A stretch of DNA of 64,000 nucleotides from NCBI RefSeq assembly GCF_009914755.1, contig NC_060925.1, one strand, 5' to 3'. The position numbers and the translations under genes were made by a program. The notes under the pieces are model-generated. The model ran no database searches. It was not told the DNA's origin and saw nothing but the letters and a program-made list of their open reading frames with translations. This document shows, in pieces, positions 1 through 64,000 of the stretch (positions are counted from its first letter, which is position 1; every line of letters begins with the position of its first letter). Source of the stretch: the human T2T-CHM13v2.0 reference genome, Homo sapiens.

Positions 1-19
1 GCGCTGGGGCCTAGGAAGG

Positions 20-260
20 AGCTGTGGTGGATACTGGAATCTGAAGTGGGAGCCCCCAGACTTGGTGGATGGGTGTGGGTGGGAGAGACAGAGAACTCTA
101 GGATGATCCCAAGGTTTCTGGCTTGAGCAACTGCAAGGAAAAGCTGTCCCTGCAGATGGACTAGGAGATGAGGAAGGAGATGAGTATATTTAAAAATGAA
201 ACAAGGCACAGAGAAAGAGAAGCGTTTGATGTGCAAAGCTCCAGGGACAAGAGGAGCCCG
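20..260 (-). mobile_element. L2 LINE fragment
   Basis: Degenerate L2 motif ggatgatcccaaggtttctggcttgagcaactg; boundaries approximate. Confidence 0.55.
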
Positions 261-949
261 GAGAGGAGCGGGCCCAAGTGCGTGTGGAATGGCGGGGGGA
301 TGGGGGGGCTGTGGGAGCCCGGGCCCTGGTGAATAATGGAGGAGCCCGAGCCTTTGATGATGAGCAGCTGCCAGCAGCCGGCCGGGCAAGGGAAACAGTT
401 CTGCGTTGGGCCACTCCAGGACTCCCAGGGGACACACACTCTTGCCCCCTCCACCGCCCACCAGGCGGCCTTCCTCTGCTCTAACAGAAGTAGTGCTGTG
501 ACTATTCCAGAGGCTCGGAGCCTGCTAATACAGATTCCACCCGGGCAGGACTTCCCACTACAGCTTTGCTGCCAGATGGCGCCCCAGCTGTGCCCTCACA
601 CCTCCAGGGACACGGAGAGCAGGGTGAGGACAGGAGGAGGGGGAGCCCTTCCATGGACAGGGGTGAAGGAAGTCAACCTCCTATACTGTTATTCTGCCCA
701 TACTCCACCCTGGGCTTTCCGGAGACTCTGCCCAGGTAAAACCCTCCCCTGCCCTTGATCAGAGGCTACGTGGAGCCCAGAATGGAGAGGGCCGGGAGCA
801 GCCCTGGACTTCAGGGACGAAGCCTGATTCAATCTTTTGTTTTGTTATTAACTTATGGCTTAACCTGAACCCTCCAAATCTTATCCATTCACCGTCCCCC
901 ACCCAACCACTCCCCACTCACCCATCTAGCCACATAGCCAAGACCCAGA

Positions 950-1090
950 CAGAATGGATTTGGACACCGCTTTGCCACCTCCTAGCCTTGTGGCTGGGAT
1001 ATGCTTCTTGCCCTCTCTGAGTCTCAGCACCCCACCCCTCCGCTGCTGGAAATGAGGGTATTGATCTGTATCTACCTAGGGGTGGTTGTG
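950..1090 (+). mobile_element. MIR SINE fragment
   Basis: MIR core-like ctctctgagtctcagc...ggaaatgagggta...agggtggttgtggg. Confidence 0.5.
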
Positions 1091-2000
1091 GGGAGTATCA
1101 CAAGACACTTTGGGGTGTGACATCTCCCTTTCCTCCTATCTTGTCCGGGCGGGAAAGCCGGCTTCCTCTGTGGCATCCCCGGTCCCCCTCCCCCAGCACC
1201 TCCCCGCTCCTCAGCTCCTCACTAAACCTGCCTTCAAGCAAGGATGGGAAGGAGAGCGGCAGGAAAGCGCCCTGGCTGCTGCCTCCCCTTGGGGCACAAA
1301 AAGCACTGCCCCTCCGGGAAGGGGCGAGAGGGAGCAATCCAGGCGGAGGATGAAGGCAGGTAAATCTCAGGTGGAAATTTAGGTAGCAGTTGACAGGAGA
1401 GCCGGAAGTACTCACTGAATTGTGTTCCTGGCAAGGAAAAGGGCTCTGTTAACTGTGGAGTGCTGGACCAATACAAGCCATTATTATTGTTATGCCTTTT
1501 GTCTGTTTAATCCTCAGAATAATACAGTAAAGTGGGAGTGGCCACTGCACTCATTTAGAAAGGAAGAAACTAAGTGTCAGAATAGCAGCGGGCAGCTGGC
1601 ACTTGGTTCCTCCAGGGCACCTTAGCACCTGTATCCCTGTTGACACCTCTCCCCAGTGAAGCCCCACCTGGCCTCATTCAGGAGGCCTGGCAGGGCCGGG
1701 GAGCTCGGCGCCCTGCCCAGTACCACAGTGCTGTGGTGGCCCAGAGTGTGCCACTGCCTCCAGTTCCCTACGCCAGACAGGCCAAGTCCCGCCTGTGCAG
1801 AATGAAGATCGAACCTTACGAATGTCACTCGTCATGAGGCAGTGGCTCCCCTTGGACTGCTTCCTGCCTGAGTTCTTGAAAAGCAATTCACTGTGTGTCA
1901 AGTGACCACAGGAGATACGCAGAAGGCCCTGCCCTGAGCTGCCCTGGGCATCTGGCTCAGACGGTGGGACAAGGTGCAGCCTTCCATTAAAGCTGGGGAG

Positions 2001-2314
2001 GGCCAGGCGCGGTGGCTCATGCCTGCATTCCCAGCACTTTGAGAAGCCGAGGCAGGTGGATCACCTGAGGTCAGCAGTTCGAGACCAACCTGGCCAACAT
2101 GGTGAAACCTCTATCTCTACTAAAAATACAAAAATTAGCCAGATGTGGTGGTGCGTGCCTGTAATCCCAGCTACCAGGGAGGCTGAAGTGGAAGAATTCC
2201 TTGAAGTGGGAGGCAGAGTTTGCAGTGAGCCAAGATCATGCCACTGCACTCCAGCCTGGGCGACAGAGTGAGACTTTGTCTCAAAAAAAAAAAAAAAAAA
2301 AAAAAAACAAAAAA
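2001..2314 (+). mobile_element. Full-length Alu (AluS-type)
   Basis: ggccaggcgcggtggctca start, A-rich linker ctactaaaaatacaaaaattag, poly-A tail. Confidence 0.97.
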
Positions 2315-2999
2315 CTGCTGGGAAGGAATGCTGCCCACGGGCTGGGCTAGCCTAGACCCTGAGACCCTGAGCAGCTCTACAGCCTGGAAGGACCCAGCAC
2401 TCAGTCCCCAGTCCCCAGCACCCCTTGCAGTCAGGGCATCCTTCCCCAGGTGCCTCGGCTCTAGTGGCCGAGTCCAGAGCCCTGCTTCCAACACTCCTCA
2501 GGGCCATCTCTGTCCCTAACAGTACACCGTGCTGTGTGCAGCTCAGGGGATACGAGGGTGGGCCTGGTCCTAGTGACCTTGAGTGCCAAGTTAAGGGTTT
2601 CAGACTGGATGTGGCAGAACAAGGCAGGAGGCAGGCAGGATTTAGGTAGGCCTGCTGAGGGTCTAAATAGGTTTGGGAAGGATTTAAGGAAATTCTTAGC
2701 TTCTCTAGTGTGGATGAGCAATGGGTTACTGAGGGGAGCAGGAAATGTTACCTTTGAGGCTGACATCAGGGAGACCAAATTTGAGCCCTCTCAAATCCCT
2801 GCCTTGATGTTTTCTGTGCCATAAATAGGATCTATTCAAACATCCTTCCACCTATTCATTCCACCCATCCATCCACCCACCCACCACATACAGAGTCTAT
2901 CCTCTGTGTTCAGCAGGGGACTCTATGGACCTTGGCCTGAGGATGGCTTATTGAGGCCACAGAAGGCAAGTCTATCATCCTGTGTCTGGACACTACCCA

Positions 3000-3250
3000 C
3001 GATAATAACTGCTGTGTTTAAGGGCCACTGGATGCCATGAGCTGTGTTACGGGTCGCATATATATTCTCAGCACGGGCTCCCACAACGATCCCATGAAGC
3101 AGAGCTGGTAGCCCATTTACAAATGAGGGCCCTGAGGCTGAGAGAGTTTAAATGCCTCATGCAAAGTCCTGCCATTCATAAGTGGCAGGATTAGGACTTG
3201 AATCCAAGTCCATGTGACTCCAAAGTCTCTCAACTCCTTCTAATGCCTAA
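3000..3250 (-). mobile_element. MIR SINE
   Basis: cccatttacaaatgagggccctgaggctgagagagtttaaatgcc...gaatccaagtc core motif. Confidence 0.7.
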
Positions 3251-3989
3251 AATGTGATGGGGCTTTAGAGGGAAGGGGTATGGATCTGGGCACTTGTGCT
3301 TGTAGATTTGATGCGTAACATACAGGCCACGTGTCCAGTGCCTGCTCTGCCAGATTCAACCACTTGTTGAGTCCCCCTGCAGGGTTACGGGTGGGGACTC
3401 AGGGCTCCTGGTGGGTGCAGATGATCCATGAGAACCAAATCTGGAAAAAGACTCCTGGCATATTGTAGCGTGAAGTGGTTCTTCAAGTGGCCAGATTTAG
3501 TGTTCCCAGGTTGGAGAGAAGCAGACACCATGCATTAAAAATGACAGTGGGCAGTGTAAATTATCAGGCACAGTGCTTAGGTTTATGGACTTTGTCCATA
3601 ATTCTTGCTCGGTCCAGTGTGATCAGAAATGAAATACGTCCAGGCCGGGCCTGTTACTGTGTGTGGGCCTGGCGTCTTCCGGCTTATGTATCCTTCCTAA
3701 TCCACTTGGTAATTTATGGGGTCCGCCAAAAAGCCACCTGCCACAATGCCTCTTGGATTTCTTCAGCTGAGGATCATGCCTCCTCCCTTGCCATTAGGGC
3801 GCAGAAGGCAGAGACAGCAAAAGTTCTTCTGTTGAAGGTGCAGGGAGGCAGGTTGGAGCTGCACACAGTAAATTCTGGCATGACCCTTCTGTGGTCAGAT
3901 CCCTCTGAGAACAACTCAGGAGATTAACTCACAGTGACCTTCAGTGGCTCTGAGCCTGTCAGTCTCCACTCCCCCATCCAAGACTGGAC

Positions 3990-4165
3990 TTGATGACGCA
4001 AATGCCAACTCCAGTTGCCGGGTACGGCTGCCTGGAACAGAGAACTGACATTGATTCAGAGGAGCCTCGGCTTCATGAGAAAGATGCTTGTTTGATTAGT
4101 AATGTCTGCCATGGTCTTGAGATGCAGGGAGTGATGCTACACACACCATGTGCTTGCTGTCCCTA
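3990..4165 (+). mobile_element. hAT-Charlie DNA transposon fossil (MER117-like)
   Basis: tgccaactcc...ggctgcctgga...gattagtaatgtctgccatgg...ttgctgtccct resembles remembered MER117 consensus; similar copy at 7102-7271. Confidence 0.5.
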
Positions 4166-4284
4166 ATAGAGTCCCCCAAGGGCCTTTTAGCTCTGACATC
4201 GTGGCCTCTGTTGTGCCCTGTCTGTATAATGGAGGTGATAATTGATATTCCCTATTTGTAAACCTGGGGGTTAGACCAGGAGAA

Positions 4285-4520
4285 TCAAGGTCTTCCTCTG
4301 TGCTCCTGCAGCATTTTGTCCATGCCACTGTAAGCCAGTACGTGCGCATGCTAGCCTGGGGTACTCTGAAGGCTGGCATCTGATTTATCTCTGGGTCCCT
4401 GGCAGCCAGCACAGACATACGCACAGAGTGAGCTCTAGTGAATGTTGACGAATGGATGGATAGATGGGTGACTATATGGAAAAATGCATGAACGAATGGA
4501 TGGGTGGAAGGATGGATGAA
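4285..4520 (+). mobile_element. L2 LINE 3' end
   Basis: cagcacagacat...gtgaatgttgacgaatggatgg tail typical of the L2 3' terminus. Confidence 0.6.
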
Positions 4521-5195
4521 TGCATTGCAGCCTCACAGGGTGGTGGTGGAGATTGACCCCATGCTGTTAAACGTCTGGGGAATGGGGAGGCAAATGGAAT
4601 GTGAAAGATAAGATGTCAGGGTGCTGAACAGGAGGAACAAGGCCATGAGGCTGGAATGTGGAGGGAGTGTGTGGGGGCCTGAACCCTGTCCAGGAGATAA
4701 GCTTGCCTAGGCTTCAAAAGAGGGCTGGCTGCGGGTGGGGGCTGCCTCCAGCAGAAGGCACAGGGAACAGGGCACCAGCACTGGTGATATTGGTTTTGTT
4801 TAGCAAACTATGACTGTCCTTGTTGCTTTCTCTGATGATCTACGTAATGAATTTTCCTGATAAAAACATTCACGCAGAACAGCGCAATTACACAGAGCAA
4901 ACAAAAATCACTCCAGATCCCACCACTGTGAGGGAATCACTGGTAAGACTTGGGTGAACCTTTTTCAGAGACTTCTCTATGCACCTAAACATGTATGCAC
5001 GTGCATATATATTATACAAATACAAAGCTGCAAAAATGAGGCACTCCTTTATGTGCTGGGCTGTAACCTAATTTTGTCATTCAACGGCATGTTAAGAATG
5101 TATTCATCTGTATCATCATTTTAAAGGTGAAGAAATTCAGCTCAGAGATGGGAGGCCATTCACCCACATATCTACCCTGTGGATTTTCTCTCCCT

Positions 5196-5331
5196 CCCCC
5201 AGCCCCTTCCTTCCTTCCTTCCTTCCTTCCTTCTTTCCTTCCTTCCTCCCTCCCTCCCTCTCGCCCTTCCTCCCTCCCTCCCTTCCTTCCTTCCTTCCTT
5301 CCCTCTTCTACTTCTTCCCTTCCCTCCTTCT
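5196..5331. repeat. (CCTT/CCCT)n polypyrimidine simple repeat
   Basis: Direct reading: ttccttccttcc...ctccctccctc tract of ~135 bp. Confidence 0.95.
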
Positions 5332-5396
5332 TAAAGGAATAAGTTCACTGGAAGCACAGAAACAAAGAACTGTAAGTCTTACCATAGAGTATGTAA

Positions 5397-5780
<384 letters not shown>

Positions 5781-5789
5781 TAAAAGTGC

Positions 5790-6059
5790 AACAGTGCATC
5801 CCTGGGACTTGGGGGTGGCAAGTGTGATGCAGCAGGGCTTGAAATGTGCTTTGCTGTGAGGCTTGTTCTGTGTCTCTGCTGTTGCTGGGGAAAGAAGATG
5901 TCCTGGATGGCCTGCTGGTCTCAGGATGAGGATGAGAGACATGGAATGCAGAGCTACTCCAGCCAACCCACAAATTTGGGAGTGAGAAAAAAATGTTTAT
6001 TGATTTGCACCACTGAGATTTTGAAGTTGTTTGTTCTGCTGCAATAGTTGACTGATAGA
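5790..6059 (+). mobile_element. Old MaLR LTR (MLT1I/J-like)
   Basis: 3' end ccactgagattttgaagttgtttgtt...gcaatagttgactgata typical of MLT1. Confidence 0.55.
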
Positions 6060-6824
6060 TTGAGAATGGACCACTAAGTAACTCAAGCTCTCTGGTCTCA
6101 ATTCCCTCATCTGAAAAATAGGGATAGTAATGACCTAACTACCGGGCCATTGTATGAGTCAAATGGATGACTAACTGCACAGTTGGTAGTAAGCACTCGA
6201 TACCAACTCTTATTAGTGCCTGACCTTCGCGTGATGTTTTTCAAATCACATAACCCACTACTGAACCCAGAAATCGACTTAGTGCATCACCACTAGGGTT
6301 TTCTTTTGATATGATAGACTAGAAATTGATCACAATACTTTGCAATTAGGAAGGGTAAATATTGTTTTGTGGGACTGTTGTTTCAAGGTGTGTGTATAAA
6401 ACAAATTCCTTTCTGTGTGTCACAGTTAAAAAAATTGACAAGCCTCTGCTGAGCGTGGTTGGACTGTTTCCTTCCTGGTTGTTGGTCCTTGGCCAGGAGA
6501 CAGGAGCAGAGGTGGGGTGGGAGTGGGGGAGGGACACCAAGGGAAAGTATTAGGATCGTCATTTTCAACGAATATTTATTGAGCTCCTCCCAAGTGAGAC
6601 AGTGTCACATCTGGCACAGAGTTTGCACTCAATGAACAGCAGCCATTAGTTATTAATATCATTATGATTGTGCTGTTCCCAGTGTCTAATTTTCATCTCA
6701 TTCATTTATTCATTTGCTATTCAACAAACGTTGCCTGAGTACAGAGTGATGGGGACATAAAGATGACCCAGGTGTAGCCCCTGATGCTGCCCAGAGGCTG
6801 GTTTTTGTGTTGATTGACTTGTGT

Positions 6825-7050
6825 CCACCCTAGTGAGGGGTTAAGAGCTCCAAATCTGGAGCCAGACGGCCTGAATCTGAATCCCAACTCCTCTACTAAC
6901 CATCTGTGTAACCTCGGCCTCATCCATAAAGTGCAGACATTAGTAATGAGGTTGCTGGGTGTGTTAAATACTCACTTAGGCAAAGCACACAGAATGCTGT
7001 CTGGCCCACAGGATGCACACAGTGAGGGTCTGTTGGCTGTTATCACTGCT
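6825..7050 (+). mobile_element. MIR SINE
   Basis: ggttaagagc...tctggagccagacggcctgaatctgaatccc...gtgtaacctcgg. Confidence 0.75.
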
Positions 7051-7101
7051 GCCAAGGTTCAAGCGTGTGACTTCGAAAGAACCCAGGAGACACATGGAGC
7101 C

Positions 7102-7271
7102 CAGGATGGTAGCACACTTCATCTCAAGTGCTGGTGGCCTGGAGTGCTGTGTTGAGAAGGATTCTGCGATCGGATCTGGGCTCAGTAAATAAAGCCCTGA
7201 GTAATTAGGGATGTTGGCATGAGCAAGGAAGCGAGAACGGGGGTGCACGTTTCACCTACTTGCCATCCCTG
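7102..7271 (+). mobile_element. hAT-Charlie DNA transposon fossil (MER117-like)
   Basis: Termini caggatggta / tgccatccctg are inverted; internal ggagtgctgtgttgagaaggattctg. Confidence 0.6.
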
Positions 7272-8200
7272 ATCCAGCCCAAGCTTCTGCCTTTACAGAT
7301 AGGGAACTGAGGCCTCAAGAGGGGAAGGGGCATGCCCGGGTCACAGCTGGCATTCTTCTGGGATGGGACTCCTGACTTCATCCAGGGCTCCTGCTGATGA
7401 TTCTTCCACCGTGGGAGAACGAGAGGAGCAAGAAAGCATTTTCCAAGGCACTGTTGGAGCCTCTCCCCCTTGGCACCCACTCCTCTAGGAGTTCAGTAGC
7501 TTGCACCAGGCTTAATTGAGCTAGGGAACATTTGAGGCAAAATATGGCCCTGCGGAGAGCAGCCGCTTGAATGGCACTTTTTGGGATGATGAATGTACTT
7601 GTTTGGATTTGAATGAGGCAGAATCAGCAGATACGGTATTGCACTGGAAACCGATGGGGTGGAGAACTCTCCTTTTTTCCCTTGAAAAAGCATGATTTTT
7701 TATATTGCAATTAAACAGTCCTTTGGGCTGATTTTGCTTCTCTACTGCTGACATCGAAAAATGCCAAACAAAGATAGCGGCTCGCTCTCCTTGAGATGCA
7801 CCTCCAGAGATGGGGAAGCAGCTGCTGTGTCTCTTGGGAAAATGGGGTGAGAGATGCCAGCTCTGGGGTCAAGGGCTGCCGACACCCTCTTGGGAAATGT
7901 GGCTTCCCAGGCTGTATGCACATGACCTCCAGGCATTTGGGGGACCCCAGCCCAGCTTTTCCCATGAAGGATCACCAGCCCATGCCACAAGTTAGCTCTT
8001 CTACCCTGGAGCCCATGAATGACCCTATTTGCTAAGGACCCCAAAGACTGTGTATCTGAGATTCCCCACTGGGAGCCTAAGGTTTTGAGGGCTGGACCTG
8101 GCAAATGGTCCTGATTAGGGGTCACTTCAGTCCTGTGGGGGCACTTGAGGCTATTGAGTGCCCAATATCTGAGTCCCCTTCCATCTGCGGAGGCATTTCA

Positions 8201-8890
<690 letters not shown>

Positions 8891-9869
8891 GTGATGGTGA
8901 CAATGGCAGTCTCGCAGAGGGAGCCGAGTCTTCTGTGTGACTTGCTGCCATGGTGCGGGGCTGCCAGGCAGGGCCACCATAAGTGGCTGGTTCAAAGGTA
9001 CAGTGGTGGCTGAGTCCTCAGTGGCCTGGCCACCCTTGGCTCAAACCAATATCCTTTCAACTGGAAGCACTTTCCCTGCTTAAGTTGGTTACGTCTGCTT
9101 TTGTGGCCCTTAACCAAGGACCCTAACTGGTCCACACCGTAATTAATCCACAGCATGGTTTAGAGGAAGCTTCAGAATCAATTTGTGTGGTCAGGGCTGC
9201 CTTGGATTAAGAATGCAATATCCGTTATCTGCTTGATCCTTCACAACCCCCAGGAGGGACACAGCACCTTCTGTTTTCCACTTGCTCAGTTAGTACTTGT
9301 AGATTCACAAATGAGATAAGAGACAAGAGGACTTGCAGTCAATTAAAATAACTTTGCCACCAGCTGAGTATAACAGAATCCTTAGCAGACCTCAGTTCAA
9401 ATCCTGTCTCCATCACTTTCTTTGGATGAATTACCCCCCGCTCCCCGGTCTTGGTTTCCTTATTGGTAAAGTTAGAAGAATGATAACCAGAGAATTCCAG
9501 AAGAGAATACTGTAATGCAACATGCTGGCAATGTTGGTGGGCAGGACAGTGACTGATCTCACTAAAGAATTTGTGGTTCTTTCAGAGGTCGGGGCAGGGA
9601 AAGGGCACTGGGACTTGGGGGCAGGGGTGTGGGCCTGAGGGCAGGAGAGACCTGTGCTGGGCAGAGGGCCTACTCCACTCCCTCCAGGACGGAAGCGTGG
9701 CCTCTGTGTCACTCTTGGCTTTCAGTATGCTCAGACACTCCGTGGTCAGTCCCAGGACTGAAGTGTTCCTTGGGGCTTGGCACCTGTAGGCTATCTCAGC
9801 CACCCGGCTCCCTTGGGCTTCTTGCAGAGAGAAGGGTGAATGGGCTTCTATTAGCCAAGCAAATCCCAG

Positions 9870-10030
9870 TGGTTAGAAGAAATGGTTCCAGCATAGTCAG
9901 ACTGTCCAGATTAGAATCCCAGCAGCACCACCAACTTGCTGTGTGCCCTTGATCAAGTTAATTCACCTCTCTGAGCCCTAATTTCCCTATCTGTCCCTCA
10001 CAGGGTTTTTGCGAGGATTAAGCATTTAAC
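9870..10030 (+). mobile_element. MIR SINE
   Basis: gtgcccttgatcaagttaattcacctctctgagccctaatttccctatctgt. Confidence 0.7.
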
Positions 10031-10749
10031 GCCAAGCCTCCTCCAGATCTCTCCCAGAGCCGGAGGAAAGGAAGCTCAGTTGGAGCAGGAGTGCAGCTAA
10101 CAACAGGACTTGGCTTGCTCTGGGCTCAAGAGAGAGGCCTTGTTGAGGTTCACCAGTATCTGGAGCAAACCACAGTCTGGCTCCAGTGCTCAAGATGGTG
10201 CCTGATACAAAGACAGTAAGGGCTCCTCAAGTGGGAGCTGTAGTTATTACGATTTTGGGCACAGGCCCTCATTCAGAAAGTGGAGGAGTTTAATTACAGG
10301 CAAATTGTGAATAATGTGATTCTTTCATTCCTGTAACTGTGACTTTGAGACACCTGCTCCATTCAAGAAAAAAATAGGTTTAAATTGAAAAACGCTTCTT
10401 CTGCAGTCCTTAATCACCACCTCATTGAAGTGCGTGGTACAAAACGTCTTCTGCTGAGGAAGTCTGAGAGTGACAGGAAGAGCGTGAGAGGGAGGACAGA
10501 GCCCCTGCGTGGGGAGGGCCGACCTCCTTTGACTTGGCTGGAAGGGGGACTATCCTGACATGGAGCAAGATCGATGACACTTGGCCCCAGCCTTGACAGA
10601 GCATTTCACATTCCTCTAAGTGACATCTATGAAAAGTTTAAAAGCATAAAAAGCATAAAAATGCTTATTTGAAAATGTTGAGTGAGAAGAGCAGGATATA
10701 AAATTAGATGGCCAGATGATCACAACTATCTAAAAACAAACGTAATCTC

Positions 10750-13400
<2,651 letters not shown>

Positions 13401-13743
13401 TCGGATTTGTGTCCCATTGCGTCAGCCCCCAGGCAGCACAGTCAGTGTGGTGCACCAGCTCCCAGTGTGTGCAGGAGGCCATCTGCCTCTCCTCACCTAC
13501 AATGTCCAGCCTGGCACTCCTAGTACCCACCTGCCATGTTAAGGAGTTCACTCCACCCCATTTGGCAAGGACAGTGTCTGGATCCCAGGCTGGGGGTGGG
13601 GGGAAGTGTGGGAGAAAGGGGAAGGGGAAGAAATAACAAAGGAGACTGGTGGATGGTGGCAGCAGTTGTGGCCCAGGGGTGGGGAGGGGGGTGGGTGAGT
13701 CTGGTTCCCAGCAGGCGCCAGCAGTGTCAGGGAGCTTGGGGGC

Positions 13744-14225
13744 TGTCTTAGTCCATTCAGGTGGCTATAACAAAATACTGTAGACTGGGTAATTTATAAA
13801 CAATACCAATGTATTGCTCACAGTTCTGAAGGCTGGAAAGTCCAAGATTGAGGTGCTGGCAGGTTTGGTGTCTGGCGAGCGCCTGTTCCTTATGGACCGC
13901 AACTTCTTGCTGTGTCTTCATTTGGTGGAAGGAGCAAAGAAGGCCCCCTGAGGATCTGTTTTGTCTCTTTAATAGAGACGGGGTTTCACCATGTTGCCCA
14001 GGCTAGTCTCAAACACCTGGCCGGAAGTGATCCACCCTTGGCCTCCCAAGTGCTGGGATTATGGGTATGAGCCACCACGCCCGGCCCCGAGCATCTTTTT
14101 AAGGGCATGAGCCCCATTTATGAGGGTGGAACCCTCATGACTTAATCACCTCTTTATATTATCCCATTGGGTATTAGGTTCCAACATATGAATTTTGGGG
14201 GAACACCAACATTCAGATCACAGCA
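13744..14225 (-). mobile_element. MaLR solo LTR (MLT1A0-like)
   Basis: Ends tgtcttagtcc... and ...attcagatcacagca; near-identical 5-bp flanks ggggc/ggagc. Confidence 0.85.
13959..14086 (-). mobile_element. Alu left monomer / FLAM inside MLT1
   Basis: agagacggggtttcaccatgttgcccagg...gagccaccacgcccggcc. Confidence 0.85.
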
Positions 14226-14289
14226 GGAGCCAGGAGGATGGGTAAGAATGAGCAGAACCAGCCAGTGTGAGGGCATGGACTCAGCAAGC

Positions 14290-14650
14290 CCTGAGGAAGA
14301 ACAAAGGGCAGATCTGAGAACTTAGCAGGCAGCCTCAAAAGGACTTGAGGAGTAGCTGGATTTGAGTGGGTTTGGGGGACAGAGAGAAGGACCTGCCAGG
14401 GGGTCAAGATCATGTAATCCACCAAGGCAGAGAGTATGAGGAGCAGGAACGTGAAAAGACACCAGCTGCCACATCCCAATTGTGCAGTCTGGGTGCCCCT
14501 GGGCATCCTGGTGCTTGCCCAGTGGGCCACTGGTCGTGTGTGTCTGCGGGTCAGAGAGCTCCAGGCCTGAGCAGACAGCATGATGGTCAGCAGAGGGAAG
14601 CGTCTGGAAGCCTTGAGAGTGGAGACATTGCCTCGGGAGGAGGCAGAGGA
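14290..14650 (-). repeat. L2-like segment, arm 1 of an inverted pair
   Basis: Reverse complement resembles 15240-15339 plus 15672-15960. Confidence 0.7.
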
Positions 14651-15216
14651 GCCAGGGCCAGGTGCCAGGGGACACATACATTAAGGGAACACCAGGCTCT
14701 CGAAAAGGGAAATGAAACCAAGTGGCCTGTTTTCCTGCCAGCTCCTCCCTGGCTGTGACTTGAGACAGCAGAAGGAGGAGAAGGGGAGTGGGGAGGACTC
14801 TGGCCCTGAAATTGGAGGAGACAGGCCTCACAGAGGCACCAGACAAAGGCACCCCCTCCAAGGAACTCACCAACCTGGTTTCCTAATGTTCCAATCTATG
14901 TGTTTTTTTGTTTTGTTTTGTTTTTTTTTTAAAGAAGTTGGGCCAAATTCCAATCTGTAGTCCACCAGCCCTTCTGCTCTTTCCCTTTTCCTTCACTCAT
15001 GGACCCAGAAGTTACCGAGTGCCTACCACCAGGCTGCTGCTGGAATACCCTGGGGAATGAATCAGACATAGTCTCTGCCCTTAGGGACGGGCGTTCCAGG
15101 CTGGTGGCAGCCAGGTTAACAAGGGGGCTGGCAGTGACTCCCACAGGGCTCTCTGGAGGGTCAGCTCCAAACCCTTTTCTTCTCTGTTTCCAGCATTTTG
15201 TTCTCCCTTAACATAG

Positions 15217-15671
<455 letters not shown>

Positions 15672-16054
15672 TCCTGGAGCTTTCTGACCCTCAGACACAC
15701 ACAGCCAGAGGCCCACTGGACAAATGCCAGGATGCCCAGGGGCACCCAGATTACATATTTGCCAAGTGGAAGTTGGTGTCTTTCCACATGCCCACACCTC
15801 ATAGTCTCTGCCTCTGTAAATGGAAGACTGTCCCCTGCCCCCACTAACTCATCCTCACTTCTCTCTCTCCCTCTTCCAACAAATCCAGTCACTCAGGGAG
15901 TCCCACTGACAATGCCTGCGGAGTTCTTCTTGGATCTGGCTACATCTCTCTCCCTAGTACCTGTTCAAGTTCAGGCCCTCATATCTGATTGGTTCCCTCT
16001 CACTTCCATCTTTCTTTGGTCTTAAATCTCCCTAGTATGTAGTATGTAGTATGC

Positions 16055-16303
16055 AGCAGATAGGAGATTTTTAGTTGCAAGTGACATAAACCTAACTCAA
16101 ATTAGCATAAGCAAAAAATTGAATGTATTGGCTCACATAACTAAAAGGCTCAGGTTCGCTTCGGGCATGGCTGGATCCAGCAGATAAGCAAAGTCAAGAG
16201 GACCTGGTCCCTCTGCTTTGCCATTTTCTTAATCAACATAATTCCCTGGCACACTCTCTCCATGGGCTGGTCTCATTTTTCCCACATCAAGGCCAGCAGA
16301 GAG

Positions 16304-16334
<31 letters not shown>

Positions 16335-16560
16335 CAGATCTAACCAGAATCCAGCTGCATTTCATTGACTGTGACTGGGTTGCACAGTCATCCCTACACT
16401 AGTCACTGGGCACAGTGTATGCAGTACTCTAATGGGGCATGTCTGCACCATGTGCTTACCCCTGAGGTTGGCATGGGGTCAGCACCACATAAACCATGTA
16501 GGCTACAAGTAGGGAAAGGAAGGTGCCTCCAGGAAAATCCCTGTCTCTGTTTGGGTACAT
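16055..16560 (-). mobile_element. Old MaLR LTR (MLT1K/L-like) containing a poly-T run
   Basis: agttgcaagtgacataaacctaactcaaattagcataagcaaaaa...tattggctcacataact. Confidence 0.65.
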
Positions 16561-17118
16561 AGGATGGCTATGAAATTGGTGTCAGGAGAAATGACCAACA
16601 CTGCCTTACACAGGAAAGCACCGGCAGAGAACGGGAAGCTGTGAAAGGTTTGCTGAGCAAAAGCAGCATTAATTGTAGTCATTTACACACACATTTTCTT
16701 TTCTGCCCAATTATACCACGCAATCGCCATCACTTCTTTCTTGGGCGTGGGATTAACTCTGTTGTTCGTGATGTTTAATCACATCGCCGAACTCCGCTCT
16801 GAGACACTCGTCTGCACAGCGCCCCCCCCCGAGCAAGGCTGCCCTCTCTCACCCTAACACAGCCAGTGCAGAGCCTGCTCCGGGCCCACACAACACTGCC
16901 CAGCCAGGGCAGTTCTGAGCTGACCCTGGAGCTGACTTCAAGATGAACCTACACACACACTTGGCCTTGGGTCAGAGCCAAACCTGCCCGGGCTCTAGGA
17001 GGCTAAAGCCTTGTTGTGAGTGTTATGGGAGGGGGTCCCAAGGTCTCCTCCTGCCACGCAGATCCCCTGAGAGTGAGGGGCCTAATGGGGGAATGGGTTG
17101 ATTGTGTGTCAAGAAATG

Positions 17119-17428
<310 letters not shown>

Positions 17429-18351
17429 CTAACCCCAGGATTACCTGTGCCCCTTCCTTGATAAATAGGACCCGCCATCTCGGAAAAAGCTCCTAGGGCA
17501 TGAACCCCATTTATAAGGATTGTCAAGGCCTTCTCTTGAAAATACTGGGCCTGATCAAGGGTGTCAAGTGCAGAGGGCTTGTCCGAACACAATTTATTGA
17601 AGATGTGTGCCCATCTAGGTTTTGGCAGAAAGAGGAAAAGCAGGACATGGGTTCTGAGTGTATAAAGGACACAATTCCTGAGTGATCCCTGTGGGCGAGT
17701 CCGGAAAAAGTCATTTGTCCTGGGGCGCCCCCTGCTGGCCACAGACAAAAACGGCGTCCCCAGAGCTCAGGCCTGCCTGGGTAGACAGAGGCTCAGAGAG
17801 CCTGCGCAGACCTGCCTCTTTAGGCCTGGGGACCTCCATGCTGGCCAGCATTCCTCGGGGGCATGGTCAGATGGCAGCCCAGAGGAGAGGTCAAGTCCTG
17901 CAGCCTCTGACGGCACCCAGCTGCTGTACACAGAAATGTGTCCAAGATATTTTCTCTTCTCCCTCTTGGCATCAGGCTCCAAGGGTTGGAGCCTTGGCCC
18001 ACCGCAAAATGACTGGAACTGTCTGGGCAAATCCCTTCACTTCCTCAAGGTGCTGCTTGGCCCTGTAAAATAGGGTTGAAGTGCTTGCTGACTTCGCAGG
18101 TAGCCTGCGACAGATCGTAATAGGTGAACACAATTTGCAAGGTGCTTCTGTGTGTCACTCGAGATGATGCTCGCACAGGTGCCCTGTAAAAGCCATGCAT
18201 GTCTTAAACGTGTTGGCTGTGGCTCAGGTAAACAAATGTGGGAGCAAATCGTCCCGTGGCTCAGAGAGAAGGTGTACTGTGGTACCAGCCTGGAAGAGGG
18301 CAGAAGTTCTTGCAAGCTCTCCTGCCAGCTCAGCCCTGGCAGCTCTGGGAC

Positions 18352-18353
<2 letters not shown>

Positions 18354-18385
<32 letters not shown>
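18354..18385. repeat. (TG)n microsatellite
   Basis: About 16 TG units. Confidence 0.95.
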
Positions 18386-18386
<1 letters not shown>

Positions 18387-18917
18387 CACTAACAATAGGG
18401 AACTCTGCAGCCCCATGGCAGCAACCCCTCCAGGTGCCCTGAACTTTTTTCTGGGCTTCAGGATTGGACCCTGAGGGACTTGAGGTGGTAGAGGTCTATC
18501 CATGTGTCCGTCCCAAACCTGTGGGGCACTGTCAGCCTTTTACAGCTTCTCACCATTTCTCTGCCCACTCCAACCTCATCCTTCCCATCTCACCTTGTCC
18601 AGACCCTCATGGGCTGGAAGGAAGGTGGCAGCCACTGGCTCTGCCACTGCTGCATCCCGCTAGACCACGACTAGACCATGACTCCAGCCTCCTGGCCACC
18701 GCTTTGCCCAGGCTTGATCTCCTGCATGCTGCCACAGAGAGATCCTGTTCCCAATCACAGCTCGCTTCTCTGCTAAAGACCAACAATCCTTCCCCATAAT
18801 CAATGGAGTCCAGTCTCTGGATGTGCCCTTCTCCACCCCCTGCCCCCCGTGCTGTGCCCCCTGGCTGCTAGGGCAGCACCACTTCCTGCCCCTCGCTCTA
18901 CCACTGCTTGGGCTCTG

Positions 18918-19231
18918 CCTTGTAGAACAACAGAAATGTAATGAGAGACACAAATTCAAGGCACATAAGGAATTTTACATCTGTTACAAGTCATATTTTT
19001 AAAAACGGAAAAGAAACAGGTGAAATTAATTCCATAATATTTTTAACCCAATATTTCCAAAATATTACCATTTCAACATATAATCAATATTAAAATTATT
19101 AAGATAACTCACATTTTTTATACCAAATATTTGAAATTCAGTGTATAAACAGCACATCTGAATTCAGACTAGCCATGTTTCAAGGAACCAAAACCACACA
19201 TGATTAGTGGTGACTTTATCAGACAGTACAG
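18918..19231 (-). mobile_element. MER33 hAT-Charlie DNA transposon fossil
   Basis: aaagaaacaggtgaaattaatt...acccaatatttccaaaatatt...acagcacatctgaattcagactagcca matches remembered MER33. Confidence 0.8.
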
Positions 19232-20454
19232 TTCTAGAACCTCCTCTGGCTATTCCAGCCCCTGCCCGCTTCTCCCTTCTCCCTGCAGATGGTTTAGGGT
19301 GCTTTCTGGTTGTTTCTTGTCCGTGAGGGTGATTCAGCCAAGGCCTGGAATCCCAGCCTGTCTGAAGACTTCAGCAAGACCTGGGAAAGTCTTTTCAGGC
19401 CTGTGGGGGCTCCATGGTCAGTATTTATTAAGCTGCATGTATTCAGTTTTAAAGATAGGTCCATATTCTGAGATTAGTTTCTTTCCAACATTGGGTATTA
19501 AAATCTGCCCCCTCACTTTTAAATTTTTTATTTTTGACATAGTGGGAGAGAATTGTGGTTGCTTTTAATGGCAAAATTAAAAGGTGACAACCTTATGAAC
19601 CAGAGATATTACAAAGAAAAATAAAACCCAAATGCTAGCATGTGAAACCCAGAAAGTGGCAACTCCTGGGCCCCACTGGCTGCCACGGCAATTTTCCTAA
19701 AATGAAGATTGGATAATGTTGCTCCTGGAGCTCCACCATTACCTCAGGAGGGTGCAGAGTCAAACACTCATGAGCCTTCAAGATCAAGAGGGCGCTTACC
19801 AGCCATCACATACATAATTCTCCAGGAAGAACGCATTGCCGCACCCCTCCCCCAGCCTCCCCCCCCCCCCGCCGCCCCTGAGGCCAAGCTGCTTCATAAC
19901 TCCCCTGGCTCGTGCCAGCCTCTGCCTCTCAATAGCCAACTCCTCCTCATCCCTGTCCCAGCTGAGCTCCAGGAAGCCTCTCTGACCTCCAATCAGGTTC
20001 GGGCTAGCCCCTTCTTGGGCTTCTGCAGTTGCACGGTTCCCTCTGTCTCACCTGTCATAATTGTCTGCAGCTGGCTCTGCTACCCCACCAGAGTGTGCTC
20101 TGCCCTTGTCCCCAGTGCCTGCGCAGGGATCGCGCCCAGGGAGAGCTCAGTCTTGGTGAGGGTTGCAACAAAGGAAGCAGCAGTCCTCCAGAACCCAGCC
20201 AGGAGGGTGCCTGCTGTACGGAGGCTGGAAACCCGGCTACCAACCTGATCTGCGGGGGCTGTGGCTGGAGGTGCCTCTCCTGGTGGAGCTGTCTCTGGGC
20301 CATTCCCTCACACCAAGGTGGGAGTGCCAGGTGGCACTGGACCTCCCCCAAAGACACTGAAGGGGCTCTTCCCACGTGACCATTAAGGCAGGGACTGGGA
20401 TGCAACAGTGGCAGAGCCGGTGGCTGCCACCTTCCTTTCTCTTTCCCCAGGAAT

Positions 20455-20835
20455 TTTCAATCAGCTGTATTGAGGCATCATTCGCATATAGTAAAATTCA
20501 CTTAACAGAGTTTGAGAAGTTTCGACAAAGTGTTTCCATCACCCCACAAAATTCAGAGCATCTCCATCACCCCCAGATCCCCTCAGGGCCCTTTGTGGTT
20601 GATTCCTTCCCCTGCTCCCCACCCTGGCCACACTGGTCTCTCCATCTCTATCCCTGTGGTTTGTCTCTTTCAGGATGTCATAGACATGGAACCATTACTC
20701 ATGCAGCTTCCAAGCTGGCTTCTTTCACTCGGCACAGTGCTTTTGAGCCTCACTGCTGTGGCGCTTGCGGGAAGCTTCCTCCTTTCCATTGCCAAGCTGT
20801 ATCCCGTTGTAAGGATATACTCAGTTTATCCACCC
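20455..20835 (-). mobile_element. L1M 3'-end fragment
   Basis: cagctgtattgaggcat...agtaaaattcac...catggaaccatt...ggcttctttcactcggcac. Confidence 0.7.
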
Positions 20836-21905
20836 CCAGCGGAGGGACTACCCCTTTCATTTTAAGGGAGGACAATCAGAGGTCCTAAACAACTGTGGAT
20901 AATGTGGTCCTAGGAGAGAAAGAGGTGGCAGGAGCCCCTACCAGAGGGGACAGTCAGGACAGTCTCTAACCAAAGGTTTCTCGAACCAGGTCACTGTCCC
21001 TGCTTCCCAGCAGGGCTATGGAAGTGATTTTCTCCTGGCTGCATTCCCAGATCTATCTGATCAGGAGCCTTCTCCACTCAAAGTCTTTTGAGCAGTGCAT
21101 TCGTTTAATTTTCCCGGTATGGATGTTCTTTTTCTCAATGGGCAGGTATCAAGGGGTCATTCAAAAGCCATATTTATGCTCCTCAATTATGCCTGCCCTT
21201 CCTGAGCCAGGCAGAAGAGGCAGCTACAGGGGTCTCGCCTTTGCCTCAGGGGCGTAGGAACCACATGAATAAGACAAAGGAGCCGGGTCGGGGGAGACAG
21301 AGAGCTGAGGCTGTGGCTCTGGCCAGCTGTGCCTGCAACAAGAGCCTTCACTTCTCAGGGCCCCAGTTCCTAGGGTCTGAGTGAGAGGGACTCTGACAGT
21401 TCTTAAAGAGCTATGGGCAAAGCTAGCTCCCTGAAGACCTGAGTTCAAGTGCCAGCTCTGGACTAACCATGGGGCCCTGGCCAAGTTGTTTAGCTCCTTT
21501 GGACTCAGTTTCCTCATCAAATGTGAGGCCATGCAGATGTTCCTTAGGCAGAAACACCGAGGAGTCCCCCGTACCTTCTACTTGGTCGGGAGGTTATGGA
21601 CCCTGCCCCTTTCTCCTGTTTCTCAACATTATTTAAATGGTCCTGATATGCACCCACCTCCCCCACTCCCAGGCATTGGATGAGCGTCCCCAGGCCTGTA
21701 CCCTTCTAGGGATTAGGGAGCCAATACCCTTCAAGTCCAATGTTTAGATTAATGCTCTGTGAACAAGAATGCCCCCTCTATTGATTTATCCTGCCTGCGT
21801 CTCAACTCCCTTCCCCCTCCCCAGTCCTTCATGTATGACCCTGAGCAAACTACTTCCCCTCTCTATGCTTCAGTTTTCTCATCGGTTAAAAGAGGGGGGC
21901 AATAA

Positions 21906-22280
<375 letters not shown>

Positions 22281-23436
22281 TCAAACAGTGCCTCTCACAG
22301 GGTCAGCACTCAATATGAGCTTGCCGTGATGATGATGAAGATGGGTTTGTCCTGCAGCCCCACAGTATCCAAGGTCGGGCCTGTGCCATCATGCAAATAC
22401 TTACACTGGTGCTCCTGAGCCATGCTGGAAGACTTCCCCCATCCACTGCCTAACTATGCCTCCAGCCCTCACAGTCCAGAGGGGAAGCCTCTGAGAGGCC
22501 TCCTCACATGTATTGCTAGTCTCAGCCTCCACTGGGAATGGTGGAACTTGGTGATGACATCAGCCCCTTGGAAATCCGAAGAGCTTTGTCATGTATTCTA
22601 AAAGTTACAAACTCCACTGACAAAACATGTCCTGAACGTTTTGTGCCTTCGGTGCTGCCTCTCCTTTGTTCTGGGCCAGCACTGGGGCTTCCTTTCTTTT
22701 CAAATGCATATCTGAATTTCCTTTCAAATGTATTCTTTATGATACCATATTTATTGTTACTCCCAGCTTTCAAAATATATATTCAGTGCACTTTTCAAAT
22801 GGTCAAAAGGTGTTTGCTTTTGGTTGAAGGCCTCATTCCTCTGGGCATCGCAAAACAATTTCTGGAAAGCTGGTGAGGAGGGATCTTGAGCTGGACTCGG
22901 GAATAAGAGACCTTGTTAAAGTGCTGTGTTGAGACAAGAGTTTCATAAGTACTCTTGTCCCTGCACCCAGGGGACATCTCATTTTTTCCTGCAACACGCT
23001 TGCAGGAGCCGTGCCTTTGCAGGCAGGATCCCCAGCTGCTAGGTCACGCCCACAGCAGAAGGTCCCAGGGACTGGGAGTAATCGTCAGTTTCCCATCGTT
23101 GCCATCTACGGAGGCTCTGCATTGTCATGAGCACCTCGCAGTTATGACCTCTCACCCTGCAACAGCCCTGAGTCGTGGGGCTTTCTATCCTTATTTCACA
23201 GCAACAGGCCCAAAGGTAAGACATAGTTGCCCAGTTACACCACTGGGAAGGGCGGACAGAGACACAGAGAGACCCTGGGGGAACCTTGGACTCCAGAATC
23301 CTCTGTCATTGAATACATCTGTGTGGGACAGAATGGAGGAAACGTTGCTGCATCTTCCCATCTGCCGCGTGGCTTTCGGTTTTAGTATTTTGTATTTTGG
23401 TATACACTCGGCAACGTTAGTCAACACCTTCATGTG

Positions 23437-24403
23437 TACGGGCAAAGGATTACCCGGGTGCCGAGGCAAGAGACTGAAGGCACAAACTGTTGCAGTATAA
23501 TAAAGAAAATAGTTAGAATAAAGAATAGTTATAATACAAATTAGATATAGAGATAATCATGGGCAATTATCAATCATTAGTATAAACATTATTGATCATT
23601 AGCTTTTAATATTACTCTTTGTTGTGTTACTAATATAACCAAGGAATAACCGGCGGGTATAGGGTCAGGTGCTGAAGGGACATTGTGAGAGTGACCTAGA
23701 AGGCAAGAGGTGAGCCCTCTGTCACGCTTGCATAAGAGCCACTTGAGGGCTCCTTGGTCAAGCGGTAATGCCAGTGCCTGGAAAGGCACCCATTACTTAG
23801 CAGACCATGAAAGGGAGTCTCCTTTCCTTGGACGAGTCAGGGAACACTCCGCTCCACCAGCTTCTTGTGGAAGGCTGGATATTATCCAGGCCTGCCCGCA
23901 GTCATCTGGAGGCCTAAACCCCTCCCTGTGGTGCTGTGCTTCAATGGTCACGCTCCTTATTCACCTTCATGTTCCTCCCATACTCCTGGTTCCTCCTTGA
24001 AGTTCTTAGTAGATAGTGGTAGAAGAAATAGTGAAAGTCTTAAAGTCTTTGATCTTTTCTTACGAGTGCATAGAAGAAAACGCTGACATATGCTGCCTTA
24101 CCTCTCTGCTTCGGCTACCTAAAAGGGAAGGGCCCCCTGTCCTATGATCACGTGACTTGCTTGACCTTATCAATCACTTGGACAACTTACTCTCCTTACC
24201 CTGCCCCCTTGTCTGGTATGCAATAAATATCAGCACGCCCAGTCATTCAGGGCCACTACCAGTCTCCACATCTTGGTGGTAGTGGTCCCCTGAGCCCAGC
24301 TGTTTTCTCTTTATCTCTTTGTCTTATGTCTTTATTTCTTACCATCTCTCGTCTCGGCACATGGGGAGAGCACCCGCTAAGCCCCATAGGGCTGGACCCT
24401 ACA
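23437..24403 (+). mobile_element. Solo LTR13 (class II / ERVK-group LTR)
   Basis: ggattacccgggtgccgaggcaagagactgaaggcacaaactg start, gggctggaccctaca end, aataaa near 24222, perfect 6-bp TSD CATGTG. Confidence 0.9.
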
Positions 24404-24409
24404 CATGTG

Positions 24410-24840
24410 TAAACTTCCTTGATCTTTTCAGCGTGTGATTTGGTGTTTGGTTATGTGCATACCCTCCCTGAATCCATCACCACCATCAAGAGCGTGGGCG
24501 TATCTATCATCCCCCAAAGCTTCCTCTTGGCCCCACCTTGGCACCCCACCCCGAAACCCCACCCCCTCCTCCAGGCTACCATTGATCTGCTTCCGGTCAC
24601 TACAGATTAGTTTGCACTTTCTAGAGTTTCATATATACTCTTGTTTGGTGTGGCTTCTGTCATGCAGAATAATTATTTTGAGATTCAGCTGTGGTATTAT
24701 ATCAATGGTTCATTTCTTGGAATCTTCCTTGAGTTCTTATAATAAGCTCTACTTGGTTATGGCCTAGTATTCTTTTAATACACTGGTAGATTTGGTTTGC
24801 TAATAGTTTATTTAGGACTTATGCATTATATTCCACAAAG
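24410..24840 (-). mobile_element. L1ME-type fragment (interrupted by LTR13)
   Basis: ccattgatctgcttccggtcactacagattagtttgcactttctagagtttcatata; tagatttggtttgctaata. Confidence 0.65.
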
Positions 24841-25553
24841 AGGGTGATAAACCAAAAATTGGGCCCGGAATAGACCAACCAGATAGCAAAGAGCAGCCTA
24901 GCAAAAACATGGAGGAGGCTCCTGTTACCAGAAGGACCAGCAGACACAGAGCAGGCAGACTCAGGCTGAATTAACTGACCCCTCTCAGCCGGGCCTTCCT
25001 TAGAAGAAGAAAATAGTGTTTTGTTTTGTTTTTTAACTTTATTAATTCCAGAGCGTTAGAATTCAAAAGAGTGAAAAGCCAAATACTATTGTAAAATGCT
25101 TGGAAAAACACAGACCCACTCTACTGGGAAAGAAAGCCGTGGTGTGGTCACCAGAGCAAAGCCAAGACTCAGGACATTTCTAACAGCCGAGAAACACTCT
25201 TCCCGGTCGTCGCCTCTGAGAAACCACGGTGTCCTCTGGGCACCTCAGAGCGGAGGGACAGACAGGAGAGGAGCCTGGGTGAGGGGAAGGGGAGAAGCAA
25301 GGAAGAAAGAAGAGGAGAGAGGCAGAGCTGAGAGACAAAAATGGGGGAGGACAAGAGAGGGGAAGGAGGAGAAGAAGAAAAGAGACACAAAGAGGGAGAG
25401 AAGAGGGAGCAGGGAGAGAGAATGATGTTAGTCATTCAAAACAGCTGCAAATCCGGGGAAGCTGGTTAGCTCACTTCCTGAAGCCATGAGCAAAATAATG
25501 ATATCTGAGGAGCTGTGAGGGTGTAGGGGCAGTGGCATGAGGAGAAGGGGTTC

Positions 25554-26024
25554 ACTGTAGGCTGAATTGGGTCCCCCCAAAGGATATGCTGAGGTCCCAA
25601 CCCCCAGTGACCGTGAATGTGACTTTATTTGGGAGTCGGGTCTTTGCAGAGGTAATGAAGTTAAGTGAGGTCACACTGGAATAGGGTGGACCTTGTAATA
25701 AGAGGGAAGTTTAGACACGACACAGAGGAAGACACTGCGTGAAGGTGCGGGGTACACAGACAGGGGAGAACACCATCTTGAAGACAGAGGCAGGGACTAA
25801 GAGCCATGTGCCTACAGCCCAGGAATGCTGAGGACTGCCAGCCACTGACAAAAGCTAGAAGAGGCAAGGAAGGAACCTCTTCTAGAGTCTTCCGAGAGTG
25901 TGGCCCTGACAGCACCTTGATTTCAGGCTTGCAGCCTCCAGAACTATGAGAACATCCATTTCTGTTGTTGAAAGCCTCCCAGTCTGTGGTGATTTCTTAT
26001 GGCACCCCCTAGAAAATGAATTCA
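25554..26024 (+). mobile_element. MaLR solo LTR (MLT1C-like)
   Basis: ggctgaattgggtccccccaaaggatatg...ccttgatttcaggcttgcagcctccagaactatgaga. Confidence 0.85.
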
Positions 26025-26052
26025 ACGTCCCATCAGTGCATCCACAGCCCCC

Positions 26053-26442
26053 TGTGAGGGGCTTATCTGGGCCACCTAAAACTCACATGTTGAAATCCTA
26101 ACACCCAGTAGCTCAGAATGTGACTATACATAGAGACAAAGTCTTTAAAGAGGTAATTAAATTAAAATGAGGTTATTAGGAGGGGCCCTAATCCAATATG
26201 ACTGGTGTCTTTATAAAAAGAGGAAATGTGGACACAGGCACGCCCAGGGGGAAGCCCATGTGTAGACACGGGAAGAAGACAGTCATGTATGAGCCCAGGA
26301 GAGGGGCCACAGAAGAAACCAACCCTGCCAACACCTTGATCTCAGACTTCCAGCCTTCAGAATTGTGAGAAAATAATGTCTGTTGTTTAAGCCGCAGTCT
26401 TAATGGTGGGATTTCGTTATGACAGCCCAGCAAACTAATCTA
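26053..26442 (+). mobile_element. MaLR solo LTR (MLT1B-like)
   Basis: catgttgaaatcctaacacccag...cctaatccaatatgactggtgtc...gacagcccagcaaactaat. Confidence 0.85.
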
Positions 26443-26808
26443 CCCCAAGCCCTGATGGGTGGGAAGGCAACTGGAGACTCCTCTGCCTGCACCTTTGGGC
26501 TGGCAGCACTGGCTGCCAGGAGCTGGCTCAAGGATGGGGTGGACGGGAGTCAGCACACTAAACCATGAGCCCCCACCTGGCACCTGCCCAGCCTTTGCAG
26601 GAGCATGGTTCTTACCCAGTCTCCCATTGCAGAGGCACCTCTGAACGTCCTGCTTCCCCAGGCCACTCCTATGTGAGGCTCCCTTGTGGGTACCTTGGCC
26701 TGGGGCCTTCCGCCTGTGCCTGGACTTTCCCATGTACGCCCTTGGACATGCCTGGCCACAAGCACCACGTGGGGGCTGGAGCTGGGCCTCTACGAAGGGT
26801 AATCATGT

Positions 26809-27844
26809 TGATAGCAGCCAGAAACAGATGGGTTCCTAGGCAGACAGGATGGGTCCCCGGTGAAACCTGACCTTCAAGACAAAGACAGCTTAAAGCCTGA
26901 AAACTAGGCTGTCAGTTCCAGGCAGAGTCCACAACCCAGAGTGAGAACTTCCTTGATGCCTTTTAGTCAATCCAATGGTGCTTCTTCCAGGCCCACCCAT
27001 GGATCAATCAGGAGGCTCTCCCCCTATTCTGAGCGCATTAAAACTCCCGACTCAGCCACACCTTGGGACTACCCACCTTCAGGTAGGGGCTACCCACTTC
27101 AGGTCCCCTCCAGTGTTGAGAACTGTTCTGTCACTCAATAAAACTCTTCTCCACCTTGCTCACTCTCTAGTTGTCTACATAACCCTCACTCTTCTTGGAC
27201 ATGGGACAGAAACCCAGGACCCACTGAACGGGGGTGGGAAATGAGCTGTAACACTCTGCTGGCTTGGGGTGGCTTCCCCACATGATGGAAGCAGCAGCTG
27301 GGCCAGGCCAGCCCAGGAGCCCTGGGCCAGAATGGGGCAAAGGGACTGAATAAGCTGTGACATGCCATTGTTTGCCAAAGCATGCAGATGGCAGGAACAA
27401 GCAAGCTGTAACACAAATGAGCCATAACATACCCCCTGTTACATGCCCCTCGTAGCAACCCCCCATACCATTCACTGCACTGCAGGGGTGGGAAGGAGAG
27501 AGAACTGTAACAGCTCTTGGGGGTTCAGGCCTCCGGACTCTCCAGGTAAAAGCCATATCCCTTGGGACTCCGTGTTGCTGACGTCTGAGAGTTTTCGGGC
27601 ACTACTGTATCCCCCTTGCCTAGATGCTGGCCCCAAGGCGGAAGCTGTTCAAGGTGGCAAGCTGGGACCAGTTGTGGGCAGAGCACAGAGCCGGGGGTGT
27701 GGGGTCTGGGTCAGTAGCTGGAGCTGAGCGGGGCCCACTGGACCGAATGGGTGGAGGGAGTCCAGCAGCCAGCCCAGAGCCCAGTGAAGCCCAGCAGAGG
27801 TGCCACTGACCACAGAGGTTTCCAGCTGGAAGAATCCTGTGTCA
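26809..27844 (+). mobile_element. ERV1 solo LTR (LTR27/LTR28 group)
   Basis: TG...CA ends; gggtccccggtgaaacctgaccttcaag; aataaa near 27137; near 4-bp TSD atgt/gtgt. Confidence 0.75.
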
Positions 27845-28748
27845 GTGTGACACACTGGGCCTTCCACACCTGGGCAAGGGGTTTTCATGCTTCACTTCTG
27901 CCCCTAACCCTTCATTTTCTGCCCAGTCTGGGAGTTCACCTTTCAGAGCTGCCTTCTTTTGAGTGGAGCCATATTCCTGAGAAGCATGTCAGAGCAGAAA
28001 GATTCAGCCTTCTTGTCTTTTTTGGTTTTGCTTTCTTTTAACACATGAGGAAACTAAAGCCCAGAGAGGGAAAGGGACCTGTCCCAGGCCACACAGCTAT
28101 TTGGGGATCAAATTAAATCCAGAACACCAGGCCAGTAAGGCCAGACGAGCCCTCAGCATGCTCAGCACAAGCACCTGGCAAGTTCTTGTACAATCCCGTT
28201 AGGTCACTGTTATTTCTGCCTAACATTTACATTAACATTTGGGGTGAGCCACAGAGAGCTTTTTCAAATTTTAAAAGCACTTCAATATCTTATTTATTAC
28301 AGCAAAATCTGGTTTAAGTCACTGTTCATAAAACTGTGATTTAACGAAGAGCTTTTATTACAAAAATAAATTTCAGTAATAACTGCTCAACCAGACACTT
28401 TGCAATTAAAAATAAAACTGCACAGTAAAGAGAAATGCAATTCACAATAAACTAAGTTGTTCTTTCTCTCCCCACTCCACCTGCCTGGGCTCCACAATAT
28501 TGCTACTGGATTTCAAACCATTTGCTGGCATTAGTCTGTTTAGTACAGCTCAGTTCTCCAAATAATAGGACAATTTCATATTTTTAGCTCAGGATTAATG
28601 CCCTAAGAGATAGTCACATGTCCTTTCAGTTCTTAGCTACAAACTCTACCAAGATTCGGCCACTCTAGTGTGTCTGTTTGCTTAATGTGATCTTGAATTT
28701 TGATCTTGTCACAATCTACAATGAAAGCTCAGAGGGAAAGAACCTCAT

Positions 28749-29132
28749 TGTATTAGATCAGACTGTCATAACAAAATAGCATAGACTGGGTGGCTTAAAC
28801 AACAGACATTTATTTTCTTGCATTTCAGGAGGCTGAGAGTTTGAGATCAGGGTGCCAGCATGGTTGAGTTCTGCTGAGGGCTTTCTTATGGATTGTGGAC
28901 CGCCACCTTCTTGCTGTGTCCTCACTGGCAGAGCGAGAGAGTGAGAGAGAGCGAGCGAAAGAGAGCTCTGGTGTCTCTTCTCATAAGGGCGCCAATCTCA
29001 CTGTGAGGGCCTTACGCTAAGGACCTCATCTAATTCTGAGAACTTCCCAAAGGCCCCGTCTCCAAATACCATCACGTTGGGAGTGAGGGCTTCAACATAT
29101 GAGTGGGGAGGACGTAATTCAGTTCATACCAC
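28749..29132 (-). mobile_element. MaLR solo LTR (MLT1A0-like)
   Basis: ataacaaaatagcatagactgggtggcttaaacaacagacatttatt...cccaaaggccccgtctccaaatacc. Confidence 0.85.
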
Positions 29133-30142
29133 CCATCTACCTAAAGCAACTGGCTGGTTACTTGCACAGTGCTCATGAACAATTTTGCACTTAGGATCAT
29201 ACTAGTGGAAATAATTTTTCCTCTTGCATGTCTCCAAGAAAATATTTTTTCTCCAAGCAATGTCCCCTTTGGTGTGCTGGTGAGGACCGTTGAAAAGGAG
29301 TAAAGTGTGTTTAAATATCATTCATTCAAAGTAAATGGAAGGGTTAATTGCTGTTCACAGTTCTGGAACTGCTTTCTTCACCTGCAGAGCCTCTGAACTA
29401 GTAGGAGATTGCAGGGATCGCTGATGATTTCCACCTGGTTATTACTCTATTCATTCCTGCTCCTCTAACCTTTCTGTAGTTTATGGGTGAAATAGCTCTT
29501 GTAGTGAAGAAAGTCAGCAAATGCTTTTGATCATAAGTACAGATAATACACATCCCACGGACTCTGTTTTGTGGGATTTTTCTATACATGTTGACATAGC
29601 TAATCTTTGCTTCTGCAGCATGTACATAAATATTATACAAGATGACTGGCATATGGTACTGTTATGTGTCTTTTAAGAAAATCTCCAACTGAATCCAATA
29701 TTTCCCATGTGGCACCTGATACACTGTGGGCGTGGGATATTTATAGAGCAGTAATAATGGTATTTGAAAACACTGTGATGTCTAAAGCCTCCATTTCCCT
29801 GAAAATTTTGTCTAGAAGGCTGCATTTCTCAGGCATAAGCTCTTGCCAGCCATTCACGGTGATTACGGGAAGGTTAAGCATTGTTGGGACTCACAAAACA
29901 GCTGTGTTAAGCATTACTACCTCTGAACGCTTCAGGAGGAAAGCCACATTCTCCTGTGGAAGGAAATAGTTGCAGGTAAGGACTTATCGCCTAACCTGGC
30001 CTTCTAATGCTAGTCTTTTGCCCTTCAATAGAATTAGGTTTTCTGAGCATTTCTCCTTAATGACCTTAGTCGTGCCTCAGGCTACATATGGCAGTTTATG
30101 AAATTGTAGAGTCAACGAATCTTAGAATCAGAGGACTTGTGA

Positions 30143-30435
<293 letters not shown>

Positions 30436-30619
30436 CATCCCTTTTTTAAAAAGTGAGGACCCCAGTGAGGACATTAGTTTGGTGACAGAGGTGGGACTGA
30501 GGTCTTTTTGTTTTTATCTTGGGGCTCACTCCATTGCACCTGGCTTGTTTCTGTAGCTAATGTAATCCAGCCCTATTCTATTTAATTTACTGTATGTTAC
30601 TAAAAAGCCCACCTGAGTG

Positions 30620-30850
30620 ATAGCTCCCACTTTTATGTGTCTACTACATGCAGGGCCTCTACCAGGTCCCATTGCATCATGTCATTTAATTTATACCAGA
30701 ACCTTATGAGGTAGGCATTACCATCTCCATTTTACACATGGGGAAACTAAGGCTCAGAGAGGTTGAGTGTCTTGCCCAAAATCCATCACTAATAATTGGC
30801 CAAGTCAGGGCCTGAACCTGGGACTATCTGACCCTGCAGTCCACGCTCCT
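30620..30850 (-). mobile_element. MIR SINE
   Basis: ccattttacacatggggaaactaaggctcagagaggttgagtgtcttgccca. Confidence 0.8.
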
Positions 30851-30989
30851 GCCATCAGAGTTGGAGACAAGATGAAGCTGGAGACAGTCCTTCTGCATGA
30901 GCAGGAAACGTTATTTTACTGGCCAGGCCAGAGGTATGGACATTGGATATACATCTTACAGCCTGAGTTCCATCACAAGTTAGCCACTG

Positions 30990-31720
30990 ACCACTCACCA
31001 AGTGCCAGGCTTAGGGGACCCAGAGGTGAATGGGGCACAGCTCCTGACTTGGAGGAACACTCTGGCTATGTGGAAGACAGATGTGTAAACAGATGACAAT
31101 AGCACCTTGTGATCCAGGCTAGACAGAAGAATTGTCAGGGGCTATATAACCTTAACCCTAGAGGCTGGGGATAGCCCCAGGAGGTGCTGATGCATGAGCC
31201 GGGTCTGGAAGGATGGAGAGGAGTGGGTCAGCTGAAGAGGGGGCTTGGAGGGGAGGAAGGTCTTCCAGGCAGAGGAACCTGCATGTTTCATGGCAGAGAA
31301 TTAGGAGAGGGCCGAGGGAAGCTGGAGGGGTGAGAGTGGGGAGGACCTAAGTCAGAGTGGTCATGGAGACCAGATGACAGAGGGCCATGGGTGTACTGCT
31401 AAAGTCAGGGGCAGACCCCACTCAGGAGGCTAGGGGAGTCCTGAGGGTCTTGGGTAAGGATGATTGTCTGACCTTGGACAGATATGCAATCCAGCCTAGA
31501 GGGAGGACTGGGGGAGGAGGCCAGGCTGGGGGCAGGGTGCCTGAACCAAGGTGAGGATGGCCATGGGAAGAGAGAAGGAATCCTGTGCAGAAGAGGGAAT
31601 AGACAGCCTGTGGGGAGGGAGGGGGAACCAAGGATGACTCCCAGGTCTCAAATCGGCACAGGAAGGTGGTTTGTGGTGCCAGCAGCTTAGCCTGGGAACA
31701 CAGCGGAGAAACAGCTGAGC
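30990..31720 (-). mobile_element. L2 LINE fragments
   Basis: ttccaggcagaggaacctgcatg; ccaaggatgactcccaggtctc motifs. Confidence 0.6.
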
Positions 31721-31807
31721 AGTGGTAGAGATTCCCCAGGGAAGGCTAGAGAGGATGAGGATGGGGAGACTGAGGCTGGACCCCCTGCCAGTGCCTGGCA
31801 GGAAAGG

Positions 31808-32210
31808 TGATATAGTTTGGAAATCCGTCCCCTCCAAATCTCCTGTGGAAATTTGATGCCCAGTATTGGAGGTGGGGCCTGGCGGCAGGAGTTTGGGTTA
31901 TCGGAGTGGATCCCTCTTGAATCGCTTTGCAGTGTCCTTGCTGTAATGAATGAGTGCTCGCTGTATGAGTTTACCTGGAGGTCTGGTTGTTTAAAAGATC
32001 CCTTCTCTGTTTCCTTCTCTCTAACCAGGTGATACCTGCTCCCTTCACCTTCTGCTGTGAGTGGAAGCTCCCTGAAGCTCTCACCAGAAGCAGATGCTGG
32101 CACCATGCTTCTTGTACAGCTTGAGGAACCATGAGTTAAATAAACCTCTTTTCTTTATAAATCACCCAGCCTTGACTATTCCTTCATAGAAATGGAAGCA
32201 GACTAAGACA
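31808..32210 (+). mobile_element. MaLR solo LTR (MSTB-like)
   Basis: tgatatagtttgga...aataaacctcttttctttataaatcacccagcc...gactaagaca. Confidence 0.9.
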
Positions 32211-32831
32211 GAGGGAGATAGAGATGGTGTAGGTGCAGAAGAGAAGCTGGGAGAGCAAGGTGGGGAGGAGGAATGCATCTCTGTAGTCCCCATGGAGTGA
32301 GGGCCAAAGTCACTTGCTGAGGGGAGTGGGCAGGGGTTTGAGAGGGGAGTGAGGGTTGAATGGAGGTTGGGTGGAACAGGGAGATGACAGTTCTGAACAG
32401 TCTGGCAGTGCTGAGAACCCAGTGGCACTCAGTAGCCTGGGTAGGCATGGAGAAGGTGAGGCCATCAGACTGTCCCTGGGTAGGGTTTGCTGGGTGGGTG
32501 AGAGGCAAAACTGGGGCAGTGTCGGGGCGGAGTCTGGGCCCATGAGGAAAGGAGGGTGGGAGGCAGGACAGACTCACAGGCTATAAATTTTGCAGAATCT
32601 GAAGAAAGTCACAAATGAGACTCATCCCTTAAGTCTCCAGACAGTAACTATGGTGCCAGGATGACTCAGGCCCAATCTTTTCGGGGCTTCCCAGTCAACA
32701 GTAGCCTGACCCTAAAAGAGCTGCTCTAAGCATGGGCCCTGTACAGGGAACTGTGGAACAGTGGGCCTGTGAGGCAAGGTCCCTGGCCTGCACTACCCAC
32801 CTGCCTTCCCGGGCAAGGCTGATGTGCTGCT

Positions 32832-33695
32832 GAGAGCTAGGTGACCCTATGAGGGGGCTAAGGGACCCCACTAGGGAGCTAGGTGACCCCAAAAGGGGGC
32901 CAGGGTACCCCACGAGGGAGCTAGTGGACCCCATGAGGGGGCTAAGGGACCCCACAAGGGGGCTAGGTGACCCCACGAGGGAGCTAGGCGACCCCATGGG
33001 GGAGCTAGGGGACCCCACAAGAGGGCTAGGTGACCCCATGAGGGGGCTAGGGGACCCCACGAGGGGGCTAGGTGGCCCCACGAGGGAGCTAGGGGACCCC
33101 ACGAGGGAGCTAGGGAACCCCACGAGGGGGCTAAGGGACCCCATGAGGGAGCTAGGGGACCTCATGAGGGGGCTAGGTGAGCCCATGAGGAAGCTAGGGG
33201 ACCCCAAACAGGGGGCTAGGGAATACCCTGAGGGAGCTAGGGGACCTCATGAGGGGGCTAAGGGACCCCACGAGGGAGCTAGGGGACCTCATGAGGGGGC
33301 TAGGGAATCCCCTGAGGGAGCTAGGGAACCCCACGAGGGGGCTAAAGGACCCCACGAGGGAGCTAGGGGACCTCATGAGGGGGCTAGGTGACCCCATGAG
33401 GGAGCTAGGGGACCCCAAACAGGGGGCTAGGGAATCCCCTGAGGGAGCTAGGGGACCTCATGAGAGGGCTAAGGGACCCCACGAGGGAGCTAGGGGACCT
33501 CATGAGGGGGCTAGGGAATCCCCTGAGGGAGCTAGGGTACCCCATGCAGGGGGCTATGGGACTCCACACAGGGGGCTAGGAGACCCCACAAGGGGGCTAG
33601 AGGACCCCACGAGAGGGCTACGTGACCCTATGAGGGGACTAGGGGACCCCACGAGGAGGCTAGGTGACCCCAGGAGTGGACTAGGTAACCCCAAG
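32832..33695. repeat. GC-rich minisatellite (VNTR), 21-bp unit ~GGGAGCTAGGGGACCCCACGA, ~41 copies
   Basis: Direct reading of tandem units; heptad-periodic ORFs on both strands. Confidence 0.97.
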
Positions 33696-34217
33696 ATGGG
33701 GCATAGGCTCTGCTGCAGGTCCCAGCTGGGAGTTTGAAGGCCGCTGGAGAGCTCACCTAAAGGAGAAATCCCCGTGCATTTGGGAGTCGGGGAAGGCCCC
33801 TCTCCCTAGTGACTTGTCTCTGTTTCTGATCTCTGTAGTCTCTGAAATGCCACATGGCTGGTCTTTTTAAAGATCCTGCCAACAAACAGAATCTAGTAAG
33901 GAGGACACCTGGAGCGTGCTGGCTGCCATGTCTGGTGCTCCCATGTGCTGCTTCTGTGCTGCATAATCACCTCTAAAGGTGAGCGCTGCCCTTCTCACCA
34001 GGCTGGGGAGAGGCTAGGGAGCTTGCCTGAGTGGCCGTGCTGGAATCTGAACCCACAACTGTCTGACCCTAGATCTGTGTTTGCCGAACAGGGAGACGCA
34101 GGGACCCCAGGAGACTCTCATAAGTCCTGTCGGGGCAGAAAAACACTGCTGCAGTTGGGCCACAGAGGTTTCAATGCAGGCACCAGATGCGTAACTCAGC
34201 CCTGATGTACCAGGTGT

Positions 34218-34452
34218 TAGGCTGGTTGGGCTTGGGGCCAGCACATGTAGCTACCCTCAAGGAACTTCCAGCATGAGAGGCAACCTCAGAGAAGTTTTCA
34301 GGAAACTGCTTTTATGGGGTTTAGACCCTTGGGAGAGGTGGCCCCCTAAACAACCTTCCAGTCGCTGGTAGAATGCTGCTTTTGTGCAGAAACATGCCCC
34401 AGGCAGATGCTCCGCTCTGTGACAGCATCTCTGCTGTTTGGCCATGCACACA
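34218..34452 (+). repeat. Direct duplication, copy 1 (probable donor)
   Basis: ~97% identical by hand alignment to 35313-35550. Confidence 0.95.
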
Positions 34453-35312
34453 TCTGCCCACCCACTCTGCCGCTGACAACAGGATATGACAGATCTATGC
34501 TGGAGGGAATGTGAGACCGACAGGTCCCGGAGGAGACGAGGCACTCACGGTGGGGGCTGCTCCGCTCCTCCCGCTGGCCCCCTAGTGCTGCAGCTTGGGG
34601 ACTTCCATCTGTGGCCGGCCGTGTCACTCCTTTCTAACCCAGCCTGGCAGGTGCTTTTGCTGAGGGGCTGTAGGATGAGGGTCTGTGTGCAATGCTGATT
34701 CATTTTTGTGGCAGGAGATTGATGAGATGTTTGAGGGTGACTGGACGCACTCCCTGGCTGCCTTCAGGAAAGGATCAAGCTGGTGGGAATGAATTCAATC
34801 GCTCCGACTTAGCAAAAGGTGTCTTGAGGCCTTTCCCTTCCTTTTTGCATCACTACTGGAGTCTTAAATCCTAAATTACTTTTCATTCGAAACAGATTTA
34901 TTTTTAAAGTATTGGCCCATTGTCATTTCAAAAACTTTATTCACCGTTGCATTTAAGGAGTTTGCCAGCTTCCTTCCAGCCGCAACTTTGGACTGCAGAA
35001 GATCTAGTGTGTTGCAAACCACCAGTTTTTGTTTTTAGAAGGACGGGTTTAATGTTCAGACTTTATCTAATTATGGATAATTATGATGTCTTGCTGAGAA
35101 TTCACAGTGGGATATGGGCTCTGCAGAATAAGACAAACTGACTAACACGGTTCCCGCCTGGTCGATTTTGAGTCTAAATAGTCACATTTAGATTTCAGTA
35201 ATGGCGTGGAACATGAAGAATTCTCTCACGCTGCGTGTGTGTGTGTGTGGCTGGTGGGGGAGAGCAGGGAGGAGTGTCACTAAAATGAAGGCTAAGCAAA
35301 AAAGTCCTTTCC

Positions 35313-35550
35313 TAGGCTGGCTGGTGGGCTTGGGGCCAGCACATGTAGCTACCCTCAAGGAACTTCCAGCATTAGAGGCAACCTTAGAGAAGTTTTCAGG
35401 AAACTGCTTTTATGGGGTTTAGACCCTTGGGAGAGGTGGCCCCCTAAACAACCTTCCAGTCGCTGGTAGAATGCTGCTTTTGTGCAGAAACATGCCCCAG
35501 GCAGATGCTCCGCTCTGTAACAGCATCTCTGCCATCTGGCCATGCACACA
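35313..35550 (+). repeat. Direct duplication, copy 2 (probable inserted copy)
   Basis: Bracketed by CAAAAAAGT at 35297-35305 and 35549-35557. Confidence 0.95.
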
Positions 35551-36309
35551 AAAAAGTGGAGGTAATCAATAATCTAAAAGGAGGTAAGAAAAGGAGAAAT
35601 AAATTAATGAAAGGACTTAAAAAAAAACCTGAAAATGAGGCTTTGTTCATAACATGAGCAAAAAAGAACGTAAATCCTTCAATAAATGCTGCAACCACCG
35701 GCGTCGCAGGCCCCTGACTCTCATTCCTTAATGCAGCAAATATCGATCAGGTGCCCACTGTGTGCCAGATTCCACGCATGGCAATCTTTTTAAATCAGTA
35801 AACACCCCTACATGTCCAATTCTGTTGTTGTACATGTTACAATCACTGATTGATGACACTTTAAAAAAAAAAAAAAACTACAAACCTTAGGTCTGTAAAG
35901 GTTAGTATGCTTTTTCACTGAGTGACTCAAATCCTGAAGCACGCCCTGATAGGGCAGTTACCGTGGAAGAATGTATCACTTAGAATGAACCATGGCATTT
36001 GGCATTCTGTGTGTTTCTGATGTGGGCCACACACTCTCAAGAACCAGGGTGAAATACAAGAGGGACCCTGCCCAGACATAGGGGGTGAGAGGGCCAGGGC
36101 TGTGACTGGGAGCAAGTAAGATCCTGGATGGTGGAGATGGGTCAGGGAGTCAGTGGGCCTAGACTCAAGCCAAAACAGGGCACGCAAGCAGGGCAAGAGT
36201 TAGCAGCAGAGACACAGATGACCTGGAGATAAGGGCAGCCCCATTTAGGTCAGGTTTACAAGCAGCTTCCAGAGCCTCTGTAGGCAACAGATGGACCTCT
36301 GTTCAAACC

Positions 36310-36500
36310 CCAAGGTGAAGCTTGGCTCACAGCTCTGCCATTTCCCAGCCGTGTGACCTTGGGCTTGTTACTCAGTTTCTCTGTGCCGCAGTTTCTCATC
36401 TGTAAAAACAGCCATTTCTTCTCGGCCTGTTGTGAGGACTCAATGAGTTATACCATTTAAAGGATGGCAAAGCAGTCAGTAAATGTTAGGCATGGTGATT
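36310..36500 (+). mobile_element. MIR SINE
   Basis: gtgtgaccttgggcttgttactcagtttctctgtgccgcagtttctcatctgtaaaa. Confidence 0.8.
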
Positions 36501-39500
36501 CAGAGGAGTGAAGTGGGCATTTTTCATCTCTTAACTTACCCAGCATCCAAATGTCTTTCCCTCTGTGGGGGTCCCTGTGGGAGGCAGGGCTTACCCTGCA
36601 TGAAGGAGGCAGAAGGTGGGCCTGGGGGAGGCTTAGGACTTTGATCCTGAGGGAGCGAGACAAAGGTGCCGGGACCCTTCTTGGAGATGCCTTGCAGGGC
36701 TGGTGGCCGCATGGGGAAGGGTGGCTGACCAGTGTGGGGGATCAGTAGACTGTCCCTGTGCTAACTTGGCATAACCGCCCTGGCTCCTGCCCGCTGCTCT
36801 TCCAATAAATCCCGTTTCTGCTGCATCACCAGAGGCTGCCCTGTGGAATGCAACCAAGAGCTCCAAGAAGAGCCATGCTCAACACTGCTGTCCAATACCA
36901 CTGCCCTCTGGAATGCCCTCAGACCAGCGAGAAGGGTCAGCTCAGAAGACAGGCCTAAATTCCCCCACAGAATGGAGAATGGCCCCAGACCCTGCAGAAA
37001 GACCCCAAGGCAGAAATCCCACACAGGGAGCTCCTTGTCCATGGACAGTCCGGCCACTGGGAAGGGCCAGAGCATCTGACAGATCTTAGGAGAGCGAGAC
37101 CAGGAGAAGCCACACACAACACCTCTGAACTTGGAGATGGCAGGGGGCTGGCAGTCCAGGGGGCAGAGGAGGTGGCCTGGAACCTAAGGCATGGTCTTTT
37201 TGGTTTCTAATCCTCGATTACTGTTTTTCTGCCAACTGCTTTCCTTGCAGGGAGCAGGAGATTTTTCTTCAAGTGGGGCCAGGGTGTGTTTATCAGCTTG
37301 TTACAAATTACATGGTAAACACTGAACCCCTGGTTAAGGCAGCCACTGAGTCTCTTTGTTAGATTAATAAGATTACAACAATCTGGGCAGACTTTCAAGT
37401 GTTTATTTTCAAAACCTCACTTAGAGGGTGGTAGTCACATAGTCCCAGGCCCGCCTGCATTCCGGGTAGTTGGGTAGAGCTCCTTTCTGTTCCAAGTGCT
37501 TATTTCTCCACATGCAAGAAGAGAAAAGGTCATTAACCCCCAGCCTCTGACAGTTTATCCTCACATACCCTATTGCCCATTTTCTAGTCAATAACTTAGT
37601 GTTTCTTTTAACACCTACACACTTGTCGGCCTTGTCCCACAGAGGTGTTTTCAAAGCCTAAACTTTACAGTGAGTCATTTCCTGAACACTTCAAAAGCAT
37701 TTTGGTAGATGGACTGCCCTTCTTTGTAGCTAAGTGCATTGCAGCAAAATTTACCAAAAGTCAAATTCTGTAGCATCCTGTTGACTTGTATTATTGTCAT
37801 ATGGATGGTACAGCTCCCTGGCAAAAACAGGCCACTGCACCCCTTGGTGGCATGAGGGGTGGGTGATGGGGTACAGTGAGGCAAAGCCCGGGGTGGCAGC
37901 TGGGGATGGCTCTGCTTACTCATCTTCAGAACTGCCCATCACATGTCTCCCCTCTGGATTCTCCAGACTGCACTGTGGTGAGGGTGCTGTGAGCGTTGTG
38001 GGAGTAGAAAGATGACTCAGAACCTCTCTGCCTTCAAAGGGATTGCAGCCTGGCTGGAGCTGCAGGGTCCTCCCACCTCCTGAGCACACAGGCACCTGGA
38101 ACCTTCACCCTCAGGCCCAGTCTACCTTCCTGACCTGCCACCGCCTCCCAGGTGCATCCCGCCCCACGTCCACTCTCCTACCCCCTAACCCACAGCCCCA
38201 GAAGCTTGGATCCTCAGTCTGATGCTGCAGTTTCCTGACTCCCAAAAGCCGTCTCACCCCTCTGGCCCATATTGACTGACCAATACAGTTCCCTCCAGCT
38301 GTCATGCCCTTCCCTCCCCATCCTTCCAGATCCAAGTACAGGGCTGTTCTTCTGGAACTCATCCCTAAGCCCTTGGTTCCCCCATATCCCACAGCTCCCA
38401 ACTTTTTGCAGGGTTCCGCTCCTGGGTTGAGACTTGACTGCCTCCCTGTCTGATTCCCCCATGAGGCTATGAGCTCTTTTGAGGTATTTCAAACTCAAAC
38501 TCATCTTTCTAACCTCCCTGCTGAGCTTAACATGTAGCAGCTTTTGGGAATTTAGTAAATGTTAAATGAGTGAATGGATGGATTAAAAAAAATATGAATG
38601 AATGAATATGCTGATAGAGATACAAATAATAATAAACTTTATCCAAGGGCTTTTTGTTTACAAATATTTCATGCCCATCAGTATACATGATCCTCATACC
38701 TTAGAAAGGTAGTTACCATGACCTGAATTTCACACAGAGGCTAAATTATAGTAACCATAACAACTGCAACATCTGAAGACTGATGTGAATATGCTCTGCT
38801 CATCCTAGGACAACTGTGCAAGGGAGGCAGTCATCTTCCACTGTTGGGAACTAAGTTTCAAAAACTTGTCTAAAGCCTGAGCCAGGATTGGAACCCACAT
38901 CTTGGGACTCTAAAGCCTTCGTTTATTCCCTGATAGCTGTTGGCAGACGGGGATGGAACCCATCCCAGCCAGACAAAGGGGGCCCAGGTGGAATCCTGAA
39001 GGGCTGAAGTGAAGATCAAGTGAGGGGCAGATGGGCTGGCCAGTGGGATGGACATGGACAGAGGAGGGGAGGGGCCGGGCACCTGAAAGGCTGTGTGAGG
39101 TTTAGGCAGTGCGTGGGAAGTGACCCATGCCAGTGGCCAGGAGGGACCACACCATGACAGGCCTCATAGCCTCTGGGGTGAGGCACTTAATTTTGCCCAC
39201 AGTGGCTCCCCTGCAGGAGGGGAATGCAGCACAGGGGTCTTGGGAATGTTCTTCTGTGTCAGAGAGGAAGAAGCTGGAGGCAAGAAGACCAGTTATCGGA
39301 TGTGGCAATAATTTGGACCAGTCATAGGGTGACCTACCATGGGTAGTGAGTGGAAATAAAAACAGGGACATGTTGGGAATATTTCCCACACTTTCCCCCA
39401 CCTCTGTTCTTAGCCCAAAGAAATTTCTCCACTGAAAAAGCTCCCCATGGTGTGTGGGTTCAGGCTACCGTGCCCGTGTGCTCACTGCTCCGCAGCCTCC

Positions 39501-41109
39501 AGTGCTCCTTTCCCACCTATGACTGCCCATCTGGAGAACACCTGCTCACATGAAACTCCTCCACAGAGCGTCTCCTGACTACAAGTGTGGTGGCGTTAAC
39601 CACCCCACCTTTGCACCCCTTCACACCTGGTACATACTTCTGTTGCGGCGTCAATGCCAGTGTGCCTTGTCTACACATCTGCCTCCCAGGAGACAGCCAA
39701 CTCCTCCATGGTTGGGTCTACTTTCCTTCTTGTGTTCCTGGCCTGGAGCAGTGTCTGACACCTATGAAGCAGGGTGTGGATCGAGTGAATGAATGCAGGT
39801 CAGCATGAGTGAGTAAACGGATAACGAGCGAGAGGAGACACTCTCCTCCACCCTCTCTCCAGCGATCGGTGATGTCCGATAAGGGTAAGCCGCACTTGGC
39901 ACTCTCTCTCAGGCCGTGTACTTTGTTTTGAAAAATGCCTTCAAATTAAACGTTGATTTTGTAAAATTAAGGAGTGGCTCATTTGGCAAGTTCGAAACAC
40001 CCAAAACAAGCAAAAAATGCTTGGGTGGAAAGGGAAAAAGAAGAGGAGAGAGAGAAAGCACGGTTTCGGGCCACTGGTTTACAGGTGCTGTGTTTCTTGC
40101 ATATGATTGAGGAAAACAAAAACCCAGGCCTGGATGTCGACAGGCCTTCTATGACAAGTGACCTTAGACAAAGTTTGTATCTCACTTCCTTCCATTAGCT
40201 CACAGAAGAACCAATGGGAAAAGGCATTGGAAATGGCAAGGAATACCCTAAAAGAGATGTATTCTTATTCTGCCTGGATGGTAAAATATTTCCTTGTGAA
40301 TTATGTGCCAGCTTTCAATGTGCACCAAAAGAAAAGGAGGATTTTAATATTAAATGTATTCTTTTCACTTACTAAGCCATACATTAATTAGGGAGAAAAC
40401 ATGTTCCAAAATATGACATTAAATCCTTTAATAAGCTGGAGTCTTTACAGAAAAGCAGGAAGTACACAGACACTAGCAGCCTAACCTTACATGCAAAGCC
40501 ATCTGTGAGTTTAGAACTAACCTGAGGTAGCACGCTGTTGTGAAATTCTAAATTAAACACCACTAAACATGATTACGGCTTCAAAAAGTAGTTACATGCT
40601 TCAATAACCACACTTTTATCACAAGAACACACAATCTAAAGCCAAAATAGTTGAGTATAACGTGCCAAAAATATGCTCACCCCATACATTGTTAGAAAGA
40701 GCAGTAGGAAAAGAAATCTAAAATTTGCTGCTATTTCATTTGACGGCAGCCAACATCTCCTGTCTTCCTTGGCAAGAAGGCCATTTTTCTATGCTGTATT
40801 TTGCACACACAGAAATCTGCATAGAGTGATTTGCATACCAAAAACACATTTGTAAAAGAAACTGTTTGCATAGAAGCCAGGGGGAGATAGGGTTGCCACT
40901 GTTGACTTCTATACACACAACACTCCCAGGCTACTTACTTTTCACTTTCCTGTGTGCTGAATTTCCAAAAATGGGTTATGGATTTTTTTGATGCATTAAA
41001 ACTTAAAGCAACTATATCCTGTAGATATCCAAGAACAACCACAACAATAACACATGCTAAATGTTTCGTGCTAACAGACTGTCAACTTTTTACTAAGAGG
41101 CTGGTAATA

Positions 41110-41310
41110 ATAAGTGCTATAATATATTGAGCATTTATGATATCCCATGTGTTTTACATAAATTATTGCTTATTCTCACAATTAGTCTTCAAGGTTGGTG
41201 TTGTGGTTCCCCATTTACATAGGAGGAAACTGAGGCATGTCAGGGTAAGGTACCTTGTCAAAGCCTTGTAAGCCAGGGCAGTGAAACCAGGTTTGGAAGC
41301 CTGACTGACC
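41110..41310 (-). mobile_element. MIR SINE
   Basis: ccccatttacataggaggaaactgaggca. Confidence 0.7.
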
Positions 41311-42329
41311 GCTCAGCCCTTTCCTGCCACCCCTGCCACCCCCACCCCGAGCTGCCTCTCTCTTTTCCCAGTTTTGCTTTCACACCATTGGTTTTTTTTC
41401 CACCAGCCTGGTAGGAGGTGGGAGGAAGTCATGCTGAGAGAGGAAGTCATGTTGCACTTTGCTTTCCTGGCATTTTCTCTGACCAGAGCCTAGAAGCAGG
41501 ACGGCCACAGTCTCAAGGCTCAGTGAAGGTGCCCCATAAAAGAGCTCCGTGACAGACATGGGGTGAATGGGCAATGGCCTGTGATTCAGAGGGTGTCAAG
41601 GAGAGAGACGGATTGGTCTCGGCACAAAGACGGTACATGGTAGTTGAGATGCAATGGACCCCTCCCACCCGGTGCCTGCACGCTATCACCGATTCAGTGC
41701 CAGCCCAATTGTATTCTTGGAAACACAGAATGGTTTGTGTGTGCTTAATTATAATGCTACTTACAGAGAATTTATCAGCGGCAAATCAGAGGCTTGATGC
41801 TTTGCTTAAGAAAAAAAATTGGTAGTGGCTCTTTGAAATGTGTTCATCTGATGAGTCCTTTGGATTTTTCCAGTATACAGCATTTGAAAGAAATTGGCCA
41901 TTTCTGGAAAGTCAAGTGCGGGGAGCGGGGGCAGAAAGGGCAGAATTAAAAGACTGCAGATGCCTGCCAAAAAAGATTATAAACATTTACTTTCTTTTAA
42001 GATACTTCTTTGTCTTTGTGTTTTTTCTCACCTAGTTTCCTGTTATTCATGAATCCATCATTGTCCAAAGACTCCTAGCTTTGAGACCTAATTATGTATT
42101 AATCACTGTTAAAAAGCAGTTTTTCTGACACTTTCAGTAATAAATTCCTTTTGATGTGATTAATAGTAACTCTGCCTTATAGCAAGTTCCAGGCTAAAGC
42201 AAGTAATGTGACAGCAAACTGCTTTGGAGGCAGACGGATCTGTTTTAAATCTTGGTTTTGTCCTTCCAGTTTGACCTTACTAATCTCTCTAAGCCTCAGT
42301 TTCCTCACCTGTAAAATAGGGAAAATAAT

Positions 42330-43168
42330 GCAAGACAGACCCTGGTTGCCTACCTAATAGCCATTTCCATCTCCTTCAATGAGTGACAACAGATCTTAGT
42401 TTTGTTCAGCACCTATGGGAAGGCTTGTCATCAAATTCCACGCAATGAGACTGAAGGGGAAATATGCTAGAAGCTTCTGAGAAAGATTTTCCTCTCTGAT
42501 AAGAGAGATACATGAAGAGAAAGCCCATTTGGGCCGGGTGCAGTGGTTCATGCCTGAAATCCCAGCACTTTGGGAGACCTAGGCGGATGGATCACTTGAG
42601 GTTAGGAGTTCGAGACCACCCTGGCCAGCATGGTGAAACCCCATCTCTACTAAAAATACAAAAATTAGCTGGGTGTAGTGGTGCACACCTGCAATCACAG
42701 GTGGTGCGCACCTGTGGTGGGAGGCTGAGGCAGGAGAATGGCTTGGACCTCAGAAGGGAGGTTGCAGTGAGCCAAGATCACACCACTGCACTCCAGCCTG
42801 GGCAACAGAGCGAGACTCCATCTAAAAAAAAAAAAGAAAGAAAGAAAGAAAAAAAGAAAGCCCGTTTGCCTTTGCCCCCTTGCTTCCCACTCTGGATGCC
42901 GCCGTTGAGACATGATGTCTGGTGCTGCGGCAGTTGTCTTATGAACACGAGAAGAAACATCACGGACACACTAAAGACAGCAGAGCCAAAGGCCTGAAAG
43001 AGCCCGGGTCCCTGGGGACAACGCTGATCTATTGAACCAAACTTGGTCTATCCATCTCCAGGTTTCTTGTTAAGAATGAATGTCTTTATGGTTTAACCTG
43101 TTGAGTATTGGGTTTTCTGTTGCTTACAGCCACACACACACACACACACACACCCCCTAACTTATACA
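42330..43168 (+). mobile_element. Old MaLR LTR (MLT1J/K-like) interrupted by an Alu
   Basis: gcttctgagaaagattttcc; gatgtctggtgctgcggcag; gggttttctgttgcttacagcc...cctaacttataca. Confidence 0.65.
42532..42857 (+). mobile_element. Full-length Alu (AluS-type)
   Basis: Alu dimer; TSD agaaagccc(a/g)tttg. Confidence 0.96.
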
Positions 43169-44664
43169 AATACCAACTTCATAAGATGGTTGTAATAAAC
43201 CATACATTGTATATAAAGTACTTAGCACAATATCTGGCACAGTAAGTGGCTGCTATAAATAGTAACAAAACTGATCAAACGTAGGTAATGATTTAAAAGA
43301 GCAAAAGTTCCAAAACACAACACAGATAAAACGAATGGTACTGATTTAGCATGACAAAAACCACCTTTATATTCCTGGTGAAGGAGTGCTAGGGAGACCT
43401 TGAGGTCGAAGACATTGATTACAGTGACAAATCCTCATCTCAGGGAGTAAGCTGCAACCACTGCCAGAGCACACAAGCTATTGGCGAAGGAAGGACTGGG
43501 GTTCTTTGCCAGATTTCCATCTCCCCTCTCACTAACCAACAATCACCCTGTCAGCAGCTCCGATTCATGTCTGAAGCCTAACAATTATGTGTATGTGAAT
43601 TCCCAGCCTTGTGAAGGGGCAGGGTTCTTTCAACCTACAAAATAACTTTCCAGAATACTAAATTTTACTAGAATTTTCTAAAAACATGTTTTATTTCTTT
43701 ATGGCAGAACGATAGATACACTGACATATACAAATATAATTTAGGAATATAATTTCCACAGATATAGCCTACTATTTTGAATCACCATGGTATCACAGGA
43801 CCACATATAGTTTACATGAAAGCACTGATTTTTTAAATACAACCTACTGGAACACAAAAAAAGAAAACAATAAGATAACGTGAAAGTGTCTAGTATAACA
43901 GAAGTAAGAAGTAATACCTCTATTACTGTAGAGGTAATATAGTAGATACTCAATAAATAATCTCAAAGTAACCAGACTTTTTTTTTTTCATCACTCTATG
44001 TTTTATCAAAGAGGCAAATGACAAGATTACAAATTAACACTGGGGAATAAACATATGCACATACTCACATCCTTATCCACTTATGTCTAAGGTTAGTGTA
44101 CATCCATCCAAAAGCCCTGTACCTTCTGTGCCTATGGTGCTATATAACAAGCACTGATTTTTATAACTGATGGCCATAAGGCTTTGCAGATCTCTGAATT
44201 AGTAATCAGAGTCAGCACATTTGTTATAAAAAAGAAATAATCAAACATACAGACAAAAATTCATGAAGAATTGGAACCCAAAGGGTTTTTCTAGTTAGCT
44301 TGCAGTTAATTGAATAAAACCACCAATTACTGAACGTTTTGGTTAATTGAGATTTTCTTGTGTGCTATACACATATTTCCTCTTTCCTCCTTTACAATAA
44401 AGAGAAAAATTAGTGGTAGCTCAACTTTTCACATTGTGATTTTCCAAAATCAGTGATCCCTGCTTCACTGGGAGACTAAGATAGCATTGATTCCTTAGAG
44501 GCAATTTCCACTCTTTACAACATGGTATGTTGTTTTCAACTTGTTTGTATGAAATTTAATGTTTACTTCTGCAGCTGTGGTCTTAACTTGATATTTGAAG
44601 CTTGAGGTAAGGGATTTACTTTTAGAAAGAAATATTTTGGGTGCATTTCATAGTCCCATAATGT

Positions 44665-45330
44665 TTTATAATAGATTTGTTGAAACAGAATTCATATACC
44701 ACGAAATTCATTCTTTTAAAGTGAGCAATTCAGTGGTTTTTAGTATATTCACAAAATTGTGCGCCATCACCACTAATTCCAGAACACTTTCATCACACCC
44801 AAAAGAAACCCTTTATCCATTAGCAGTTACTCCCCATTCCACCCTCCCACCTTCACCCACCACTCCAGCCCCTGGTACCAATGTACTTTCAGTTTCTATG
44901 GGTTGCCTAATTTGGACATTTCATATAAATGGAATCATACAATATATGGCTTTTTATGTTTAGCTTCTTTCACTTAATGATTTCAAGAGTCATCCATGTT
45001 GTAGCATGTACTTTATTTCTTTTTAGGGCAAATAGTAATTTATTCCTTTTTATGGCAAAAATATTCCATTGTATAGATAAGCAACATTTTTATCCATTCA
45101 TTAGTTGATAGACATTTGAGTTGTTTCTATTTTAGGGCTACTATGAAAAAGTGTCTCATGATTATTTTTATGGAGGTGAAATTCATGTGACATACAAGTA
45201 ACTATTTTAAAGTGGACAATTAAGCAGCACTTAGTAGATTTAGAATGTTTTTCCACCACTACCTCTCTCTACTTTCAAAACTATTTTTATCACCCTGGAA
45301 AAATACTTCATGTCCATTAAATAATCACTT
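44665..45330 (-). mobile_element. L1MB-type 3' fragments
   Basis: attcagtggtttttagtatattcaca...ttccagaacactttcatcac...ggacatttcatataaatggaatcataca. Confidence 0.85.
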
Positions 45331-45332
45331 CC

Positions 45333-45880
45333 TGCAATGGTTTGAATGTGTCACCCAAAGCTTAGGCATTGGAAACTTAATCCTCAATGCAACGGTGTTG
45401 AGGGGTGGGATCTTTAAGAGGTGATTAGGTCATGAGGGCAGAGCCCTCATGGATTAATGTCATTATTGCTATAGTGGGTTTTTTATTCCAAGAGTGGATT
45501 TGTTATAAAAGCAAATTTGGCCCTCTCTTGCCCTTCCACCTTCCTCAATGGAGTGACACAGTATGAAGGCTTCTGTCAGACAGCACCACCATGCTCTTGG
45601 ACTCCCCAGCCTCCAGAACTGTGAGCCAAATAAACCTCTACTGTTTATACATCACCCAGTCTGTTGTATTTGTGTTAAAGTAGCGCAAAACAGACTAAAA
45701 CAGGAAATTGGTACCAGAGAGGGGCTGTCACTATAACAAATACCTGAAGATGTGAAAGTGGCTTTGGAAGTGAATAATGGGTAAAGGCTGGAAGAATTTA
45801 GAGGTGCAGGCTAGAAATGCATGGGTTACTGTGAATGAGGCATTAAGGGCAATTCTGCTGAGGACACAGAAGAAAAGAGC
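45333..45880 (+). mobile_element. MaLR LTR (MSTC/D-like, 45333-45702) plus start of MST internal sequence
   Basis: tgcaatggtttgaatgtgtc...cagactaaaaca followed by ggaaattggtaccagaga. Confidence 0.85.
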
Positions 45881-47057
45881 TGTGTTTTTGTTTTAAAAGA
45901 TTATAAAAAGCCATGAGAATGTAGTTTTTGTTAAAGGAAAAGTAATTTTGTCTAGTTTTGAGGTTTTAAAAAGTTGTTTTAAATTGAAGGAATAAAAAGA
46001 ACGGATATAGAAAGTTGGGGAAAGAGAGAAAATGGGAAAATTGTAAGAGGTTGTAAAAGGTTTATGGAAACCTTACCTTGTGGTCAAAACTGATTGAGAT
46101 TGGATAGACTTGTTTACAAGGTTTATTAAGGCTGGCTTTAGTATTAGTAACACGCTGATACAAAGGTAGAATTTGGTCTTCTCTTTTGAACAAGATTTTT
46201 GTGTAGTATTAATAAGAGATAGAAAAATATTTTTGTTTACCTTCGAGTAAACTGCAAAAAAAGATATAAAGGGGAGAGAGAAAAGACAGATTCAGTTTGC
46301 CTCATGGTGTCTTTATTAGGTCTCATGATTGCTTGGGAAACTGAGTCTCCTCTCTATTAAAGAGTAAAAGTTTTTGCTTTTTGAAATCTCTGAATTATCA
46401 CTTTGGCTAAATGAATAACTATCATTTTCCAGTGACCCATGATCCTATTTTGAACAAGTGTTTTAAATCTTTGGTATTTGACTAACTTTCCAAAATCAAA
46501 ATTCCATATTCTAAATTCAATCTTTTTGACCTCAAACTAACTTTTTGGATATTAGGGCCCCTGAAAGTCTAAGAGAGACATATTAGACTTGTTTCATATG
46601 TTAAAATCATATGGGACGCATTGTCAAATAAGAAATAGTGTTTAACTTTATTTGGGTTATATTTGTATAAATGTGTTTTAATATATGTTCCAAAATTGTA
46701 TGAGACTCCTAAAATTCTTATATGTCTTAGTATATGTTATCAGTAATAATTATGATTATTATGTTAAACACCACAAAAATAACCAAATTTCCTTGTCAAT
46801 TATATCTTTAACCATGGCTATTCTAGACTTTTGTCATCTAGACAATTATTGTTTTAATTTGACTCTTCTCAAAAACTGGTTTATAGTTGGCTATGGTCCA
46901 AAATTTGCTTCTTCTTCAAGGAATTAATGGAAAAGACTTTCACAAGTACTCTTGAATACAGGTTTCTGACAACTTTAGTGATTATACTATTGAACCAGGT
47001 AAAAACTTCCAAGCCTCTAATTAAAAGGTTGATATGATCATGACGATTGCTAGCTCA

Positions 47058-47363
<306 letters not shown>

Positions 47364-48056
47364 CTAACTCAACATCAAGTGGAATAAGAATTCATTAAAT
47401 AGAACTAAACTAATAAAGAACTGAAATAGTTTTTATGACTTCTTTGTTTAAAACAAAAAGAGATTTTGGGTTCTTTTTTTTTTTTTTTTTTTGGTTATTG
47501 ATTCTTTTTATGTTTTGTTTTCCAGAGTCAAGAAAACTTTTTTTCTTTTGAGCTATTTATAGCTTACAACAATCAGGTAAAGTATACCTTTGTGAGCAGA
47601 TTTGAAGCATTTATCTTTCTCTCTGATTTCTCCAGAATTTGGAAACTATATGTGAGTATTCTTATTTTATGGCAATATAGTTATTTGTGTAAGTTCAATA
47701 TGAATCTGTTTTCTTTTGTAACAGGCACATTAGAGGTTGGTTATTTTACTAAGGCTTTGACCAGAGTGTCATATTTTCCAGTAAGATCAGATTGCTTTGA
47801 GAAACAAAGGTTGACTTTATAGAGCTGATAATAAGCCCCTTGGAAAGACTGGCCTGGTACCTTGTCTATGAGGTTTCATAAGGTTTCTAACCTGTGTTAA
47901 GTAAAAAATGTCACTTTCTGACAGGCCTATGAAACTCAAGTTATTTTGGAACCTCAAAGAAAGAGGAATGCACCCAATTCACACAGGTACCACAAGCACA
48001 GTCTAATGGCAAATCCCTGGCTTGGCTTCCTAGCCTTGAGGATTTTAAAAGTCTAA

Positions 48057-48461
<405 letters not shown>

Positions 48462-48573
48462 AAGACTAAAACTTATTTTGCAAATAAATTTGTCTTACTA
48501 TGATTTGTCTTTGGTAAAAACAGGGGACTGGTGAGAGAAAAATTATCTTTCAAAAGAAAATCATAGGACACAT

Positions 48574-49005
48574 TGTCAGGCCTCTGAGCCCAAGCCAAGC
48601 CATTGCATCCCCTATGACTTGCACATATACATCCAGATGGCCTGAAGTAACTGAAGATCCACAAAAGAAGTAAAAATAGCCTTAACTGATGACATTCCAC
48701 CATCGTGATTTTTTTCTGCCCCACCCTAACTGATCAATGTACTTTGTAATCTCCCCCACCCTTAAGAAGGTTCTTTGTAATTCTCCCCACCCTTGAGAAT
48801 GTACTTTGTGAGATCCACCCCTGCCCGCAAAACATTGCTCTTAACTTCACCGCCTATCCCAAAACCTGTAAGAACTAATGATAATCCACCACCCTTTGCT
48901 GACTCTCTTTTTCAGACTCAGCCCACCTGCACACAAGTGAAATAAACAGCCATGTTGCTCACACAAAGCCTGTTTGGTGGTCTCTTCACATGGACGCGCA
49001 TAAAA
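48574..49005 (+). promoter_or_regulatory. HERV-H 5' LTR (type II / LTR7B-like)
   Basis: tgtcaggcctctgagcccaagc start; tandem ctttgtaatctcccccacccttaagaagg-type U3 repeats; several CCCCACCC KLF/SP-like motifs; aataaa. Confidence 0.85.
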
Positions 49006-49007
49006 TT

Positions 49008-49025
49008 TGGTGCCATGACTCGGAT
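49008..49025 (+). other. Primer-binding site complementary to tRNA-His
   Basis: tggtgccatgactcggat versus canonical TGGTGCCGTGACTCGGAT (1 mismatch). Confidence 0.93.
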
Positions 49026-52000
49026 TGGCGGACCTCCCTTGGGAGATCAATCCCCTGTCCTCCTGTTCTTTGCTCCATGAAAAAGATCCACCTATGACCT
49101 CAGGTCCTCAGACCCACCAGCCCAAGGAACATCTCACCAATTTTAAATCCGGTAAGCGGCCTCTTCTTACTCTCTTCTCCAACCTCTCTCACTATCCCTC
49201 AACCACTTTCTCCTTTCCACTCTTCAATCTCTCCCTTCTCTTAATTTCAATTGCTTTCATTTTCTGGCGGAGACAAAGGAGACACGTTTTATCCATGGAC
49301 CCAAAACTCCGGCGCCAGTCACAGACTAGGAAGGCAGCCTTCCCTTGGTGTTTAATCATTGCAGGGACGCCTCTCTGATTATTTACCCACGTTTCAGAGG
49401 TGTCAGACCACGCAGGGACACCTGCCTTGGTCCTTCACCCTTAGCGGCAAGTCCCGCTTTTCTGGGGGAGGGGCAAGTATCCGAACCCCTTCTCTCCGTG
49501 TCTCTACCCCTTCTCTGCGTTTCTGGGGGAGGGGCAAGTACCCCTCAACCCCTTCTCCTTCATCCTTAGCAGCAAGTCCCGCTTTTCTAGGGGGCAAGAA
49601 CCCCCAATCCCTTATTTCCGCACCCTGACCTCTTATCTCTGTGCCCCAATCCCTTATTTCCACACCCTGACCCCTTTCCCGCTTTTCTGGAGGGTAAGAA
49701 CCCCCGAACCCCTTCCCTCCATGTCTCTACTCTCTCTTTTCTCTGGGCTTGCCAACTTCACTATGGGCAACCTTCCACCCTCCATTCCTCCTTCTTCTCC
49801 CTTAGCCTGTGTTCTTAAGAACTTAAAACCTCTTCAACTCACACTGACCTAAAACCTCAACGCCTTATTTTCTTCTGCAACACCACTTGGCCCCAATACA
49901 AACTTGACAATGGCTCTAAATGGCCAGAAAACGGCACTTTTGATTTCTCCACCCTACAAGACCTAAATAATTTTTGTCGAAAAATGGCCAAATGGTCTGA
50001 GGTGCCTTACATCCAGGCATTTTTCACACTTCATTCCCTCCCAAGTCTCTGTTCCCAATGTGATTCCTCCCAAATCCTCCTTCTTTCCCTCCCGCCTGTC
50101 CCCTCAGTCCCAACCCCAAGCGTCGCTGAGTCTTTCCAGTCTTCCTTTTCTACAGACCCATCTGATCTTTCCCCTCCTCCCCAGGCTGCTCATCGCCAGG
50201 CCGAGCTAGGTCCCAATTCTTCCTCAGCCTCCGCTCCTCCACCCTATAATCCTTTTATCACCTCCCCTCCTCACACCCGATCTGGCTCACAGTTTCGTTC
50301 CGTGACTGGCCCTCCCCCACCTGCCCAGCAATTTACTCTTAAAAAGGTGGCTGGAGCTAAAGGCATAGTCAAGGTTAATGCTCCTTTTTCTTTATCCCAA
50401 ATCAGATAGCGTTTAGGCTCTTTTTCGTCAAATATAAAAACCCAGCCCAGTTCATGACTCGTTTGGCAGCAACCCTGAGACACTTTACAGCCCTAGACCC
50501 TAAAAAGTCAAAAGGCCGTCTTATTCTCAATACTCATTTTTTACCCAATCTGCTCCCGACATTAAATAAAACTCCAAAAATTAAATTCCGGCCCTCAAAC
50601 CCCACAACAGGACTTAATTAACCTCGCCTTCAAGGTGTACAATAATAGAGTAGAGGCAGCCAAGTAGCAACATATTTCTGAGTTGCAATTCCTTGCCTCC
50701 ACTGTGAGACAAACCCCAGCCACATCTCCAGCACACAAGAACTTCCAAACGCCTAAACCGCAGTGGCCAGGCGTTCCTCTAGAACCTCCTCCCCCAGGAG
50801 TTTGCTACAAGTGCCAGAAATCTGGCCACTGAGCCAAGGAATGCCCACAGCCCAGGATTCCTCCTAAGCCGCGTCCCATCTGTGTGGGACCCCACTGAAA
50901 ATCGGACTGTTCAACTCACCTGACAGCCACTCCCAGAGCTCCTGGAACTCTGGCCCAAGGCTCTCTGACTGACTCCTTCCCAGATCTTCTCAGCTTAACA
51001 GCTGAAGACTGACACTGCCCGATCGCCTCGGAAGCCCTGTAGACCATCACGGACGCCGAGCTTTAGGTAACTCTCACAGTGGAGGATAAGTCCGTCCTCT
51101 TCTTAATATGGAGGCTACCCACTCCACATTACCTTATTTTTAAGGGCCTGTTTCCCTTGCCTCCATAGCTGTTGTGCGTATTGACAGCCAGGCTTCTAAA
51201 CCTCTTAAAACTCCCCAACTCTAGTGACAACTTAGACAATACTCCTTTATGCAATCCCTTTTAGTTATCCCCACCTGCCCAGTTCCCTTATTAGGCCGAG
51301 ACACTTTAACTAAATTATCTGCTTCCCTGACTATTCCTGGATTACAGCTACATCTCATTGCCACCCTTCTTTCCAATCCAAAGCCTCCTTTGCATCCTCC
51401 TCTTGTATCCCCCCACCTTAACCCACAAGTATAAGATACCTCTACTCCCTCCTTGGTGACCGATCATGCACCCCTTACCATCTCATTAAAACCTAATCAC
51501 CCTTACCCCACTAAACGCCAATATCCCATCCCACAGCATGCTTTGAAAGGATTAAAGCCTGTTATCACTCGCCTGCTACAGCATGGCCTTTAAAAGCCTA
51601 TAAACTCTCCTTACAATTCCCCCATTTTACCTGTCCTAAAACCAGACAAGCCTTACAAGTTAGTTCAGGATCTATGCCTTATCAACCAAATTGTTTTGCC
51701 TATCCACCCTGTGGTGCCAAACCCATTTACTCTCCTATCCTCAATACCTCCCTCCACAACCCATTATTCTGTTCTGGATCTCAAACATGCTTTCTTTACT
51801 ATTCCTTTGCACCCGTCATCCCAGCCTCTCTTCGCTTTCACTCGGACTGACCCTGACACCCATTAGGCTCAGCAAATTACCTAGGCTGTACTGCCTCAAG
51901 GCTTCACAGACATCCCCCATTACTTCAGTCAAGCCCAAATTTCATCCTCATCTGTTACCTATCTCGGCATAACTCTCATAAAAATACACATGCTCTCTCT

Positions 52001-53837
52001 GCTGATCGTGTCTGATTAATCTCCGAAACCTCAATCCCTTACAAAACAACAACTCCTTTCCTTCCTAGGCATGGTTAGTGCAGTCAGAATTCTTACCCAA
52101 GAGCCAGGACCGCCCCCTGTAGCCTTTCTGTCCAAACAACTTGACTTTACTGTTTTAGCCTAGCCCTCATGTCTGCGTGCAGCGGCTGCCACTGCTTTAA
52201 TACTTTTAGAGGCCCTAAAAATCACAAACTATGCTCAACTCACTCTCTACATTTCTCATAACTTCCAAAATTATTTTCTTCCTCATACCTGATGCATATA
52301 CTTTCTGCTCCCCCGCTCCTTCAGCTGTACTCACTCTTTGTTAACTCCCACAATTACCATTGTTCCTGGCCCGGACCTCAATCTGGCCTCCCACATTATT
52401 CCTGATACCACACCTGACCCCCATGACTGTATCTCTCCGATCCACCTGACATTCACCCCATTTCCCCATATTTCCTTTTTTCCTGTTCCTCACCCTGATC
52501 ATGCTTGATTTATTGATGGCAGTTCCACCAGGCCTAATCGCCACACACCAGCAAAGGCAGGCTATGCTATAGTACAAGCCACTAGCCCGCCTCTTAGAAC
52601 CTCTCATTTCCTTTCCATCGTGGAAATCTATCCTCAAAGAAATAACTTCTCAGTGTTCCATCTGCTATTCTACTACTCCTCAGGGATTATTCAGGCCCCC
52701 TCCCTTCCCTACACATCAAACTTGAAGATTTGCCCCCACCCAGGACTGGCAAATTAGCTTTACTCAACATGCCCGAGTCAGATAACTAAAAAACCTCTTA
52801 GTCTAAGTAGACACTTTCACTAGATAAGTAGAGGCCTTTCCTACAGGGTCTGAGAAGGCCACCGCAGTCATTTCTTCCCTTCTGTCAGACACAATTCCTC
52901 AGGTTAGCCTTCCCACCTCTATACAGTCTGATAACAGACCAGCCTTTATTAGTCAAATCAGCCAAGCATTTTTTCAGGCTCTTAGTATTCAGTGAAACCT
53001 TTATATCCCTTACGGTCCTCCGTCTTCAAGAAAAGTAGAACAGACTAATGGTCTTTTAAAAACACACCTCACCAAGCTCAGCCACCAACTTACAAAGGAC
53101 TGGACAATACTTTTACCACTTTCCCTTCTCAGAAGTCAGACCTGTCCTCAGAATGCTACAAGGTACAGCCCATTGAAGCTCCTGTGTAGACGCTCCTTTT
53201 TATTAGGCCCCAGTCTTATTCCAGACACCAGACCAACTTAGACTGTGCCCCCCCCCAAAAAAAAACTTGTCATCCCTACTATCTTCTTTCTAGTCATACT
53301 CCTATTCACCGTTCTCAACTACTCATACATGCCCTGCTCTTGTTTACACTGCCGGTTTACACTGTTTCTCCAAGCCATCACAGCTGATATCTCCTGGTGC
53401 TATCCCCAAACTGCCACTCTTAACTCTTGAAGTAAATAAATAATCTTTGCTGGCAGGACTATGCTGAATCTCCTTAGGCACTCTCTAATCAGATGCCCTA
53501 GGTTCTCCCAATTCTTAGACCTTTTATACCTGTTTTTCTCCTTCTCTTATTCCATTTAGTTTTTCAATTCATACAAAACCGTATCCAGGCCATCACCAAT
53601 CATTCTATACAACAAATGTTTCTTCTAACATCCCCACAATATCACCCCTTACCACAAGATCTCCCTTCAGCTTAATCTCTCCCATTCTAGGTTCCCACGC
53701 CGCCCCTAATCCCGCTTGAAGCAGCCCTGAGAAACATCGCCCATTCTCTCTCCATACCACCCCACAAAAATTTTCGCCGCCCCAACACTTTACCACTATT
53801 TTGTTTTATTTTTCTTATTAATATAAGAAGACAGGAA

Positions 53838-54269
53838 TGTCAGGCCTCTGAGCCCAAGCCATGCCATCGCATCCCCTATGACTTGCACGTATACATCCAG
53901 ATGGGCTGAAGTAACTGAAGATCCACAAAAGAAGTAAAAATAGCCTTAACTGATGACATTCCACCATTGTGATTTGTTTATGCCCCACCCTAACTGATCA
54001 ATGTACTTTGTAATCTCCCCCACCCTTAAGAAGGTTCTTTGTAATTCTCCCCACCCTTGAGAATGTACTTTGTGAGATCCACCCCTGCCCGCAAAACATT
54101 GCTCTTAACTTCACCACCTATCCCAAAACCTATAAGAACTAATGATAATCCACCACACTTTGCTGACTCTCTTTTTCGGACTCAGCCTGCCTGCACCCAG
54201 GTGAAATAAACAGCCACGTTGCTCACACAAAGCCTGTTTGGTGGTCTCTTCACATAGACACGCATGAAA
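53838..54269 (+). promoter_or_regulatory. HERV-H 3' LTR (type II / LTR7B-like)
   Basis: About 19 mismatches versus the 5' LTR by hand count; preceded by PPT. Confidence 0.9.
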
Positions 54270-54974
54270 CACATATTATTAGATTCTAGCTTTGTCCATT
54301 GTTCTTGAGTTTTTATTATTTTCCTGTAATTTGGACTGAATTCTGAATTCCTTCCTGGCTATATGTCTCCAAACTAACATTTTCAAATTTTTTTTTCCAT
54401 TTTTCTGACTTGGAATCATTAGAAATCATTGAAACTGTGCTTTTCTTAAGGCCCTGCAAACTGAAGCTAGACAACTTAAACTTCAGGAGAAATCAAAGCA
54501 ACTTACATATAAACAGATTTCATGCTTGCTGAAGTATGGACTACTGAAAAAGTTCACTTAAACACCTGATTCGAACTACAATCCGAAGTTGCCACTGCAA
54601 TCTGAAGATGTTTCAGAGACTCTTGAAAAGCTTGTCTATAGACTATTCCAGGCATTAACCTTTGTTTTTCTTCGGTTTCCATAGAAATGCCTCGTATTAA
54701 AGATGTTTGCCAGCAACATACAGACAGAGCCAATCTGCAATGCCACCTCCTGGAATAGGTCACAACTGTTTAACCAAACTGATATATTCTCAGGGCTGAG
54801 ACTGATTCAAGAAGATATAGAACGATACACTTAAATTTGCTCTTTTCTGTTTATCCCAATTTGTTTTTCTACTCCTTTGTCCATCTGTACCTAAAACTTC
54901 TAAGCCAAATCTCTCCAAAGCTATTGGCTTAGCTTTTAATATGTGAATTTTTTTTAAGGTTTCAACGTGGGGAC

Positions 54975-55298
54975 TGAAGGAAATCAAAATAGTTTACCCC
55001 AAAATATATTTCTTTGCCATATTTTGAGATGGCTGTCAGAGAGCCAGCAAACAGAAGTAGGCATGCAAAGCTGTCTTTTGTGGGGGAGATTTACATCTGT
55101 AGAGAATTTGCATTGAGGCAGCCAGGCTTTCCTTTGTCTGGATCTAGGGAAAAGAGTCTGACACCTTTAAGGTCTGAAAGAAACACCATCTATTCTCTCT
55201 GAGGGCTACTACCTGTGGAATTTCATCTACATAACAAGACCACCTTTGCTAGTCAGGCCTTCTCTTCTTTTCCTCCCATAGCCTTTGTGTGTGTGTGT

Positions 55299-55335
<37 letters not shown>

Positions 55336-55558
55336 CTGCCATAACCTGATTTGCCACAATCCAGGCCCCCATTCTTTCTGTAACCTCAAGATGGCATAAA
55401 AACTTCTGCACCCCACTGGGATACTGGGTAATCATTCTGATGTACTCTATGTACATGTTAAGAAATTGGATGCCTTTTCTCTTATTAATCTGCCTTTTAT
55501 GAGTTGATTTTTCAGTGAATCTTCAGAGGGTGAAGAAGTTTCCCCCTTTGCCCCTACA
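54975..55558 (+). mobile_element. ERV1 LTR (MER34 family) containing (TG)n at ~55286-55332
   Basis: tgaaggaaatcaaaatagtttaccccaaaatatatttc...tttgcccctaca. Confidence 0.8.
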
Positions 55559-56355
55559 AAATTTATTTTTCCCACTAAACTGTAAGATCCCCAAGGGAAG
55601 GGTCCGTGTATTATGCTCATCACAAAACCTTTCTGCCTAGCACATGGTGGATATTGACTGGTAGTGTTTTAGACTGGGGCATGCGCAGAATTACCACAAT
55701 GCTGCTGAAAGTTTGGATACCATATCACAGAAGCTCTCAAAATATACTAACTGAAACACACACACACACACAAACACAAATGTGGTCATAATCACATCGT
55801 TAATACCTACGCTATTTACATATCCACCCAAATAGTAGAATTCAGGAAGCCAAGACAAAGTCTCCTAAGTGATATTAAAATTTACATTTCCTTTCAAGTG
55901 GTTCTTTGCTCATGATTTTAAAAATAATTGATCTTCAAGAACACAAAAACAAGCATACTATAATTGAATGGCTGCCTATCAAAATGTGATCTGACTTCGG
56001 TAATTATTTTTGCCTTCCAAAGGCTCAAAAGACTTTCTAAAGACATACTTGTGCAGCAAGGAAAAGAACTCATAACCTTAACGCTTTGATTCCTTCTCAT
56101 CTTTATCATGTGGTATTAACATGTAAATATGACCTTTGCTTTTCAAGATTTTACCTACTTCCTTTATTCACTTCTCAAAGGACAGATCAATGGATGAGAT
56201 TACAGCTATCATGAAATTAATTTCATATACTTGAGAAAGCTACTTTAATCACCACCTGGAGGAAAAGATAAATAGCCTGATACCACTTCCTTAGCTGTAG
56301 GAACTAAGATTAGAGGAAAAAATTGTGATAAAGCCTCTCGTTGAAGCTGCAATAC

Positions 56356-56383
56356 CACACACACACACACACACACACACACA
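56356..56383. repeat. (CA)n microsatellite
   Basis: Direct reading. Confidence 0.9.
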
Positions 56384-56592
56384 AGCAAAAGTGCTGCATT
56401 TATGATCAGTCCCTTCAAGTTAGAACTGAGGCACTGACCTGGTGAGCAAATGACTTAAATATTAAATTAAATATTGACTATTTTGCAGTTTATTTCTAGA
56501 CAATTTTGCCATAGGTTTTCCACAATTGAGACACACTGCAAACTCCTCATTGGTACAAAATGAGGAAAGCTTTACAGTACATATAAATAGAA

Positions 56593-56831
56593 TTTTTTTT
56601 TTTGAGATGGGGGATCCTCCCACGTCAGCCACCTCAGCCTTCTGAGTAACTGGGACTACAGCCGTGCACCACGATGCCTGGCTAATTTTTTTTTTTTTTT
56701 TTTTTTTTTTTGGTAGAGACAGGGTTTTGCCATGTTGCCCAAGATGGTCTCAAACTCCTGGGCTCCAGTGATCTATCTGCCTCAGGCTTGCAAAGTGCAG
56801 GGATTACAAGCCGGCACCACTGCACCCAGCC
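56593..56831 (-). mobile_element. AluJ-type with internal deletion and expanded middle poly-T
   Basis: Antisense Alu motifs. Confidence 0.88.
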
Positions 56832-57035
56832 TGAAATTTTTTTAAGAAATAATTTCAAGGTACTATAAAAAACAATTTAAGAAAATGATAGTCATTGGTT
56901 CTATCAAGGTGCTGAGCTGGAGTAATGAAGAACATGTGGACTTTGATTCAGACTATATCACTCATTAGCTACATGACTTTGAGCAAGTTATCTAGCATCT
57001 GAGTCTTAGTTTTATAGAGAAACAAGAATTGTGAT

Positions 57036-59415
57036 TGTCAAGCGTGTCCATGTGAAGAGAGTCCACAACAGGCTTTGTGTGAACAATAAAGCTTTTTAAT
57101 CACCAGGGTGCAGGCGGGCTGACTCCTTTTTCAGACTCAGCCCACCTGCACCAGGTGATTAAAAAGCTTTATTGCTCACACAAATCCTGTTGGTGGACTC
57201 TCTTCACACGGATGCACTTGACATTTTGTGCTGAAGACCCAGGACAGGAGGACTCCTTCGAGAGACCAGTCCCCCATCCTTGCCCTCACTCGGTGAGGAG
57301 ATCTACCTATGACCTCAGGTCCTCAGACCAACCAGCCCAAGGAACATCTCACCAATTTCAGATCGGGTAAGCGGTCGTTTCACTCCCTTCTCCAACCTCT
57401 CTCACTATCCCTCCACCCTTCAATCTCTCCCTTCCTTAATTTTGGTTCCTTTTCCCCTTTCTGGTAGAGACAGAGGAGATGCATTTTATCTGTGAACTCA
57501 AAACTCCAGCGCTGGTCACAGACTCGGGAAGACAGTCTTCCCTTGGTGTTTAATCACTGCGGGGACGCCTGCCTGATTATTCACCCACATTTCAGAGGTG
57601 TCTGATCACCATGGGGATGCCTGCCTTGATCCTTCACCTTGGTGGCAAGTACCACCCCCCGCCCTCTGTGTCTCTACCCTCTCTTTTCTCTAAACTTACC
57701 CTTTTACTATGGGCAACCTTCTGCCCTCCATTCCTCCTTCTTCTCCCTTGGCCTTTGTTCTAAAAAACTTAAAACCTCTTCAACTCCCACCTGATCTAAA
57801 ACCTAAGCGTCTTATTTTCTTCTGCAACACTGCTTGGCCCCAATACAAACTTGGTAATGGCTCCACATAGTCAGAAAATGGCACTTTCGATTTTCTCCAT
57901 CCTACAAGATCTAGATAATTTTTTTCAAAAAATGGGCAAATGGTCTGAGGTGCCTGATATCCAGGCATTCTTTTATACATTGGTCCCTCCCTAGTCTCTG
58001 CTCCCAATGTGACTGTCCCAAATCTTTCTTGTTTTTCTCCCGTCTGTTCCTTCAGTCTCCACCCCAAGCTCTGAGTCCTTTGAATCTTCCTTTTCTACAG
58101 ACCCACCTAACCTCTCCCCTCCACCCCAGGCTGCTCCTCGCCAGGCCGAGCCAGGTCCCAATTCTTCCTCAGCCTCCACTCCCCCACCCTGTAATCCTTC
58201 TATCACCTCCCCTCCTCATACCCAGTCTGGCTTACAATTTTGTTCCACAACTTGCCCTCCCCCACCTGCCCAACAATTTCCTCTTAGAGAAGTGGCTGGA
58301 GCTGAAGGCATAGTCAAGGTTAATGCTCCTTTTTCTTTAGCCAACCTCTCCCAAATCAGTTAGCGTTTAGGCTCTTTTTCATCAAGTATAAAAACCCAGC
58401 CCAGTTCATGGCCCATTTGGCAACAACCCTTAGACGCTTTACTGCCCTAGACACAGAGGGGCCAGAAGGCCGTCTTATTCTCAATATGCATTTTATTACC
58501 CAATCCACTCCTGACATTAGAAAAAGCTCCAAAAATTAAGATTCTGGCCCTCAAACCCCACAACAGGACTTAATTAACCTCGCCTTCAAGGTGTACAATA
58601 ATAGAGGCAGCCAAGTGGCCACGTATTTCTGAGTTGCAATTCCTTGCCTCCACTGTAAGACAAACCCCAGCCACATTTCCAGCACACAAGAACTTCAAAA
58701 ACCTAAACCATAGCAGCCAGGCATTCCTCCAGGACCTCCTCCCCCAGGATCTTGCTTCAAGTGCCAGAAATCTGGCCACTGGGCCAAGGAATGCCCGCAG
58801 CCCAGGATTCCTCCTAAGATGTGTCCCATCTGTGTGGGACCCCACTGGAAATTGGACTGTCCAGCTCTCCCAGCAGCCACTCCCACAGCCCCTGGAACTG
58901 TGGCCTAAGGCTCTCTGACTCCTTTCCAGATCTTCTCAGCTTAGCGGCTGAAGACTGACGCTGCCCGATTGATTGCCTGGGAAGCCTCCTGGACCATCAC
59001 AGACGCCTTGGGTAACTCTTACAGTGGAGGACAGGAATGTCAGGCCGGCCTCTGAGCCCAAGCATGCATGTATACATCCAGATGGCCTGAGGCAACTGAA
59101 GAACCACAAAAGAAGTGAAAATGGCTAGTTCCTGCCTTAACTGATGACATTACCTTGTGACATTCCTTCTCCGGGACAGTGAGTCTCCGGAGCTCCCCAC
59201 TGAGCACCTTGTGACCCCCGCCCCTGCCCGCAAGAGAACAACCCCCTTTAACTGTAATTTTCCACCACCTACCCAAATCCTAAAAAACGGCCCCACTCCT
59301 ATCTCCCTTTGCTGACTCCTTTTTCGGACTCAGCCAACCTGCACCCAGGTGATTAAAAAGCTTTATTTCTCACCCAAAGCCTGTTGGTGGTCTCTTCACA
59401 CGGATGCGCATGACA
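57036..59415 (+). mobile_element. Rearranged HERV-H-group element: inverted R-U5 + R-U5 + PBS + leader/gag + splice-like junction + complete 3' LTR7
   Basis: Colinear with the neighbouring provirus 5' region; TGTCA...TGACA ends; perfect TSD GTGAT; flanking MIR resumes on both sides. Confidence 0.93.
59038..59415 (+). promoter_or_regulatory. HERV-H 3' LTR (older type I LTR7-like)
   Basis: ttcctgccttaactgatgacattaccttgtga; cactgagcaccttgtgacccc; attaaa poly(A) variant; ends gcgcatgaca. Confidence 0.85.
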
Positions 59416-59526
59416 GTGATTATATGAGAAAATGAATATGAAATGCCTAACAATACTATATGTATACTATGGCTTTTATTATTCTAATAAGATATGGATG
59501 ATTTCACAGAGAATGCCAATTATAGG

Positions 59527-60053
59527 TGTGAGGGAAGAATAACCCCCATAGGTTCTTAGTTGGAGTTAACCTGTTACAAAAGACAAATTAACAAGAGAAA
59601 AAGAAAAGCTTCTTAACATGTATATTTCACATATACATGAGAATAGAGAATGAGTAGTTCTCAAAGAGGTGGCTTTGAATTTCAGTTTATATAGCATCTT
59701 CAACAAAGAACAGCAGGACGGGCATGGTGGCTCACGTCTGTAATCCCAGCACTTTGGGAGGTCAAGATGAGCAGATCACTTGAGCCTAGGAGTTCGAGAC
59801 CAGCCTGGGGAACATGGGAACATGCAAAAACCCCATCTCCACCAACACACACACACACGGAAAAACCCCATCTCCAACCCCTCCCCGCAACACACAACGC
59901 TAGCTGTGCATGGTGGTATGTGTCTATAGTCCCAGCTACTCAGGAGGCTGAGGCGGGCTCAGGCTCAATCACCTGAGACCAGGGAGGTCAAAGTTGCAGT
60001 AAGCTGTGATTGCACCACTGCATTCCCACCTGGGTGACAGAGACCCTGTCTCA

Positions 60054-60084
<31 letters not shown>

Positions 60085-60423
60085 AGCAAATATTCAGAGA
60101 AATTTTAGGAAAAGGACTTTTGAGCCTTTAGGGACAGCACCTTGGGGGAAGGCAATAAATGGCACATAAAGGCTAGTTAGTAAAGCTTGTTAATACAGAT
60201 TGCTCTAGTATCATCTCCACACCTATAAGGGTCTAAAGTTGTTTTCAGTGGTTAATGTTTGTTCTGTCTCGCAGGAAGGTGGGCAAGGTACTTTTTGTCT
60301 TTGTAAATCTATGTCCTGCTCTTTGGCAAATAGGGAGAGGGTAGAGAGCTTTCCTGCATTTGCTTCTTCTGTTCTGTTCAACAATCTTTCATATTTTGGG
60401 GTGGCATATTCTGGTCTCCTACA
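59527..60423 (-). mobile_element. ERV1 solo LTR (MER34A/B-like) interrupted by an Alu
   Basis: Reverse complement starts tgtaggagaccagaatatgccaccccaaaatatg. Confidence 0.75.
59716..60080 (+). mobile_element. AluJ-type with rearranged CA-rich linker
   Basis: Alu dimer, poly-A tail, TSD aaagaacagca. Confidence 0.93.
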
Positions 60424-60664
60424 CGGGCAAGGTAAAACACTGAATAAAATTTTTAAATTGTTCCAAATAAATAATAGCTAGGAAAAACCTTAATGATTAT
60501 GAATTCTTGTTATCTTTACTTAAATTATCTTTATTCTCTATTATCAGCTATCCCTACCCTATTTATTCAAACAGACATTTGTAAGCCACCAAAAAAAAGA
60601 GGGGAGTGGGGAATAGAATGTACAGGAACCGAATATGAAAACTGCTGACCCGAACTAAGTAAAT

Positions 60665-60883
60665 TATTTTGCTCTTCACCCAGGCTGGAGTGCAGTGGCA
60701 CGATCCTCCCCTCAAACTCCTGTAATCTCATACTCCTGGTCTCAAGTGATCTTTCCACCTCAATCTCCCAAGTAGTTAGGGATTTTCACAGTGTTGCCCA
60801 GGTTGAACTCCTGGCCTCAAGCAATTCTCCCTCCTTGGCCTCCTAAGCTGTTGGGATTACAGGTGTGAGCCACCTCCCTGGCC
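60665..60883 (-). mobile_element. Degenerate AluJ-type fragment
   Basis: cacccaggctggagtgcagtggcacgatc...gggattacaggtgtgagccac. Confidence 0.85.
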
Positions 60884-62606
60884 AATAAACCCATCTTCTT
60901 GACCATATTCATAACTGCCAGAATCATGCCATCTGGTTCTCCTTAGATTATACTTCGCTAAACACACACCATGTATATTACAAAAATTATCTGGTGTTAT
61001 CAACAGAGCAATCATGAAATACCACAAACCAGAACAAGTGGTCTCTTACTATCTTGAAATCCACAGATTTTTGCAGCAATTTCCAAAATTATATTACTAA
61101 AAGTACTTTACTTAAAAATTGTTTACCAAATAAACTTCCTACATTTTACAAGACAATAGACAGAAATGTATTTAACTGAAGTGTCTTAACAATAGCTAAT
61201 GATCCTTCCCAATAATATGCTAAGTAGAAGCATTAAATATTAATAAATTTCATTCCATCTCATTCAAAAGTCGACTTTTTTATCTCTTTATTATTCAAGA
61301 CAGTTCTGACATACTTAAACCTAGACACTTTTAAACTTCCGTTAACCACTGAAGAGTTTACTATTACAAAGTTTAAACATTAACATATTCTAAGTTTGTA
61401 GTCTAATTTAATACAAGTTTTTAAGGCAATCATTTTACACTTTGGTAAGTTATATCAAATGCCTTATTGAAGTTTGTTTCTTATTCATATTTTACAAACA
61501 TCCCTAATTCACAGAATTTCACTGATTGTAAAATTTCCCCAATCAGAGATGTGAAGGCTACAGAGAACAAAAAACATGCTTTATAATTTCAATAAATTTT
61601 ATGAATCTCAACCATTGTAAAGATCACTGAAACATCTACCAAATTAAGTTAAGAGTATTTATTACACTTAAAGTGAGATTTTCCCTCCAAAGTCACCAAA
61701 ACCATTCTTTAATATTCAACAGACAGTAGTTGGAATTTGCAGGATTTTGGGTTTTTTCTTCCTTTTTTTTTTTTTATGTCAGGGTGGTATGGTCTTCTTT
61801 GGATGTATGGCTGTTGAAAGCTGAGTTATACAAAAGAAATCTCTGGAGAACAGAGGCTTTTCTTTACATATTTATTCCCAGAGCCTGCCCTTCATCTCTT
61901 TCTGGCTTTCCACATTGATCCAATTGTAGCACTTCCTGGAGAGAGCTATGTTCTAATCAGCAACATCAGGAAGAGAAGGGACAAAGCAAAAGGAGAAAAT
62001 GCAGATCTTCTCATGTCTCTTTGAAAACAGTGAATACATTCTAAGCTATCAGGCAGTATAAGTCACAATTTAACTTTTAATAATTTTTTACCTGTAATGG
62101 ACATGAACAGGAAATATGCGATGAGTCATTCATCTATTCAATAGGTGCCCGATTTCTATTGAGATGAACACCGTGTACCAGAATCTCACTTTCTTCCCCA
62201 TCCATATAGTTGTGCTGACCTTAAAACCTCATTTGCAGGCTATTCAGTAGTTATGCTTGGATAATCTCTACAGAAAGGGCGAATCAAAGGAGATAACACC
62301 TAGAGACCCTAAACTACCTAACATTACTTCCTGTTAAGTATTTTTTCCTTTTAATTGCTGAAAAGCTATTGAGTTAAAGCAACCACGCCAACTCCCCAAA
62401 GATAATGGTTCAAACCCCCAAACGAAATGTTTGCAATCCTCTTGAGTTGCCAAAAAGAAGCAGTCATTTAAAGAGAACTCAGACTGCATATTAAGTAACC
62501 TCTGCCCAAAATGTTAACATCTTACACACTAGCATTGTTTGCACGCGATTCCCCACTTGACGGAAATGTGGACCCACTGTGGCTAGAGCGGTTCAGAACT
62601 TCACAC

Positions 62607-63611
62607 CTACTTTTTCTTCTTCAGGGGTTCGGGCGCTTGAGCCACGGGAGGGCGAGGCAGCTTGAAATAGACCTTGACCAGGTCATAGATAAACCACTGC
62701 AGGGCCGTGAGGGTGCCGATCATGGGGATGTGCGCAAAGAGGCCGATGCGCGCAACGACGCCCTTCCACACGCCCGTGAACCCCAGTCTTCGGAGGACGC
62801 CCAGGGCCGCGATGCCCTTCTCCTTGTTCAGCACAGACACCACGGAGTCGGCGGGATGGGACACGACAGCGCAGAAGACGCCACGAAGGTGATGCCCAGC
62901 TGCTTGGCCTTGGTGCACTGGCTCTGGGGCTTGGGCACGGCATACCTGTAGAGGTCCTCTACCGTGCGCTCGAAGCAGGCGAACTTCATCATGGTGTAGG
63001 GGATCTGCCTCAGCCACAGCGGCGCCACGCCCTTGTAGAAGGCCCACAGGCCCTCCTCGCCCTACATCCTGGACGCCGTGGCTCGCAGGGTGCTGGCGTA
63101 GCCCGGTCGCGTCTGCACGCGGACCTTGACCGCCTCCATGGGCTCCAGCGAGACATCGGGGAAGAACTCGGCGCTGGCCCAGGCGAAAAGGTACAGGCCG
63201 GCTCTCCACCCGTAGGCTTTCTCTGGGCCCAGGAGCTCCGCGGAGCGGATCTTGAAGACCTCGTAAAGGCCGAACTTGAAGAAGCCCTGCAGGGAGTAGC
63301 CGAAGAAGGTCTGAGCGCAGCCGCGAGCCAGGCCGCACAGCCCGTCGCTGTGCACCGTCACGCCGAAGCCGCTGAGGACGCCCTTGTACCAGCCGGGGTC
63401 CACCTGCATGCGGCACTTGACCAGGTGCAGGGACACGATGGCCGTGTGTGTCAGCCGCAGCTCAGCATCCCGCCCAGGCCGCACAGCAGCAGGTACCGGG
63501 CCGAGCCGTACTCCACGCTGGCCTCCTCCACAGCCGCCGCCCAGGGTCTGCTGACGCCTTGGCCCACGCTTCTCGCCTGCAGCGCTCGGCGGCCGCGAGG
63601 GGATCATCCAT
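62607..63611 (-). pseudogene. SLC25A3P1: Intronless pseudogene of the mitochondrial phosphate carrier SLC25A3
   Basis: Translates to LVKCRMQVDP...FFGYSLQGFFKFGLYEVFK...RQIPYTMMKFACFERTVE...SHPADSVVSVLNKEKG...MIGTLTALQWFIYD...LKKK; lesions: frameshift ~63455, TAG at 63062-63064, frameshifting deletion ~62885. Symbol assigned from recall. Confidence 0.9.
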
Positions 63612-63980
63612 GGCCACGCTGGGTGCGGGCCCACCCTGCCCTCCGCCCCTCCAGGCGCACTCACTCAGGGGCCGCGGGGCGGGGCAGAGCGTCGTGAACC
63701 TCCCTCGCGAGTCCGCCCACACAACGGCCCAGGCGAGGGGATCCCTGCGGGACCACAGCGCTTCAGCCTGTGCCTGTGCAGTCCGCGGTGTGAAGGACGG
63801 TTTAAGTAGGCGGTGTCACCCCGCCCCTTCCCCTCCAGCACGCCCCGCCCCTTCGCCCCGGCGCCCCTTCGCCCCTTCTCGCCCCTTCTCGCGTCTTCGC
63901 CCCTTCGCCCCTTCGCCCCTTCGCCCCTTCAGGTCAATGGGCTCCTGGTAGCTGCAGGAACCCCGCCCCGCTGAGCCTAG
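62620..63980. promoter_or_regulatory. CpG island with GC boxes covering the pseudogene body and its 5' flank
   Basis: Abrupt rise in GC and CpG density; GGGCGG/CCGCCC boxes near 63643, 63677, 63713, 63821, 63845 and 63963. Confidence 0.85.
63820..63930. repeat. Short tandem repeat (CGCCCCTT)n
   Basis: About 9 imperfect gccccttc units upstream of the pseudogene. Confidence 0.85.
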
Positions 63981-64000
63981 GCCAGTCAGTGGTCAGTGGT

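What the first reader, a model, noticed from the sequence alone, without database searches (positions are those of the whole stretch)
57031..59420. HERV-H element apparently integrated with two U5 ends: a fold-back inverted R-U5 replaces the 5' U3
Seen: there is no 5' U3. 57036-57122 is the reverse complement of the adjacent R-U5 (57137-57223), forming an ~87-bp stem with a 14-nt loop. The join falls in the natural R hairpin GCTGA-ctcctttttcagac-TCAGC. The element thus has inverted termini (TGTCA...TGACA), is flanked by a perfect 5-bp TSD (GTGAT at 57031-57035 and 59416-59420), and the interrupted MIR continues on both sides. Established: retroviral integrase joins CA-ended att sites and HERV-H makes 5-bp TSDs; minus-strand DNA can self-prime on R hairpins. 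Inference: the inversion arose during reverse transcription, and integrase used a U5/U5 substrate. This would be a fossil of a non-canonical replication route giving an LTR element with transposon-like inverted termini.
Basis: partly seen in the sequence, partly recalled or inferred. Interest (0 to 1): 0.85.

Follow-up and report, generated by a model that had tools for sequence, protein, structure and literature searches.

The report
Fold-back HERV-H provirus with two U5 ends
An ancient HERV-H retrovirus copy has an upside-down copy of its own R-U5 segment where its left promoter region should be, apparently a reverse-transcription accident that was still inserted into the genome, and two more such fossils exist elsewhere.

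Summary
Window 57036-59415 is a 2.38-kb defective HERV-H.
- **Structure:** the 5' U3 is absent. In its place is an inverted R-U5 (57036-57122), joined to the normal R-U5 (57137-57223) exactly at the hairpin that starts R.
- **Ends:** both termini are U5 ends, flanked by a perfect 5-bp duplication, GTGAT.
- **Age:** the three R-U5 copies differ from each other about equally, so the fold-back is as old as the insertion.

Genome-wide junction searches found only two more loci with the same join, on chr2 (157.79 Mb) and chr3 (90.15 Mb). Their flanks differ, and their LTR7 subtype differs from the window's. The chr3 element has a perfect TSD (TTCTC); the chr2 element has a 4/5 match. The other 49 of 52 candidate sites were ordinary LTR7 copies.

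[quoted passage not shown] Integrase then inserted a molecule with two tRNA-defined U5 ends.

Still open: whether priming was in cis or in trans, the odd loop orientation in the window, and MIR continuity across the insertion site. No report of such elements turned up in six searches of the held literature. I rate it a new variant of a known kind, of moderate to high specialist interest.

The parts
57031..57035 (.). Left copy of the 5-bp target-site duplication, GTGAT
57036..57117 (-). Outer arm: inverted U5-R. It starts TGTCA, the reverse complement of the U5 terminus TGACA
   Evidence: 8 mismatches in 81 positions plus 2 gaps against the inner arm
57118..57141 (+). R-start hairpin and palindrome centre: stem GCTGA (57118-57122), 14-nt loop ctcctttttcagac (57123-57136), stem TCAGC (57137-57141). 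The loop has the same sense as the inner arm
   Evidence: the same hairpin lies at 59311-59334 in the 3' LTR
57137..57223 (+). Inner arm: normal R-U5 (ATTAAA signal, U5 ending TGACA)
57224..57243 (+). TT plus a decayed primer-binding-site position. It is homologous by position to the tRNA-His PBS of other copies
   Evidence: Element positions 83-1995 align contiguously to other HERV-H proviruses at 79-87% identity. Intact PBS sequences are seen in L004, L104 and the neighbouring provirus and match the published primer
57244..59025 (+). Leader and decayed gag: ATG at 57709, Gag_p30 fragment at 58324-58539, nucleocapsid zinc knuckle at 58714-58908. It ends at an internal deletion point near 59025-59030
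   Evidence: zf-CCHC E=1.4e-7; Gag_p30 E=8.5e-6, below Pfam's cut-off; all 39 scored relatives stop near element position 1995
59026..59037 (+). Polypurine-tract remnant GGAGGACAGGAA, directly before U3: the natural junction
   Evidence: 11 of 39 other scored LTR loci match from 12 nt upstream of U3; neighbour: aagaagacaggaa|tgtcagg
59038..59415 (+). Complete 3' LTR: U3 59038-59310, R-U5 59311-59415, ending TGACA
59416..59420 (.). Right copy of the 5-bp target-site duplication, GTGAT

Best explanation
The element is a defective HERV-H DNA whose left end was built from minus-strand DNA instead of by the normal plus-strand transfer.

Minus-strand strong-stop DNA (U5'-R', primed by tRNA-His) ends in the complement of the hairpin that opens R, and its last bases are self-complementary (GCTGA...TCAGC). 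That 3' end primed DNA synthesis on minus-strand DNA, either on itself or on the minus strand made from the second packaged RNA. The product was an R-U5 / U5-R fold-back centred on the hairpin.

For the window I favour mutual priming in trans. A strong-stop DNA that failed to transfer paired, through the stem, with the 3' end of a full-length minus strand that had read through PBS-U5-R to the RNA cap. Each was then extended on the other. The duplex that results has a tRNA-defined U5 terminus at both ends and needs no plus-strand transfer. Its 14-nt loop is mismatched, so it can resolve to either orientation. Integrase joined the two U5 ends to a 5-bp staggered cut.

Shown: the structure, its termini, the TSD, its age, the recurrence at two other loci, and the pairing potential of the 3' end. 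Inferred: the order of events, cis versus trans priming, and the use of two RNAs.

The element has no promoter of its own. It is a fossil, not a propagating subfamily.
For: 1. Both termini are U5 ends directly abutting a perfect GTGAT duplication. The normal HERV-H provirus 2.8 kb upstream also has a 5-bp TSD, CACAT.
2. The join lies within the 5-bp stem at the first bases of R. Passages of PMC2664473 place the HERV-H start site at 'GC/G', at the base of a conserved stem-loop just after the start site. A published R-region primer covers this hairpin (PMC3253121). A U3-less HERV-H copy begins at ..GCTGACTC (L104).
3. The modelled strong-stop DNA folds with its 3'-terminal base paired. The 35-mer gives -7.3 kcal/mol at 70% of the ensemble, and 0 of 200 shuffles fold as well. 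The hairpin is kept in the full-length 105-nt fold.
4. The three R-U5 copies form a star pattern, with private changes of 7 (outer), 3 (inner) and 6 (3' LTR). JC distances are 0.106, 0.137 and 0.079. The fold-back is therefore not younger than the integration.
5. Recurrence. Of 52 candidate junction sites fetched, 3 have long inverted arms (local arm scores 60-71, against at most 10.5 for the other 49).
   - The chr3 element has a perfect TSD, TTCTC, between a U3 end and the outer-arm U5 end. Its inner arm runs into a full tRNA-His PBS, leader and gag. Its copies are also star-like: 5, 6 and 4.
   - In the chr2 element the inner arm continues into TT plus 7 nt of PBS, as if copying the attached tRNA. 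GTAAA and GTAAT flank the outer U5 ends.
6. In the chr2 and chr3 elements the loop has the sense of the outer arm, as self-priming of strong-stop DNA predicts.
7. Self-priming of (-)ssDNA at the R hairpin is an established in vitro reaction (PMC6088434 passages; PMC4668388 passages).
Against: - In the window the loop has the sense of the inner arm, the opposite of what simple cis self-priming gives. This needs trans priming with a mismatched loop, or a later flip of the spacer. Neither was tested.
- The review passages call self-primed products dead ends and say they were not detected in endogenous reactions of HIV-1 particles.
- The chr2 element needs at least two further strand switches. Its palindrome is only about 79% identical to the adjacent LTRs, which are 93.6% identical to each other, so two separate events there cannot be excluded. 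Its TSD is only 4 of 5.
- No empty orthologous site could be examined, and the MIR-continuity proxy was inconclusive.
- The PBS of the window element is badly decayed.
Confidence: 0.8

Rival explanations
1. Same stage, different route: cis self-priming only. Strong-stop DNA folds back on itself and copies R-U5 and the tRNA. Its 3' PBS copy then replaces plus-strand strong-stop DNA in the second transfer, and integrase uses the two U5 ends. The native loop orientation in the window would then come from a later flip of the 14-nt spacer, by recombination or template switching between the initially identical arms. This is a sub-variant of the best explanation; its confidence is a share of that 0.8.
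For: It predicts exactly the loop orientation and the PBS continuation seen in the chr2 and chr3 elements. The cis hairpin is the predicted minimum-energy fold. The cis reaction is the one documented in vitro.
Against: It needs an extra, unobserved event for the window locus. No trace of a flip can be tested, because the stem is symmetric.
Confidence: 0.25
2. Post-integration rearrangement. A normal provirus integrated, and later a replication fold-back or palindrome-forming event at the R hairpin duplicated R-U5 in inverted form and deleted U3.
For: Short inverted repeats can seed fold-back inversions in genomic DNA (general knowledge, not tested here). The hairpin is present in every LTR7.
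Against: - The inverted copy would have to end exactly at the U5 terminal base and replace U3 exactly up to the TSD. This would have to happen independently in the window and on chr3 (perfect TSDs) and probably on chr2 (4/5 TSD).
- The arms are as diverged from each other as from the other LTR, so there is no sign of a later duplication.
- 49 of 52 junction candidates show no arm extension at all.
Confidence: 0.07
3. Two separate HERV-H insertions in opposite orientation, or recombination with the neighbouring provirus at 48574-54269, produced a head-to-head junction by chance.
For: A second HERV-H lies only 2.8 kb away. At the chr2 locus, sequences of two LTR7 subtypes are juxtaposed.
Against: - The neighbour is complete, with both LTRs and its own TSD, CACAT. 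It is only about 80-85% identical to this element.
- The GTGAT duplication links the outer-arm end and the 3' LTR end as one integration event; the chance of such a match is about 0.001.
- Nested insertion would leave U3 sequence and a second TSD, and neither is present.
Confidence: 0.03
4. Assembly or sequencing artefact, such as a chimeric fold-back read.
For: Palindromes are a known source of artefacts (general knowledge).
Against: Artefactual fold-backs are perfect copies. Here the arms differ at 8 of 81 positions plus 2 indels. The palindrome is only 188 bp. Two other loci in the same assembly show the same architecture with their own substitutions. Reads could not be inspected.
Confidence: 0.01

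Closest known systems
[quoted passage not shown] 1997 and later work, as summarised in PMC6088434; passages read)
   Same: The fold-back is centred on the cap-proximal R hairpin. Strong-stop DNA is extended back over R-U5. In the chr2 element the extension runs into a copy of the tRNA 3' end.
   Different: The known products are in vitro dead ends, and the review passages say they were not detected in endogenous reactions. Here the product was completed to a duplex, integrated in the germ line with a TSD, and occurs in a gammaretrovirus-like ERV with a much smaller hairpin.
Moloney MLV provirus with LTRs in inverted orientation, integrated through two U3 ends (Colicelli & Goff 1988, J Virol 62:633). 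I saw only the title, in a reference list; the paper itself is not held.
   Same: A provirus integrated with two copies of the same att end instead of U3 plus U5.
   Different: That case used U3/U3 and arose in a laboratory mutant. This one uses U5/U5, is natural and ancient, and has a fold-back R-U5 rather than a whole inverted LTR. Details of the 1988 structure are not known to me from any call.
Canonical HERV-H provirus, for example the neighbour at window 48574-54269
   Same: LTR7-type LTR, tRNA-His PBS position, gammaretroviral gag remnants, 5-bp TSD, a natural PPT-U3 junction and a complete 3' LTR.
   Different: There is no 5' U3, an inverted R-U5 takes its place, and both termini are U5.
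HIV-1 proviruses with asymmetric LTRs or internal inversions (PMC9278108; passages read)
   Same: Defective proviruses attributed to template switching between the two packaged genomes before integration.
   Different: Those have deletions in the 3' LTR or internal inversions. No R-hairpin fold-back or U5/U5 ends are described in the passages I read.
L1 5' inversion by twin priming, and foldback or TIR DNA transposons (recalled, not tested against references)
   Same: Inverted terminal sequences and a short TSD.
   Different: There is no poly(A), the TSD is the retroviral 5 bp, and there is no transposase. The arms are LTR R-U5 ending in the retroviral TG...CA.

Membership tests
HERV-H (LTR7 / HERVH-int) | LTR of LTR7 type: TGTCAGG start, R hairpin GCTGA..TCAGC, ATTAAA/AATAAA signal, U5 end | tested here: met
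   The 3' LTR at 59038-59415 matches LTR copies across the genome at 87-93% identity (39 other loci scored of 3684 candidates). The published R-region primer is the complement of the hairpin loop and right stem as seen in L004.
HERV-H (LTR7 / HERVH-int) | tRNA-His primer-binding site after the 5' U5 | tested here: inconclusive
   The window copy is decayed (57226-57243), but it aligns by position within a contiguous match to other proviruses. Intact PBS sequences in L104, L004 and the neighbour match the published primer TGGTGCCGTGACTCGGAT at 17-18 of 18 positions.
HERV-H (LTR7 / HERVH-int) | Gammaretrovirus-type gag | tested here: met
   zf-CCHC E=1.4e-7, above Pfam's cut-off. Gag_p30 E=8.5e-6, just below the cut-off. 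Many stops and frameshifts.
HERV-H (LTR7 / HERVH-int) | 5-bp target-site duplication | tested here: met
   GTGAT/GTGAT; neighbour CACAT/CACAT; chr3 TTCTC/TTCTC.
Canonical integrated provirus (U3-R-U5 ... U3-R-U5) | A complete 5' LTR with U3, giving one U3 att end and one U5 att end | tested here: not met
   No U3 lies at or upstream of the left end. Both ends are U5.
[quoted passage not shown] | The inversion point lies at the hairpin at the 5' end of R, which is the 3' end of strong-stop DNA | tested here: met
   The breakpoint lies within the 5-bp stem in all three loci. Start-site position from PMC2664473 passages and from L104.
[quoted passage not shown] | The outer arm ends at the tRNA-defined U5 terminus | tested here: met
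   The outer arm ends at TGACA or GAAA directly against the TSD in the window and on chr3, and against GTAAA on chr2.
[quoted passage not shown] | The loop has the sense of the outer arm (cis self-priming) | tested here: not met
   The window loop has the sense of the inner arm. The feature is met on chr2 and chr3. It fails for the cis model only; a trans model with a mismatched loop allows both orientations (inference).
[quoted passage not shown] | Formed before integration | tested here: met
   TSDs join the fold-back end to the other viral end. Star-like divergence of the three R-U5 copies. Direct proof from orthologues could not be obtained.
Foldback / TIR DNA transposon | Terminal inverted repeats bound by a transposase, with a family of similar copies | tested here: not met
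   The inverted termini are LTR R-U5. Only 3 loci carry the junction genome-wide, each with a different interior.

The most novel reading that the evidence does not exclude
Fold-back proviruses may be a real, recurrent and so far undescribed class of retroviral replication product. On this reading, minus-strand strong-stop DNA that primes on minus-strand DNA through the R hairpin is not a dead end. It can be completed, using only tRNA-primed strands from the two packaged genomes and no plus-strand transfer. The product is a duplex with two U5 ends that integrase inserts normally. If so, the same signature should be present in other ERV families and in long-read catalogues of present-day defective proviruses. 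That signature is head-to-head R-U5 centred on the cap-proximal hairpin, with a TSD and the loop in either orientation.
Probability: 0.45. Interest if true: 0.72.

Novelty: new variant of a known kind. Interest (0 to 1): 0.62.

Why it matters
Self-priming of strong-stop DNA has been studied for decades as an in vitro side reaction that nucleocapsid protein suppresses, and the reviews treat its products as dead ends. These three fossils suggest that such products could be finished and integrated in vivo. They also suggest that integrase accepted two U5 ends in a natural infection.

The finding gives a concrete sequence signature that can be searched for in other ERV families and in proviral long-read data. 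It is also a caution for annotation: RepeatMasker-style output would show such elements as unrelated LTR fragments in opposite orientation.

No host function is implied. The element lacks a promoter, and no function was tested.

Tried and rejected
- **Natural LTR7 variant.** I tested whether the extended stem GGGCTGA..TCAGCCC is just a natural variant. It is in 49 of 52 sites, which have no arm extension. These served as negative controls.
- **More fold-back loci.** A tolerant 14-nt-loop pattern gave the same three loci. Two further hits were fetched: one was a chance match, and one was a U3-less HERV-H that is not a fold-back. The 15-nt-loop pattern gave 0 hits. Palindrome queries from the window and from chr3 found no further double-strand matches among the 40 candidates scored each time.
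- **Limits of these searches.** The patterns need a nearly intact core, and DNA searches score only 40 of about 1900-3700 candidates. Decayed or differently joined fold-backs would be missed.
- **MIR continuity as a stand-in for the empty site.** No other MIR-like match exists inside the window. One genomic relative was found. The colinear extension across the junction was not significant.
- **The neighbouring provirus as a source of rearrangement.** Rejected.
- **A sibling copy with the same internal deletion.** One exact 31-nt hit lies on chr1 at 25.75 Mb.
- **Autointegration as the source of the chr3 U5|gag junction.** I considered this. The junction has 2-nt microhomology and lacks one terminal base, which fits template switching better. 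It is not decided.
- **Literature.** Six searches found no report of an ERV or provirus with a fold-back R-U5 or U5/U5 ends. Most subscription-journal papers are not in the library, so this is weak evidence of absence.
Full report
**What is there.** Window 57036-59415 is a 2,380-bp defective HERV-H. From left to right:
- GTGAT (57031-57035).
- An inverted U5-R (57036-57117).
- The hairpin GCTGA / ctcctttttcagac / TCAGC (57118-57141).
- A normal R-U5 (57137-57223, overlapping the right half of the stem).
- TT and a decayed PBS position.
- Leader and decayed gag.
- A polypurine remnant, GGAGGACAGGAA (59026-59037).
- A complete 3' LTR (59038-59415).
- GTGAT again (59416-59420).

The palindrome folds at -80.5 kcal/mol (z = -16.5; 0 of 200 shuffles fold as well). 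There is no U3 at or upstream of the left end. The interior carries a nucleocapsid zinc knuckle (E=1.4e-7) and a Gag_p30 fragment (E=8.5e-6, just below Pfam's cut-off) among many stops.

Thirty-nine other scored genomic loci align contiguously from the start of R to about element position 1995 and then stop. The PPT-U3 junction is the natural one. So the element also carries a large internal deletion that joins the sequence just downstream of the gag zinc knuckle (presumed protease region) to the PPT. At the deletion point an undeleted copy reads GGAGG|GTAAGT, which looks like a splice donor. Whether the template was spliced or RT jumped across a short homology is not decided.

**Family.** The LTR is of LTR7 type. 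It matches LTR copies across the genome. The published HERV-H primers, one for the tRNA-His PBS and one R-region primer that is the complement of this hairpin (PMC3253121 passages), match the intact relatives read here.

A conventional HERV-H provirus lies 2.8 kb upstream in the same window, at 48574-54269. It has both LTRs, a PBS and its own 5-bp TSD, CACAT. It is only about 80-85% identical to this element and has its own TSD, so I take it as a separate insertion and a convenient control for normal architecture.

**Is the fold-back as old as the insertion?** I aligned the outer arm, the inner arm and the R-U5 of the 3' LTR. Private changes are 7, 3 and 6, and JC distances are 0.106, 0.137 and 0.079. 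A later duplication would make the two arms much closer to each other than to the 3' LTR, and they are not. The same divergence argues against an assembly artefact, which would give perfect arms.

**Recurrence.** The host assembly could be searched. A query with the 188-nt palindrome returned two other loci that match its full length on both strands. I then listed junction candidates with four patterns, fetched 52 sites and scored arm complementarity.
- Three sites have long inverted arms, with scores of 60-71: the window, chr2:157,793,977-157,794,166 and chr3:90,149,464-90,149,650.
- The other 49 score 10.5 or less. They are ordinary LTR7 copies with point changes in the stem.
- More tolerant patterns added nothing: for 14-nt loops, the same three loci plus a chance hit and a U3-less copy; for 15-nt loops, 0 hits.
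- These searches need a nearly intact core, so three is a lower bound.

**The chr3 element** reads: TTCTC | U3-R-U5 | reverse-oriented gag, leader and full tRNA-His PBS | U5'-R' | loop | R-U5 | TTCTC.
- It is one integration event with a U3 end and a U5 end and a perfect TSD.
- The fold-back forms its right end.
- The left LTR joins gag at its U5 end, without a PBS, through 2 nt of microhomology.
- Its three R-U5 copies are again star-like: 5, 6 and 4 private changes.

**The chr2 element** reads: GTAAA | U5'-R' | loop | R-U5 | TT plus 7 nt of PBS | reverse-oriented internal sequence and a reverse 5' LTR lacking about the first 37 nt of U3 | 306 bp unassigned | forward 3' internal region and 3' LTR | GTAAT.
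- The 4/5 TSD has a chance probability of about 0.016 (my own arithmetic).
- The palindrome belongs to another LTR7 subtype than the two LTRs: about 79% identity to them, against 93.6% between them.
- This fits either a virion with two different RNAs or two separate events. I cannot decide between these.

**Mechanism.** All breakpoints that define the fold-back coincide with natural ends of reverse-transcription intermediates.
- The centre is at the first bases of R. HERV-H transcription is reported to start there, at the base of a conserved stem-loop (PMC2664473 passages). A U3-less copy also begins there.
- The outer arm ends at the U5 terminus that tRNA-primer removal defines.
- The reverse complement of R-U5, which models strong-stop DNA, folds with its last base paired. 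The 35-mer gives -7.3 kcal/mol at 70% of the ensemble.
- Self-priming of strong-stop DNA at the R hairpin is well documented in vitro, and nucleocapsid protein suppresses it (PMC6088434 and PMC4668388 passages). RT can switch templates on 2 nt of complementarity.

So the fold-back was most likely made in the capsid, and integrase joined the resulting ends.

The loop gives one more clue. On chr2 and chr3 it has the sense of the outer arm, as cis self-priming predicts. In the window it has the sense of the inner arm.

A model that covers both is mutual priming of two minus-strand 3' ends through the self-complementary stem. For the window these would be a stalled strong-stop DNA and a full minus strand that had read through to the cap of its template. 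Extending each on the other gives exactly the window's structure, with a tRNA-defined U5 end on both sides. The loop is left as a mismatch that replication resolves either way. This model is inference. A later flip of the spacer is the alternative.

**Rivals.**
- A post-integration fold-back would have to end at the U5 terminal base and remove U3 exactly to the TSD. This would have to happen in the window and on chr3 (perfect TSDs) and probably on chr2, and leave no age difference between the arms.
- Nested or neighbouring insertions are excluded by the TSD that links the two outer ends, and by the intact neighbour.

**What remains open.**
- No orthologous empty site could be examined.
The left flank is related to one other genomic copy, but extension across the junction was not significant (34 of 500 random controls did as well). 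From memory of the MIR consensus the two flanks look contiguous, but that is recall, not a test.

**Comparison with what is known.** The reaction is known in vitro, and its products are described as dead ends. An integrated MLV provirus that used two U3 ends is on record, though I saw only the title. HIV-1 proviruses with asymmetric LTRs and inversions are attributed to template switching between the two genomes. Six searches of the held library found no description of an ERV or provirus with a hairpin-centred R-U5 fold-back or U5/U5 ends. The library lacks most subscription journals.

**Verdict.** The phenomenon recurs at two further loci. I rate it a new variant of a known kind: an aberrant provirus that records a known side reaction.

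Noticed in passing
window 48574-54269: A conventional 5.7-kb HERV-H provirus, plus strand, with both LTRs, the PBS tttggtgccatgactcggat and a perfect TSD, CACAT (48569-48573 and 54270-54274). Its R hairpin has a 15-nt loop. It accounts for the large masked block in the hub's annotation. Two HERV-H insertions within 3 kb is unusual.
   Followed up: partly
L104 = G000:C2:199731107-199731507: A HERV-H copy that starts at ..gtGCTGACTC.. (the R start) with no U3, followed by R-U5 and an intact tRNA-His PBS. It could be a retrocopy of HERV-H RNA or a 5'-truncated provirus. It marks the likely RNA 5' end.
   Followed up: partly
G000:C1:25748412-25748442 (minus strand): The only other exact genomic match to the window element's 31-nt internal deletion junction (the region downstream of the gag zinc knuckle joined to PPT-U3). 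It may be a sibling copy from the same deleted or spliced template.
   Followed up: no
window 59020-59037; L002 1960-2000: At the deletion point, undeleted copies read GGAGG|GTAAGT, a good 5' splice-site match. The window joins GGAGG to ACAGGAA just before U3. The element may derive from a spliced RNA, or from an RT jump across a short homology.
   Followed up: partly
about 26 of the 50 sites listed, e.g. G000:C1:246061819-246061846: A different repeat family carries a similar hairpin, GGGCTGA-GGCCTAAAATGGCG-TCAGCCC, at many sites. It was not identified.
   Followed up: no
G000:C3:148237797-148237916: Three tandem copies, at 46-bp spacing, of a GGGCTGA..C-rich..TCAGCCC motif. This is a minisatellite-like array picked up by the junction pattern.
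   Followed up: no
window 56579-56830 and 59725-59880: Alu-like sequences (ggccgggcgcggtggctcacg-type, with poly-T or poly-A runs) flank the locus on both sides. Nothing unusual was seen.
   Followed up: no

What the first reader, a model, noticed from the sequence alone, without database searches (positions are those of the whole stretch)
59011..59045. The same element looks like a copy of a spliced RNA: pro-region donor joined to the acceptor just before the 3' LTR
Seen: the internal sequence jumps from ...ACAGTGGAGG (59030) to ACAGGAA-TGTCAGG (59031). In the neighbouring provirus the homologous positions are ACAGTGGAGG|ATAAGT (51076-51091; a GTAAGT donor with G>A) and a pyrimidine tract followed by AAGAAG|ACAGGAA (53801-53837). 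The missing ~2.7 kb therefore maps to donor/acceptor boundaries. The leader donor (GG|GTAAGC near 57366) was not used, so leader and gag are retained. Established: spliced HERV-H copies reintegrated in the genome have been reported. Inference: the splice removes the 5' half of the polypurine tract, which may have impaired plus-strand priming and U3 regeneration and so be linked to the fold-back 5' end. No poly-A tail and a full 3' U5 argue for integrase rather than L1 retroposition.
Basis: partly seen in the sequence, partly recalled or inferred. Interest (0 to 1): 0.75.

Follow-up and report, generated by a model that had tools for sequence, protein, structure and literature searches.

The report
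Reintegrated copy of spliced HERV-H RNA
This 2.4-kb stretch is an old endogenous-retrovirus copy made from a partly spliced viral RNA that was reverse-transcribed and pasted back into the genome; this route is already known for the family, but this copy has an unusual folded-back front end.

Summary
Element B (window 57036-59415) runs in step with the neighbouring HERV-H provirus A up to ...GTGGAGG (59030). It then continues with ACAGGAA plus the 3' LTR (59031 on), skipping A 51086-53830 (2745 bp).

The skipped piece is an intron:
- Of the first 100 listed family copies, 93 read GGAGG|GTAAGT at the left edge and 95 read AAGAAG|ACAGGAA at the right edge.
- The same junction sits in a doubly spliced, 5'-truncated retrocopy with an A-rich tail on chr1 at 25.75 Mb.
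- A two-LTR copy on chr1 at 42.73 Mb uses the AG 3 nt upstream.
- A small tree does not pair the two LTR-type copies as nearest relatives, and the retrocopy has a different LTR type.

B ends in a full U5 with no poly-A and has a 5-bp target duplication (GTGAT), so viral integrase inserted it, not L1.

The proposed link between the shortened polypurine tract and the fold-back 5' end is not established. The 42.73 Mb copy has nearly the same tract and a normal 5' LTR.

Spliced HERV-H genomic copies were reported in 1995. This locus was listed in 2012 as a transcribed element lacking its 5' LTR. It is a new member of a known kind. The fold-back, which recurs at a second locus, is the more interesting part.

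The parts
57031..57035 (.). Left copy of the 5-bp target-site duplication, GTGAT
   Evidence: Read. The same five bases follow the element at 59416-59420.
57036..57122 (-). Inverted copy of R-U5. Its outer end is the U5 tip (TGTCA...), and its inner 5 nt, GCTGA, overlap the start of the forward R.
   Evidence: 57038-57126 matches A 54267-54178 on the minus strand; 78 of 88 aligned columns are identical to the forward arm.
57123..57136 (+). 14-nt spacer between the two arms, in plus orientation (R positions +6 to +19)
57118..57223 (+). Forward R-U5 that starts at the RNA 5' end (GCTGACTC...). No U3 lies upstream.
   Evidence: The cap site is fixed by 5 of 5 L1-type full-length retrocopies that start at the same base.
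57226..57243 (+). Primer-binding-site region. It differs from provirus A's and resembles that of element C and L069.
   Evidence: reading only. Any tRNA assignment is recalled, not tested.
57362..57372 (+). Leader splice donor ATCGG|GTAAGC, not used in this copy
   Evidence: The retrocopy at chr1:25.75 Mb ends its first exon exactly here.
57367..58929 (+). Retained first intron: the rest of the leader plus a broken gag (many stops and frame shifts)
   Evidence: One search shows collinearity with A. (Pfam): zf-CCHC in 58714-58908 (E 1.4e-7) and a Gag_p30 fragment in 58324-58539 (E 8.5e-6, below the curated cut-off). One search counted 19 stops in one frame.
58930..59030 (+). 101-nt stretch that behaves as a small internal exon in spliced HERV-H RNA. 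It is preceded by ...TTTCCAG, holds the end of gag and the first ~70 nt of pro, and ends at the donor-side boundary GGAGG.
   Evidence: The same stretch is exon 2 of the chr1:25.75 Mb retrocopy.
59011..59045 (+). The reported junction: exon end ...GTGGAGG (59030) joined to ACAGGAA (59031)
59031..59037 (+). The 7 nt left of the polypurine tract. With the preceding GGAGG they form a 12-nt run with 11 purines.
59038..59415 (+). Complete 3' LTR (U3-R-U5, 378 bp) ending ...TGACA, with an ATTAAA signal at 59352-59357 and no poly-A tail
   Evidence: 89-90% identical to element C's LTRs and 84-85% to A's.
59416..59420 (.). Right copy of the target-site duplication, GTGAT
51086..53830 (+). The stretch of neighbouring provirus A (48574-54269, target duplication CACAT) that matches the intron missing from B
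   Evidence: At the first intron position A reads A, where 93 of 100 listed copies read G.

Best explanation
Element B (57036-59415) is a DNA copy of a partly spliced HERV-H transcript.

The RNA kept its first intron (leader plus gag). It had lost the second intron, which runs from a donor about 70 nt into pro (GGAGG|GTAAGT) to a weak AG acceptor 7 nt before U3 (AAGAAG|ACAGGAA). That RNA was reverse-transcribed and inserted by the retroviral integrase, duplicating 5 bp of target (GTGAT).

Shown:
- The break falls exactly on family-conserved GT and AG.
- The same exon-exon joint occurs in independent loci, including a processed retrocopy with an A-rich tail.
- B has a full 3' LTR and a 5-bp duplication.

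Inferred:
- This RNA was packaged because it retained the leader region downstream of the first donor.
- The splice happened in the RNA that gave B itself, rather than one replication cycle earlier.

The left end is abnormal. In place of a 5' LTR there is R-U5 starting at the cap site, preceded by its own inverted copy. [quoted passage not shown] This would use the 5-nt complementarity between R +1..+5 (GCTGA) and +20..+24 (TCAGC). The product is a plus-sense R-U5 that stood in for normal plus-strand strong-stop DNA and left a second U5 tip for integrase.

Today the element is a dead relic. Its 3' LTR has been reported as the end point of a transcript that starts in provirus A in HT29 cells.
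For: - **Boundaries.** B matches A up to A 51085/51086 and resumes at A 53831.
- **Donor.** The pattern ACAGTGGAGGNTAAGTC with up to 1 mismatch has 708 places against 79 for the control. Of the 100 places listed, all exact, N is G in 93, A in 4, T in 2 and C in 1.
- **Acceptor.** 915 places against 0 for the control. Of the 100 listed, 95 read AAGAAG. The AG used here is present in 97 of 100 and the AG 3 nt upstream in 98 of 100.
- **Processed retrocopy.** G000:C1 about 25747966-25748572 (minus strand) reads: leader exon ending at the leader donor, then the 104-nt small exon, then ACAGGAA plus LTR U3-R ending 17 nt after AATAAA, then an A-rich tail. It is 5'-truncated.
- **Element C.** G000:C1 about 42727200-42730373 has two complete LTRs and a 5-bp duplication, CTCAC. 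It retains the leader and gag, and its junction is GGAGG|AAGACAGGAA, that is, the tandem AG 3 nt upstream.
- **Independence.** B's LTR is 89-90% identical to C's but 84% to the retrocopy's, and the retrocopy's is 92-93% identical to A's. In a 9-row tree of leader and 5' gag, C pairs with an unspliced copy, L069 (support 100/99), and B lies on the other side of that split.
- **Same donor elsewhere.** The same donor boundary ends the HERV-H part of a fourth locus, L056.
- **Integrase signs.** Ends TGTCA...TGACA, 5-bp duplication, U5 present, no A tail. By contrast, 5 of 5 L1-type HERV-H retrocopies end at R with an A-rich or (CA)n-then-A tail, followed by a 10-17 bp duplication.
- **Fold-back.** The two arms are 78/88 identical. 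The turn sits at the cap site defined. DNA folding puts the 3'-terminal TCAGC of the minus strand in a hairpin (43-nt piece: -10.3 kcal/mol, z -4.1). A second element, G000:C3:90147763-90149650, has the same turn point, 80/88 arm identity and a 5-bp duplication, GAGAA.
- **Literature.** Spliced HERV-H genomic copies are in print: Goodchild et al. 1995, seen only through citing passages in PMC11998498 and the reference list of PMC3758188.
Against: - No RNA data were available, so use of this donor-acceptor pair in living cells was not shown directly.
- The acceptor is weak: AAG|, with 11 mostly purine bases between the pyrimidine run and the AG.
- Only three loci carry the joint, and the census is incomplete. 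BLAST scored only 40 of 1986 and 40 of 1365 candidates. Pattern searches allow at most 3 mismatches and no indels, and one search missed element C for that reason.
- B may have been copied from an already intron-less provirus rather than from a freshly spliced RNA.
- For the fold-back, a simple intramolecular hairpin predicts the 14-nt spacer in minus orientation on the plus strand. That is what the chr3 element shows, but B has it in plus orientation. B therefore needs an intermolecular variant or a later flip of the spacer. No paper describing such integrants was found (1 unrelated paper).
Confidence: 0.9

Rival explanations
1. The 2.7-kb gap is a DNA-level or reverse-transcription deletion (end joining, microhomology, or template switching by reverse transcriptase) that only happens to fall on GT...AG.
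For: One base on each side of the joint is ambiguous when compared with provirus A: the G at 59030 and the A at 59031. Deletions are common in HERV-H; Liang et al. list six commonly deleted segments (PMC3253121, Results).
Against: - Both edges are exactly at the family-conserved donor and acceptor.
- The identical joint sits in a doubly spliced retrocopy with an A-rich tail and a different LTR type.
- A third copy uses the neighbouring AG 3 nt away. That is typical of tandem acceptors, not of repeated random deletion.
- There is no usable homology between the sequences flanking the two break points.
Confidence: 0.04
2. B was not made from a freshly spliced RNA. It is an ordinary integrase-made copy of an unspliced transcript from an older provirus that already lacked the intron, that is, a small lineage of spliced-form elements.
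For: B and C share an LTR type (89-90%) and a similar primer-binding region. Goodchild et al. 1995 speak in their title of amplification of spliced forms (title seen).
Against: B and C differ by 3 nt at the joint. They are separated in the tree by a split with 100/99 support, with unspliced copies on both sides. No further copy with B's exact joint and LTR type was found.
Confidence: 0.2
3. B was inserted by the L1 machinery, and the inverted 5' piece comes from twin priming.
For: The forward copy starts at the RNA cap site, as full-length L1-type HERV-H retrocopies do. Twin priming does produce 5' inversions (established knowledge).
Against: - There is no A tail.
- The 3' end runs through U5 to the LTR tip.
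- The duplication is 5 bp, against 10-17 bp in 5 of 5 L1-type HERV-H copies.
- The inverted piece duplicates the adjacent R-U5 instead of being the next upstream segment, and it ends exactly at the U5 tip.
Confidence: 0.03
4. The fold-back arose after integration through a genomic rearrangement, such as palindrome formation during replication, and has nothing to do with reverse transcription.
For: Palindromes can form by fold-back replication. The orientation of the 14-nt spacer differs between B and the chr3 element, so some post-integration change is plausible.
Against: - The outer end of the inverted arm is exactly the U5 tip.
- That end abuts a 5-bp duplication matching the one at the 3' end.
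- The turn sits exactly at the cap site.
- The same geometry recurs at an unrelated locus with its own 5-bp duplication.
Confidence: 0.1

Closest known systems
Spliced HERV-H elements in human genomic DNA (Goodchild, Freeman and Mager, Virology 206:164, 1995)
   Same: HERV-H copies in the genome that have the structure of spliced transcripts, read as evidence for retrotransposition. [quoted passage not shown]
   Different: The paper is not held, so I could not check whether its splice sites are the pair seen here. Nothing I could read mentions a copy with a fold-back 5' end.
The same locus as listed by Liang et al. 2012 (PLoS One 7:e29950, PMC3253121)
   Same: Table 1 and Results list hg19 chr1:53890009-53895701 and 53898553-53900850 (5693 and 2298 bp). 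These sizes and spacing match provirus A and the forward part of B. The authors report that the pair is transcribed jointly in HT29 cells and that the 5' LTR is missing from the 2,298-bp element.
   Different: In the Results (part 1) and Discussion, the sections I read, they do not describe the short element as a copy of a spliced RNA. They also do not mention the inverted R-U5 or the target duplication. Their supplements were not opened.
Endogenous mouse mammary tumor viruses carrying the spliced (rem-intron-deleted) env (J Virol 2025, PMC11998498)
   Same: Integrated proviruses that lack exactly an intron; that paper calls this rare (passage).
   Different: It is a different virus and a different intron, and those copies keep a coding gene. 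Here the retained gag is broken.
L1-made processed pseudogenes of HERV-W
   Same: The chr1:25.75 Mb copy, and five full-length HERV-H copies (L068-L072), have the same hallmarks. L068-L072 start at R; the chr1:25.75 Mb copy is 5'-truncated. All end at R with an A-rich tail, and L068-L072 have long duplications.
   Different: Element B itself lacks all of these hallmarks. A review abstract (PMC5537654) calls HERV-W the sole HERV group mobilised by L1, which these HERV-H copies do not fit.
[quoted passage not shown]
   Same: The 3' end of strong-stop DNA folds on itself and is extended by reverse transcriptase (review PMC6088434, section 5.1 passages). B's left end has the sequence such a product would have.
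   Different: In that review the products are called dead ends for strand transfer, and they were not detected in endogenous reactions. Here a product of this shape appears to have been completed and integrated in the germ line. The stem is only 5 bp plus 2-3 inner pairs, not a TAR-sized hairpin.

Membership tests
Integrase-made genomic copy of a spliced retroviral RNA (the class reported for HERV-H in 1995) | Collinear with the parent family on both sides of a gap whose edges are the family's GT donor and AG acceptor | tested here: met
   Searches give the edges. GTAAGT is present in 93 of 100 listed copies and AAGAAG in 95 of 100.
Integrase-made genomic copy of a spliced retroviral RNA (the class reported for HERV-H in 1995) | The same exon-exon joint is found independently of this locus, in transcripts or in other copies | tested here: met
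   A doubly spliced retrocopy with an A-rich tail lies at chr1:25.75 Mb. A tandem-AG variant lies at chr1:42.73 Mb. Transcript data themselves could not be searched.
Integrase-made genomic copy of a spliced retroviral RNA (the class reported for HERV-H in 1995) | LTR ends and a short target duplication of the family's length; no poly-A | tested here: met
   B has a 3' LTR complete to the U5 tip and a 5-bp GTGAT duplication on both sides. A, C and the chr3 element also have 5-bp duplications.
Integrase-made genomic copy of a spliced retroviral RNA (the class reported for HERV-H in 1995) | Two complete LTRs | tested here: not met
   The left end has no U3. It is an inverted R-U5 followed by a forward R-U5. 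Element C does meet this feature.
HERV-H | Sequence homology of LTR, leader and gag to HERV-H proviruses | tested here: met
   Identity to provirus A is 78.7% (leader) to 85.3% (gag). Pfam finds zf-CCHC and a Gag_p30 fragment. Liang et al. list the locus as HERV-H. No Dfam or Repbase model was available, so the subfamily names are recalled.
L1-mediated processed pseudogene | Ends at the poly-A site in R with an A tail, lacks 3' U5, and has a 7-20 bp duplication | tested here: not met
   Compare the 5 of 5 true L1-type HERV-H copies.
Product of self-primed minus-strand strong-stop DNA | Inverted repeat of R-U5 that turns at the RNA 5' end and ends at the U5/PBS border | tested here: met
   The cap site comes, and the hairpin is predicted.
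Product of self-primed minus-strand strong-stop DNA | Spacer orientation as predicted for an intramolecular hairpin that went on as the plus strand | tested here: not met
   B's spacer is in plus orientation. The chr3 element has the predicted minus orientation.
Product of self-primed minus-strand strong-stop DNA | Direct demonstration that reverse transcriptase extends this hairpin | not testable with these tools
   This needs an in vitro extension assay with a synthetic oligonucleotide.

The most novel reading that the evidence does not exclude
B and the chr3:90.15 Mb element may be germ-line fossils of a reverse-transcription side path that has so far been documented only in vitro and regarded as a dead end.

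In this reading, minus-strand strong-stop DNA primes on itself, or on a second strong-stop DNA, through a 5-nt complementarity at the very start of R. The product then serves as a U3-less substitute for plus-strand strong-stop DNA. The inverted U5 tip it creates is accepted by integrase as the second viral end.

Both examples lack a normal polypurine-tract context: B's is spliced away in part, and the chr3 element has none. The path may therefore rescue templates on which normal plus-strand priming fails.
Probability: 0.4. Interest if true: 0.7.

Novelty: new member of a known kind. Interest (0 to 1): 0.42.

Why it matters
- **Splice sites.** The result fixes, from genome sequence alone, two HERV-H splice sites: a donor in pro and a tandem AG acceptor just before U3. 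It also defines a 101-104 nt internal exon. This helps in reading the many HERV-H-derived transcripts of embryonic stem cells and tumours.
- **Routes back into the genome.** The RNA's splice form matched its route in the few cases seen. The two copies that keep the leader/gag intron were inserted by integrase. The one fully spliced copy went through L1. That fits packaging signals lying downstream of the first donor, although three copies are too few to prove it.
- **L1-made HERV-H copies.** L1-made HERV-H retrocopies exist, in contrast to a review abstract (PMC5537654) that names HERV-W as the only such group.
- **The fold-back.** If the fold-back reading is right, it gives in vivo evidence for strong-stop-DNA self-priming and for integration through two U5 ends.

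Tried and rejected
- **20-mer junction search** with up to 3 mismatches: 388 places against 292 for the control, so mostly noise. I tested 38 candidate loci (10 + 11 given loci, plus 17 fetched) against B's junction region. None of the 38 had any HERV-H match.
- **chr2:5.31 Mb hit** (2 mismatches) has no HERV-H context. Three of the six hits of the gap pattern (chr1:8.94 Mb, chr2:77.6 Mb, chr17:78.5 Mb) are also chance.
- **Longer patterns for more copies.** The 27-mer gave only the two known loci plus L056. The 30-mer for the tandem-AG form gave 0 hits, because element C has a small indel there. The leader donor joined directly to the final acceptor gave 0 hits, with exact flanks only. The leader donor joined to the small exon gave 1 exact hit, the known retrocopy, and the rest was noise (151 against 117 control).
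- **BLAST with junction-spanning queries**. Only the known loci span the joint, but only 40 candidates were scored each time.
- **Papers not held:** Goodchild 1995, Wilkinson 1990 and Jern 2005.
- **Search for printed descriptions of integrated fold-back proviruses**: 1 paper, unrelated.
- **Whole-frame Pfam scan of the internal region** failed because of 19 stop codons. I scanned stop-free pieces instead.
- **Dating.** I give raw identities only (arms 78/88; A LTRs 403/420; C LTRs 413/435). The arms are too short for an age.
- **Simplest hairpin model for B.** I considered a model in which the self-primed strand itself becomes the plus strand and rejected it as it stands, because the spacer orientation in B is the opposite of what it predicts.
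Full report
**What is there**

Window 48574-54269 is a deleted-type HERV-H provirus (A) with two LTRs and a 5-bp target duplication, CACAT. About 2.8 kb downstream lies a shorter element, B. BLAST of B against A gives these segments in order:
- an inverted R-U5 (57038-57126 against A 54267-54178, minus strand);
- a forward R-U5, primer-binding region and leader (57118-57653 against A 48898-49455, 78.7%);
- gag up to the start of pro (57656-59031 against A 49709-51086, 85.3% over 1396 columns);
- immediately after, the last 7 nt before an LTR and a complete 378-bp LTR (59038-59415).

Direct reading puts the break between 59030 (...GTGGAGG) and 59031 (ACAGGAA...). In A the matching positions are 51085|51086 (GGAGG|ATAAGT) and 53830|53831 (AAGAAG|ACAGGAA).

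**Is the gap an intron?**

The pattern ACAGTGGAGGNTAAGTC with up to one mismatch has 708 places in the assembly, against 79 for the reversed control. Of the 100 places listed, all exact, the N is G in 93, A in 4 (provirus A among them), T in 2 and C in 1. The family form is thus GGAGG|GTAAGT, a strong donor.

At the right edge, 915 places match the pre-LTR pattern (control 0), and 95 of the 100 listed read AAGAAG|ACAGGAA. A pyrimidine-rich run lies upstream. Translation shows the donor about 70 nt after the gag stop codon, in the first strand of the protease (...VTLTVEG|KS). "Pro-region donor" is therefore right.

**Other loci**

The 23-mer across the joint occurs exactly twice in 3.1 Gb: here and at G000:C1:25748414-25748436, minus strand. 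A third hit with 2 mismatches has no HERV-H context.

The second locus is decisive. It holds these parts in order:
- the end of the leader, which stops exactly at the leader donor;
- a 104-nt piece equal to A 50983-51086, which in A and B is preceded by ...CCCAG/...TTCCAG;
- the same joint to ACAGGAA plus an LTR that stops 17 nt after AATAAA;
- an A-rich tail.

It is 5'-truncated. This is an L1-type retrocopy of a doubly spliced, polyadenylated HERV-H RNA. Both edges of B's gap are therefore splice sites that were used in an RNA.

A gap pattern (donor-side exon end, 0-15 free bases, LTR start) found six places with 0 control hits. Three are chance and three are HERV-H. The new one, element C (G000:C1 about 42727200-42730373), has two complete LTRs and a 5-bp duplication, CTCAC. 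It retains the leader and gag, and its joint is GGAGG|AAGACAGGAA. C therefore used the AG 3 nt upstream, which is the behaviour of a tandem acceptor.

A fourth locus (L056, chr8:99.7 Mb) joins the leader donor to another acceptor 57 nt upstream of the small exon. Its HERV-H part ends at the same pro donor, followed by unrelated sequence. I did not follow it further.

**Independence of the copies**

The flanks of the loci differ. B's LTR is 89-90% identical to C's but 84% to the retrocopy's, and the retrocopy's is 92-93% identical to A's. In a tree of nine natural copies (leader plus 5' gag), C pairs with an unspliced copy, L069, with support 100/99. B lies on the other side of that split. The gag-3' tree of eight rows leaves B, C and L069 unresolved. 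The joint therefore arose at least twice, probably three times. A random deletion or a template-switch deletion does not explain this.

**How B entered the genome**

B's 3' LTR runs through U5 to ...TGACA and has no A tail. The element is flanked by GTGAT at 57031-57035 and 59416-59420. A, C and the chr3 element also have 5-bp duplications.

For contrast, I fetched five HERV-H copies that begin at GCTGACTC. All five have the following features:
- one extra G before R;
- a full-length body;
- an end at R with an A-rich or (CA)n-then-A tail;
- a 10-17 bp duplication after the tail.

These are L1-type retrocopies, and they also fix the RNA 5' end. B has none of these traits at its 3' end, so integrase is the right call.

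The two integrase-type copies, B and C, keep the first intron, which holds the leader region downstream of the first donor. The one fully spliced copy went through L1. This fits packaging signals lying in that intron. That is an inference from three copies plus general knowledge of gammaretroviruses.

**The polypurine-tract inference**

Splicing removes AAGAAG but puts GGAGG in its place, so B still has GGAGGACAGGAA, with 11 purines in 12. C has the same tract with three more bases and regenerated a complete 5' LTR. The shortened tract therefore does not by itself prevent U3 regeneration. The link to the fold-back is neither shown nor excluded.

**The fold-back end** (outside the given coordinates but tied to the finding)

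The left end reads, in order: duplication; inverted U5-R (57036-57122); a 14-nt spacer; forward R-U5 (from 57118, the 5 nt GCTGA being shared); TT; primer-binding region.
- The forward copy starts at the cap site defined above.
- The inverted arm ends exactly at the U5 tip.
- The arms are 78/88 identical, and each differs from the 3' LTR's R-U5 to a similar degree (75/88 and 97/107). That fits three copies that were alike at insertion.
- R +1..+5 (GCTGA) is complementary to +20..+24 (TCAGC). DNA folding of the minus strand places the 3'-terminal TCAGC in a hairpin in the B arm, in B's 3' LTR and in A's LTR (43-nt piece: -10.3 kcal/mol, z -4.1, 0 of 200 shuffles as good).

[quoted passage not shown] Extending such a hairpin to the 5' end of strong-stop DNA and into the tRNA would give a plus-sense R-U5-PBS. 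That product could make the second jump in place of normal plus-strand strong-stop DNA. The result would be exactly an element without a left U3 and with a second, inverted U5 tip for integrase.

A 34-nt pattern for the turn found 83 places (control 0). I inspected the ten best, and two are true palindromes: B and G000:C3:90147763-90149650. The remaining listed hits lack the inverted-arm bases next to GCTGA.

The chr3 element has the following features:
- the same turn point and 80/88 arm identity;
- a 5-bp duplication, GAGAA;
- leader and gag only up to A 50413;
- then an inverted complete LTR whose U5 tip abuts gag.

It has no forward polypurine tract at all.

One point does not fit. A plain intramolecular hairpin predicts the spacer in minus orientation on the plus strand. 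The chr3 element shows that, but B has the opposite. B needs either a strong-stop DNA that stopped at +20 and primed on the 3' end of a second one, or a later flip of the spacer between the inverted arms. I rate the strong-stop-priming origin at about even odds.

**What is known**

- Goodchild, Freeman and Mager (Virology 1995) reported spliced HERV-H sequences in genomic DNA. I saw only its title and a summary in citing papers (PMC11998498 passage; PMC3758188 reference list). The paper itself, Wilkinson 1990 and Jern 2005 are not held.
- Liang et al. 2012 (PMC3253121; Results part 1, Discussion and passages read) list this very pair of elements. The sizes, 5693 and 2298 bp, and the spacing match A and the forward part of B. 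The authors report them as jointly transcribed in HT29 cells and note that the short one lacks its 5' LTR. In the sections I read they do not call it a spliced copy and do not mention the inverted arm.
- A review abstract states that HERV-W is the sole HERV group mobilised by L1 (PMC5537654). The six L1-type HERV-H copies seen here do not fit that statement.

**Verdict**

It is a new member of a known kind. Interest is moderate for the splice itself and higher for the recurrent fold-back end, which deserves its own study.

**Limits**

- No RNA data and no primate orthologues were available.
- No Dfam models were available.
- The census of copies is incomplete.
- Subfamily and tRNA labels are recalled, not tested.

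Noticed in passing
window 57036-57243: The 5' end of element B is a near-palindrome: an inverted R-U5, a 14-nt spacer, then a forward R-U5 that starts at the RNA cap site. The outer tip is a U5 end next to the target duplication. [quoted passage not shown]
   Followed up: partly
G000:C3:90147763-90149650 (minus strand; L067 / L058): A second HERV-H element has the same fold-back turn point (arms 80/88 identical) and the spacer in the opposite orientation. Its leader and gag reach only about A 50413, followed by an inverted complete LTR whose U5 tip abuts gag. The whole is flanked by a 5-bp duplication, GAGAA. One possible origin is an end-to-end template switch onto plus-strand strong-stop DNA; this is not resolved.
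   Followed up: partly
L068-L072 (G000:C11:42.27 Mb, C23:55.08 Mb, C1:81.9 Mb, C1:108.5 Mb, C5:122.99 Mb): Five of five fetched HERV-H copies that start at GCTGACTC are full-length L1-type retrocopies. Each has one extra G, R-U5...U3-R, an A-rich or (CA)n-then-A tail, and then a 10-17 bp duplication. A review abstract (PMC5537654) calls HERV-W the only HERV group mobilised by L1.
   Followed up: partly
G000:C1 about 25747966-25748572 (minus strand; L004 / L019): A 5'-truncated, doubly spliced HERV-H retrocopy with an A-rich tail: leader exon, 104-nt small exon, then the last 7 nt before the LTR plus U3-R. Its target duplication is degenerate and I could not define it.
   Followed up: partly
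L056 (G000:C8:99713938-99716964, minus strand): The HERV-H U5-leader is joined at the leader donor to an alternative acceptor 57 nt upstream of the small exon. At the pro donor it then joins about 200 nt of sequence with no match in provirus A, followed by the start of an L1. It may be a chimeric spliced transcript copy or a splice into a HERV-H region that A lacks.
   Followed up: no
window 57226-57243; L036 about 4141-4160; L069: B, element C and L069 share a primer-binding and leader variant that differs from provirus A's. They also fall outside the well-supported clade of A-like copies. From memory it resembles a Phe-type primer site; this was not tested.
   Followed up: no
window 48574-54269 and 57118-59415: Liang et al. 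2012 (PMC3253121, Table 1) report a transcript in HT29 colon cancer cells that starts in provirus A's 5' LTR and ends in element B's 3' LTR. RefSeq lists no gene here according to the hub table.
   Followed up: partly
L036 5434-5775 (G000:C1 about 42728933-42729274): A roughly 340-bp insertion interrupts gag of element C. It is Alu-sized, but its identity was not checked.
   Followed up: no
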